Below, one piece after another: positions 1 to 64,000 of a stretch of 64,000 bases of DNA. The notes beneath the pieces were generated by a model. That model saw nothing but the letters and a program-made list of their open reading frames with translations, had not been told where the DNA came from and made no database searches. Source of the stretch: a virus; the IMG/VR virus record IMGVR_UViG_3300047560_002412, positions 1-64,000 of that record; one strand, given 5' to 3'. A program made the position numbers and the translations under genes. Every line of letters begins with the position of its first letter. The stretch's first letter is position 1.

Positions 1-8909: not shown

Positions 8910-9983
8910 ATGACTTATTTCCTGAAACACGGCAATACTTTTAAGGTTTCTTCTAAGGAGGCAATGGACCTTCACGAAAAACTCCCTGCTGGAAATTATA
9001 CGGTTAAAGTTGATCCGTTCGGAAATTTTTATCTTGAAACCATTGACCAATTTGAAATTAAAGGCAAAGTATACGGCGATGCAGGTCGCAGAGCTGATCG
9101 TATTTTGAATACCTTTGCAGATCGTACTGCATCCACTGGTGTCATGCTGAACGGTGAAAAAGGTTCTGGCAAAACCATGTTGGCTAAAATGTTATCTGTA
9201 CGAGGTTATGATCGTGATATTCCAACTATTGTAATCAACAATGCGTGGCACGGTGAGGCATTCAACACACTTATCCAATCTATTGAACAACCTGTTATTG
9301 TGTTGTTTGACGAGTTTGAAAAAGTCTACGACGAAAGCGAGCAAGAAGCCATGCTTACACTCCTTGACGGTGTGTATCCTTCTAAGAAATTGTTCGTGCT
9401 TACTTGTAATGATAAGTGGCGTGTAAACGCTCATATGCGCAACCGTCCAGGTCGTATCTTTTACAACCTTGAGTACAAAGGTCTTGATGCAGATTTCATC
9501 CGTGAATACTGCCACGATAACCTTAAGGCTGTAGAACATGCAGAAAAGATTGTTGGCATTGCTGGTACGTTTGATCAGTTCAACTTTGACATGCTTAAGG
9601 CATTGGTTGAAGAAATGAACCGCTACAACGAAACTCCGCAGGAAGCAATGACCATGCTGAACGCCAAGCCAGAGTACGGTGCTACTTCACGCTATACTAT
9701 GAAGTTGGTCATCAATGGCGAAGAAGTCAAAGAAAAAGACTTTGAAGATAAAGAATGGGAAGGCAATCCACTTAATAAGAATGTTAACGTTTCTTACAAA
9801 GTGGTTGAGAATGAAGGCACAGACGATGAAGTTTGGGACTGGGAAGGCATTCGTTTTTCTCCGACTGATCTGAAGAAAATTGATGACAACGGTACTAAGT
9901 ACGTGTTCACTAATAAGGACGGTGCAAGCCTTGTCCTTACTAAGGTAAAAGAGAAAACTTATTCTTACTGGGATGCGTTCTAA
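8910..9983 (+). CDS. AAA+ ATPase
   Basis: Walker A GEKGSGKT, Walker B VLFDEFEK, RPGR. Confidence 0.9.
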   Translation: MTYFLKHGNTFKVSSKEAMDLHEKLPAGNYTVKVDPFGNFYLETIDQFEIKGKVYGDAGRRADRILNTFADRTASTGVMLNGEKGSGKTMLAKMLSVRGYDRDIPTIVINNAWHGEAFNTLIQSIEQPVIVLFDEFEKVYDESEQEAMLTLLDGVYPSKKLFVLTCNDKWRVNAHMRNRPGRIFYNLEYKGLDADFIREYCHDNLKAVEHAEKIVGIAGTFDQFNFDMLKALVEEMNRYNETPQEAMTMLNAKPEYGATSRYTMKLVINGEEVKEKDFEDKEWEGNPLNKNVNVSYKVVENEGTDDEVWDWEGIRFSPTDLKKIDDNGTKYVFTNKDGASLVLTKVKEKTYSYWDAF

Positions 9984-10065
9984 TAAATAAAAAGTCCTGG
10001 ACACGCGGACTTTAAAACGAGGTGGGAGACAGGTGGAAGCCCTGCACTTTTAAAAGGAAAAGAAA

Positions 10066-10650
10066 ATGACAAAATAGATTGAATATCAATGTAAGGACCT
10101 AGTGTTCCATTTTAACAAAAAACACTTAGAAGACGCCACAATTCCTATGTGGGTCGTTAAAAGCCATGGTGTAACATTTTATGTAAATCACGTTACCGCA
10201 GAAATACCATGGACAACCAAAGAAACTCCCGACAACGAACATACCAAAGGCAGTCTTAAATTTAAGAATTGCAAGCTCTCTATTGACAGAGAGAATTGCG
10301 CTACATTAACTAAAATTGGATTTTTGGATAGAAACTTACCACATCCAAAATTAGTGGTAGCTCGTATCATTGCTAGTAACGGAGGAGAATTCCATCAGGC
10401 ATTACTGCGGGGAGAGTTTCAACACAGCAAGATTAAACATATTGTAGGTTCTTGTAGCAGCGGATTTATTGTCTGTGATCTTTTGGACAAAAACGAGTAT
10501 CTTGTAGCCGCTTTAAAACATGGCAATAAGTTTCGAGTTATGAAACCAAATGAATCTTACTATCAGGCATATGAAAACACAGCAGAATGGATTGAAGAAG
10601 CCGATTATGAAGAATATGACGATGAAGAACTTGACACAAATGATGTTTGA
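10066..10650 (+). CDS. Hypothetical protein with in-frame UAG at codon 4 (MTK*IEYQCKDLVFHFNKKH...)
   Basis: AAGGA SD then ATG 10066, TAG 10075-10077, frame continues into ORF 10102-10650. Confidence 0.7.
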
Positions 10651-10664
10651 GTGTTAAATATAAG

Positions 10665-10975
10665 TTATTGCTGTATGAAGCAGATAGAAATGTGTTCTGG
10701 ACGGCGGTTCGATTCCGCCCAGGTCCACCAAAAGAATTCTTCATCCTGTATAGAGACAGACAAGTGCTATAGACTATACTAAAGAGTTCTTTTGAGGGGC
10801 CTGACAAGGTTTCGACAGGGCAAGGAGTAAGGAAGTGGACAGCACGGGAATGTGAAACCCGTTAGGATTGGGGTTACCCGGTCGTAGAAGCAAAACAAAG
10901 TAAACGCAAACGATACACGTTTCGCATTAGCCGCTTAAGGCTTTGGGTAGCTATACCTCGAAACAGAAAATAGCT
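10665..10975 (+). ncRNA. ssrA: Circularly permuted two-piece tmRNA, tag (A)ANDTRFALAA
   Basis: T arm and CAGGTCC-A-CCA end at 10730 precede GGGCCTG...TTTCGAC at 10797 (G3-U70); tag frame 10906-10938. Confidence 0.92.
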
Positions 10976-10976
10976 C

Positions 10977-11005
10977 AAAATGGCGTCTTTTGACGCCATT
11001 TTTTA
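10977..11005 (+). terminator. Intrinsic terminator
   Basis: AAAATGGCGTC-TTTT-GACGCCATTTT plus T run. Confidence 0.85.
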
Positions 11006-11133
11006 TTGCATCTTTATATTCTATGCTATATACTTGCTAATGATCAGCGTTAATGCTGATTATTTTTTGTCGTGTTGTTATTGGTTTAATACAGAAAGTT
11101 TTTAACACACGATCACACATAAGAGGAAATTAT

Positions 11134-11688
11134 ATGAAGAAAATTGCATTAGCAACTCTGTTGGCTTTGGCTGTAGGTTCAGCTTCAGCTGTAGAAGTAA
11201 GATTAGAAGGTCAAGACGCAAATGGTAAGAACGGTACTGCTAGCCAGAACGTTGTTGAATTTAGCGTTAAAGAATCTATTAATAAAAACTTCGCAGGTGA
11301 TGTTACCTTTAAACAATATCGTACAGATGGTACACATGCTCTAGCAAATCGTGTTGAAGCAGGAGTTACTGCATCAAGCACTTATGGAATTTTGACACCT
11401 TACACTCGTGTAGCAGTTGGTGAAAAATATTCAAGCGGAGCAACTGGTTACGGTTATTGGTCAGCTGAGCCAGGACTTGGTGTTGCGCTAGGTAGCGGGC
11501 TTACCGCTAGTTTAGGTTGGAGATATCAGAACGCATTTAGTGATTCTCAAAACGACCTAACACGTACATGGCGTGCCAAGGTTGGATATGATGTAACTGC
11601 AAAAGACAATGTTTACGTTGGCTTTGATCAAATCCGCGGTGACAGCGAACAAAATGTTGCCAAGGTTGGTTACATTCACCGTTTCTAA
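11134..11688 (+). CDS. Outer-membrane beta-barrel/porin-like protein
   Basis: Signal peptide ending ASA, alternating beta strands, C-terminal YIHRF. Confidence 0.75.
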   Translation: MKKIALATLLALAVGSASAVEVRLEGQDANGKNGTASQNVVEFSVKESINKNFAGDVTFKQYRTDGTHALANRVEAGVTASSTYGILTPYTRVAVGEKYSSGATGYGYWSAEPGLGVALGSGLTASLGWRYQNAFSDSQNDLTRTWRAKVGYDVTAKDNVYVGFDQIRGDSEQNVAKVGYIHRF

Positions 11689-11706
11689 TCCAATTAGATT
11701 TAGCTT

Positions 11707-11727
11707 AGGCCCTTCGGGGCCTTTTTT
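11707..11727 (+). terminator. Intrinsic terminator
   Basis: AGGCCC-TTCG-GGGCCT plus T run. Confidence 0.85.
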
Positions 11728-11890
11728 AACCTCTTGATTTTAAACGTTATTGAAAAATCCTATTATCGTTATTAAAATATTTTTAGAAAAAACCTATTAT
11801 TTTGCTTGATTAATAGGATAATTAAATGTATAGTAAGTGCATAGGACAAATGTCTTACATAGTTTTCAAACACACACAAAAGGAGACAAA

Positions 11891-12424
11891 ATGAAAACGG
11901 TTGGTGATAAAATTGAAAAATTTGCCGTAACAGGCGTTAACCCAGGTAGTGATCAATTCTTTGACATTACAGATGAATCTTTCGCAGGCAAGTGGAAAGT
12001 CATCGTTTACTATCCAAAGGATTTTACATTTGTATGTCCAACAGAAATTGTTGCTTATGACAAACTCACAGGCGACTTCAAGGATCGTGACGCAGTATTG
12101 CTAACAGGTTCAACAGACAATGAGTTCTGTAAACTAGCATGGCAAAAGGCACACCCAGACCTTGCTAAAATCACACACGTTCAATTCGCCGACACACAGC
12201 GTGGCGAACTAAGTCTAATTAATCAACTTGGTGTATTTTTTGCACCAGCAGGTGCTGCACTTCGTGCCACATTCATTGTTGACCCAGACAACGTTATCCA
12301 ACACGTTACCGTTAACAACTTGAACGTTGGTCGTAGCCCAGAAGAATCACTTCGTGTATTAGATGCGCTACAAACTGGCGAACTATGTGCTTGTAATCGT
12401 GCAGTAGGCGGCGAAACTCTTTGA
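11891..12424 (+). CDS. ahpC: Peroxiredoxin AhpC
   Basis: YYPKDFTFVCPTEI, GELCACN; AGGAG SD. Confidence 0.95.
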   Translation: MKTVGDKIEKFAVTGVNPGSDQFFDITDESFAGKWKVIVYYPKDFTFVCPTEIVAYDKLTGDFKDRDAVLLTGSTDNEFCKLAWQKAHPDLAKITHVQFADTQRGELSLINQLGVFFAPAGAALRATFIVDPDNVIQHVTVNNLNVGRSPEESLRVLDALQTGELCACNRAVGGETL

Positions 12425-12858
12425 TAGGACCATTTATGTTAGATTGTTTGATTCTAGGCGATAGCCTGGCAGTAGGAGTAGGACAAATTCGTACAGAATG
12501 TATCACTCGTGCCAAAAGTGGAATTAATAGTTATGATTATGTTAATCGTCATGTATTACACACCAAAGGCAATACCCAGGCAAAAAATGTAATTATTAGC
12601 CTAGGATCAAACGATACAGCAAAAATAAACACAACAGAGGAACTAGATAACCTAAGGCAACTAGTAAATGCTGATCGTGTTTATTGGATTGTTCCTAACA
12701 TCAAAGAAGATAAGAGACGGGCAGTTCTTGCAGTAGCAGAAAAATACAACGACTTTGTAATAGATGCTAGAAAGCATGATACTAGCCCCGATCATGTACA
12801 TCCAACATATCGTGGCTATAAAACTATAGCCAAAGCAACTAAAGGAGACACACAATGA
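12421..12858 (+). CDS. SGNH/GDSL hydrolase-like protein
   Basis: ILGDSL, SLGSND, DHVHP. Confidence 0.8.
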   Translation: MIGPFMLDCLILGDSLAVGVGQIRTECITRAKSGINSYDYVNRHVLHTKGNTQAKNVIISLGSNDTAKINTTEELDNLRQLVNADRVYWIVPNIKEDKRRAVLAVAEKYNDFVIDARKHDTSPDHVHPTYRGYKTIAKATKGDTQ

Positions 12859-13361
12859 GTTTTAGTGAAACAATTAAAGGTGCGCTCCCAGACTATGCAA
12901 AGGACACAAAATTAAACCTTGATGCTGTCTTGGATCGTAGCACTTTGGATAAAGATGTAGCATATGGTTGTGCTGTGGCGGCTTTGGCTGCAACAGGCAA
13001 CGGCAAAGTATTAAGCATCCTGTTAGCAGATGCACCAGTACACGCAGAGTCAGCAATGACTGCCGCAAGTATTATGGCACAAAACAACGTTTGGTATCCT
13101 TACGTTGAAATGGCAGATGACGAGCAACTCAAAGGCTTGCCAGCACAGCTACGCATGAATGCTATCGCAAGTCATGGCGGAACTACCAAGGCAAACTTTG
13201 AAGCGTTCAGTCTTGCCGCAAGTATTGTTGGCAAGTGTCATTTCTGTGTTAAGGCACACTACGACACACTCAAGAAGGAAGGCTACACCGTAGAACAACT
13301 TCGTGACATTGGCCGCATTGCCGCAGTAATGAACAGCGTAGCTAAGGTGTTAAATTCGTGA
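12855..13361 (+). CDS. ahpD: Alkylhydroperoxidase AhpD
   Basis: LPDYAKDTKLNL, CHFCVKAH. Confidence 0.92.
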   Translation: MSFSETIKGALPDYAKDTKLNLDAVLDRSTLDKDVAYGCAVAALAATGNGKVLSILLADAPVHAESAMTAASIMAQNNVWYPYVEMADDEQLKGLPAQLRMNAIASHGGTTKANFEAFSLAASIVGKCHFCVKAHYDTLKKEGYTVEQLRDIGRIAAVMNSVAKVLNS

Positions 13362-13382
13362 TGAATCGATAATACAAAAATT

Positions 13383-13412
13383 AAAAATCTCGTCCTAGAC
13401 GAGATTTTTTTT
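13383..13412 (+). terminator. Intrinsic terminator
   Basis: AAAAATCTCGTC-CTA-GACGAGATTTTT plus T run. Confidence 0.8.
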
Positions 13413-13441
13413 GGCTGTAACAAACATACATTAAATATGGT

Positions 13442-14932
13442 ATGAGAAAAACTTTTGATGTAATAATGGTAACTGATACAGCCACCCATCCTAACTGGTC
13501 ACGCGGTTACGGAGCTCACAGGCTAGCTAGCCATTTAAGAAGTCATGGATTTTCTGTTCTTGTAATTGATTTTTCATCAGCATTAAATTTTGAAACCTGG
13601 AACGAAATTTGTAATCTTGCCATCGGAGAAAATACTCAGTTGGTAGGGTTTTCAACAACTTGGTGGCCTTATCGTAATCCGTTTGATACATCAAATGAAC
13701 CAAATTTTAGAAGATGTAATGTAGAATGGCAAACCGAAACAGGTGAAAATGATGACATCGATCCTACTTCTCTTACCTATCATGCAGCCACTGGAAAAGC
13801 AAAAGATTGGATTGATATTATAAAAGAAAAAAACAAAAAAATTAAAATAGTTATTGGCGGACCAAAGATAGATTACTATAAAGATTTCCCGGCAGATTAT
13901 TTTATAAACGGCCTAGGCGAAAATCAAATAATTGATTTGCTTACACAACCAAAAAGAATTTGGCCAAAAGTTTTAGAACACGATATAAATTCAAATGCTA
14001 GAGAATGGGGTTGGAGAGAAAGTACAACAACCTACACAGAATACGATCAAATAAAACCAAACGAAATTCTTACAATTGAAATAGCACGAGGATGCAAATT
14101 TAAATGTAGTTTTTGCTCATTCCCATTAATTGGACAAAAAGATATTGCCAGCTATCTTAAAACTGAAGAAACAATTTATCAAGAAATGTTAGACAATTAT
14201 AATAATTGGGGAGTGACAAGATATTTTATTGCAGATGATACATTTAACGATTCTATAGAAAAATTAAAAATGGTAGCAAGAATTAAATCAAAGTTACCAT
14301 TTGATTTAAAAATTAAAGCCTATATACGAATCGATGTAATTGCAACGCAAAGAGAACAATTAAAACTTTTACCAAAAACAGGACTTGCTTCTTGTTTTAT
14401 AGGTATTGAGTCTTTCCATCCAGAGGCAAGTAAGTTTGCTGGAAAAGGGATGAGTTCTGAAAAAAGGAAAAAAGTTTTATATGATATAAGAGATGAATGG
14501 GGCGACAGCGTTTCTTTAAATGCAGGATATATTATAGGACTTCCTGGAGAAGACGAAGCATTCGTTCGTGAACAGGCAGAATGGTTCATGCAAGAAGATT
14601 GCCCAATAAATTATGCTGCATCTTTCATTGGGTTAGTAATAAATCCTTATAGACCCGGATCTTACATTGCTGGCAGTGAAATTGATAGGAACCCAGAAGC
14701 GTTTGGATATACTATTCCAGATATGTCTAAACCAAATCATTGGATTAAAAATGATGGCACTGATATAACTTCTTATATGCAGGCTCAAAATTTGGCCAAC
14801 GAACTTAATAAACAAGTTTGGTCTGTGAATCGCGGCGAAGAAGACAATGTAGATTATAAAATTGCAGGAAGTATTCAGGATCCGCTAACCGAGTATTTCT
14901 ATCCATTAATTAACATGCTCAAAAGTTCTTGA
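13442..14932 (+). CDS. B12-binding radical SAM protein
   Basis: RGCKFKCSFC, DDTFN, GIES, GLPGE; N-terminal B12-binding-like region. Confidence 0.85.
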   Translation: MRKTFDVIMVTDTATHPNWSRGYGAHRLASHLRSHGFSVLVIDFSSALNFETWNEICNLAIGENTQLVGFSTTWWPYRNPFDTSNEPNFRRCNVEWQTETGENDDIDPTSLTYHAATGKAKDWIDIIKEKNKKIKIVIGGPKIDYYKDFPADYFINGLGENQIIDLLTQPKRIWPKVLEHDINSNAREWGWRESTTTYTEYDQIKPNEILTIEIARGCKFKCSFCSFPLIGQKDIASYLKTEETIYQEMLDNYNNWGVTRYFIADDTFNDSIEKLKMVARIKSKLPFDLKIKAYIRIDVIATQREQLKLLPKTGLASCFIGIESFHPEASKFAGKGMSSEKRKKVLYDIRDEWGDSVSLNAGYIIGLPGEDEAFVREQAEWFMQEDCPINYAASFIGLVINPYRPGSYIAGSEIDRNPEAFGYTIPDMSKPNHWIKNDGTDITSYMQAQNLANELNKQVWSVNRGEEDNVDYKIAGSIQDPLTEYFYPLINMLKSS

Positions 14933-14987
14933 CATTATTCAAAATTGAAGTTATACTATATTCTGTATTAAACAATTTTGGTGACAT

Positions 14988-15377
14988 ATGAGTATGCATT
15001 TGGAAGGCCCGTGGCTTAGTACCACAGGCAAAAAGAAAGGCAAACAAAAGTTTCGTAATGCCGAACAGGCAAGAAAGGCTCGTGAATTGGACGAATCTTG
15101 GAAAGAGCTCCAAAAGAAATGGGGTATTGAAGCAGAGGAACGCAAACGAAAACGTGGCCTTGAGGCTCCTGTTATGTCTCCAGTGGTTACTCAGCCATAT
15201 CGCAGAGAAACTCCCAAAATTAATAGTTTGCCTTTCACAGCCGGACCATGTCTCAAGGCACCGGATAAGGTTTATACTGGTACAGCTATTAAAGGCATTG
15301 GTACTATGCATAAAAGTAATGCCGTGCCAATCTTCAGCGACAAAGAAGCCGAAGATATTGCCAAAATGCGTCGATAA
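14988..15377 (+). CDS. Conserved phage hypothetical protein
   Basis: VYTGTAIKGIGTMHKSNAVPIF motif; upstream TTGACA-17-TATACT promoter. Confidence 0.75.
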   Translation: MSMHLEGPWLSTTGKKKGKQKFRNAEQARKARELDESWKELQKKWGIEAEERKRKRGLEAPVMSPVVTQPYRRETPKINSLPFTAGPCLKAPDKVYTGTAIKGIGTMHKSNAVPIFSDKEAEDIAKMRR

Positions 15378-15689
15378 TTACCTATTTTAACCGATGATTT
15401 TGGATAAGATGGTATATATTACTACGTTTCGCAAAGAAACTAAGATAGTTGGATCATTAATAATGCACGTAAGTGAAATGATCCGGCGGGTCTTGGCTAA
15501 TGAGAAACCCGTATTTTCGGGATGCCAAGGGTCGCCAAAGGCACAATATGTTATGAGCATGTTGCGTCCGATGGAGACAACTACACGAAAGTAGGGTTCT
15601 TTCAGAGCCTCGTGAAGTTAAACTCCCTTAATGTAATGTTATTGCGGTGCAGTAATGCGCTAACATAACACCAAGTCAAAGGAGGACTT

Positions 15690-16250
15690 ATGGAAAAAGT
15701 AGTTAAATTTACAACCTGTTTGATTGGGTTGATTTTAGTGTCATTGTTGGTACAGAATGTTACACAAGCCAAAATGACTAAACTTCGTACAACAACATTA
15801 GCTGATTCGTCAGCAGTTGTATCAATTAAAACCGTTGAACGCAATCTTGATTGCATGGCAATGAACATTTATCGTGAAGCTGGCTATGAGCCATTTGAAG
15901 GTAAAGTTGCGGTAGCACAAGTAACTATGAATCGTGTTAAATCTGGAAGATTTGGACATGATGTGTGCGGTGTTGTATATCAAAAAAATATTATTATGGA
16001 AAAAGTTGTTTGCCAATTCTCGTGGGCATGTGACTCAGCCGCTAAAGCAAGACCAGTTAATAATGCCGCTTACCAAGAAAGTTATGAAGTAGCCAAAAAA
16101 GTGTTATTGGAAGGTTTTACGTTAAGTGTATTAAAAGATGCACTTTACTATCATGCAGCCTATGTTAATCCAAGATGGCCTTTAGAAAAGATTGGACAAA
16201 TTGGACAACATATTTTTTATAAACCAAAAACTAATAGCAAGGACATTTAA
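15690..16250 (+). CDS. SleB-like cell wall hydrolase
   Basis: NIYREA..EP..GKVAVAQVTMNRV, CQFSW, YYHA.YV.P.W, HIFY. Confidence 0.9.
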   Translation: MEKVVKFTTCLIGLILVSLLVQNVTQAKMTKLRTTTLADSSAVVSIKTVERNLDCMAMNIYREAGYEPFEGKVAVAQVTMNRVKSGRFGHDVCGVVYQKNIIMEKVVCQFSWACDSAAKARPVNNAAYQESYEVAKKVLLEGFTLSVLKDALYYHAAYVNPRWPLEKIGQIGQHIFYKPKTNSKDI

Positions 16251-16571
16251 ATGAACATCCCTACTATGCCAAAGTTTGACCTTAATCAAATTAAAGAATT
16301 TTTTGTTAATAAATTTAGCCATATCAGCGCAGAAACATTTGGTTGGTTAGCAGTTATTGTATTACATGCTTCAACCGTTCCAAGTTTGTTAGCAGTAATG
16401 AGCGGGCTCACTGATCGTTTGCCTGGTGTGGATCTTGTATTGTTAGTTTGGACAGGCCTTACGTTACTTTTTGTTAAAGCCGCTGTTCAAAAAGACATGC
16501 TTAATTTAGTCACTATTGGGTTTGGATTCATTTTACAAGCCGCAATGATGGCATTGATCTTTTTTAAATAA
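16251..16571 (+). CDS. Small multi-pass membrane protein
   Basis: Three hydrophobic segments. Confidence 0.7.
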   Translation: MNIPTMPKFDLNQIKEFFVNKFSHISAETFGWLAVIVLHASTVPSLLAVMSGLTDRLPGVDLVLLVWTGLTLLFVKAAVQKDMLNLVTIGFGFILQAAMMALIFFK

Positions 16572-16588
16572 TTTGGTAAACATTGCCG

Positions 16589-16617
16589 TTGACTTTGGTT
16601 GGCGGCGATGCTATACT
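16589..16617 (+). promoter_or_regulatory. Sigma70-type promoter within hairpin
   Basis: TTGACT-17-TATACT inside CATTGCCG...CGGCGATG. Confidence 0.7.
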
Positions 16618-16652
16618 AATAATGTCGTAATTCACACACAGAAAGGCACACA

Positions 16653-17138
16653 ATGAAAAAGGCACTATTAATTGCTCCGCTAATCGCGACCTTAGTTGGT
16701 TGCGCTGGCATGAAGGACATTGAAGAACGCAAAACTTATGCTCAACCTAGTTGGTATCAAGATTGCGCTCAAGCAGGATCAGAAGGTTGGTTCTGGAATA
16801 CTAAAGAATATGCATATGCTTGCGGTGCAGGTGAGTCAATTCACGCACAAGCCGCAGAAGAACAAATGTATGCAATTGCTATGAATAACTTTGCAAAACG
16901 TATCAATAGCGAAGTTAACAGCAATACTGATATTGTTTTTGATAACGATAAAAAAACTACTTACACAAAAATCTCTTATGTTGTAAAGAACACAACAATT
17001 CGAGAACATCTTCAACGTGAAGTAGGCCATTTTACAATGAGTGGTCGTCATTATACCTTTGTTCGATTGAAAATGCCTAAGGCTGTTTTTGATCAATTGA
17101 TCCAAGAGGCGAAAGAACAGAAAGTTGCGGGACGATAA
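16653..17138 (+). CDS. Lipoprotein
   Basis: Lipobox LVGC. Confidence 0.75.
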   Translation: MKKALLIAPLIATLVGCAGMKDIEERKTYAQPSWYQDCAQAGSEGWFWNTKEYAYACGAGESIHAQAAEEQMYAIAMNNFAKRINSEVNSNTDIVFDNDKKTTYTKISYVVKNTTIREHLQREVGHFTMSGRHYTFVRLKMPKAVFDQLIQEAKEQKVAGR

Positions 17139-17494
17139 TGCATCCCTATACCGTAAAGAATTATCTTTGGATGGCAATCATTATAATGTTTATTTTGATT
17201 GCCTGCCTATCAGGATGTTCTTCAACTCCTAAGGTTCAAGCACAGAAACCTCAATATTGCCATACTGAACAAACTATTCAGACTAAAAATGGTGAGAAGG
17301 TTACTAGCACAACAACCGTCGAGTGTACTGATGATCAAATTAAACGACTGACCGCAAAAAGAATGGGACTAGCACCTAATTGCGGTGAGTTTACTTATTG
17401 GATGCAAATTGGAGGCAAGAATGTTCAACGAACTGGTATCAGTTGTCAAAAACTGGACGGTAGTTGGGAGATTGTTAATACTCCTGGCGTTTAG
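17138..17494 (+). CDS. Lipoprotein
   Basis: Lipobox LSGC; ends TAG-TAA-TAA. Confidence 0.72.
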   Translation: MHPYTVKNYLWMAIIIMFILIACLSGCSSTPKVQAQKPQYCHTEQTIQTKNGEKVTSTTTVECTDDQIKRLTAKRMGLAPNCGEFTYWMQIGGKNVQRTGISCQKLDGSWEIVNTPGV

Positions 17495-17852
17495 TAATAA
17501 TGCTATAAGTGGCGAAATTAATAATCCTAAATTTTTTAACTATCGCGGTGGTTCTTGGGCTAACCAATTAATTGAAATGTCTTTTGGCTGGTTTAAAACT
17601 CTTGACAAAGAACAATCTGCAATTTATAATCAAAGTGTAACTCATGCAGTAATGTATGCAGAAAATGGTCAAGCAGTTACATGGTATCAAAATGATGCTA
17701 GTGGGATTACCGTTCCTGTAATGACTTGGCCGGTATCTGATGGGTATTGCAGACGTATGCATATTCAGGTAATTGCATACAATGTAGAGAAAACAATGGC
17801 AGCAACAGCCTGTTTCTCAAATAGTAGCAATTATTGGAGATGGTTTAACTAA
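17421..17852 (+). CDS. Secreted surface-antigen-like protein
   Basis: Signal-like N-terminus; W.Q...SG...P, CRR, TAC pattern. Confidence 0.6.
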   Translation: MFNELVSVVKNWTVVGRLLILLAFSNNAISGEINNPKFFNYRGGSWANQLIEMSFGWFKTLDKEQSAIYNQSVTHAVMYAENGQAVTWYQNDASGITVPVMTWPVSDGYCRRMHIQVIAYNVEKTMAATACFSNSSNYWRWFN

Positions 17853-17865
17853 TAAATATTATTTC

Positions 17866-19254
17866 ATGAAAATAACTTTTAGCGATAAACTAATAGCTTG
17901 GCTAACATTATTCAGCGGATTATCAATTTCCGCTGTCGCCGTTTATTATAGCGTAGCAGGTTTGGTTTCCATATTTGCTGCCGCGGCTATACCTATTATG
18001 ATTATGGGTGTGGCATTAGAGGTAAGCAAATTAGTCGCTACCGTATGGATAAAATGGAATTGGACTCGAGCGCCGAGACTGATTAAAATTTATCTCATGA
18101 TAGCAATTACTATACTGATGATGATTACATCTATGGGTATATTTGGCTATCTTTCAAAAGCACACCTTGACCAAGCGGTTCCAACAGGTGATGTTGCAGA
18201 TAAGGTTTCACTTATCGATGAAAAAATAAAAACACAAAAGGAGAACATCGATGCTGCTCGAAAGGCTCTTAAACAAATGGACGAATCTGTTGATCAAGTT
18301 ATGGCAAGATCAACAGACGAAAAAGGTGCAGATAAAGCCGCTGCCTTGCGAAGAGGTCAAGCAAGAGAAAGGTCTCAATTACAAAATGATATCTCAAAGG
18401 CCCAGAAAGAGATTTCAATTCTCAACGATGAACGTGCTCCAATCGCCAAGGAACTCCGTAAGGTTGAGGCTGAAGTTGGGCCAATCAAATACATCGCCGC
18501 ATTAATATATGGCGATAACCCTGATCAAAATCTTTTAGAAGCTGCGGTAAGATGGGTCATTATAATTATTGTTATAGTATTTGATCCCCTAGCAGTCATT
18601 CTGCTTTTAGCAAGCCAGTATTCCTTTCAATGGTTCCGAGAAGAAGACGAACCCGAAAAAGTTATTTCAGATATTGACGAAGCAATCGCAGAAGATTTTG
18701 CGTTCAATGAACCAACAGAAGAAATTAATGAAGCAATTACAGAAGAGCCTGTATTAAAACAAGATCCTCATCCGGTAGGTTGGGCGTTTCCGAGACATGC
18801 TAATATTCAAGATTATCAAGTTGCTGAAGATGCCGACGACGAAGTTGATGTAGACGATGACATTGATGAAAACGAACCTGATGCCATTAAAGATGCAAAA
18901 GCAAAATGGAAACACGACCATCCTGGAAGTTCGTTAAAACAGCAAAGACGACTTTTTGAAAACGGTGTTATTGATCATTTACCTTGGGAAGATTATATTC
19001 AACCAAACGATGAAGCCGCAATTGAAGCTAAGAAGTGGGCAATTGAAAACCCAGAAGCAGAAGAAGGTCAAGAAGCTGTTGAATGGGCTAACGAAAGACT
19101 TGACGAACGCCCAGGCGATTATATTCCAGCAAAAGAAACTTATATGGAAAACGTAGACGGAAACCAAGTGACAAAAACAATCGAAGGTTACCATCAAAAC
19201 GAAGAACAAACATCAAATACCCTTTGGAATAAAATTCAACAGGCGAAGAAATGA
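17866..19254 (+). CDS. Membrane coiled-coil protein with acidic tail
   Basis: N-terminal TM helices, GIFGYLSKAH, EVGPIKYIA, VFDPLA. Confidence 0.75.
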   Translation: MKITFSDKLIAWLTLFSGLSISAVAVYYSVAGLVSIFAAAAIPIMIMGVALEVSKLVATVWIKWNWTRAPRLIKIYLMIAITILMMITSMGIFGYLSKAHLDQAVPTGDVADKVSLIDEKIKTQKENIDAARKALKQMDESVDQVMARSTDEKGADKAAALRRGQARERSQLQNDISKAQKEISILNDERAPIAKELRKVEAEVGPIKYIAALIYGDNPDQNLLEAAVRWVIIIIVIVFDPLAVILLLASQYSFQWFREEDEPEKVISDIDEAIAEDFAFNEPTEEINEAITEEPVLKQDPHPVGWAFPRHANIQDYQVAEDADDEVDVDDDIDENEPDAIKDAKAKWKHDHPGSSLKQQRRLFENGVIDHLPWEDYIQPNDEAAIEAKKWAIENPEAEEGQEAVEWANERLDERPGDYIPAKETYMENVDGNQVTKTIEGYHQNEEQTSNTLWNKIQQAKK

Positions 19255-19649
19255 ATAATTCCGTAATTATTGTTACTCCTCCAGACGATACGTTACTGGA
19301 CGGAATTAGGATTGTATTAGTAGATCTTTCTCCCGAACAAACTCAAATAGTATCAGATTCTCTTAAAGAAATTGATAATAAAAATAGAGTTATTTTATAT
19401 TATTGGAAAATGGGAAATCCAGTAGATTGGTTACTCACCATGAAGCCTAAAGCAAACTTGATTATTTTTAATGCCGATGCTAGTGCAAACGGTGCTATTG
19501 AACTAATCATAGGATATATGGCCGCACAATCCAATTCATACTACTTTGGTACTTTAAGAGATCTAAATAAAGTCAATGATTCTATCATTTATGCAAAGGA
19601 AGATTTAAAAAAATTATTTTTAAACACATTGGAAAATTATGAAACATAA
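19251..19649 (+). CDS. Hypothetical protein
   Basis: Coupled ORF. Confidence 0.7.
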   Translation: MNNSVIIVTPPDDTLLDGIRIVLVDLSPEQTQIVSDSLKEIDNKNRVILYYWKMGNPVDWLLTMKPKANLIIFNADASANGAIELIIGYMAAQSNSYYFGTLRDLNKVNDSIIYAKEDLKKLFLNTLENYET

Positions 19650-19872
19650 CACTCTCACAGGTAATAAGGTTTTTGTAAAAGAAGGAGAACCGTTTGAAAA
19701 AGCTCTAAGACGTTTTAAGAAAAAAGTCGAAGATAGCGGACTTATGGAAGATCTAAGAAAAAAGGAATGTTATTTAAAACCTAGCGTTCTTAGAAAAACA
19801 CAAAAATCTGCCGCCAGAGCTAGATGGCTCAAAAAAATCAGAGACAATCAACTACCTAAAAAAATGTATTGA
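19639..19872 (+). CDS. rpsU: Ribosomal protein bS21
   Basis: V.EGEPFEKALRRFKKK...YLKPS..RK. Confidence 0.9.
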   Translation: MKHNTLTGNKVFVKEGEPFEKALRRFKKKVEDSGLMEDLRKKECYLKPSVLRKTQKSAARARWLKKIRDNQLPKKMY

Positions 19873-19903
19873 CCTTTAAAAAGAAAGGAGTTATAATATT
19901 AGT

Positions 19904-20485
19904 ATGAACACTGATATTATGATCGATCTAGAGACGTTAGACGTCCTTCCAACCGCAACTATATTAACAATCGGAGCAGTTAAATTTGATCCGTTTGGCA
20001 TGGAACTACAAGAACCAGCAATGGAAAAGTTTTATGTACGTGTAGACGTTGATAGTTGTGATAAATTAAATTGTACCGTTAGCCAGGCTACTTTAGATTG
20101 GTGGGCCCAGCAAGAGAAAGCGGCACAAGATGAAGCATTTGATCCCAATGGTCGAATTGATATTGTTGATGCAATGAATCAACTTTATAAATTTTGTTGG
20201 GGAGCAAAGCGTGTATGGAGTCACGGTGCAGGCTTTGATATTATCATATGCGAACATTTATTTCGAAAAATAGGAAAAGCAATTCCTTGGCAATTCTGGG
20301 AAGTTCGAGATACCAGAACTTTATTTGATATTGGGATTGACCCCAACCGTCCACCTGTATTAAAACATCATGCGTTAGAAGATGCTTGGAATCAAGCAGT
20401 TGGAGTACAAAATGTATTTCAAAAGTTGCGTAGTTCTACTATGTATGATGGAAAAATGATTACCCCCTTTTCTAATCAAAGATAA
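19904..20485 (+). CDS. DEDDh 3'-5' exonuclease
   Basis: MIDLET, FD, RDTRT, HHALEDA. Confidence 0.88.
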
Positions 20486-20487
20486 TT

Positions 20488-21507
20488 ATGAGAATTGAAG
20501 ACGAAGTCAAACTTGACTTTCGTGATGTGCTAATTCGTCCTAAGCGTAGTACATTATCGAGTCGAAAAGAAGTTAATTTAAATCGAACATATACATTTAA
20601 ACATAGCAAACAAGAGTGGTCTGGTGTTCCTATCATGGCATCCAATATGGATGGTGTTGGAACATTTGAAATGTCTAAAGCACTACAAAACCATGGCATG
20701 TTTACTTGTATTGTTAAGTCAACGGACATATCACAATGGTCAAAAAATTTAACTGGGCTAAATGTTGAACATCTTGCTGTAAGTACAGGAACCAGCGATA
20801 AAGATTATGAAAGATTAAGTAATATTTTAGATGCTATTAACACCATTAGATTTATCTGCATTGATGTAGCAAATGGGTATTCAGAACATTTTGGTGATTT
20901 TATCGCTAAGGTTCGTGCAGACAGACCTTATCATACAATCATTGCAGGTAATGTTGTTACAGCAGATATGACCCAGGAACTTATTTTACGAGGAGCAGAC
21001 ATTGTCAAAGTTGGAATCGGACCAGGATCGGTATGTACGACTAGGATACAAACTGGGGTTGGCTACCCGCAACTTTCTGCGATTATTGAGTGCGCTGATG
21101 CGGCACATGGCCTCGGTGCCCATATTATTGCTGATGGCGGTTGCACTTGCCCAGGCGATGTGGCTAAGGCATTTGGAGCAGGTGCAGACTTTGTCATGCT
21201 CGGTGGAATGTTGGCAGGACACGACGAAGGCGGCGGCGAAGTAAAAGATGGAAAAGTTACATTCTACGGAATGAGCTCAGATACTGCTATGAATAAACAT
21301 CATGGCGGTATTGCTGGTTATCGTAGTTCTGAAGGCAGGACCGTAGATATCAAATATAGAGGTCCTGTAGAACATACAATTTTAGATTTATTAGGCGGAT
21401 TGCGCAGTTCTTGTACATATGTGGGCGCCCCTAGTCTTAAGCAATTAAGCAAATGCACCACATTTATCAGGGTTGGCCGTCAAATAAATGATGTTTTTAT
21501 TGCCTAA
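20488..21507 (+). CDS. guaC: GMP reductase
   Basis: [29 protein letters not shown]. Confidence 0.95.
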
Positions 21508-21614
21508 ATTTAAATATTTTAAATTTTAAGTGATAAATATTTTTGTTAGCGTACCAGGTGGGCGTTAACAAGGGCAAAGAGCCCAACTAGATCTTACTTT
21601 AAAAGGAGATGAAT

Positions 21615-23513
21615 ATGTCTAAGATCATCGGTATCGACTTAGGTACCACAAATAGTTGCGTAGCCGTAATCGAAAACGGTAATTCAAAAGTTATTGAAAA
21701 CTCTGAAGGCGCAAGAACAACACCCTCAATCGTTGCTTACACACAGGATGAAATCCTAGTAGGTGCTACAGCAAAACGACAAGCAGTAACAAATCCCAAG
21801 AACACAATTTATGCAGCCAAGCGTTTAATTGGACGTAAGTTCAAAGAACAGGCTGTGCAAAAAGACATTGACCTAATGCCATATGAAATTATGGAAAGTA
21901 AAAATGGTGATGCATGGGTACGTGCTCAAGACAAAGAATTGGCACCCCCACAAATTTCAGCAGAAGTTCTTCGCAAGATGAAGAAAACCGCCGAAGACTA
22001 CCTCGGCGAAGAAGTTACCAAAGCTGTTATTACCGTTCCTGCTTATTTTAACGATCAACAAAGACAAGCGACCAAGGATGCTGGACAAATTGCTGGCCTA
22101 GAAGTTCTACGTATTATCAACGAACCAACAGCAGCCGCACTGGCCTACGGTGTAGATAAACAAGACAAAGCTGATCGAAAGATTGCAGTTTATGACTTAG
22201 GTGGCGGAACATTTGACGTTTCCATTATTGAAATTGCAAACGTAGATGGCGATAAACAAATTGAAGTATTGTCAACCAATGGTGACACATTCCTAGGTGG
22301 TGAAGATTTTGACCAACGCATTATGGATTACCTATGCGACGAGTTTAAGAAAGAACAAGGAATTGATCTTAAGAAAGATATGCTTGCCCTACAGCGTCTC
22401 AAAGAAAGTGCTGAAAAAGCTAAGATTGAACTTTCAAGCTCTGCATCAACAGATGTTAACTTGCCATATATTACAGCAGACGCAGGTGGCCCAAAACATA
22501 TGAACATTAAAATCACTCGTGCTAAACTAGAAGCATTAGTAGACGACCTTGTTCAGCGTTCATTAGAGCCGTGCCGAGTTGCTATGAAGGACGCAGGTGT
22601 AACTGCTTCAGAAATTGACGAAGTTATCTTAGTTGGTGGTCAAACACGTATGCCTAAGGTACAAGAAGAAGTTGAAAAACTATTTGGTAAATCACCACGT
22701 AAAGATGTTAATCCTGATGAAGCAGTAGCAGTTGGCGCAGCTATTCAAGGTGCTGTGTTAGGTGGTGATCGTAAAGACGTTCTACTACTTGACGTTACTC
22801 CATTGTCACTAGGTATTGAAACACTAGGCGGTGTAATGGCCAAGATTATTCAAAAGAACACAACCATTCCAACCAAAGGACAGCAAACATTCTCTACCGC
22901 AGAAGATAATCAACCTGCTGTGGACATTAAAGTGTTCCAAGGTGAGCGTGAGCTTGTTCAATACAACAAACTATTAGGCGAGTTTAAACTTGATGGAATT
23001 GCTCCTGCACCGAGAGGCATGCCACAAGTTGAAGTTACCTTTGATATTGATGCTAACGGTATTATGCATATTAGTGCCAAAGACAAAAATACAGGTAAAG
23101 AAAACAAGATCACTATTAAATCCGATAGCGGTCTAAGCAAAGAACAAATCGATGAAATGATTCGAGATGCTGAAGCTAATGCAGAGTCAGATAAAAAAGT
23201 TCGAGAATTAATCGATGTTAAAAATTCTGCAGAATCTCAATTACATCAAGTTAAAAAAGATCTTGAAGAATTCCGTTCTGATCTAACAGAAACAGAAATT
23301 TCTGATATTGAGAAAGTAATAGCAGATGTTGAATCTGCCGCTAAAGGTGATAGTATTGATGCTATCAAAACAGAATTAGAAAAAGTTGTACCTGCAATGT
23401 CAGTATTGCTACAAAAACGTCAGTTAAAAGAGCAAGGACAAACTCCAGATGCCCAACCAACTCAAGACGATAATGTAGTAGATGCTACATTTACTGAAAC
23501 TAAAAAAGATTGA
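21615..23513 (+). CDS. dnaK: Chaperone DnaK (Hsp70)
   Basis: [25 protein letters not shown]. Confidence 0.98.
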
Positions 23514-23611
23514 CACACAGACAGAAAGATGTTTAAATATTATTAGCGGTACCTAAAAGGGCCGCTAATGAGCATAGAGCTCAATTGTTCTTACTTTATA
23601 AGGAGACTATT

Positions 23612-24046
23612 ATGAACAATCAATTAGCACGTTTTGATGCTCTCAACAGAGCACTTGTAGGTTTTGATCAAATGTTTGATCAGATGGAAAGACGATTCGC
23701 CAACAGCGTTTCTAACAATTATCCTCCACATAATATTTTAAAAATGGGGGAGAATGAATATTCGATTCAACTAGCGGTAACAGGTTTTGATAAAAACGAA
23801 ATTAACGTTACCGTAGAAAACAATATTCTTATTGTTAAGGGTGAAAGCATGACAACAGATTATGCACCTGAACAATACTTACATCGAGGACTTGCAACTC
23901 GAGACTTTGTTAAAGAATTTCCTCTGGCAGAGCATATTGAAGTCGTTGGAGCAGAAACAAAAAATGGTATGCTTACTATTAAATTAATTCGTAACATTCC
24001 AGAGTCTGCAAAACCAAAGATTATTGATATTGTAGAGGTTAAGTAA
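23612..24046 (+). CDS. Small heat-shock protein (Hsp20/IbpA-like)
   Basis: NYPPHNI, YLHRGLA.R.F, NGMLTI. Confidence 0.93.
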   Translation: MNNQLARFDALNRALVGFDQMFDQMERRFANSVSNNYPPHNILKMGENEYSIQLAVTGFDKNEINVTVENNILIVKGESMTTDYAPEQYLHRGLATRDFVKEFPLAEHIEVVGAETKNGMLTIKLIRNIPESAKPKIIDIVEVK

Positions 24047-24087
24047 TACTATGTGGGGGGAAACCCCCACATACAAACGGAGAAACT

Positions 24088-24393
24088 ATGGGAACACTAA
24101 CTGACATCGAAATTGATGAGAAAATAAAAACTACAATTCAACCTCCAAAATTATGGAAAGTTATATTTTTTAACGACGACCAAACTCCTATGGATTTTGT
24201 TGTAGAATTGTTAGTTAATATTTTTAAACATAATGAAAATAAAGCACGAGATCTTACTTTAGAAATTCATAATACAGGAAGTGCGATTGCTGGAATTTAC
24301 CCTCATGAAATTGCCGAACATAGAGGATTAATAGCAACTCAAGTCTCTCGAACAAACGGTTTTCCATTACAAATACAGGTAGTAGAAGAATGA
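24088..24393 (+). CDS. clpS: ClpS N-degron adaptor
   Basis: WKVIFFNDDQTPMDFVV...FPL. Confidence 0.92.
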   Translation: MGTLTDIEIDEKIKTTIQPPKLWKVIFFNDDQTPMDFVVELLVNIFKHNENKARDLTLEIHNTGSAIAGIYPHEIAEHRGLIATQVSRTNGFPLQIQVVEE

Positions 24394-24935
24394 GTTTAAA
24401 AGAAATCACAAAAGATTTACACCACGAAGCAGAAACAACAACATTTGCTAAGATGCTTCTTAGCGGAAAAATTGAAAAACAAGATTACAAAAATTATCTA
24501 TACAATCTATTAGCAATCTACGATCCAATCGAATGGTATTGTCAGCGTCAGGGCTTCCTTGTTACAATGCCAGACTTGCCTCGTCTACGTGCTATCCACG
24601 CAGACTTCCAAGAATTAGATGATGGCAGCTATTGCTATCTTACTCCTGCTACATTAGAGTACCAGGCATACTTACACAAACTAGGCAATGATGAACAACG
24701 CAAACATCTTGTTAAGGCGCATTTATATTGCCGCCATATGGGCGACCTATTCGGTGGTCAAATCATTAAGAAACAAGTGGCACACATCAGCAGTGGTAAG
24801 TTCTACGACTTCGAAAACGCCGATGCTATGAAAACTGCTATTCGCGTAACACTTACTGACGACCTCGGAGATGAAGCTCGTGTAGCGTTTGAATACGCTA
24901 TTAAAATGATGCGAGATCTCTATCGTGGAGAGTAA
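24390..24935 (+). CDS. Heme oxygenase
   Basis: LKEITKDLHHEAE, AHLYCRHMGDLFGGQ. Confidence 0.9.
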   Translation: MSLKEITKDLHHEAETTTFAKMLLSGKIEKQDYKNYLYNLLAIYDPIEWYCQRQGFLVTMPDLPRLRAIHADFQELDDGSYCYLTPATLEYQAYLHKLGNDEQRKHLVKAHLYCRHMGDLFGGQIIKKQVAHISSGKFYDFENADAMKTAIRVTLTDDLGDEARVAFEYAIKMMRDLYRGE

Positions 24936-25608
24936 GGTTTGGGACACCCTAATTGGGATACAACACCTCCTTGAAGAATCGTTCAACAAAACAGGTACTG
25001 AAATTTCCGAACCTGGAATGGATCGTTTTAATCAGCCTGGGTGGGTTAATCGCGTTTGGCGGTCCGATTCTTATCGTCGTGCTCATGTTGACGTCGTAGA
25101 TGCTCGCAACACCAAAGGACTCTGGATGATGCATTGTTGCATTTTTCCACACTTACATAATCCTGCACCAATTTATGGTTTTGACGTAGTAGCCGGTAAG
25201 AATAAAATTACCGGCTGCTTTCATGATTACTCAGCGGCAGGAGACAAGCAACATCCTATGATGGATTGGTTTGCTGATTACGTTGATAATTTAGAATGGC
25301 GTAAAGTGCGTGAATTACCAGAATGGGCCACTAACATTTTCAGCAAAAGTATGGTAGCTGCCAGCAACGTACAAGATGAAGCAGAATTAGAGCAAATCAT
25401 TGCTATGGCTAAAGATACATTAGAGCATTATCTTAGCACCGTAGCAGAAACAAACAATACAGCCAATGATACCACAGAAGCGCAGAATTATTACGCTTTT
25501 AACCAGAAACAAAACCCGCATACACCGCGTGTTATGGCTAGTTTAGGATTAAACGAAGACGATGTTCGTGTGTTTATTCAAGAATGCCTGTTCCCAGAAA
25601 TTCGATAA
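24925..25608 (+). CDS. Ferredoxin-dependent bilin reductase (PcyA/PcyX-like)
   Basis: RRAH, MMHCCIFP, PIYGFD, LPEWA.IFS, QKQNPHT. Confidence 0.85.
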   Translation: MESKVWDTLIGIQHLLEESFNKTGTEISEPGMDRFNQPGWVNRVWRSDSYRRAHVDVVDARNTKGLWMMHCCIFPHLHNPAPIYGFDVVAGKNKITGCFHDYSAAGDKQHPMMDWFADYVDNLEWRKVRELPEWATNIFSKSMVAASNVQDEAELEQIIAMAKDTLEHYLSTVAETNNTANDTTEAQNYYAFNQKQNPHTPRVMASLGLNEDDVRVFIQECLFPEIR

Positions 25609-25618
25609 ATACAGAACT

Positions 25619-26914
25619 ATGAGATTTTTTGAATTTGCAGCTCCAAATCAGGATCAAAATACGGTGTCTCAACTAGTGGATATTGTGAAAAATCCTAACA
25701 CTGATCCTAAATTAAAGAACGAAATTCTAGCTATTTTAAAACAGCTGGAAGTTAAGGGTACGAAACAAGATAAGCAACTTAATGCTATCCCCCCATCAGA
25801 GGAAATTACCAAAGAAGCAGTTGGTGATGATACATTAAGTACAATAGAATCAGATGAAGATTATTATCAACGAATTCTTAACAGCGATCCGAGGTTGAAA
25901 GCCATAGCAGAAAAAAAACTTAAAGATGCAGAATCTGCAGGGTTTAATGTTGGTTCTTCGCTATCGGCAGGTGATGCATTTAAACGATTTAATGATCAAG
26001 TATTATCGTTAGTTCAACATCTAAAACAATTACCCCCTGATTTTTCTAAAGAAGTTACAAAGACTTTTAGCCATTTAGCAACTCAAGGAATAGATCAGCA
26101 AGATTTAATTTCATTTTTACAAGATTGTGCTAAGCCAGAAAGATTGATAGACTTACCAGAGTTAATAGCAAATTCAGGAACAGGAATTAAGTTAAACATT
26201 CCAACAAAATATCAAGAAATTGTTAAACACCTTGTAGCAGTTACTCCCGGAAGCAAAAATGCAGCCGCTGGTAAGGGAGAATTAATGTTGGCAGTTATTG
26301 GAAAAGATACCGTTAAACCTGCGGTTGGTGATATTATTGTTGGAAATAAACGTGTAGAAGTTAAAGCATCTGATGCTACGGGAAAATCTTTATCGGATTT
26401 TGCTCTAGGTAAACAACCAGTTGAAAAAGCTAGAACAATTATGGTTAATACCATCAATTCTAAACTTGGTAGAGAAGTGTTTTTAGACGCCACTGCTGAT
26501 ACATCTAATGACCAAGGAGTTACTGGTATATCTTCAATCAGCACTAGAAATATTGCTCAACTTAATAAAATTTTTAGTGAGATGGGTGCAAAAACCACTC
26601 AAAAAATGTTCCGTGAAATGTTCACAGCAGTAGTTGGATCTAAATTTTCAGAAGATATTGATAAAATTGTTGCTGCTATAGATAACAACGGAATTCAAAT
26701 AGAACCAATGAGAAAGGCTATTGTTGGTCTATTATTTGATTACTATAAGTCAGTTAATCAACACACTGGGTTATTGACTATAAATGTTCCTACATTAACC
26801 ATTAATTATGTAGAAGATGCTGAAGCATTTTCATCTATACCTAATTTAACTATTGGTACATTGTTTGATTTTAGATCAAATCCAGGATCTATTACTTCTT
26901 TTAAACAAAAATAA
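25619..26914 (+). CDS. Hypothetical protein (possibly virion-associated; PD-(D/E)xK-like GD...EVK)
   Basis: Long ORF; MRFFEF start behind TAAATA. Confidence 0.65.
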   Translation: MRFFEFAAPNQDQNTVSQLVDIVKNPNTDPKLKNEILAILKQLEVKGTKQDKQLNAIPPSEEITKEAVGDDTLSTIESDEDYYQRILNSDPRLKAIAEKKLKDAESAGFNVGSSLSAGDAFKRFNDQVLSLVQHLKQLPPDFSKEVTKTFSHLATQGIDQQDLISFLQDCAKPERLIDLPELIANSGTGIKLNIPTKYQEIVKHLVAVTPGSKNAAAGKGELMLAVIGKDTVKPAVGDIIVGNKRVEVKASDATGKSLSDFALGKQPVEKARTIMVNTINSKLGREVFLDATADTSNDQGVTGISSISTRNIAQLNKIFSEMGAKTTQKMFREMFTAVVGSKFSEDIDKIVAAIDNNGIQIEPMRKAIVGLLFDYYKSVNQHTGLLTINVPTLTINYVEDAEAFSSIPNLTIGTLFDFRSNPGSITSFKQK

Positions 26915-27004
26915 CATTTCTTGTTCTAGAACAAATTAATAACGCCATATAATTTCGATCCTCTCTCCTTTAAATACTATACGGTATAATCCGGGAGCGA
27001 ATCG

Positions 27005-27493
27005 ATGTCTAAAACAAAAATAATATTATTGACACTGATGTTGCCTTCAGTTGTATTGGCAGCTCAATTAGATCATAGTTTTAATAGTCCAGCGTTTAGT
27101 GGTGTTGGATATAGTTCTCACGTATTGACTATTAAACAATTAGAAGATCAGCAAAAAGAAAAGAATAGAGCAGCAGCTGAAACAATACAAGCAAAAGCAG
27201 AAGCAGCAGCAGCAAATACCCCACAAGCACAATTTATTGCTAATTTACAGAGTAGGATTTATAGCCAATTAGCAAAACAAGTAACTGATAGTTTGTTTGG
27301 AGCCACAGGCGCACCAACATGTACTACAGCAGGTGACTGGTGTGGACAAATTGAAAATCTAGCAGGTAACACCGTTCAATGGAAATTAGGATCAGGTGCC
27401 GATGCTGGATTAATTGTTATACAAATTAATAACATTTCAAATCCTAGCCAACAAGCTGAAATTAAAGTTCCTGCCGGAACATTTGCATTTTAA
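27005..27493 (+). CDS. Curli assembly CsgF-like protein
   Basis: Signal peptide, F.SPAFSG, F..NLQSRIYSQL; adjacent to CsgG. Confidence 0.8.
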   Translation: MSKTKIILLTLMLPSVVLAAQLDHSFNSPAFSGVGYSSHVLTIKQLEDQQKEKNRAAAETIQAKAEAAAANTPQAQFIANLQSRIYSQLAKQVTDSLFGATGAPTCTTAGDWCGQIENLAGNTVQWKLGSGADAGLIVIQINNISNPSQQAEIKVPAGTFAF

Positions 27494-27503
27494 GGAGTAA
27501 GAC

Positions 27504-28442
27504 ATGAAAAAGACACTTATATCCTTAGCAATTGTAACCATACTAACAGGCTGCGCAACAAGTTCTGCTGTTCGTGAAAAGATCACCGGCGAACAATTTG
27601 ATGCACCAAAAGTAGAAGAAAGTAAATTCCTTAAAAAGAAAGAGAATCAAGTTCGCCCACCACAGGGCGGTCCTATACCTGTTGCTGTTTATAGTTTTAG
27701 AGACCTAACAGGACAAAGAAAATACCAAGCCAATATTGCTTCTTTAAGTTCTGCAGTTACACAGGGCGGTGAGGCATATTTGATTAAAGCATTACAAGAA
27801 GTTGGAAATCAACGCTGGTTCGTTCCATTAGAACGTGTTGGTTTAGAAAACTTAATTAAAGAACGTCAAATGATTCGTCAAATGAGAGAACAATATCAAG
27901 GAAAAGATGCTAAATCTTTACCACCGATGTTGTTTGCCGGAATCATTATGGAAGGCGGCATTGTAGGTTATGATAGCAATACATTAACTGGCGGAAGTGG
28001 AGCAAGAATATTTGGTATTGGTGCAAGCACACAATATCAATCAGACACCGTTACGGTTAATTTAAGAACGGTTAGTGTTAGTTCGGGTGAAATTTTAACT
28101 AATACAACCGTAACTAAAACCGTTTTAAGTTATATGGACAAAGTCACCGTATTAAGATTTGTCGGTGACGGCACGAGCTTGGGAGCAAATGCTACTGCCT
28201 TAGAAGGTGAAATAGGCGGTAGTATAAATGAGAGTATTAACAGAGCTATTGATGTAGCAGTTCAAGCAGCAGTTGTTACTACTATCAACGAAGGTGTTCG
28301 TAAAGGGCACTGGGCATTTAAGGAGGAAGAAAAGAATGAGTTGGTTCAACCACAAACCAAGGAAGAACAAAAAGTCGAATCCAAATCCGCAACCAAGGCA
28401 GACGAGAAAACTGCAAAAGATATGAAAGGAAGTGAAAAATAA
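27504..28442 (+). CDS. csgG: Curli secretion lipoprotein CsgG
   Basis: LTGC lipobox, VAVYSFRDLTGQRK, SSAVTQG, EGGIVGYD. Confidence 0.92.
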   Translation: MKKTLISLAIVTILTGCATSSAVREKITGEQFDAPKVEESKFLKKKENQVRPPQGGPIPVAVYSFRDLTGQRKYQANIASLSSAVTQGGEAYLIKALQEVGNQRWFVPLERVGLENLIKERQMIRQMREQYQGKDAKSLPPMLFAGIIMEGGIVGYDSNTLTGGSGARIFGIGASTQYQSDTVTVNLRTVSVSSGEILTNTTVTKTVLSYMDKVTVLRFVGDGTSLGANATALEGEIGGSINESINRAIDVAVQAAVVTTINEGVRKGHWAFKEEEKNELVQPQTKEEQKVESKSATKADEKTAKDMKGSEK

Positions 28443-28520
28443 AAATAATTTATGGGTAGTTACCCAAGGAGCGAGTCGGGGAATATAATAAAAACAAACA
28501 ACCTGACTATGTAAAATATA

Positions 28521-29366
28521 ATGAAAAAAAGTAGAACAGGCGCTGGTAAGTTGTCGAGTAAATTACTTACCGTATTGCTAGCCGGTCTTGCCAGTGCAGC
28601 ATGGGCAACCGATGCTACAGGACCTAATAAGGTTTACATTGAACAAGTTGGCAGTAGCAATACAATTACGATTGAACAATTAGGCGGAACTAACAATGTT
28701 GGTGGCGTAACTAATGGTTCAGCAACTTCTGTCGACAATACAGGACTTACAACATTAAGTCCAGCTTCTCCAAGTAGTTCTAATTATGGAACTATTACAG
28801 GAGGAACTAACATTGTTGATATTAAACAGCAAGGCAATGCTAATAGCAGCCAGTACAATATCCAAGGATCTCTGAATACATTTACAAGTAGATTAATTGG
28901 AAACAACAACCAAAGTAGATTAACCGTTGGTGTTCCTACTTCTGGTGGTGCTGCTGCGACGAATTCAAGTTCAAATAGCATTACCGAAACGGTGTATGGA
29001 AACAACAATATGTTGTTAACAAATATAACCGGCAATAGTATTACTAGTTTAGTCAATATTGGTTCTTCTAGCTCAAATAGCAGTTATAACCAAGTTACAC
29101 AAAATCTAAGCGGTGGTGCTACATCATCTACTAATATTACTATTGATGGTAATTATAACTTTCTTAATGCTCAACAAACAGATTCTGGAGTACACACTCT
29201 TGCTTTAGCAACGCAGCAAGGTGACTACAACTCTTTTGTTATTCAGCAACAAGGAACTAACAATACAACGGTAAACATCCAAAATACTGGAAGTAACAAT
29301 ACCGTTACGGTTAGAACAACAGGATCTAGCAGTATTATAAGTCCTGCAACAGCAATAGCGAGGTAA
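28521..29366 (+). CDS. Secreted curlin-repeat-like protein
   Basis: IEQVGSSN, QQGNAN, QQQGTNN repeats. Confidence 0.7.
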   Translation: MKKSRTGAGKLSSKLLTVLLAGLASAAWATDATGPNKVYIEQVGSSNTITIEQLGGTNNVGGVTNGSATSVDNTGLTTLSPASPSSSNYGTITGGTNIVDIKQQGNANSSQYNIQGSLNTFTSRLIGNNNQSRLTVGVPTSGGAAATNSSSNSITETVYGNNNMLLTNITGNSITSLVNIGSSSSNSSYNQVTQNLSGGATSSTNITIDGNYNFLNAQQTDSGVHTLALATQQGDYNSFVIQQQGTNNTTVNIQNTGSNNTVTVRTTGSSSIISPATAIAR

Positions 29367-29369
29367 GAT

Positions 29370-30470
29370 ATGCGAGCCTTGCTGTTAGCTGCATTTTCGC
29401 TAACACTTTGCGTCCAGTGCTGGGCAGGTATTGGTACGGTCTCTGATACAAAAGGAGTCTCATGCGCAATCGAAAGAGCAAAACAAAAATTATCTGGAGA
29501 AAAGGGTGCTAGTATTGAAAGTATGGATACTTACGTGACCGGCGGTTGCGTAAGTAACATTACCTTTAAAGATGATACAAAAGTCAAAGTCACAGAAAAT
29601 AGTAGACTACTCATAGATGACTTTGTTTTTGACCCCAAAGCTAGTGATGCTGGAAAATTAGCCCTTAAAGTAGGAGCTGGTACGGTACGATATGCAAGCG
29701 GTCAAATTGCTAAAAATAATCCCCAACAAGTAAACATTAAAACACCAACAGCATCTGTTGCTGTTCGAGGTACTGATTTCACTATGACCGTCGACGAAGC
29801 AGGAGGAAGCCTTGTTGTTTTGTTGCCTAGTTGTAAAGATGAAGCTGAACAGAAAAAATATGAATTAGAAGAAAACAAATGTAAAGTTGGAAAAATTAGT
29901 GTTAGTACAATGGCTGGGACCGTAGAATTAGACAAAGCGTTTGAAGCAACCTTTGTTAATAGTTCTAGCATGCCGCCAACACCGCCAGTTGTTGTAAACA
30001 CTATTGAATCAAAAATTAATAATAATTTAATTTTAGCCAGACCTACAGAAATTCAAAATGCAATTAAAGAACAACTAAAAACAGCAAAAGATAGAGAGCT
30101 AGAAGACCTTGAACAAGAAGCAACTAGACGAATGGCACAAATGGTTAAGCAATCTGCGGAAGCATTAGAAAATGCAAGAATTTTAGCAATGCAATCAATG
30201 GCAGCAGGCAGTGGTTGTAATTTTAGTTCTAACATATGTGTAATATGGGATAAACCAGATGCAGCTGATATCTATAGTCGAGGAAAAGGCATAGCCTTTA
30301 GATCAAACCAAGACAACTATGCAGAAATTAAAACAACAGGTGCTGATTCAAATACCTCTATAACAATACAACACAATGATAGTATAGCTTTTACAACAAT
30401 TGGAAATGCTGATCCAGGCGGAAACATTGTCAATATTAAACAAGTAAGTGGCGTGGCTAAAATAAGATGA
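29370..30470 (+). CDS. FecR-domain secreted protein
   Basis: TPTASVAVRGTDF motif. Confidence 0.82.
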   Translation: MRALLLAAFSLTLCVQCWAGIGTVSDTKGVSCAIERAKQKLSGEKGASIESMDTYVTGGCVSNITFKDDTKVKVTENSRLLIDDFVFDPKASDAGKLALKVGAGTVRYASGQIAKNNPQQVNIKTPTASVAVRGTDFTMTVDEAGGSLVVLLPSCKDEAEQKKYELEENKCKVGKISVSTMAGTVELDKAFEATFVNSSSMPPTPPVVVNTIESKINNNLILARPTEIQNAIKEQLKTAKDRELEDLEQEATRRMAQMVKQSAEALENARILAMQSMAAGSGCNFSSNICVIWDKPDAADIYSRGKGIAFRSNQDNYAEIKTTGADSNTSITIQHNDSIAFTTIGNADPGGNIVNIKQVSGVAKIR

Positions 30471-32125
30471 AACGATTTTTAATTCTTTTTTCTTTTATTT
30501 GGAGTTTTTGTATCAGTGCCCATAGTCAGGCAACAGGTCTTGCAGATTTAAAATTTGGACGATATCAAATAGCAGATAGCCAATGGAACGTATCTGCCTG
30601 TATGTATACCACTACTTGTCAAATCTATAGTAAGAATCCTGGAACCGCATACAAAATTCCCTGGACCAACGGCCAATTAAGTTGGGCGTCTGGCGATTAT
30701 GTAGCCTTTGCGGCAACAGGCAATGCAACCAACCCATGGAACGCTGTTCAATACAATTCTGCAGGAACACAAAAGGCTGTAATGGGTACTGGACACATTA
30801 TTAACATGGGAACTGATTATTTCTTCTTTGTAGGAAACGATAATAATACCGGGCAGTTGTTTAGTATGACTTCTGGATTTGCTAATACGTCTGGTCTTAC
30901 CTGGACTGGAACTTTAAATCCGACGGTGGCACAAGTAAACACTTACGCCACCAACGGTTCAACTACTCCGTTGGCTGCTGGTCAAACTGCTGCTCCTGCC
31001 GGCCCTGTCTGGACCAGTGTAAGACCGTTAATAACATCTGTAACACCAACTAGTAATAACAGCCCAACAGCTGAACGTGCTCCTAATGCTGTTGACGGTG
31101 ACGTTAATACAAAATATCTAAACTTTGACAAAGCTAATGCAGGTTTTACTATTAAATTAAGTCAAGGTAAAGTACTTGCTCAAATCAAATTCACTACTGC
31201 AAATGACTTTGAACCAAGAGATCCTGCTTCGTATTCTTTATACGGAAGTAATGACGGAACAACGTGGACTAAAATTGTAGATAGTCAAGCTATCAGTTTA
31301 CCATCTGCTCGATATAGTGATTCGCCAACATATTCTATTACCAATACAAATGCTTATGTGTATTACTATATTCAATTTAATACTACAAAAGACATGAGCA
31401 ATTGTGGGTTAGCCTGCGATTCAGTTCAAATTGGTGAAGTTACATTATATTACGATTCAAATAATACAACCACAAGTACTGCTACAGGATCAACTATTGT
31501 TGACCCAGTAACTGCAGGGTCTTTGTGCTGCGGTGGCACTAGTGCTCCTTTTAATGCCGATACAACAAATAACTCAAAGATAACAACTTTTGTTAATAGA
31601 ACAACAGCAGACAGCCAAGTACACATTGAACAGATTGGAACATCAAATACTATTGTTGTAAATCAAACAGGAACAAAAAATAATTACACAAAAATTTACA
31701 ATAACGGATACAGCAACGATATAACCGTTAATCAATCCGGAACTGCCAATACTGCGGTCAACTATGTAGATCTAACCATAGGTAACGGAGCAAGTTCTAG
31801 TTATAACGATGTGTCTATAACACAGCAAAGCACAGGCGGAGCCAAAGGTGCATTTGTTAATATTTCTGGAAATTCAAACACACTTGTTTTACAACAAAAA
31901 GACAACGGAAGCCACTATTCAGAGGTTACATTAAGTGGCGGCAATAAAAATGTAGATATATTACAACAAGGTTCAGCTAGCCATATGAGTAGAGTTACGT
32001 TAACTGGTCTACCTGTTGATTTAAGTCTATCTCAAAGTGGTTCTACTCAACAATTTTATTCTATTAACTTTAATTGCGCAACATCAGGGGGCTGTGCAAA
32101 AATCAGTGTAACGCAAGGGCAATAA
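30467..32125 (+). CDS. Secreted protein with discoidin (F5/8)-like domain and curlin-like repeats
   Basis: DGDVNTKYL, TTANDFEPRDP.S..L.GSNDG..W; C-terminal Q.G..N repeats. Confidence 0.72.
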   Translation: MKRFLILFSFIWSFCISAHSQATGLADLKFGRYQIADSQWNVSACMYTTTCQIYSKNPGTAYKIPWTNGQLSWASGDYVAFAATGNATNPWNAVQYNSAGTQKAVMGTGHIINMGTDYFFFVGNDNNTGQLFSMTSGFANTSGLTWTGTLNPTVAQVNTYATNGSTTPLAAGQTAAPAGPVWTSVRPLITSVTPTSNNSPTAERAPNAVDGDVNTKYLNFDKANAGFTIKLSQGKVLAQIKFTTANDFEPRDPASYSLYGSNDGTTWTKIVDSQAISLPSARYSDSPTYSITNTNAYVYYYIQFNTTKDMSNCGLACDSVQIGEVTLYYDSNNTTTSTATGSTIVDPVTAGSLCCGGTSAPFNADTTNNSKITTFVNRTTADSQVHIEQIGTSNTIVVNQTGTKNNYTKIYNNGYSNDITVNQSGTANTAVNYVDLTIGNGASSSYNDVSITQQSTGGAKGAFVNISGNSNTLVLQQKDNGSHYSEVTLSGGNKNVDILQQGSASHMSRVTLTGLPVDLSLSQSGSTQQFYSINFNCATSGGCAKISVTQGQ

Positions 32126-32132
32126 ATAATAG

Positions 32133-32336
32133 ATGCGTAAATTAACGTTGTTAATTTCATTTATTATTTCAGGATGTGCCACAAGCCCAACCCCTGTCTA
32201 TTCACCGCCGCCTAATTGTATTAATGTTCCTGGAGAAGGATGTAAACAATTTAATGCTGGAAATAAAGGCGGAACAACATTAGGACACCACAATGATGAA
32301 GATCTCCCTGCCAAAGCTGCCGCAGTTCCACGCTAA
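32133..32336 (+). CDS. Small lipoprotein
   Basis: ISGC lipobox. Confidence 0.55.
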   Translation: MRKLTLLISFIISGCATSPTPVYSPPPNCINVPGEGCKQFNAGNKGGTTLGHHNDEDLPAKAAAVPR

Positions 32337-34371
32337 AAAAATCTTAGTAAGTCCGTGGACAGCTTTACTGACATTGGCACTTATTTTAAGTATAAGAATA
32401 GCTGATCCTGTCTTTATAGAAAGCGTAAGATTACGTTATTTTGATACTTTAATTACTAATCAATCTCCTACAAAAAATAATATCATCACCGTTAACATAG
32501 ATGAAAATGCTCTAGACAAATATGGTCAATGGCCGTTTAAACGAGATGTTTATGCTCAGCTAATCGACGAGTTGTACAAAAGAAATGCAGGACTGGTGAT
32601 ATTCAACGTATTAATGACTGAAAAAGATCGTCAAGGCGGTGATGCAAAATTAGCATCTATCCTTGAAAAATTTCCAGTGGTATTACCTAACATGCCAGCT
32701 GATAGAATGAAAAACTCTCCTCGTCAGCCTGGTACTGCAATCATCGGCTCTGATTTTCAAGATATGATTATTCAATATCCTGGTATTATTGCAAATATTC
32801 CTGAATTAGAAAGTCGTGCTGCTGGTGTTGGTATTGTTAATACACTTCCAGAGGTAGACGGAGTAAATCGACGAATGCCACTAGTAGTAAGTGTTGATGG
32901 CAAAGTATATCCAAGTTTAGCAATGGAGGCGTTAAGAGTTGCCGCAGGTGATTCTACCACGCAAATTAAATTATTCGATGGTGGTGTTGAAAAAATGCGT
33001 ATTCCTAAATTTGGTCCTATTACTACAGACCAGTTAGGTCGTGTTTGGATTGATTGGAGCCAACAATCTACTGCATATTCTATGACAGAATTACCAAAAG
33101 ATTTTGGTGGCGCTGTTGTTATTGTTGGAGTTGCTGCTGCGGGTTTGGGTAATCCTGTACCAACTGCTGTTGGTAGTGTTTGGCCACACGAAGTACAGGC
33201 CGCAGTCTTAGGAACAATGTTTAATAACGTTGTTATTAAAAGACCTGACTATGCTGATGGGGTAGAGATTTTGACATTAGCATTGGCAGGAATATTATTA
33301 ATATTTTTAACAAGGTATGTATATGTCGGTCTGGCAACAACGATTATTCTTGTCGGCGGTAGTGCTGTTGGCAGTTGGATTGTGTTCAATAATTTTTTAT
33401 GGTTATTTGACGCTACTGCCCCTGGAGTTGGCCTACTTGTGGTCGCTCTGCATGCCTATGGTGTCAAGTTTGTAAGTGAGTTCTTACAGAAGCAGGCAAT
33501 TAAGAAACAATTTGCAGGCTACTGCTCTAAGGAAGTAGTAGAGATGCTACAAAAAGATCCAGACTTAATCAAGCGTGGTGTACGTAAAGACGTATCAGTT
33601 ATGTTTAGCGACTTACGTGGCTTTACTCCTATCGGTGAACACTATGGTGATGATGTTGCTGGACTTGGCAAGTACATGAACGGCTACATGGATGCTATCA
33701 GTCGTCCTATCATGGACAACAAGGGTATGGTTATTAAGTATGTAGGTGATGCAAGTATGCACATACATGGCGCACCCATTGAAGATCCTAACCATGCTCG
33801 CACTATTGTTGCTGTTGGCCTACAGATGTTAGACGCAGTAGATGCTTACACAAAAGAAATGGAAGCACAAGGCTTACCGCCAGCCGCAATGGGTTGGGGT
33901 TGTAACACGGGCATTGGCTTTATTGGTGAGATGGGGTCAACTGATAGACACAGCTATGACATTTTAGGCGACATGGTTAGTACCGCAGCACGTCTAGAAG
34001 CACGTTGTAAAGCCTATGGCGTGTTATGTATTATCGGTGCTGAAACATACAACAGAACTAAAGACGATTTCTTCTACTTGTGTATTGACAACCTACAACC
34101 TAAGGGCAAGTCAGTAGCAGACCTAATCTATACAGCACTACGTCCAAACGGTGCCGATTGGACGAAAGACTTAGTGCGCTATAACAATATGCAAGAGTTA
34201 TACAAACAGAAGAAGTTTGATGCCGCCGCAATTATTTGTGGTGAATTAAAAGGCACATTTGGCGGACAAATGGACAAGTATTACAAGATTTGGATTGAAC
34301 GTTGTGAGTTTATGAAACAACAAGACCTACCAGACAACTGGAATGGTGAGTTTATTGCCCACGAAAAATAA
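32293..34371 (+). CDS. CHASE2-domain class III adenylate/guanylate cyclase
   Basis: IDE..L..YGQWPF.R, DGVNRR, MFSDLRGFT, KYVGDA, GD.V..AARLE. Confidence 0.92.
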   Translation: MMKISLPKLPQFHAKKILVSPWTALLTLALILSIRIADPVFIESVRLRYFDTLITNQSPTKNNIITVNIDENALDKYGQWPFKRDVYAQLIDELYKRNAGLVIFNVLMTEKDRQGGDAKLASILEKFPVVLPNMPADRMKNSPRQPGTAIIGSDFQDMIIQYPGIIANIPELESRAAGVGIVNTLPEVDGVNRRMPLVVSVDGKVYPSLAMEALRVAAGDSTTQIKLFDGGVEKMRIPKFGPITTDQLGRVWIDWSQQSTAYSMTELPKDFGGAVVIVGVAAAGLGNPVPTAVGSVWPHEVQAAVLGTMFNNVVIKRPDYADGVEILTLALAGILLIFLTRYVYVGLATTIILVGGSAVGSWIVFNNFLWLFDATAPGVGLLVVALHAYGVKFVSEFLQKQAIKKQFAGYCSKEVVEMLQKDPDLIKRGVRKDVSVMFSDLRGFTPIGEHYGDDVAGLGKYMNGYMDAISRPIMDNKGMVIKYVGDASMHIHGAPIEDPNHARTIVAVGLQMLDAVDAYTKEMEAQGLPPAAMGWGCNTGIGFIGEMGSTDRHSYDILGDMVSTAARLEARCKAYGVLCIIGAETYNRTKDDFFYLCIDNLQPKGKSVADLIYTALRPNGADWTKDLVRYNNMQELYKQKKFDAAAIICGELKGTFGGQMDKYYKIWIERCEFMKQQDLPDNWNGEFIAHEK

Positions 34372-34639
34372 TGAACCCGTTTTATATACAAGAACAAATT
34401 ATGTGTTGGTGGTTTGACCAGATAGTGTTAGTTGGTGTTAAACTATACTATTGGCCTGCGTTTATGGCAGGCTCCGCCGATACAATATCAGACTTATTTA
34501 AACCTCAAACCTACAGCCTTTGCAGATAATTAAGAAGCAGGTGTATCTAGCGGAGTTGCTGGCTGTGGTGCTGGTTGTGTTGGTAGCTTTGGATCTGCTG
34601 ATTTAGTTGGGGCTACTGGAATTGTTGTTCTACTCATTT

Positions 34640-34993
34640 TTAACTTTCTCCTGCTGCGGCTGTTTTCTTTTCGTCATTGTCTAATTTAGTAGCTTGATCA
34701 AACTTTTGATTAGCTTCTTTTTCGACTTTCATCTGTTCCATAACACGATCTGACTCAATGATCTTGCCTCGCAAATGTAATACGGTATTTACCTTTTGAT
34801 TTAACCTAATTAAATCGTTGTCTAACATACGAATACGATCGATAAGGGCGATAAGAACGGTGTTAGCTTCACTAATAACCGGTTTAACTTCTTTAGTTGA
34901 CCATTCCCATACATACTTAATAATATAGCCCATGCCAACTGCCATAACAATTGGGAAACCATACTTATTGACTAATTCACCTAATTCACCCAT
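34640..34993 (-). CDS. Small membrane protein (GFPI motif)
   Basis: Single TM plus coiled coil. Confidence 0.7.
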   Translation of the reverse strand: MGELGELVNKYGFPIVMAVGMGYIIKYVWEWSTKEVKPVISEANTVLIALIDRIRMLDNDLIRLNQKVNTVLHLRGKIIESDRVMEQMKVEKEANQKFDQATKLDNDEKKTAAAGES

Positions 34994-35002
34994 AATATCT
35001 CC

Positions 35003-35197
35003 TTAATCCCAATGACCCTTAGGCCTATTAACTTTAGTTGGGGTTTTGATTTCCCAATTATTAATTTTTGGTTTTTTATTTTTTGTTTTATAATAATCTT
35101 CTAGTTCTTTCAGGGTCCATAGAGCATAGACACTAACTCCTAATGATATAGTGGAAAACGCATATATTAAAAGAAGAAAGTCAAGTTCAATATACAC
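35003..35197 (-). CDS. Small membrane protein
   Basis: Single TM. Confidence 0.55.
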   Translation of the reverse strand: MYIELDFLLLIYAFSTISLGVSVYALWTLKELEDYYKTKNKKPKINNWEIKTPTKVNRPKGHWD

Positions 35198-35397
35198 TAT
35201 TTGGTATCCCCAAAATTAACACGATATCCTTTTACAAAAGCAACCATAGGTTCTACTTTTACCAACATAGCTTTTCCGTTTCTATTGGTAATCATAAAAT
35301 GATCTCCGTGTTTCCAACCTAGCTTATCTATATTCAATTCTTCGTCGAATATAATACCATTAGGACTTAAATCCCAATTATAATCTAGATAGAACAT
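35197..35397 (-). CDS. Hypothetical protein
   Basis: AAGGA SD, coupled ORF. Confidence 0.6.
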   Translation of the reverse strand: MFYLDYNWDLSPNGIIFDEELNIDKLGWKHGDHFMITNRNGKAMLVKVEPMVAFVKGYRVNFGDTK

Positions 35398-35414
35398 TTT
35401 AAAATTCCTTTTCA

Positions 35415-35696
35415 TTAATCTCGTCTAGCATCGTTCTTGCCATCTGCTCTAGCAATGCGATCTACGTCAGGACGTAGTCCTAGTGCGTTTGATACAATGG
35501 TATCAATACGTACAACATCGTGGTTCATAGTTTTAACTCGATTATCAAGAGCAACAATGATACCTGCCATTCCTTTTATGCTACCCAAAACGCCCTGTAG
35601 CAAAAGTTTAATGGTTAAGTATACAAAATACCCGCCTGCAAATGCCACAGCAATAGGGAAGCCCAAATCGCCTATAATTTTGAAAATTTCATTCAT
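35415..35696 (-). CDS. Small membrane protein (GFPI motif, paralog of 34640-34993)
   Basis: GFPIA.A...GY and ALD.R....D..R shared. Confidence 0.7.
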   Translation of the reverse strand: MNEIFKIIGDLGFPIAVAFAGGYFVYLTIKLLLQGVLGSIKGMAGIIVALDNRVKTMNHDVVRIDTIVSNALGLRPDVDRIARADGKNDARRD

Positions 35697-35801
35697 TGAT
35701 CGCTCCAATGTTTAGTGTTATTGTTATATGTGTATTTAACCCGTTGACATAACTTTTAAGTGATGCTATAATATGCACATATTTCTAATAAAGTGATTAA
35801 A

Positions 35802-36608
35802 ATGCGTATCCAAATTGTATCCGATTTGCACCTAGAGTTTTCAGATATTAATGTTCAAAATACCAACGATGCTGATGTGTTGATTTTGGGCGGAGATATC
35901 ATGGTGGCTTCGAAAGTTCATAAGCCCGAGAGCGAATACGGAGTTCGTTTTCGCAATTTCCTGAAGCGTGTTAGCTTCCAATTTCCTCACGTTGTTTACG
36001 TTATGGGTAATCACGAATTTTACAGCGATGGACGCTTCTTTGATTCTATTGATGACATGAGAGCTGCCTGTGGGGTACACGATAACGTGTATCTGCTAGA
36101 ACGAGATACTAAAATTATCAATGATGTTTTATTTGTTGGTGGAACTTTGTGGACTGACATGAACAAATTTGATCCGTTGACTCTTCATGCTGTTACTGAC
36201 ATGATGATGGACTATAGGGCCATTAACAATGACAAAGCTGGTTTCCGCAGACTTAAACCTGCAGATACCGTTGAACGTCATCGTGCTACTCGAGATTATA
36301 TTGTTCAAGTTGTTCAAGAAAATAAAGATAAGAAAATTGTTGTAGTGGGTCACCACTCTCCATCTTTTCAAAGTTGTCATGAACAATACAAACATGACTA
36401 TTTAATGAATGGTGCTTATCATAGTAGTCTAGAAAATATTATGTTGGATAATCCTCATATTAAATTGTGGACACATGGACATACACACCATCCATTTGAC
36501 TACGTCATTGGTGAAACTCGTGTTGTATGTAATCCTCGTGGTTACGAACAACCTTATGGTTATAGTGAATTTACTGGATGGGATCCAGAGAAAGTTGTTG
36601 AAATATAA
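35802..36608 (+). CDS. Calcineurin-like metallophosphoesterase
   Basis: SDLHLE, GDI, GNHE, HGHTH, NPRGY; upstream TTGACA-17-TATAAT. Confidence 0.92.
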   Translation: MRIQIVSDLHLEFSDINVQNTNDADVLILGGDIMVASKVHKPESEYGVRFRNFLKRVSFQFPHVVYVMGNHEFYSDGRFFDSIDDMRAACGVHDNVYLLERDTKIINDVLFVGGTLWTDMNKFDPLTLHAVTDMMMDYRAINNDKAGFRRLKPADTVERHRATRDYIVQVVQENKDKKIVVVGHHSPSFQSCHEQYKHDYLMNGAYHSSLENIMLDNPHIKLWTHGHTHHPFDYVIGETRVVCNPRGYEQPYGYSEFTGWDPEKVVEI

Positions 36609-36932
36609 ATGGATAAGCAAAAGTTTTTAGAAGATTTAAAAACAGGTGTTCGCCATGTTGTGATCAATACCTGCTACGGTGGCTTTGGTCTAAGTATTCG
36701 CGCTCGTAGTGAATACTGCAAGTTAGCAGGTATCCAAGAAAATGATTTTTATGATCGCAATGTTGCTCGTGATGATCCTTACTTAGTTAAGATTGTTAAA
36801 GAGTTAGGATCAGAAGCAAATGGATCTCATGCCAATCTCAAGATTGTTGAAATTCCCGGAGATGTTTCTTGGCACATCGGAGAATATGATGGCAACGAAT
36901 GGGTTGCCGAAGATCACCGGTCCTGGTCATGA
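36609..36932 (+). CDS. Conserved phage hypothetical protein
   Basis: VINTCYGGFGLS, EYDGNEWVAEDHR. Confidence 0.75.
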   Translation: MDKQKFLEDLKTGVRHVVINTCYGGFGLSIRARSEYCKLAGIQENDFYDRNVARDDPYLVKIVKELGSEANGSHANLKIVEIPGDVSWHIGEYDGNEWVAEDHRSWS

Positions 36933-37201
36933 AAACAAAAATACATCATTGGCAATTTCACGATGGGGTTACTCCCATTAATCCTGGTAGCCCATTTGGA
37001 GAAATGGTTCCTCCACGTGGCTGGACCTGTTGGGTATATCCAGAAAATGATTATGAGTTTGAAGACTGGATGTCTAAGAACTGCCCTACTACAGATTGCA
37101 CTCATCGTTTTAACTCCGGTGATCCTATGTACACCGTTAATATTAGCGACGACAAAGAAGCAACTCTTTTTCATTTAAAGTATGGTGATGGGACTTGGTA
37201 A
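36929..37201 (+). CDS. Small paralog-family protein
   Basis: C-terminal EATLFHLKY. Confidence 0.7.
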   Translation: MKTKIHHWQFHDGVTPINPGSPFGEMVPPRGWTCWVYPENDYEFEDWMSKNCPTTDCTHRFNSGDPMYTVNISDDKEATLFHLKYGDGTW

Positions 37202-37451
37202 AGGTTTAAAGGTAGCAAGTGTGAACGAGATCTTAGCAACAAGAGCTCGTGCTACCTTTTCTTATCGTATAAACTTTGATAATATTAAAATAGGCAATGT
37301 TAAGCCTATGAATGAATGGTGTGAATCTAATTGTCGAGGACTATGGAGATCTGAGACATACCACGCCCTTTATTGGCAGTTTGAAGACGAACAAGATGCT
37401 ACAATGTTTATGCTTCGGTGGGCACAGGCGGAAGGAAACAAGATAAAATGA
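37182..37451 (+). CDS. Small paralog-family protein
   Basis: FEDEQDATMFMLRW. Confidence 0.7.
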   Translation: MVMGLGKGLKVASVNEILATRARATFSYRINFDNIKIGNVKPMNEWCESNCRGLWRSETYHALYWQFEDEQDATMFMLRWAQAEGNKIK

Positions 37452-37648
37452 GAGTGCTAAACAAAAGTATTTGGCCTTTTCAAACTCGAGTAAAAGGCGA
37501 CCGCGATGACATTTATATTTGGTGTCAGCAAAAGTTGTATCACGGCGGCCATTATGAACCTAATTGGTACTACAATTCTGAAACCAATACTTGGTGCTTC
37601 AAAGACGGCAAAGAATTTACTATGTTTTGTTTAAAGTGGGCATCGTGA
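37448..37648 (+). CDS. Small paralog-family protein
   Basis: FKDGKEFTMFCLKW. Confidence 0.7.
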   Translation: MRVLNKSIWPFQTRVKGDRDDIYIWCQQKLYHGGHYEPNWYYNSETNTWCFKDGKEFTMFCLKWAS

Positions 37649-38040
37649 ACTTACAACCTTGGCAATCGGAATTATTAAAGAAAATGGCACAATATAAAGG
37701 ACGCGGTCTAATACAGATCACAGGACGGAATACAGGCAAGAGTGCCATTTCTGCCGCTGCTCTTCAGCGAATGATGAATGATATTCATAGTCGTCCTATA
37801 GAAGATATCATGCTGTCAGAAGGCAAAGTCTACGGTGCTCGTTATTATACAGCAGAGCCCATTGGAGGTAATTGGATAGAGATGGAAGCGTGGTGTTATC
37901 AAACATTTGGTGACGACACAAGTCCTATCTGGGGAGAAGATCGGGCCCCAGAACCTGCACAGCGTTGGTATAAAAACAATCGTAAGTTTTGGTTTAGAAG
38001 TGAGGCAGACAGAACTATGTTTGTATTAAAATGGCGGTAA
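37645..38040 (+). CDS. Small paralog-family protein
   Basis: FRSEADRTMFVLKW. Confidence 0.7.
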   Translation: MNLQPWQSELLKKMAQYKGRGLIQITGRNTGKSAISAAALQRMMNDIHSRPIEDIMLSEGKVYGARYYTAEPIGGNWIEMEAWCYQTFGDDTSPIWGEDRAPEPAQRWYKNNRKFWFRSEADRTMFVLKWR

Positions 38041-38420
38041 GAACTCTTAGACGTAAAGTCATTATACGCGAGTACGATTTCGAAAGAGTAAAGAGAGAAG
38101 CATTCGCTCCTACAGGTATACATACTCTTTACGATCGTGTCAGTTTCATGCCGCTAAATCAAGAAGCTATTGAAAAATTAAAAGTTGTAGACATTCTTAA
38201 GGGAAAAAATCATACTCCTATTCTAGAAACAAAATGGAATACAAAGATACCTGGGTTATTGTTACGAGATTTAAAAGATTATCTATACGATGAACGATAT
38301 GCTATGTGGAGAGTAACTATAGATCTTGATGGTTACTTATGTGTGCAGGCAAGAAAAAATACACCCCTAAGTAGAATAGGTTGGGGTGTGTTTGAAAAAG
38401 ACTTAATAAGTAGACTATGA
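38031..38420 (+). CDS. Hypothetical protein
   Basis: Coupled ORF. Confidence 0.65.
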   Translation: MAVRTLRRKVIIREYDFERVKREAFAPTGIHTLYDRVSFMPLNQEAIEKLKVVDILKGKNHTPILETKWNTKIPGLLLRDLKDYLYDERYAMWRVTIDLDGYLCVQARKNTPLSRIGWGVFEKDLISRL

Positions 38421-38674
38421 AGTTAGAAGACCAAATTATCGAAGAACTTGGGACACAGATGCAGAGTGAAATAGACTTTCACATCTTATCAGACATGTTA
38501 GTAGAATTAGGCTGGACTAGAGTGATTATATCTAGGTTTCAAGACAATCATCATGCGATAGATATAAGGATTTGGTGTGAAGAGCATATCAAGAATCCTT
38601 ACGAAAATCGTGGAACTAATTTTGTATTTGAAGACCAAGGCGATGCAGTTAACTTTACATTAAGGTGGATATAA
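38417..38674 (+). CDS. Small paralog-family protein
   Basis: FEDQGDAVNFTLRW. Confidence 0.7.
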   Translation: MKLEDQIIEELGTQMQSEIDFHILSDMLVELGWTRVIISRFQDNHHAIDIRIWCEEHIKNPYENRGTNFVFEDQGDAVNFTLRWI

Positions 38675-38961
38675 TGGAATACTTTTGGAGTGATGGTGGA
38701 AATAATCGCCCAGACTTTACCTATCGTTATACTATGAAAGAAGTAACCAGCGAAATGTATCGATGGTGTCAAAATTATCCTGCAAACGGTCCATTTGATC
38801 GATTCCATGTTATCCGTAACTATGGACAGCCTACAGATGCTGACAAGAAAGAAATTCCACTCATTCAATTTGAAAATAAAAAAGCTGCCTTTATGTTTAG
38901 TATTGCATTTAGCGAATATGTTTTAGAAGATAAAACTTATAGGTTTGCTCGTGAACCATGA
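38674..38961 (+). CDS. Small paralog-family protein
   Basis: FENKKAAFMFSIAF. Confidence 0.68.
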   Translation: MEYFWSDGGNNRPDFTYRYTMKEVTSEMYRWCQNYPANGPFDRFHVIRNYGQPTDADKKEIPLIQFENKKAAFMFSIAFSEYVLEDKTYRFAREP

Positions 38962-39173
38962 TGATAACACAACGTATATTCAACGGACCAGACTGCTATC
39001 CTTGGATGCAGGTATTTGCGTTTTTGCCTGTTAAAACTATCAGTGGCAAATATGTGTGGCTTCGTAAAATTTACAAACAGCGTTGCTGGGTAGTGTGGGG
39101 CACAGGATTTCATATGGAGCCTCACGTAGAATACGCTGAACTTTTTGATATATTAAATTATGGGCAAAGTTAA
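38958..39173 (+). CDS. Hypothetical protein
   Basis: W...FAFLPV.T.SG..VWLR. Confidence 0.65.
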   Translation: MMITQRIFNGPDCYPWMQVFAFLPVKTISGKYVWLRKIYKQRCWVVWGTGFHMEPHVEYAELFDILNYGQS

Positions 39174-39561
39174 AAATTCTATAATATGGCCAGATGCGCC
39201 AGACCGATCATCAGCAGCAAACCAAGCATTAGCTGACGCATACTTTAAATATCATTCTCCCTACACTCACCGGCCGCCTAAACATAAGTACAACGTAATA
39301 GGAGATCGCGTGGAAGAATGTAAAGAAATTATTGTTCATCAATTCATGATGGGTGATGTAGAAGATCCCGACTTATATGCTGCCGAACCATTAATTAAAT
39401 GGCAAGAAAGTGAATCAGGAAAATGGATAATGAAAAATGCCGCAGACACCCCGACATGGTACAGAATGGCAGATCCAACAACCTACGGATACAAATATCA
39501 AATCCGAGCAAAACTAATGGGCCCTGCCCTAACAGAATGGTTTTTAAGGTACGGGAAATAA
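39160..39561 (+). CDS. Hypothetical protein
   Basis: GDVEDPDLYAAEP..W..SE.GKW. Confidence 0.7.
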   Translation: MGKVKNSIIWPDAPDRSSAANQALADAYFKYHSPYTHRPPKHKYNVIGDRVEECKEIIVHQFMMGDVEDPDLYAAEPLIKWQESESGKWIMKNAADTPTWYRMADPTTYGYKYQIRAKLMGPALTEWFLRYGK

Positions 39562-39818
39562 TGGGCGCACCTGTAGCTAAAATAATGCCCAAACCAAAAG
39601 TGGTGGATAGCCACTTAACTCGAGATGAAAAATTAATGGGGTTGCTATCAACCTACTTTCCTGTTATAATTAAAAATGAAAATGATTATTCAGAAAAGTT
39701 AACTTGGTGTCTTGAACATTGCCAAAGTAAGTTTCGTGATATTAAAATGAGCGATGGACGAGTTTGGTATTTTCAAAACGATAAAGACGCTTCAATGTTT
39801 GCATTAAAATGGGCTTAA
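39561..39818 (+). CDS. Small paralog-family protein
   Basis: FQNDKDASMFALKW. Confidence 0.7.
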   Translation: MGAPVAKIMPKPKVVDSHLTRDEKLMGLLSTYFPVIIKNENDYSEKLTWCLEHCQSKFRDIKMSDGRVWYFQNDKDASMFALKWA

Positions 39819-40087
39819 CTCCAGTAACTGGTGGATGGGTGTACAACGTGGTTGGTACAAAACAACTATATTGGATTAATACAAAAAGACGATGCTCGTT
39901 GTCTGCGCGAGTTAAAGTAATCTCTGAAGACGGCGATAAATCTTTTACCACAGGGTTAACAGAAGAAGATATGGACCAAATACATCAATGGTGCCAATCT
40001 CATAATTGTGGTATTAGAACAAGTTTTGATACTTTCAAATTTAAAACCAAAAAAGAAATGACTATGTTTTTAATGAGGTGGGGATGA
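39809..40087 (+). CDS. Small paralog-family protein
   Basis: FKTKKEMTMFLMRW. Confidence 0.7.
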   Translation: MGLTPVTGGWVYNVVGTKQLYWINTKRRCSLSARVKVISEDGDKSFTTGLTEEDMDQIHQWCQSHNCGIRTSFDTFKFKTKKEMTMFLMRWG

Positions 40088-40299
40088 AAGTAGTTTATCT
40101 CACCGATGAAAAAATTCCGTATGAACATGCCGATTCATATTTTAAAGAAGCTGCTGATTGGGCAAGAAAACAATGCTCTAGTTTTGTAAATTATCATGTT
40201 CAGGATGTGTCAGATGTTTCTTACACCTGCGACCATGTTGCCCAATATCGATTTAACGATCCAAAAGACGCAGTATTATTCAATCTACGATGGAGTTAA
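40084..40299 (+). CDS. Small paralog-family protein
   Basis: FNDPKDAVLFNLRW. Confidence 0.7.
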   Translation: MKVVYLTDEKIPYEHADSYFKEAADWARKQCSSFVNYHVQDVSDVSYTCDHVAQYRFNDPKDAVLFNLRWS

Positions 40300-40361
40300 C
40301 TTGACTTTCTATCCTATCGATGTTATAATTAGATATCGTAAGAGATTATAGAAAGATTCAA

Positions 40362-40817
40362 ATGGCACGTAGTAGAGCAAAACTTACCGACAAGCAAGAA
40401 CGTATTCTAGTTCAAGCCCAGTTAATGGGTTTGACTCCTCGCGATATGCAACAGATTTCAAACCGATTGATTGCACTTCAAAAGGAAGCCGAGGAAATCA
40501 AAAAAATTGGCGAGACTATTCACGGTTATAGTTGGACCAAGACTGATAAAGGTACTTGGAATATTACTACTCCAGATGGATATCTTTGTGAGTTTTCAAA
40601 AGGCCTAAGAAGCAAACGTGATTATTGGAGACGTAGCTTAGAATACAATGTTAAAGTTACCAAACCCGGTACTGCCTTTAAAACTAGATACCTTAACAAA
40701 AAAAGTGTCAGTATACGTGACGATTGGACAGCTAGAATCTGTCCGGAAGGTAATAAAGAACTCTACGGTCTTATTTGCTGGACCCAGGGTTTAAAATGGG
40801 AAATTAAAAATCAATGA
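40362..40817 (+). CDS. Hypothetical protein
   Basis: Follows a TTGACT...TATAAT promoter at about 40301. Confidence 0.7.
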   Translation: MARSRAKLTDKQERILVQAQLMGLTPRDMQQISNRLIALQKEAEEIKKIGETIHGYSWTKTDKGTWNITTPDGYLCEFSKGLRSKRDYWRRSLEYNVKVTKPGTAFKTRYLNKKSVSIRDDWTARICPEGNKELYGLICWTQGLKWEIKNQ

Positions 40818-41071
40818 AAATTGAACAAGCAACTATTGTAGAATTTCTGCCTACTGAGATTTGGTACGAGAAGGATTTCTTTGGAACGGTACATGTCAAG
40901 ATGCAACATCAAGGCATGGACCCGTTCACTTTTATTCAAATGCATTATGACTATGCCTATACCAGCAACGGTCATCAACACGATATGGTTAAACGTATTG
41001 GGCAGTTATTAGGTGTAGAAGATATTCAACAACGCGAATGGGTTATGCCCGATGAATGGAAACAAAAATGA
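40814..41071 (+). CDS. Hypothetical protein
   Basis: Coupled ORF. Confidence 0.65.
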   Translation: MKIEQATIVEFLPTEIWYEKDFFGTVHVKMQHQGMDPFTFIQMHYDYAYTSNGHQHDMVKRIGQLLGVEDIQQREWVMPDEWKQK

Positions 41072-41280
41072 ATGAACTCATTAGAAAGTTTGAAAGAGAA
41101 TCTCATATCGATGTGTATGGTCTTGGTAAAGATCGTATAAAATGGGAAGAAACTTTAGAAAAATTTGCCAAAATGATTATTTGCGAATGTGCAGATTTAT
41201 TTCCTATGACATTCACCGACGAGCAATATCAACGCAGAATTGATAAAACGATTAGAAAACACTTTGGAGTTGATCAATGA
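41056..41280 (+). CDS. Hypothetical protein
   Basis: EKFA..II.EC...I.KHFGV motif. Confidence 0.65.
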   Translation: METKMNELIRKFERESHIDVYGLGKDRIKWEETLEKFAKMIICECADLFPMTFTDEQYQRRIDKTIRKHFGVDQ

Positions 41281-41729
41281 ACGAGAATCAATACGAAGAA
41301 TTTGCTAAGAAGATGGAAACCGAGTATCCACGTATGTTTAGTGGACGCTACGGTGGGTTTGCTGTAGGCAAAGGTTGGTGGCCACTGCTTGAAAAACTAT
41401 GTGCTACAATTCAACGTCACACTGACTGGGCCAATGATACTCGTACTGCTTTGCTAATTGCAAATCCGTACAATCATAAAATTCCAGACGAGTGTCCCCA
41501 GGTTGTTGTAGAACAGGTTAAAGAAAAGTTTGGTACACTACGCTTCTACTATCAAGGTGGCGATGATTATATCAGAGGTGCTGTAAGTCTTGCAGAAAGT
41601 CTAACAGGGCATTTGTGCGAGGATTGTGGCGGATTCGGTGAAGTTAGACATGGCGGATGGATACGTGTACTCTGCGATGTACACGAAGCCGAACATCAAG
41701 CAAAAATGAAAGAAAGGTCTAGCACATGA
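41277..41729 (+). CDS. Conserved phage hypothetical protein
   Basis: QVKEKFGTLRFY, CEDCG, GWIRVLC. Confidence 0.75.
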   Translation: MNENQYEEFAKKMETEYPRMFSGRYGGFAVGKGWWPLLEKLCATIQRHTDWANDTRTALLIANPYNHKIPDECPQVVVEQVKEKFGTLRFYYQGGDDYIRGAVSLAESLTGHLCEDCGGFGEVRHGGWIRVLCDVHEAEHQAKMKERSST

Positions 41730-42019
41730 ATTCTCGTGAACAGGTTATTACATCGATGTGCTATACATTTAGACACGACTACGGTCTTGAGAAAGACATC
41801 GGCAATGGATTCATCTCTGAGCTTACAGCAGGAATGACCAAAGATGAACGTGAATTTTTGTTTCGACAAATGGCACAAATCTATGACAACGATATTGCTC
41901 CCGTTCTAGAAGACTATCGTAGATTAGTAGACGGTGAAGCTGTTGTAGTACCTAAGGATCGAGACCATGCAGAAGCATTGGTTCGTGTTGGCATGTTCTA
42001 CTTGGAGAATAATAAGTGA
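41726..42019 (+). CDS. Hypothetical protein
   Basis: Coupled ORF. Confidence 0.65.
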   Translation: MNSREQVITSMCYTFRHDYGLEKDIGNGFISELTAGMTKDEREFLFRQMAQIYDNDIAPVLEDYRRLVDGEAVVVPKDRDHAEALVRVGMFYLENNK

Positions 42020-42417
42020 AAATTGGATTCAGTCTAGGTCGTTGTATTCGTGATATTGTTATGGGTAAGATCAGCGAAGACGAAGTTGCCTTTATTATCA
42101 CAGCAACCTGTATCCGTGAGCCAGCTCAGTTAGCCCCAGTTATAGCTGAGTACTCATTTCGAAGTGACTATCTTGCAGGACTAGATGAAGTAGAATGTCT
42201 TCGTGTTGCAAAGAGTCTTTGGGATAGCAACAAACTGATTCAGCCACGTCGCGAAGGCATCCATCGCCATAAGCAACCTGAGAATAGTGTTTGGGTTGAT
42301 ATATTTCCTACCGAACTATCAGAGAATGAATCAGTTAAGAAAGCCTGGGATGGTTACCGATTTATGCTACATATGACTGAGAACGTCGATACTGAAGCGT
42401 TGGAAACTTTTAAATGA
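42016..42417 (+). CDS. Hypothetical protein
   Basis: KIGFSLGRCIRDI, GTG start coupled to upstream stop. Confidence 0.68.
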   Translation: MKIGFSLGRCIRDIVMGKISEDEVAFIITATCIREPAQLAPVIAEYSFRSDYLAGLDEVECLRVAKSLWDSNKLIQPRREGIHRHKQPENSVWVDIFPTELSENESVKKAWDGYRFMLHMTENVDTEALETFK

Positions 42418-42710
42418 TTTACTTTAACATCAATATCCGCAACCCTAAGTGGTGGGATCGTTTTCAAAATATCAAATGTTGGATGGGCGAAACTCCTATC
42501 CCGCATAAGTTTTGGGAAGCTCAGATCACAAAAGGTCCTGAGCTATTCCGTATCGAGTTTGAAGTAACGACACAGCAAGACCACGCAGGCTTTAATGTTG
42601 AGTTTGGACTGCTAGGTTATTGCCTACACTTTACCGTCTACGACAATCGTCACTGGAATCATGAGGAACATCGTTGGATGTTCTATACAGAAGAACACGG
42701 AATGCACTAA
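42414..42710 (+). CDS. Hypothetical protein
   Basis: Coupled ORF. Confidence 0.65.
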   Translation: MIYFNINIRNPKWWDRFQNIKCWMGETPIPHKFWEAQITKGPELFRIEFEVTTQQDHAGFNVEFGLLGYCLHFTVYDNRHWNHEEHRWMFYTEEHGMH

Positions 42711-43183
42711 TGAAAAAAATTTATTACGAAAAGAAAGGACGTAGATATGTCCCTGTCGCGGAATATGATAACGACTTTATGGATAGTTTTCCTCGCGGTA
42801 ATCATTTGGTTATGTGCTACCCAGGGGGTTCAAGTCGTCGGTTCAATATTGATCCGAACTATGCGGCTCTTATAGCCGCTGGCCGTGTTGCCGAAGATGC
42901 TATTAGCAAACATATTATGAATGTCAGTGCCCTTCGTGTTCCAGAAAAAAATAAACCGTTAACTGAAGAGCAAAATAAAGCATGGCAAGCATTTAATGAA
43001 GCAATGGGCAATAAGATGTACGCACTTGAATGGTGTAGTTATCGCGAAGCCGCAGAAGCAGGCGTAAAAGCAATGATGGCTGAGGCAGAAACTTTAATGT
43101 TAAACCCTGCTGTTCAAAAGGCATTTAATCATTTTATTTTGGTATGTGAATTAACTAAGGAGCATAGTTATGACTCAAATTGA
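42710..43183 (+). CDS. Hypothetical protein
   Basis: MKKIYYEKKGRRYVPV start at TAATG overlap. Confidence 0.68.
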   Translation: MKKIYYEKKGRRYVPVAEYDNDFMDSFPRGNHLVMCYPGGSSRRFNIDPNYAALIAAGRVAEDAISKHIMNVSALRVPEKNKPLTEEQNKAWQAFNEAMGNKMYALEWCSYREAAEAGVKAMMAEAETLMLNPAVQKAFNHFILVCELTKEHSYDSN

Positions 43184-43550
43184 AATTATTATTTTATTGT
43201 TGGCATTATTTGGAGTAAAACATTTTATCGTTGATTTTTTACTTCAAAGAAAATATCAATATTCAAATAAAGGAATCTACGGACATCCCGGTGGACTTCT
43301 ACATGCAGGATTGCATTCTATAGGAACCTTTTTTTGCTTGGCATTTTTCAACCCGTTTTTTGCTCTAATTTCAGCAATTTTTGACGGGGTAGTTCATTAT
43401 CATATTGATTGGGCTAAAACTAACATAAATGCTCGATTTGGCTGGGGACCAAACACCCACGAAGAATTTTGGTGGCTTTTAGGGCTAGATCAGTTCCTCC
43501 ATTACCTGACCTATATAGCTATTATTGGCTGGGCTGTAGGGGCTTTCTAA
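43170..43550 (+). CDS. DUF3307-like membrane protein
   Basis: KHFIVDF.LQ, H...H, HYHIDW.K, DQFLH. Confidence 0.8.
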   Translation: MTQIEIIILLLALFGVKHFIVDFLLQRKYQYSNKGIYGHPGGLLHAGLHSIGTFFCLAFFNPFFALISAIFDGVVHYHIDWAKTNINARFGWGPNTHEEFWWLLGLDQFLHYLTYIAIIGWAVGAF

Positions 43551-43593
43551 ATAAACAGATGCTATAATCATTACTGAGATAAGTAAGTTAAAG

Positions 43594-44169
43594 ATGGAGC
43601 ATCGTGTGAAAAAAATTGAGGATTTCAATGCTGAAGATCGGATTGACCTAAGATTACTTGAAAAAGGTACCTTTTACCTAAACGGTGAAATTAATGAAGA
43701 TTCCGTGGGGGAATGCATTAAATGGTTAATTTACGAAAATTTAGATTCGGCTAAAGATAAACTTTTAACTCTTTACATCAATAGCACAGGTGGGGATTTA
43801 TATCAAGCATTTGGCTTAATTGATGTAATGAAAGCTAGTCCGCATACAATTCGAATTATTGGGCTTGGTGCTGTTATGAGTGCCGCTTTTTTAATTTTTG
43901 CCAGCGGAACAAAAGGACACAGATATGCTGCCAAACATACAAGTTTCATGTGTCATCAATTTAGTGAAACTACAGAAGGCAAATATCACGATATCAAAGC
44001 ATCTATGAAAGAAAATGAAATCTGCAATGAAAGAATGATTGCCATTTTGAAAGAAGCAACTGGTCTCGCTCCGTCCAAAATTAAATCCAAACTACTACCT
44101 GCCAGTGATGTGTACTTGACAGCCGAAGAGGTTTTGCAGTATAATATAGCTGATAGCATATTAGTCTGA
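43594..44169 (+). CDS. ClpP-family protease subunit
   Basis: LYINSTGG, MSAA (Ser), FMCHQ (His), D.YLTAEE. Confidence 0.88.
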   Translation: MEHRVKKIEDFNAEDRIDLRLLEKGTFYLNGEINEDSVGECIKWLIYENLDSAKDKLLTLYINSTGGDLYQAFGLIDVMKASPHTIRIIGLGAVMSAAFLIFASGTKGHRYAAKHTSFMCHQFSETTEGKYHDIKASMKENEICNERMIAILKEATGLAPSKIKSKLLPASDVYLTAEEVLQYNIADSILV

Positions 44170-44176
44170 AAGGAAA

Positions 44177-44410
44177 ATGATGGAAGTCGTTAGCATTAAT
44201 GTAAAGCAAGACGATCGCAGAAAAGAAGATATGTTAGAAGTACTTGACGTTCTTCGAGACAAAGTTGAATCTGGAGAAATCAAAGAGTTCGTTGCAGCCA
44301 GCATAGATCCAGATGGCGTTGCTAGGATACACGTAGCGGCTTTAGATCTTCCAGGCGGTATTGGATTGTTTGAAATTGGTAAGCACTTACTAATTCAACA
44401 ATCAGATTAA
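44177..44410 (+). CDS. Hypothetical protein
   Basis: AAGGA SD. Confidence 0.65.
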   Translation: MMEVVSINVKQDDRRKEDMLEVLDVLRDKVESGEIKEFVAASIDPDGVARIHVAALDLPGGIGLFEIGKHLLIQQSD

Positions 44411-44449
44411 AATGTTGCAAAAAAGCCACATTATAACCCGCTTTTTCTC

Positions 44450-44562
44450 TTGACATATAAATAAAAAGACAATATAATAAGTTTATTGATTGTGCAGTTC
44501 TCTACTTAATTTTTCCAGGTTTACCAAAAGAGGTTGACAAGAAGGCTAAGTAGTTGTACAAT
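44450..44562 (+). promoter_or_regulatory. Two tandem sigma70 promoters upstream of the tRNA array leader
   Basis: TTGACA-17-TATAAT (44450-44478) and TTGACA-17-TACAAT (44534-44562). Confidence 0.85.
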
Positions 44563-44608
44563 TGATACATGCGTTAGAGATAATGCAAAAAAGGAAAAAC
44601 TGAAACAA

Positions 44609-44749
44609 ATGAAAACTACATCGTTACAAAGACAATTTAAACATATAGCCCAGATGGGAGGCTTTGCGCCCTCATATTGGTCAGTATGTGAGATTAGTCT
44701 ATCTAATGATCGTACACCAGGAACGGGGTCCGGGAGGACGCTAGTGTAA
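44609..44749 (+). CDS. Putative leader peptide (46 aa)
   Basis: AAGGA SD; ends inside the attenuator-like structure. Confidence 0.6.
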   Translation: MKTTSLQRQFKHIAQMGGFAPSYWSVCEISLSNDRTPGTGSGRTLV

Positions 44750-44810
44750 ACAAAATACACAGGCAAACTTCAAAGGACCCCAGGATTAAAAACCCTGGGG
44801 TTTTTGTTTT
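44725..44810 (+). terminator. Terminator with competing antiterminator
   Basis: ACCCCAGG/CCTGGGGT plus T run; GGGGTCC (44725-31) complementary to GGACCCC (44775-81). Confidence 0.78.
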
Positions 44811-44824
44811 GTAGGATTTTAAAA

Positions 44825-44986
44825 ATGGAATTTGAAGATTTTAGAAAACAAAGAAATGCCAAGTTTTTAGCCGAACACGAACTTGACGATGATCAACTTG
44901 AAAAGTTGATAGAAGAAAAGTTTAATCGTGCTCGTGCTTATCACCAGGCATTAAACAAGCAAGAAGACGAAGTAACACTCGACTAA
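44825..44986 (+). CDS. Small hypothetical protein
   Basis: AGGA SD, 53 aa. Confidence 0.55.
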   Translation: MEFEDFRKQRNAKFLAEHELDDDQLEKLIEEKFNRARAYHQALNKQEDEVTLD

Positions 44987-45225
44987 TTGCAAAGTGTTAA
45001 TAGGGAACGCGACCCTGCAGGGCACTCTAAACATCCTGCTACTAATGTGGGCGGCCTACCGGATGGTAAGTCTAGGGCGATAACCTAGATGCGTAAAAAG
45101 GTAGCGTAGTAAAGCAGATTGGCTCCTTCGGGAGGTCTGCCAGACGTCAGTCTGTTTTACTACACACTTTCTATTCGCTCCCTTGACGAGCGTCTAAAAT
45201 CATAGAGGAGAGTGTTACACATTTT

Positions 45226-45314
45226 GGATCGTATTCCCTACGGCGGTCTGTAAAACCGTTGCCATTAATATGTAGGGTGGCGGCAGTTAGGTTCGATTCC
45301 TTTACGGTCCACCA
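45226..45314 (+). tRNA. Non-canonical tRNA-Tyr(GTA)-like RNA lacking D arm
   Basis: Acceptor stem plus ACCA, CTGTAAA loop, TTCGATT loop. Confidence 0.6.
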
Positions 45315-45370
45315 AAAATGTTTGACAAATTTATCTGTAGATGATATAATAAGTTTGTTGAATAAGATTT

Positions 45371-45454
45371 GCCCGAGTGGAGAAATGGTATACTCAGGAG
45401 ACTTAAAATCTCCCGTCGAAAGGCATGCCGGTTCGAGTCCGGCCTCGGGTACCA
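45371..45454 (+). tRNA. tRNA-Leu(TAA)
   Basis: Cloverleaf, CTTAAAA loop, CCA. Confidence 0.93.
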
Positions 45455-45459
45455 AATTT

Positions 45460-45534
45460 GGTTTCAAGGTGTTCATGGACGCACACTGGCTTGTCACGCC
45501 AGAGGACGGGGATCGTTACCCCGTGAGACCGCCA
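45460..45534 (+). tRNA. tRNA-Asp(GTC)
   Basis: Cloverleaf, TTGTCAC loop, CCA. Confidence 0.88.
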
Positions 45535-45608
45535 AGTTGTGTTGCAACTAATCTTAGGGATTGAATGTTAGCCTAAGTTAAAATAACAAAAATCATTCAC
45601 AGAATTAT

Positions 45609-45683
45609 TCCAGGGTAGCACAGCGGTAGTGCAGTTGGCTGTTAACCAATTGGTCATAGGTTCGATCCCTATCCCTGGAGCCA
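45609..45683 (+). tRNA. tRNA-Asn(GTT)
   Basis: Cloverleaf, CTGTTAA loop. Confidence 0.93.
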
Positions 45684-45693
45684 ATTATAAATT

Positions 45694-46257
45694 ATGGATA
45701 CATTTAGAACACTTCGCATATACGGATTTAAGCAACCAGGTACAGAATACATCGTTAAAGTAAATGGTGTTGTAACTGAATTAGGGTCTGATGATCTTTT
45801 TTCTTTTATTACTAATACTAAATTACATGGTAGCAATAACATTGTAATAAATGTATTAGCTGGAAAACTTACAATTACACATTGTTATGCCACATATCCT
45901 GCATTGTTTAATAACATTGAAGGAACAGCAACAATGGTGCAACCAATTGCAGATCCAATTGCTGTAATAGAAAATGGACAGATTTTTTCAGTACCATTTC
46001 CTATTGTAGTATCAGAAGGTGAAACATTTGATTATGAACATTTAATGTTTAATGGTCCTTCAAGATTTAAAATTGCCGTACAAGGATTAGGAATTAATCC
46101 AGGTATAAACGTGTTTATTGGCAATGCTATGAAAAATGAATTTACTCAAGGAATCACTGATATTCAAGTTGAATACGACTATGAACGATTCCCCAATGAA
46201 ATAAATTCTGAAGAAGATTTAAACAATTTAAAATTAAAAGTTTTAATGGCTCGGTAG
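45694..46257 (+). CDS. Hypothetical protein (stop overlaps tRNA-Trp)
   Basis: 187 aa ORF inside the tRNA array. Confidence 0.65.
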   Translation: MDTFRTLRIYGFKQPGTEYIVKVNGVVTELGSDDLFSFITNTKLHGSNNIVINVLAGKLTITHCYATYPALFNNIEGTATMVQPIADPIAVIENGQIFSVPFPIVVSEGETFDYEHLMFNGPSRFKIAVQGLGINPGINVFIGNAMKNEFTQGITDIQVEYDYERFPNEINSEEDLNNLKLKVLMAR

Positions 46258-46324
46258 TTCAGTCTGGCAGAACGTTGGTCTCCAAAACCAAATGTCGGTG
46301 GTTCAAATCCATCCCGGGTCGCCA
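46248..46324 (+). tRNA. tRNA-Trp(CCA)
   Basis: CTCCAAA loop; D stem GTTC/GAAC. Confidence 0.92.
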
Positions 46325-46330
46325 ATCAAT

Positions 46331-46406
46331 GCTCGGTTCGTCTATCGGTCTAGGACACCGCCCTTTCACGGCGGGAAGAGGGGTTCGATTCCCCTACCGA
46401 GTACCA
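46331..46406 (+). tRNA. tRNA-Glu(TTC)
   Basis: CTTTCAC loop. Confidence 0.93.
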
Positions 46407-46415
46407 AAGTTCTAT

Positions 46416-46490
46416 GCACGAGTGGCGGAACGGTGACGCAACGGATTGCAAATCCGCACCATGCAGGTTCGAATCCTGTCTCGTGCTCCA
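46416..46490 (+). tRNA. tRNA-Cys(GCA)
   Basis: TTGCAAA loop, U73. Confidence 0.9.
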
Positions 46491-46492
46491 AT

Positions 46493-46572
46493 GCCCCTGT
46501 GGCCAAATAGGTAAAGGCGGCTCTCTCAAAAGGAGTGACTATCTCTCGGTTCGAGTCCGAGCAGGGGTACCA
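46493..46572 (+). tRNA. tRNA-Leu(CAA), short variable region
   Basis: CTCAAAA loop. Confidence 0.8.
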
Positions 46573-46673
46573 TCAAACGTAGATGTTAATGAACATGCCT
46601 TTTGGATATCTTTGACGAGAGTTCCAGGCATGCTGAAGATATGAATATTTCATATTGTATTTAAAAAAATTAT

Positions 46674-46763
46674 GGAAGTGTGGCAGAGTCCGGTTTATTG
46701 CACCTGTCTTGAAAACAGACGATCAGAAATGGTCCGTGAGTTCGAATCTCACCGCTTCCGCCA
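46674..46763 (+). tRNA. tRNA-Ser(TGA)
   Basis: CTTGAAA loop, long variable arm. Confidence 0.93.
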
Positions 46764-46769
46764 AGTTAT

Positions 46770-46845
46770 GCAGTAATGGAGGGGTAGGCGCCCTGTGCGC
46801 CGCATTCTAGATTCCCGCAAAGGTTCGAGTCCTTTGGCTGCACCA
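46770..46845 (+). ncRNA. tRNA-like RNA (acceptor and T arm only)
   Basis: AAAGG-TTCGAGT-CCTTT, GCAGT/GCTGC-ACCA; no canonical D or anticodon arm. Confidence 0.5.
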
Positions 46846-46849
46846 ATTT

Positions 46850-46925
46850 GCCTCTCTAGCTCAATCGGGAGAGCACCGTCTTGATAAGGCGGGGGTACCT
46901 GGATCGAAACCAGGGAGAGGCACCA
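46850..46925 (+). tRNA. tRNA-Ile(GAT)
   Basis: TTGATAA loop. Confidence 0.9.
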
Positions 46926-47096
46926 AACAAGGAGAACATTATGGCAATACTTGTTGTGTTAGTTATAATGTTCGTTTTGTATCAAGTGTTAAAAAAATAT
47001 TAAGGAGAATGACATGAAACGTGGTAAACGTTAGTGTCACCCTAGATCCCGTATTGGTCTAGGGTTGGCACATTAAATCAATTTAATTACGACTAA

Positions 47097-47172
47097 CCCT
47101 ATCTAGCGTTAATGGTAGCGCACTTGACTCTTAATCAATGAGGTGTCAGTTCGAATCTGACGGTAGGGACCA
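47097..47172 (+). tRNA. tRNA-Lys(CTT)
   Basis: CTCTTAA loop. Confidence 0.88.
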
Positions 47173-47176
47173 ATAT

Positions 47177-47253
47177 GGGAGTATAGCTCAACTGGCTAGA
47201 GCAACCGGCTTTTAACCGGTAGGTTCAGGGTTCAAGTCCCTGTGCTCCTACCA
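47177..47253 (+). tRNA. tRNA-Lys(TTT)
   Basis: CTTTTAA loop. Confidence 0.93.
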
Positions 47254-47337
47254 TTACTATAAGAGAGAACATTACAATGTTGGGTTCGATTCCCCGCCAC
47301 TGATCAGGTTGGATGGTGTCCTAATGTTCTCCCTTAT

Positions 47338-47412
47338 GGTAATGTAGCATAACGGTAGTGCAGCACCTTCATACGGTGTCCAGTGAAAGTTCGACTCTTT
47401 CCATTACCACCA
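47338..47412 (+). tRNA. tRNA(CAT), elongator Met or Ile2
   Basis: TTCATAC loop, paired 1:72. Confidence 0.85.
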
Positions 47413-47577
47413 AGTTTCTGAGATAGACGTAGAGTTTGAGTCCTGCCTAACCTAGCGCAGTTTTGGTCGGCTGCGTGACACCACAGACGGTTATTGGTGG
47501 TCCTAAGACTTGCTCTATCGAGACAATCCAGTGAGTCCTCCCAGGAGGATAGTTGGGCTCTCAGAAAACCTATATTT

Positions 47578-47652
47578 GGGGGCAGCAGAGGGCTGCGGGG
47601 AATCCTTGCAAGATTCTTGACTAGAACGGTTCGATACCGTCGGCCTCCACCA
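47578..47652 (+). tRNA. Non-canonical tRNA-Ala(TGC)-like RNA
   Basis: G3-U70, A73, CTTGCAA loop, minimal D arm. Confidence 0.6.
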
Positions 47653-47658
47653 AATTTC

Positions 47659-47733
47659 GCCCTTGTATCCTTAGTGGTAGAGGTCCTGTTTTGTAAGCAG
47701 GGTGTGGTGGTTCGATTCCATCCTGGGGCACCA
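47659..47733 (+). tRNA. tRNA-Thr(TGT)
   Basis: TTTGTAA loop. Confidence 0.85.
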
Positions 47734-47947
47734 AGTTTTGTTGTAGTGTTAGTAAGTGAAAGTCACTTTTGTTAGTAGCTGGCCAGCCAAAGCAAAAGTA
47801 AACAGAGGGGGGCGCAATACCCTAGCAAAAAATACGTAACTCTGGGCAAGTAACTGCAATAGCGTACCGAGTCCTTCCAGCTGGCTTGATTAGAGGTGAA
47901 TGGTTCCTATAACGATGGTGGAACTACTACAACAAATTTATTTCTGT

Positions 47948-48021
47948 TGGCGTGTGGTGTAATGGTAACACAACGGACTTTGACTCCGTCGTTCCAGGTT
48001 CGAGCCCTGGCATGCCTGCCA
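47948..48021 (+). tRNA. tRNA-Gln(TTG)
   Basis: CTTTGAC loop, G73. Confidence 0.92.
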
Positions 48022-48027
48022 AGTTTT

Positions 48028-48126
48028 GCCTCTGTAGCTTAATGGTAAAGAAGCGAGCTTATACCTCGCCAAAGCACAGGCCAGATAAGCCTGAGTGTGC
48101 AGGTTCGAGTCCTGCCAGAGGCACCA
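48028..48126 (+). tRNA. tRNA(TAT) (Ile anticodon) with long variable arm
   Basis: GCGAG-CTTATAC-CTCGC; about 29 nt extra arm. Confidence 0.75.
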
Positions 48127-48133
48127 TTATTAT

Positions 48134-48210
48134 CGGTCCTTAACTCAGTTGGACAGAGTGCCTGTCTTCGAAACAGGAAGTCGTGGGTTCGAATCCTGCA
48201 GGGCCGGCCA
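48134..48210 (+). tRNA. tRNA-Arg(TCG)
   Basis: CTTCGAA loop. Confidence 0.92.
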
Positions 48211-48231
48211 AATTTTTTTATGGAGATTGTT

Positions 48232-48438
48232 ATGAAAGCAACTATGCTAAAAAATCGTTTTAATAATGAGCATTTTGTCTGTGACGATATCCGTGTGACT
48301 GAAACAATCGAAGGTGTCGAGTACATTATTGTACATCGACCCAATGAGCATCGCCCGTTTAAAATGCGTCGCGATGCATTAGAGAAAATTAATATCCCGG
48401 TAGCTCATTTGGAACAGAGTATCACGCTACGAACGTGA
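48232..48438 (+). CDS. Small hypothetical protein (3' end overlaps tRNA)
   Basis: GGAG SD, MKATMLKNRFNNE... Confidence 0.6.
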   Translation: MKATMLKNRFNNEHFVCDDIRVTETIEGVEYIIVHRPNEHRPFKMRRDALEKINIPVAHLEQSITLRT

Positions 48439-48471
48439 GGGTAGTAGGTTCGAATCCTACCCGGGATGCCA
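48394..48471 (+). tRNA. tRNA-Arg(ACG)
   Basis: CTACGAA loop. Confidence 0.92.
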
Positions 48472-48482
48472 AACAAAACATT

Positions 48483-48556
48483 CTGGGTGTAGGATAATGG
48501 TAGTCGACGAAGCTTGGATCTTCGAGGCGCTGGTTCGATTCCAGCCACCCAGACCA
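48483..48556 (+). tRNA. tRNA-Pro(TGG)
   Basis: CTTGGAT loop. Confidence 0.88.
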
Positions 48557-48562
48557 GATTAC

Positions 48563-48637
48563 ATAGCGTTCGACTTTTGGTGAGGTCAGTAGGCTTTCAA
48601 CCTACGTAGGCGGGTTCGATCCCCGTACGCTATACCA
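48563..48637 (+). tRNA. tRNA-Glu(TTC)
   Basis: CTTTCAA loop. Confidence 0.85.
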
Positions 48638-48642
48638 ACTAT

Positions 48643-48718
48643 GGTGAGGATAGTGTACCGGTGCGCACACCTGTCTGTGAAACAGGTAGATAGGGTTCAA
48701 CTCCCGTCCATCACCCCA
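48643..48718 (+). tRNA. tRNA-His(GTG)
   Basis: CTGTGAA loop, G-1/C73. Confidence 0.85.
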
Positions 48719-48719
48719 A

Positions 48720-48794
48720 GGATCTTTAGCTCAGTGGTAGAGTAGCAGCTCGACACGCTGTTGGTCGTAGGTTCAAGTCCTGCAAGATCCACCA
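48720..48794 (+). tRNA. tRNA-Val(GAC)
   Basis: TCGACAC loop (C33). Confidence 0.85.
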
Positions 48795-48799
48795 AATAT

Positions 48800-48875
48800 G
48801 CCGCTTTAGCTGATGTGGTCATAGCACCGGTTTGAAGCACCGAGGAATGAGGTTCGATCCCTCAAGGCGGCACCA
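48800..48875 (+). tRNA. tRNA-Phe(GAA)
   Basis: TTGAAGC loop. Confidence 0.85.
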
Positions 48876-49089
48876 GTTTAAGCATCAACCGAAAGGTCGG
48901 CGATAAGAACAAGGTGTGAACATAGTTGCATCTTTGTTGGTCGGTAGATTGGAACGACTCACTCTTTTTACTGATGCTTTTTTAGTTTGTTAACCAAAAT
49001 ATGTTGACAAAGCATACAGATAGAATATATAATAGTCACATATGCTTGTTAATAGCATTTAGTTCATTAAAAATTAAATTTAAGATTTT

Positions 49090-49173
49090 GCCCTGGTGGT
49101 GGAATGGTAGACACGCTGGTCTTAGAAGCCAGTGTCGCGAGGCGTGAGAGTTCGAGTCTCTCCTGGGGCACCA
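49090..49173 (+). tRNA. tRNA-Leu(TAG)
   Basis: CTTAGAA loop, variable arm. Confidence 0.93.
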
Positions 49174-49344
49174 TTAAAAAATAGCATTAGCGGGTATCGC
49201 TTGTGGACGCACAGGCTCATGAGGAATAGGGCCATCTTACTCCTCTGAAAAAACCGTGAACAATGGCTTATGAGGAGAATCGAACTCCACTCAGAAATAC
49301 GTTTCATCCCATAGGGTGTAATGTTATTTTTTAATGGTAAAAAT

Positions 49345-50232
49345 TTAAGGGCAGTTTATTGTCCTGTAGGCGGCTTGCCGTCTACAAAGAATAAGTGAGG
49401 TGACTCACCCAAAGCTAGAATGCCTACATACTAGCGCCAGCAATGGTTCATGTAAACAAGCCTGCTCACTACCGCGAGGTAGCGTTCACTGATAAGACCG
49501 GTGGATGTAACAGCAAAGCTGATGTAGTGGAAAGAACGTTTGCTTACAAGCCCGTAAGGGGAACTTGAGTGAATGGAAAGTAACAGGTGGTGCTGACTTC
49601 ACTACAAAACCAATCAGTCAACTGGTATGAGAAAGGGTAGTGTATTGGTCCGAAGGGTCGCTCCTAAGGGCTCGTATGCAATGTTAATGGAAGGTGGAAC
49701 ACGTTGCGAAACGTTGTTACATCGGTCGTGAAACATCACTGAGTAGCTCGCGAGGCAAAAGGTATGTGGTGAGTTGTATTTTGTATTCCAAAAGAGTATG
49801 AAGCAACTGAGGCAGCTCATCGCGGTAGGTTCAATGTAGATCAATGGTAGATCGTCTGTCTTTTAAACAGAATGCTGTGGGTTCAAATCCCATCATTAAC
49901 AAAAATGCAAAGACTGCCTCGGTTATGTGTGAAAAGTATCTAACGCTCGGGGCGCAAGCCAACTGAGTCTGATAAAGCTCGCAAGGTGATATCAGTTTAT
50001 ACTGGAAGTTTCGTAGTTCGCAAGACTTAATGGCTCGCAAGGTCAACGGAATAGATGGTGTAGAGTAGCATATAACGACAAGCCTAATGCCTGGCTTTAA
50101 AAACGGCGATACTGCAAGTAGACTAGGTTACATGGTAACATGAACTTAGTGGATGTCTAGAGAACGTATACTCGCAAGGTGTACGGTAATGCTAGAGGTA
50201 CTTGTGGGAGAGATGTAATCTCAGTCCTCCAC
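49345..50232 (+). ncRNA. GOLLD-like large structured RNA (about 890 nt)
   Basis: No credible ORF, many GNRA hairpins (CGCAAG/CGCGAG), GGTGGTGCTG, 3' GTAATCTCAG, nested tRNA, located in tRNA array; 5' boundary approximate. Confidence 0.72.
49829..49901 (+). tRNA. tRNA-Lys(TTT)-like element nested in the large RNA
   Basis: D arm GATC/GATC, TCTGT-CTTTTAA-ACAGA, TTCAAAT loop; bulged acceptor, no CCA. Confidence 0.65.
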
Positions 50233-50324
50233 TATTCTAAAACACATTAACTTAAAACATAGTTTCGAGTATGGGAAATGCCGCCCAATGAGATGATGGT
50301 ATAGTGTGTTTCAGAATAGTTTTT

Positions 50325-50400
50325 GCATCCTTAGCTCAGCGGTAGCAGCGGCGTCTTTACACGGCGTAGGTCGTAGGTTCAATCCCTACAGGATGCACCA
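50325..50400 (+). tRNA. tRNA-Val(TAC)
   Basis: TTTACAC loop. Confidence 0.92.
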
Positions 50401-50405
50401 ATTAT

Positions 50406-50500
50406 GGAGTGTTGGCCGAGTTGGTCGAAGGCACCTTCCTGCTAAGAAGGCATTCGGGCAAAAACCTGGATCATTGGTTCGAATCCAATACACTCCGCCA
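50406..50500 (+). tRNA. tRNA-Ser(GCT)
   Basis: CTGCTAA loop, long arm. Confidence 0.93.
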
Positions 50501-50523
50501 AATTTATTAAAAAGGAAAAAATA

Positions 50524-50712
50524 ATGCTAAAACCAGGTCCGAGTTACAAAATGAGTAAGCAGGGTAAAAGAACATTAGCGCAATATCTTGATTCACATAA
50601 GCGTGGCGAAGTTAAGCGTAGTATTATCCAAGCAGAACTTGCTGCATTGATTCAACCAAAACGTGAAAGAAATCGCAGAGAAGGACAAAACGACAATGGT
50701 AGCAAGGAATGA
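50524..50712 (+). CDS. Small basic hypothetical protein
   Basis: AAGGA SD. Confidence 0.65.
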   Translation: MLKPGPSYKMSKQGKRTLAQYLDSHKRGEVKRSIIQAELAALIQPKRERNRREGQNDNGSKE

Positions 50713-50980
50713 TATTACAGGTGATGCTATCCAAACTAGGACATCATCTAAAGCATATAACGATAATTACGACGCAATTTTTAGGAAAAATAAAGTGACT
50801 CCAAAAGTAGAAGATATGAAGAAAGGAACTTGTGGTTGCGGACGTTCGCCCACAGGTGATTGCATTGGATGGCATGGATTGTCAGAAGATGCATATAAAA
50901 AAGCACTTGAAGATTATCGTATTGCTGAAGTATCAAAGTTAGTTGCTGAAGAAACACTTCAAGCAACAGACAATAAGTAA
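50696..50980 (+). CDS. Protein with CDGSH-like Fe-S motif
   Basis: CGCGRSPTGDCIGWH. Confidence 0.65.
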   Translation: MVARNDITGDAIQTRTSSKAYNDNYDAIFRKNKVTPKVEDMKKGTCGCGRSPTGDCIGWHGLSEDAYKKALEDYRIAEVSKLVAEETLQATDNK

Positions 50981-50985
50981 TATTT

Positions 50986-51061
50986 GGGGGTTTAGCTCAT
51001 CTGGGAGAGCATTAGCTTTGCAAGCTAAGGGTGATCGGTTCGAGTCCGATAACCTCCACCA
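50986..51061 (+). tRNA. tRNA-Ala(TGC)
   Basis: TTTGCAA loop, G3-U70. Confidence 0.94.
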
Positions 51062-51079
51062 AGAGATATATAGTAGTAC

Positions 51080-51155
<76 letters not shown>

Positions 51156-51160
51156 ATTAT

Positions 51161-51236
51161 GGCCAGGTGGCAGAGCGACTTATGCGCTAGATTGCAAATC
51201 TGGATTAGGTAGGTGGAAATCCTACCCTGGCCTCCA
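51161..51236 (+). tRNA. tRNA-Cys(GCA), atypical T loop
   Basis: TTGCAAA loop; T loop TGGAAAT. Confidence 0.8.
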
Positions 51237-51244
51237 GTTTTACC

Positions 51245-51281
51245 AAAAAGACTTGACCTTAGGTCTTTTTTGTTTTATACT
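51245..51281 (+). promoter_or_regulatory. Terminator hairpin overlapping a sigma70 promoter
   Basis: AAAAAGAC...GTCTTTTTT enclosing TTGACC, then 17 nt to TATACT. Confidence 0.7.
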
Positions 51282-51578
51282 AGTTTTGTTGTGTAGCAAT
51301 ACACAACCGGCGAGGTAGAAGGTAGATGAGGATAGACATTTCATTGGCTTACAACGCTAATGAATCTTATCAATGGCAAAACGTCTTGAAAACGTTTCGT
51401 GCTTGAGTGAACCGATATCCACATACCTGTCATTTGCTGATCGGAAATATTCAGGCCTCTGTAGCCTGTTTATTGAATGTTGTCAAGGAGATGCTTTATA
51501 GCTATCCGTTTGCATATTGTCCGGTCTATTACTTGACCTTTTACTGACCCGTTATTTTAAATTAAAAGAGAGACACAA

Positions 51579-52151
51579 ATGAACATTACACTACGCAAAG
51601 CAAACACAATTCAGAACAGCATCAATGATGCAATCAAGGGTATTAAGATTGAGACATCTATTAATATCAACGAATTTCAGGATGTTGAAGTAGAAATCAA
51701 AAAAGCCAATGAAGGATTGTTTTTTGCTGACACTCGTCGTCAAAAGTTAACTTTGGCTCTCTACAACATTCGAGGTCTTGTTGCACAGGCAAACGCAAGT
51801 GCCGGCATTGACCTGGCGCTAACAAAAGCTGCCTTCATTGACAAAAGAATTGCACAGCTAGAAACATTAGCTCAACTTGAAGAACATACTTCCGTTGAAG
51901 TTTTAAAAGGCAAACTTCGTAAAATTGCCGAAGACAAGGGCGAAAGCCGTAGCCGTATTTACGGTTACAATGATTATGTTACTACTACCGTAGTATCTAA
52001 AGAACAGGTTAATCAGGCTAAGAGTGAAATTCAAACTCTTAAAAAACAAAAACAGAAACTCAATGATGAGGTTCTTGAATTAAACATCAAAACAGAAATT
52101 CCTTTAACTGACGATGTTGTTGAAACATTAAAGGCAGAAGGTATTATCTAA
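51579..52151 (+). CDS. Coiled-coil hypothetical protein
   Basis: 190 aa ORF behind a long structured leader. Confidence 0.72.
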   Translation: MNITLRKANTIQNSINDAIKGIKIETSININEFQDVEVEIKKANEGLFFADTRRQKLTLALYNIRGLVAQANASAGIDLALTKAAFIDKRIAQLETLAQLEEHTSVEVLKGKLRKIAEDKGESRSRIYGYNDYVTTTVVSKEQVNQAKSEIQTLKKQKQKLNDEVLELNIKTEIPLTDDVVETLKAEGII

Positions 52152-52158
52152 GACCTAT

Positions 52159-52233
52159 CGCGGGTTGGAGAAGTGGTATCTCGGGAGTCTCATAAGCTCC
52201 AGATCCCTGGTTCAATTCCAGGACCCGCAACCA
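52159..52233 (+). tRNA. Initiator tRNA-fMet(CAT)
   Basis: C1:A72 mismatch, CTCATAA loop. Confidence 0.9.
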
Positions 52234-52238
52234 ATTTT

Positions 52239-52315
52239 CGGTGTGTAGCTCAGCCTGGTAGAGCTCCTGGTTTGGGACCAGGTGGTCGCATGTTCGAATC
52301 GTGTCACACCGACCA
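52239..52315 (+). tRNA. tRNA-Pro(TGG)
   Basis: TTTGGGA loop. Confidence 0.92.
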
Positions 52316-52347
52316 AGTACGATAAGATACGTTCAATAAATAGAAAT

Positions 52348-53505
52348 ATGAATATTGGCGGACTTGATCAATTTAAAGATAATTCTATTAACGGTATTAT
52401 CGACGAAATAAAAAAGATAAATGGTTTATTATTAGATGCAACAATAAGCCTTTGTCAACATTGTCATTACCATGTTCCAGCATATAGATACGAATTAAAC
52501 AATAAAGTCTATATTTGCAAACATTGTATAACACATGGTTTTAGTCATCATCTAATTGAAAATGATGCTGAATTTTATCACGGGTTGATAAAGAACATGG
52601 ATACCATGTGGAATTTTGATAACTATATTCTTACTGAAGTTACAGATAGATGTAATTTAGAATGTCCGCATTGTTATCATTTACCTGATAATAAAATTAA
52701 AGATGTTCCGTTAGAAGATCTTATAACTCGATTTAAAGAATATCCAGACAGCATTTATCATATAATCTTGGCTGGTGCCGAATCGAGTTTAAGGAAAGAC
52801 ATAAAAGATTTAGTTATCGAAGTTAGTAAATTAGGAAAACTTCCTCAAATTTTAACTAATGGTGTTAAATTTTCCGATATTGATTTTGTAAAAAATCTTG
52901 CTTCAGCAAATGTTGATATGACGGTTACCATAGGTTTAAATCATCCTAGCTATATTGGAAATTCTAAGGTACGTGAAAAACAAATTCAAGGAATCCTAAA
53001 TGTAAACGAATACATCAATGGATTATCGTATGTTGGTTACACTATGGTTGGAATGGATGAATTAGATTTTATTCTAACTGAAATTACTAGCACTAATTGG
53101 TGTCAACATTCAAGGATTAGAGCAGGTAGTGAAATAGGTAGAAATGCCACAGACGAACAAATTTTTGTCAGTGACATTTTTAAAGCAACAAAATTGTGGG
53201 CAGAAAGAAACGGAAAATCTTTTGAAGTTGTAGATGCTGATAATAACATATATCATGTTGTTGTAAAAATAGACAACAAGTATATAAGAATTATTCAATG
53301 GTGTGACGAAACAAATATTGATTTAGAAGAATTAAGAACTGGTCCTTGGTGTGATTTTGTCTACGACGGAATAACAAATTTTTTACATCAAGTTATAAGA
53401 AGAGATGTTTGGAAAAATAAAGGTTTAATTTTACCGGATACTCCTCCAATAAGATACCAGGTTGGGCATCATAAAGATATAGATCCAGTTTTTCTCAAGC
53501 ACTAA
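52348..53505 (+). CDS. Radical SAM protein
   Basis: TDRCNLECPHCY, LTNG; N-terminal Cys cluster. Confidence 0.85.
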   Translation: MNIGGLDQFKDNSINGIIDEIKKINGLLLDATISLCQHCHYHVPAYRYELNNKVYICKHCITHGFSHHLIENDAEFYHGLIKNMDTMWNFDNYILTEVTDRCNLECPHCYHLPDNKIKDVPLEDLITRFKEYPDSIYHIILAGAESSLRKDIKDLVIEVSKLGKLPQILTNGVKFSDIDFVKNLASANVDMTVTIGLNHPSYIGNSKVREKQIQGILNVNEYINGLSYVGYTMVGMDELDFILTEITSTNWCQHSRIRAGSEIGRNATDEQIFVSDIFKATKLWAERNGKSFEVVDADNNIYHVVVKIDNKYIRIIQWCDETNIDLEELRTGPWCDFVYDGITNFLHQVIRRDVWKNKGLILPDTPPIRYQVGHHKDIDPVFLKH

Positions 53506-53532
53506 AGAAGTTGCTGTAAATATAGTTTTAAT

Positions 53533-53606
53533 GCGGGGTTCGTATAGTGGTAATACCTCAGCCTTCCAAGCTGATGCGGAGAGTTCGATTCTCTTACCCC
53601 GCTCCA
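53533..53606 (+). tRNA. tRNA-Gly(TCC)
   Basis: CTTCCAA loop. Confidence 0.94.
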
Positions 53607-53610
53607 TAAT

Positions 53611-54183
53611 ATGCAAATAGTAGACCAAAACGATCTAGTTAAAAAATTTAATTTTAGTTCTATAATAAATCAGAAGGATAATGATACCGCCATAGGCATT
53701 ATTACTGATATTATCGCTTCTGGTAATTACTTTACTAATTCACCAAAGTATCAAACTAAAGAAAACATATTTTCACGTCCAGAAGAAGTATGGTTAAAAT
53801 ACCGTATGAGCTTCTTAATGAGCGTGTTTATGTATTTAGGTCGAGAAGTTAGAGTCGGTAACATGATGGCATGGAGTTTTATGACAAATCTTGAGGGTGC
53901 CGAAGATCGCGAAAAACTTTGGCACCATCATTGGCATCCAACTAAACCCGATGCCAAAATGTTAAGCGGAATATTTTATCTACATATTCCCGATGATGTC
54001 AAGGACCGAGATACATGCGGTACTGAAATGGCTCCGAGTGGAATTCATAGTGATGAAAAATATTTTATCACTCCAACAGAGTTTAGTTGGATAGTATATC
54101 CTAGTCAAGTATATCATAGGCCAGGAATCGTACAAAGTAATCAATATAGATATATTCTAGCAGTAGACGTAGAATATTATTAA
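53611..54183 (+). CDS. 2OG-Fe(II) oxygenase-like protein
   Basis: WHHH, LSGIFYL, GTE, YPS..YHRP, RYILA. Confidence 0.72.
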   Translation: MQIVDQNDLVKKFNFSSIINQKDNDTAIGIITDIIASGNYFTNSPKYQTKENIFSRPEEVWLKYRMSFLMSVFMYLGREVRVGNMMAWSFMTNLEGAEDREKLWHHHWHPTKPDAKMLSGIFYLHIPDDVKDRDTCGTEMAPSGIHSDEKYFITPTEFSWIVYPSQVYHRPGIVQSNQYRYILAVDVEYY

Positions 54184-54184
54184 T

Positions 54185-54260
<76 letters not shown>

Positions 54261-54264
54261 AATT

Positions 54265-54339
54265 CTGGCTATAGTATAATGGAGAATACAACTCTCTTCT
54301 AAAGAGTGAATGTGGGTTCGATTCCTGCTAGCCGGGCCA
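54265..54339 (+). tRNA. tRNA-Arg(TCT)
   Basis: CTTCTAA loop. Confidence 0.9.
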
Positions 54340-54343
54340 AATC

Positions 54344-54417
54344 GCTCCTATAGTTAAATGGCAGAACACATCCTTGGTAAGGATGCGATACAAGTTCGAT
54401 TCTTGTTAGGAGCACCA
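54344..54417 (+). tRNA. tRNA-Thr(GGT)
   Basis: TTGGTAA loop. Confidence 0.9.
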
Positions 54418-54453
54418 CTTGACACAGACACAAAAAGGCTATATAATATAATA

Positions 54454-54678
54454 ATGTATAAAGTAGAATGGAAGGACACAGCGGGTAGAGGCTGTGAGGA
54501 AGCAGTAAAAGATCTATCGGAAGCATTGGCTTTCGCAACAGAATTAGGAATACCAGTTACCATAAATGGTGGCGGTATAGTGTTAGTAGGAACATTTGGT
54601 TCTGCTGGCATTGAAAATGGACTATTACCAAACGGAGAAAAGTACAGCTGGTACAAACGCAGATATGTCAAAGAATGA
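54454..54678 (+). CDS. Hypothetical protein (possibly leaderless)
   Basis: ATG just after TTGACA-17-TATAAT (54419-54447). Confidence 0.65.
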   Translation: MYKVEWKDTAGRGCEEAVKDLSEALAFATELGIPVTINGGGIVLVGTFGSAGIENGLLPNGEKYSWYKRRYVKE

Positions 54679-54883
54679 TTTAATTGAATTAACGGGCAAA
54701 ATTGAAGAAGTTCTTCCCGGAAGTATGTTTAGGGTAAAACTTGATAATATGCCAAATATTATTACCTGCTATACCGGCGGAAAACTTAAACAGCACAAGA
54801 TTAAAATTATTCTAGGCGACAAGGTTAAAGTTGAAGTCAGTGCATATGACCTAACCAAAGGTCGTGTAACTTATCGTTTATAA
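54665..54883 (+). CDS. infA: Translation initiation factor IF-1
   Basis: MSKNDLIELTGKIEEVLPGSMFRV.L.N...GK....I.I..GDKV.VE...YDLTKGRVTYR. Confidence 0.95.
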   Translation: MSKNDLIELTGKIEEVLPGSMFRVKLDNMPNIITCYTGGKLKQHKIKIILGDKVKVEVSAYDLTKGRVTYRL

Positions 54884-54893
54884 GGAGAATATT

Positions 54894-55607
54894 ATGAAAC
54901 GAGTTATTGAAATCCGTGCCGCAGAAGGTGGCGAAGACAGCAAGTTATTTGTCAGTGATCTTGCGTCTGCATATTCCAAATTAGGAAACAAACTGGGTTG
55001 AACTACCCGCCTGATAGATGTTCGTCCTGGCGAGTGTAGTTTACTAGTTGAGGGCAAAGATCTATCCGGCTTATACAATGAGCCCGGAGGTCATCGAATC
55101 CAGCGAGTTCCGCCAACGGAACGCAAGGGCCGAGTTCATACCAGCACCGTTACCGTCGCGGTCATAGACAGCGAGGATGCCTGGACAGCACCAACTATTG
55201 CTCAATCTGATTTAAAAATTGATTGGTATAGTGGTACTGGTGCTGGCGGACAATATCGGAACAAGCATCAAAATAGCTGCCGTATCACACACCTTCCTAC
55301 AGGTATCACAGCCAAAGCAGAATGTCGTAGCCGCCAAAATAGTTTGGATCAAGCCATGACTGCTATTCAAAATCAACTTGACAAAACCGCTAAAAGATCA
55401 TATAATAATAACATAGCGAACGATAGAAAGCGTCAAGTAGGATCAGGGATGCGAGGAGACAAAATTCGCACTTACAGATTCCAAGACGATTCTGTACAAG
55501 ATCACGTAACGGGCAAACGAGCAACCTGCTCACAGATTTTGAAAGGCAATTTAGATCTGTTATGGCAAAAGAAATTCCAGAACATCGAGACCAACTTGGC
55601 CGAGTAA
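54894..55607 (+). CDS. RF1-like peptide chain release factor lacking domain 1, with in-frame UGA (codon 36)
   Basis: TAAGGAG SD; EIRAAEGG..S.LF, GGHRIQRVPPTE.KGRVHTS, GAGGQ, RITHLPTG, IRTY; TGA 54999-55001. Confidence 0.88.
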
Positions 55608-55816
55608 TCAATATGGGCGACTGCGTTGCCTATCCACAGAGCAATAGTTTGGTTATAGGTGTTGTTCGTAAGATTAATCCAAAGATGATCGGTGTTCGCA
55701 GAATTGGTAAAAATGGTTGGGGCTCAGAGAAAAACAAATATCCTGTGGATTGCGTTAAACTCGACGGTCCCGAAGTTACTATGTTCATTATCAAGAATGC
55801 AGGTGAAGTAAAATGA
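55562..55816 (+). CDS. Hypothetical protein
   Basis: D.LGR.I..GD.V pattern. Confidence 0.65.
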   Translation: MAKEIPEHRDQLGRVINMGDCVAYPQSNSLVIGVVRKINPKMIGVRRIGKNGWGSEKNKYPVDCVKLDGPEVTMFIIKNAGEVK

Positions 55817-55916
55817 GCGACGATAAAGTATTCTTTGGAACCATCCTAGCGATGTTTGCCTTAATGACTGGCAATCCGTTCATTGCTCTTTGTATTTTCA
55901 TTCTAGCGATAATGTA

Positions 55917-56126
55917 ATGAACGAACCATTATATTTGCCCTGTGGCGGAACAGCATACTTTGATCATTCTAGCGGTATTAGTTATCGCTGTGAGTGCGGT
56001 GCAGTTGTAGGCAGTATTGGTCAACCGCGTGAATGTGTTGAAGAAGCAAAAAAATATGAAGTCTGGCAACAGCTAGGTGGTAAAGGTTGGAACTATCAGA
56101 AAGGAGAACCCTATGCCCTGTCGTGA
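55917..56126 (+). CDS. Small Cys-rich hypothetical protein
   Basis: LPCGG...YRCECGAVVGS.G.P..C. Confidence 0.65.
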   Translation: MNEPLYLPCGGTAYFDHSSGISYRCECGAVVGSIGQPRECVEEAKKYEVWQQLGGKGWNYQKGEPYALS

Positions 56127-56568
56127 TTATGAAAGTGATAATGGTTATAGTCGTGCTGAAGAATATAAAAAGCAATGTGATAAACTTGCTCGTATCGCTT
56201 GTGCGGCCATGGAAGAACTTGTTCGACAAGGCAAAGAGGATTTCCTTGTTCTTAAAAATCCAGAAGTTGCAGAATGGTGGGTAGCTCACGTTAAAGCCGA
56301 TCGTGCCGAAAAGGCCCGTGTTGCCGAAAAGGAACGTCAAGAACGTGTAAAAGCAGAAGCTCTTTCTCGTCTAACAGATGAAGAAAAGGAATTGCTGGGC
56401 TTGAAAAAATCGGCGGCCAAGAAGCACAAGAAGTTTCCATTGAGCAAAGAACTTGTTGAAATAGATTATGACATTGAATCTTTTAAAGAAGAATTAGACG
56501 AGTACCAAAAAATTTCTGAAGCCGATATTGAAAACTTGCACAACCTATTAAGGAAGCATAATATATGA
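56113..56568 (+). CDS. Hypothetical protein
   Basis: AAGGAG SD, MPCRDY. Confidence 0.7.
   Translation: MPCRDYESDNGYSRAEEYKKQCDKLARIACAAMEELVRQGKEDFLVLKNPEVAEWWVAHVKADRAEKARVAEKERQERVKAEALSRLTDEEKELLGLKKSAAKKHKKFPLSKELVEIDYDIESFKEELDEYQKISEADIENLHNLLRKHNI

Positions 56569-64000: not shown

Follow-up and report, generated by a model that had tools for sequence, protein, structure and literature searches.

A locus recurring in uncultivated giant freshwater phages is, as far as sequence, conservation and predicted folds allow us to judge, probably a ribosome-mediated (leader-peptide) transcription attenuator. With similar confidence, we suggest that this attenuator belongs to a new family and heads a translation-related RNA cluster. 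We know of hardly any work on the control of such clusters in large phages, which hold dozens of tRNA genes, a tmRNA and ornate RNAs. Neither Rfam nor the openly accessible full-text literature yielded a description in which phage tRNA genes are preceded by a leader peptide or an attenuator. The locus described here combines clearly defined, conserved parts into a regulatory device that heads a phage tRNA-type cluster, and through it one can ask experimentally whether phages match the translation machinery they encode to how the host is translating.

We analysed a window of 64 kb at the start of a virus record of 128.7 kb, itself estimated to be 35% complete. Besides 34 ordinary tRNA genes, the window encodes a CUA-anticodon tRNA, a GOLLD RNA and a tmRNA of the permuted type. 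All coordinates refer to this window, and all features lie on its plus strand unless called antisense. Relatives were collected from uncultivated viral contigs in two ways: a nucleotide pattern of the open reading frame (ORF) retrieved 19 loci, and a profile of the small protein encoded downstream retrieved 61, an ascertainment that is independent of the leader. Together with the window, these yielded 55 distinct versions, or 54 once L045, which is cut by a contig end, had been dropped. A covariance model of the 3' domain made a single match in each of the 54 versions and likewise in the whole 128.7-kb record, and did not match any of five unrelated loci. When cultured phages were searched (50,697 phage records), neither blastn for distant matches with positions 44100-45400 nor tblastn with the 53-residue downstream protein produced a match. 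In bacterial genomes, the small-protein profile returned a lone 20-residue partial match in a Longimicrobiales MAG, which we judged to be spurious and which provides no clue to the host. Synteny assessed via ClpP showed L001 alone to be collinear, with other downstream genes in L002 and L004.

Promoter, leader ORF and terminator

The initial annotation had proposed a leader-peptide attenuator that begins with a consensus promoter and a 46-residue ORF, and both elements were borne out. The leader promoter, a sigma-70 sequence detected by consensus scan (TTGACA-17-TACAAT, 44534-44562), matches the consensus at 11/12 positions, and a promoter with at least 10/12 matches lies within 160 nt 5' of the leader ATG in 54/54 relatives. 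The same scan revealed an upstream tandem promoter with a 12/12 match (TTGACA-17-TATAAT, 44450-44478); a second promoter ~70-85 nt further upstream is also present in some relatives. Since the promoters follow an E. coli-like consensus, the switch should be directly testable in reporters. At the 5' terminus of the transcript, a stem-loop (H1, UGCGUUA-GAGA-UAAUGCA, 44570-44587) forms part of the minimum free energy (MFE) structure, and relatives have a hairpin of other sequence at this position, as judged by eye from alignments rather than by a formal count.

The leader ORF (44609-44749) extends over 46 codons from the ATG at 44609 to the TAA at 44747-49, its product ending in ...PSYWSVCEISLSNDRTPGTGSGRTLV in the window. 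A Shine-Dalgarno-like AGGA (44592-44595) is placed 13 nt 5' of the ATG, and such a word occurs at -20 to -4 in 36 of the 54 relatives. In eight versions (L037, L055, L066, L073, L078, L081, L097 and L099), the -10 box ends 6-10 nt 5' of the ATG; a promoter of at least 10/12 matches this close to the start, in versions that have no Shine-Dalgarno-like word, implies a leaderless start. In every one of the 54 versions, the leader frame is open, begins with ATG, spans 36-54 codons and ends just 5' of the terminator; neither of the two alternative frames is ever open (0/54), their mean stop counts being 3.3 and 4.9. The spacers separating the Trp codon from the Asp-Arg block in the 19 pattern hits measure 12, 18, 21, 24, 30 or 33 nt, each a multiple of three, which together with the single frame open throughout argues that the leader ORF is a real coding frame. 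An antisense ORF at 44521-44766 is not conserved, with 60 or more open codons in just 9/54.

The ORF is followed by an intrinsic terminator (44776-44810), made up of the stem strands GACCCCAGG (44776-84) and CCUGGGGUU (44794-802), a 9-nt loop (44785-93) whose A-rich sequence is conserved, and a U-run (44801-10) reading U5-G-U4. This terminator had been overlooked by our consensus scan because the scan accepts loops of at most 8 nt. We found it in 55/55 distinct loci, and its stem covaries: across 53 distinct rows, 98.7% of cells are paired and double changes occur in 6/9 pairs, a result equalled by 0/500 shuffles.

Competing RNA folds and the predicted switch

The initial annotation had also observed that the terminator 5' arm is complementary to a GGGGTCC segment of the leader, and had pointed to folding and covariation in relatives as the evidence to look for. 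The complementarity is real and both helices covary. Strand A (GGGGUCC, 44725-44731), which lies inside the ORF in 54/54, pairs with strand B (GGACCCC, 44775-44781), which overlaps the terminator 5' arm, forming helix P1 of a candidate anti-terminator. A:B shares its CCCC with the terminator stem and takes away 4-5 terminator pairs. The inner part of the anti-terminator (44733-44771) consists of P2 (GGAG 44733-36 / CUUC 44768-71) and an apical hairpin, P3 (44740-64), containing the stop codon of the leader.

In alignments of the relatives, 93.5% of P1 cells are paired with MAFFT and 98.4% with a model-based alignment, which leans towards structure, compared with 20-67% in slid controls; on the model-based alignment, the covariation of P1 was equalled by 0/500 shuffles. 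At the first P1 pair, 28 rows have A-U, 21 have G-C and three have G-U, and the same C/U position wobbles in the terminator (U-G in 20). Several divergent members have wholly different, longer A:B helices, with 9 contiguous pairs in L021, 14/15 positions in L055, 9 + 6 pairs in L078 and 12/13 paired positions in L099. We also performed a partner-swap test, in which the cognate A:B energies summed to -983.1 kcal/mol, as opposed to -887.2 +/- 10.4 for permuted partners, with 0/5000 permutations reaching a sum as low; the cognate partner was better than the mean non-cognate one in 46/54, and the other eight mostly carry family-consensus strands. Against shuffled upstream sequence, the A:B duplex has a z-score of -4.4. 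Depending on the lineage, strand A encodes Gly-Ser or Arg-Val, and this use of two frames indicates that it is constrained as RNA, not as peptide.

The energies of the two folds are finely matched in the window. The 242-nt transcript folds at -73.2 kcal/mol, compared with -49.8 +/- 4.4 for 200 shuffles (z = -5.3, 0 shuffles equal), and the MFE structure of the terminated transcript contains the GGGGUCC:GGACCCC helix in place of the terminator. Mean energies are -23.3 kcal/mol for the anti-terminator hairpin alone and -14.4 for the terminator. When the full-length RNA is forced into one fold or the other, the energy difference averages -3.0 +/- 2.7 kcal/mol; it is 0.1 for the window, and 48/54 members are more stable when anti-terminated. 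In nascent RNA ending with strand B, A:B is part of the MFE structure in 54/54, so that read-through would be the expected default without ribosomes. In 54/54, the apical hairpin carries the leader stop codon in its loop or 5' arm. Counted from the first base of A, the stop lies 11-28 nt downstream, and a further 12-29 nt separate it from B, so that a ribosome finishing the leader would have opened the entire 5' half and would hold it, but would never cover B. An ORF kept in 54/54, a covarying terminator and competing helix, and a stop codon always at the anti-terminator tip uphold the attenuator architecture suggested at the outset.

A further proposal, that the same leader segment can alternatively form GTCC-GGGA-GGAC, was only partly sustained. 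In the window, this small local hairpin, extended by two outer pairs (44725-44742), has a favourable folding energy (-9.1 kcal/mol for 44725-44744) and could hold strand A; as a universal feature it fails, since -3 kcal/mol or lower is attained in 32/54 and the hairpin is absent from several divergent members. With 22/54 short of -3 kcal/mol, no conserved pause hairpin or anti-anti-terminator (1:2 structure) was established. RNAalifold applied to 30 relatives recovered the terminator along with an invariant GAUC:GGUC pairing that has no variation to test, and returned no structure from a codon-guided alignment of all 54. An outer helix (CCAGG 44717-21 / CCUGG 44794-98) is part of the window MFE structure and co-changes in the L040 group; it is lost in L071, L091, L021 and L034, and we regard it as unproven.

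These elements suggest how the switch might operate. Transcription from the sigma-70 promoter would produce an RNA opening with the 46-codon ORF, the last third of which would double as the 5' half of the anti-terminator, made up of strand A, the GGAG of P2 and the 5' side of P3. Translation would stop at the tip of the anti-terminator, whose 3' half would end in strand B and its C-run shared with the terminator 5' arm. If no ribosome were on the 5' half when B leaves the polymerase, A:B would pair and block the terminator, and anti-terminated transcription would continue into the gene for a ~55-residue protein, a non-coding RNA (ncRNA), a tRNA-Tyr-like gene and tRNAs. A ribosome that had translated its way into the leader, or had reached its end, would instead hold the 5' half, leaving B free for the terminator 3' arm, and terminated transcription would end at ~44805-44810. 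Expression of the cluster would then be inversely coupled to the promptness of leader translation. The arrangement of parts leads us to infer that the position of the ribosome chooses the fold. Counting against this reading, a ribosome whose A site holds the stop codon would have strand A of the window 13-19 nt 5' of its P site, by its trailing edge and not inside it, and any block to A:B there would be a steric one.

We consider the direction of switching, in which translation leads to termination and missing translation to read-through, moderately likely. It is reasonable to suppose, as the initial annotation did, that transcription of the tRNAs would be gated by translation status, and the cluster is probably switched by how well the infected cell translates. 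Tentatively, the locus may be a phage-borne sensor of the translation capacity of the infected cell: when ribosomes or charged tRNAs are short, the leader would be translated late or not at all, and the anti-terminator would turn on a rescue cluster of a ~55-residue factor, a structured RNA and replacement tRNAs headed by tRNA-Tyr, with Trp...Asp-Arg-Thr-Pro as a new arrest module tuning the sensor. Such a sensor could be triggered by an AT-rich giant phage outrunning the host tRNA pool, or by a host defence that cuts tRNAs.

The leader peptide and the genes downstream

A profile of the leader peptide matched 298 protein clusters in public metagenomes, all of them unnamed. Met1 and one Trp (codon 44678-80 in the window) are invariant in the 54 leaders, and the block encoded in the window by the Asn-Asp-Arg-Thr-Pro codons (44705-19) is conserved to a lesser degree, with Asp in 50, Arg in 48, Thr or Leu in 50 and Pro in 45. 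Between 5 and 15 codons follow the Asp-Arg-x-Pro block (nine in the window), and the C-terminal third of the peptide shows no conservation and uses two reading frames. The stop codon is TAA in 51/54 and TAG in three. We looked in the 54 leaders for a regulatory codon run, which marks out classical amino-acid attenuators, and found none, a point against the attenuator reading; there is a single invariant Trp codon, and there are no tandem codons. We rejected two kinds of codon-specific sensing. A rare-codon sensor is disfavoured since the frozen codons AGA, CGT, ACA, GAT, AAT and CAA are common codons of the phage, and the minor codons of the leader (ATA, CTA, GCC, CCC and GAG) sit within RNA helices. 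A Tyr codon before the Trp does not appear to sense the first downstream tRNA either, as tRNA-Tyr comes first in 11/29 loci with Tyr-Trp leaders, compared with 14/20 of the others.

The body of the ORF, from codon 3 to the Asp-Arg-Thr codons, folds in the MFE structure into a long irregular hairpin, H2 (44617-44714), and a comparable hairpin was seen in each of 18 diverse relatives folded. Within H2, codons 3-6 form the partner strand of the Asp-Arg codons, and in all members folded the UGG of the Trp codon is matched by a CCA further upstream; mapped onto 30 relatives, the H2 pairs of the window are paired in 60.7%, compared with 36-45% in a slid control. Synonymous sites are nearly frozen (AGA 30/30, ATA 30/30, GCC 37/37, ACA 39/39, GAT 49/50), which together with H2 pairing indicates that peptide and RNA constraints overlap. 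The Asp-Arg block is always read in one frame, with one alternative open, whereas strand A is read in two, hinting at selection on the peptide. There are hints of an extra layer that the simple model leaves unaccounted for, for instance arrest or a peptide function, in a leader that is unusually long and whose peptide is unusually conserved for a passive spacer ORF.

This conservation might mean that the same RNA switch is decided by a programmed stall, with the peptide, its invariant Trp followed 9-14 residues on by Asp-Arg-Thr/Leu-Pro, acting in the exit tunnel in a TnaC- or SecM-like manner and responding to a small molecule, factor or tRNA. Such an arrest peptide would refine the attenuator reading; we think it rather unlikely. 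In its favour, the Trp is present in all 54 leaders and in 120/120 of the best 120 database hits, 119/120 of which also contain Asp-Arg-x-Pro, and the Asp-Arg block keeps to one frame, unlike strand A. The Trp lies 12-17 residues N-terminal of the Pro, a separation close to that between the peptidyl-transferase centre and the constriction of the tunnel, and W12 and P24 are similarly placed in the TnaC account excerpted from PMC10941005. A ribosome with Asp in its P site would, moreover, leave strand A free in every member, the Asp codon being 16-29 nt away. However, the Trp-Asp spacing of 6-14 codons is hard to fit with a rigid tunnel sensor, and the 7-20 nt from Pro codon to strand A straddle the leading edge of the ribosome, meaning that a stall at Pro would have opposite effects between members. 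Five divergent leaders without Asp-Arg-x-Pro (L055, L066, L073, L081 and L099) nevertheless keep the whole RNA switch, L078 has Asp but neither Arg nor Pro, and RNA structure could account for much of the conservation given the frozen synonymous sites and H2 pairing.

Returning to a switch set by ribosome position, we turn to what it would control. The initial annotation placed the locus in front of a tRNA/ncRNA array. This is accurate insofar as same-strand tRNAs lie downstream in 49 of 52 relatives scanned (L029 being outside the scan), and in the other three the available sequence stops soon after the small gene; the first downstream tRNA is Tyr in 25, Ile in nine, Trp in five, Asp in four and others in six. 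It needs amending in that other elements come directly downstream. The first gated gene (44825-44986) would encode a 53-residue acidic, helical protein without a known family; the second gated element is a conserved, covarying ncRNA (44990-45224) without an Rfam match, followed by a tRNA-Tyr-like gene (45225-45311) with anticodon GUA and an 8-bp acceptor stem, for which ARAGORN makes no call. The locus thereby flags two conserved products, the ~55-residue protein, whose family counts at least 1205 clusters, and the ncRNA, which measures 160-300 nt in relatives and has double changes supporting 25/42 predicted pairs; both are likely to be translation-related. For the protein, we found no Pfam or PHROG family and no ESM Atlas lead, and Foldseek returned no PDB match for its two-helix model (mean pLDDT 78).

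Just 3' of the tRNA-Tyr-like gene, a tRNA-Leu at 45371 has its own 12/12 promoter (45322-45350), and further consensus promoters are located at 49004, 54419 and 55378 in the tRNA array of the window, so the attenuator cannot be the sole control of the array. We expect that, in the window, the attenuator would gate the small gene, the ncRNA and the tRNA-Tyr-like gene, and would merely add to transcription of the array.

The position of the next gene bears on whether the locus acts on its neighbours at all. In 12 of 14 loci, a gene was found starting 73-84 nt 3' of the leader stop: 11 of these first 14 loci encode an acidic protein of 53-60 residues at 73-77 nt, and L021 has an unrelated 42-residue ORF at 84 nt. 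A search for ATG starts found no next gene in L023 or L036, the latter having a divergent, TTG-started homologue. No promoter of at least 10/12 matches is present in the 520 nt 3' of the terminator in 38 of 51 loci with enough sequence, which, combined with the fixed gap of 73-84 nt and its lack of promoter room, implies that the downstream genes need read-through. Metatranscriptome contigs from four RNA runs, representing relatives only, span the terminator and the ncRNA; such contigs may hold DNA and are blind to transcript ends, and we give them no weight as evidence. One of them, 277 nt long, links the terminator to the ncRNA across a divergent small gene, bearing in mind that a contig is not equivalent to a single transcript.

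The dependence on read-through weighs against the explanation that the locus is self-contained, either a small gene or a dual-function small RNA, whose output is the 46-residue product or the ~240-nt RNA, with A:B acting post-transcriptionally, on stability or in trans. The unit does have its own promoter and an efficient-looking terminator, its peptide is conserved and widespread, its terminated transcript includes A:B in the MFE structure, and trans functions of attenuator RNAs and leader peptides have been described for rnTrpL and peTrpL (excerpts of PMC6614838 and PMC7968998). We nonetheless find this explanation improbable: the loss of 4-5 terminator pairs to A:B and the near iso-energetic balance of folds across 54 members would be superfluous if A:B served stability, the leader ends at the anti-terminator tip without exception (54/54), and the C-terminal third of the peptide is unconserved and read in two frames.

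Least probable is an RNA-only switch with an incidental ORF, in which H2 or the anti-terminator binds a ligand, a tRNA or a protein such as the 53-residue product; the strong structure of the leader (z = -5.3), the frozen synonymous sites, the conserved A-rich terminator loop and the tRNA-related cargo would suit it, but the ORF is kept in 54/54 despite many indels and has matching start signals, the strongly acidic downstream protein does not suggest RNA binding, and Rfam, T-box included, provided no family at E<=1 for the window leader or at E<=0.1 for the leader in eight relatives. In this region of the window, the lone Rfam match was an S15 leader at 23 bits (E = 0.11), below the 39.5-bit threshold.

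Comparison with known systems

The predicted attenuator resembles T-box leaders in combining an anti-terminator/terminator switch with a tRNA-related setting. It differs in showing no Rfam T-box match and no evident specifier loop or T-box bulge, and in possessing a conserved ORF that we read as translated.

The initial annotation had likened the Trp...Asn-Asp-Arg-Thr-Pro residues to the W...DHRP pattern of TnaC, and this likeness does not survive comparison. According to PMC10941005, TnaC requires W12, D16, I19 and P24 with invariable spacing, P24 directly preceding the UGA stop; RF2 is blocked by free Trp, and the ribosome that stalls masks a rut site, to which Rho then has no access. In both systems, downstream termination control is preceded by a leader peptide in which Trp, Asp and Pro are conserved, but the resemblance is superficial: the phage Trp-Asp spacing is 6-14 codons in place of four, Pro is not the last codon but is followed by 5-15 more, the stop is TAA in 51/54, and the terminator is intrinsic.

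A parallel in what is read out is offered by attenuators of the pyrBI and pyrE type, in which a closely following ribosome prevents the terminator hairpin from forming, so that tight coupling gives read-through. As in these systems, the phage locus would read out the distance from the polymerase to the first ribosome and not the supply of one amino acid. The outcome would be the opposite, however, since the phage ribosome would remove the anti-terminator, and tight coupling would lead to termination.

Classical attenuators have a promoter-proximal short ORF, an anti-terminator that is mutually exclusive with an intrinsic terminator, and a stop codon placed such that a finishing ribosome blocks the anti-terminator. 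The phage locus shares the short 5' ORF, the exclusive hairpins and the stop placement with the trp, his, leu, thr and pheA type, of which pheL is described as a leader-peptide attenuator in the excerpted text of PMC3082878. Several differences set it apart. It has one invariant Trp in place of a codon run, and its ORF of 36-54 codons encodes a conserved peptide. Most of this ORF folds into one long hairpin, and no conserved 1:2-type pause structure or anti-anti-terminator was established; ribosome-free phage RNA favours read-through, where classical leaders would show super-attenuation. The cargo, finally, is not a biosynthetic operon: it consists of a gene for a small protein, an ncRNA and tRNAs in a phage. 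The mechanism would thus be that of bacterial amino-acid operons, put to use on other cargo and built around a leader peptide that is long and conserved and has no codon run.

Upstream neighbours of the leader module

In the window, a gene for a protease of the ClpP family (Pfam E = 1.9e-31) and, after it, a 77-aa ORF precede the 46-codon leader (43594–44410 for the pair). These two genes are kept together in the relatives' loci L030, L036 and L037, and other relatives carry different genes 5′ of the leader module. Because the upstream neighbours vary among relatives, the stretch from leader to tRNAs is, judging from gene order, a unit that moves together. Directly 5′ of the leader promoter, a tmRNA gene is found in relatives L055 (366–792) and L050 (1–89); the window itself encodes a permuted tmRNA at 10638–11029, with the tag ANDTRFALAA, as well as a tRNA with the amber-reading anticodon CUA at 7387–7461.

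Leader start and terminator loop

In eight relatives (L037, L055, L066, L073, L078, L081, L097 and L099), a near-consensus promoter ends 6–10 nt 5′ of the leader ATG, and these short-spaced versions are without the 5′ hairpin and without an SD. Since the promoter ends so close to the ATG, the leader in these relatives would be a leaderless mRNA.

At the other end of the leader region, the terminator loop (44785–44793 in the window) is unusually large, with 9 nt conserved as AYUAAAMAC in the window and all relatives. The single-stranded AACUUCAAAG, immediately 5′ of strand B (GGACCCC, the 3′ strand of the anti-terminator helix), is conserved too, and together the two conserved elements exceed the requirements of a plain terminator.

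The small gene and the structured RNA that follows

Public metagenomes hold at least 1205 clusters (90% identity) of the family to which the 53-aa protein encoded after the terminator (44825–44986) belongs; this family has no Pfam domain and no name save one source label, ‘ribosomal protein L21’, which looks spurious. Between this gene and the first tRNA lies a conserved structured RNA (44990–45224; also L039:1363–1600 and L050:1303–1540, among others), for which a search of Rfam gave no match. Of the 42 pairs that RNAalifold predicted from 12 relatives, 25 show compensatory double changes, and AAACAU, GGGCGG and GGAUG are among the invariant motifs in single-stranded parts. Relatives of this RNA are covered by four sets of metatranscriptome contigs, which may hold DNA.

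Unusual tRNA genes and a GOLLD RNA

A tRNA-like gene follows at 45225–45311 (also at the 3′ end of L046:1366–1671). Its anticodon loop, CUGUAAA, carries the Tyr anticodon GUA; its acceptor stem is 8 bp long, and it has a CCA end and no ordinary D arm. It was not called by ARAGORN, and its sole Rfam match was a sub-threshold one to tRNA-Sec (26.9 bits); the same place in the close relative L001 holds a conventional tRNA-Tyr with a long arm. A 96-nt tRNA (48028–48123; Rfam, 59.7 bits), likewise absent from the ARAGORN calls, may contain an insertion or a long arm. Inside the tRNA array is a GOLLD RNA (49766–50227; Rfam, 221.5 bits), within which a tRNA-Lys is embedded at 49830–49901.
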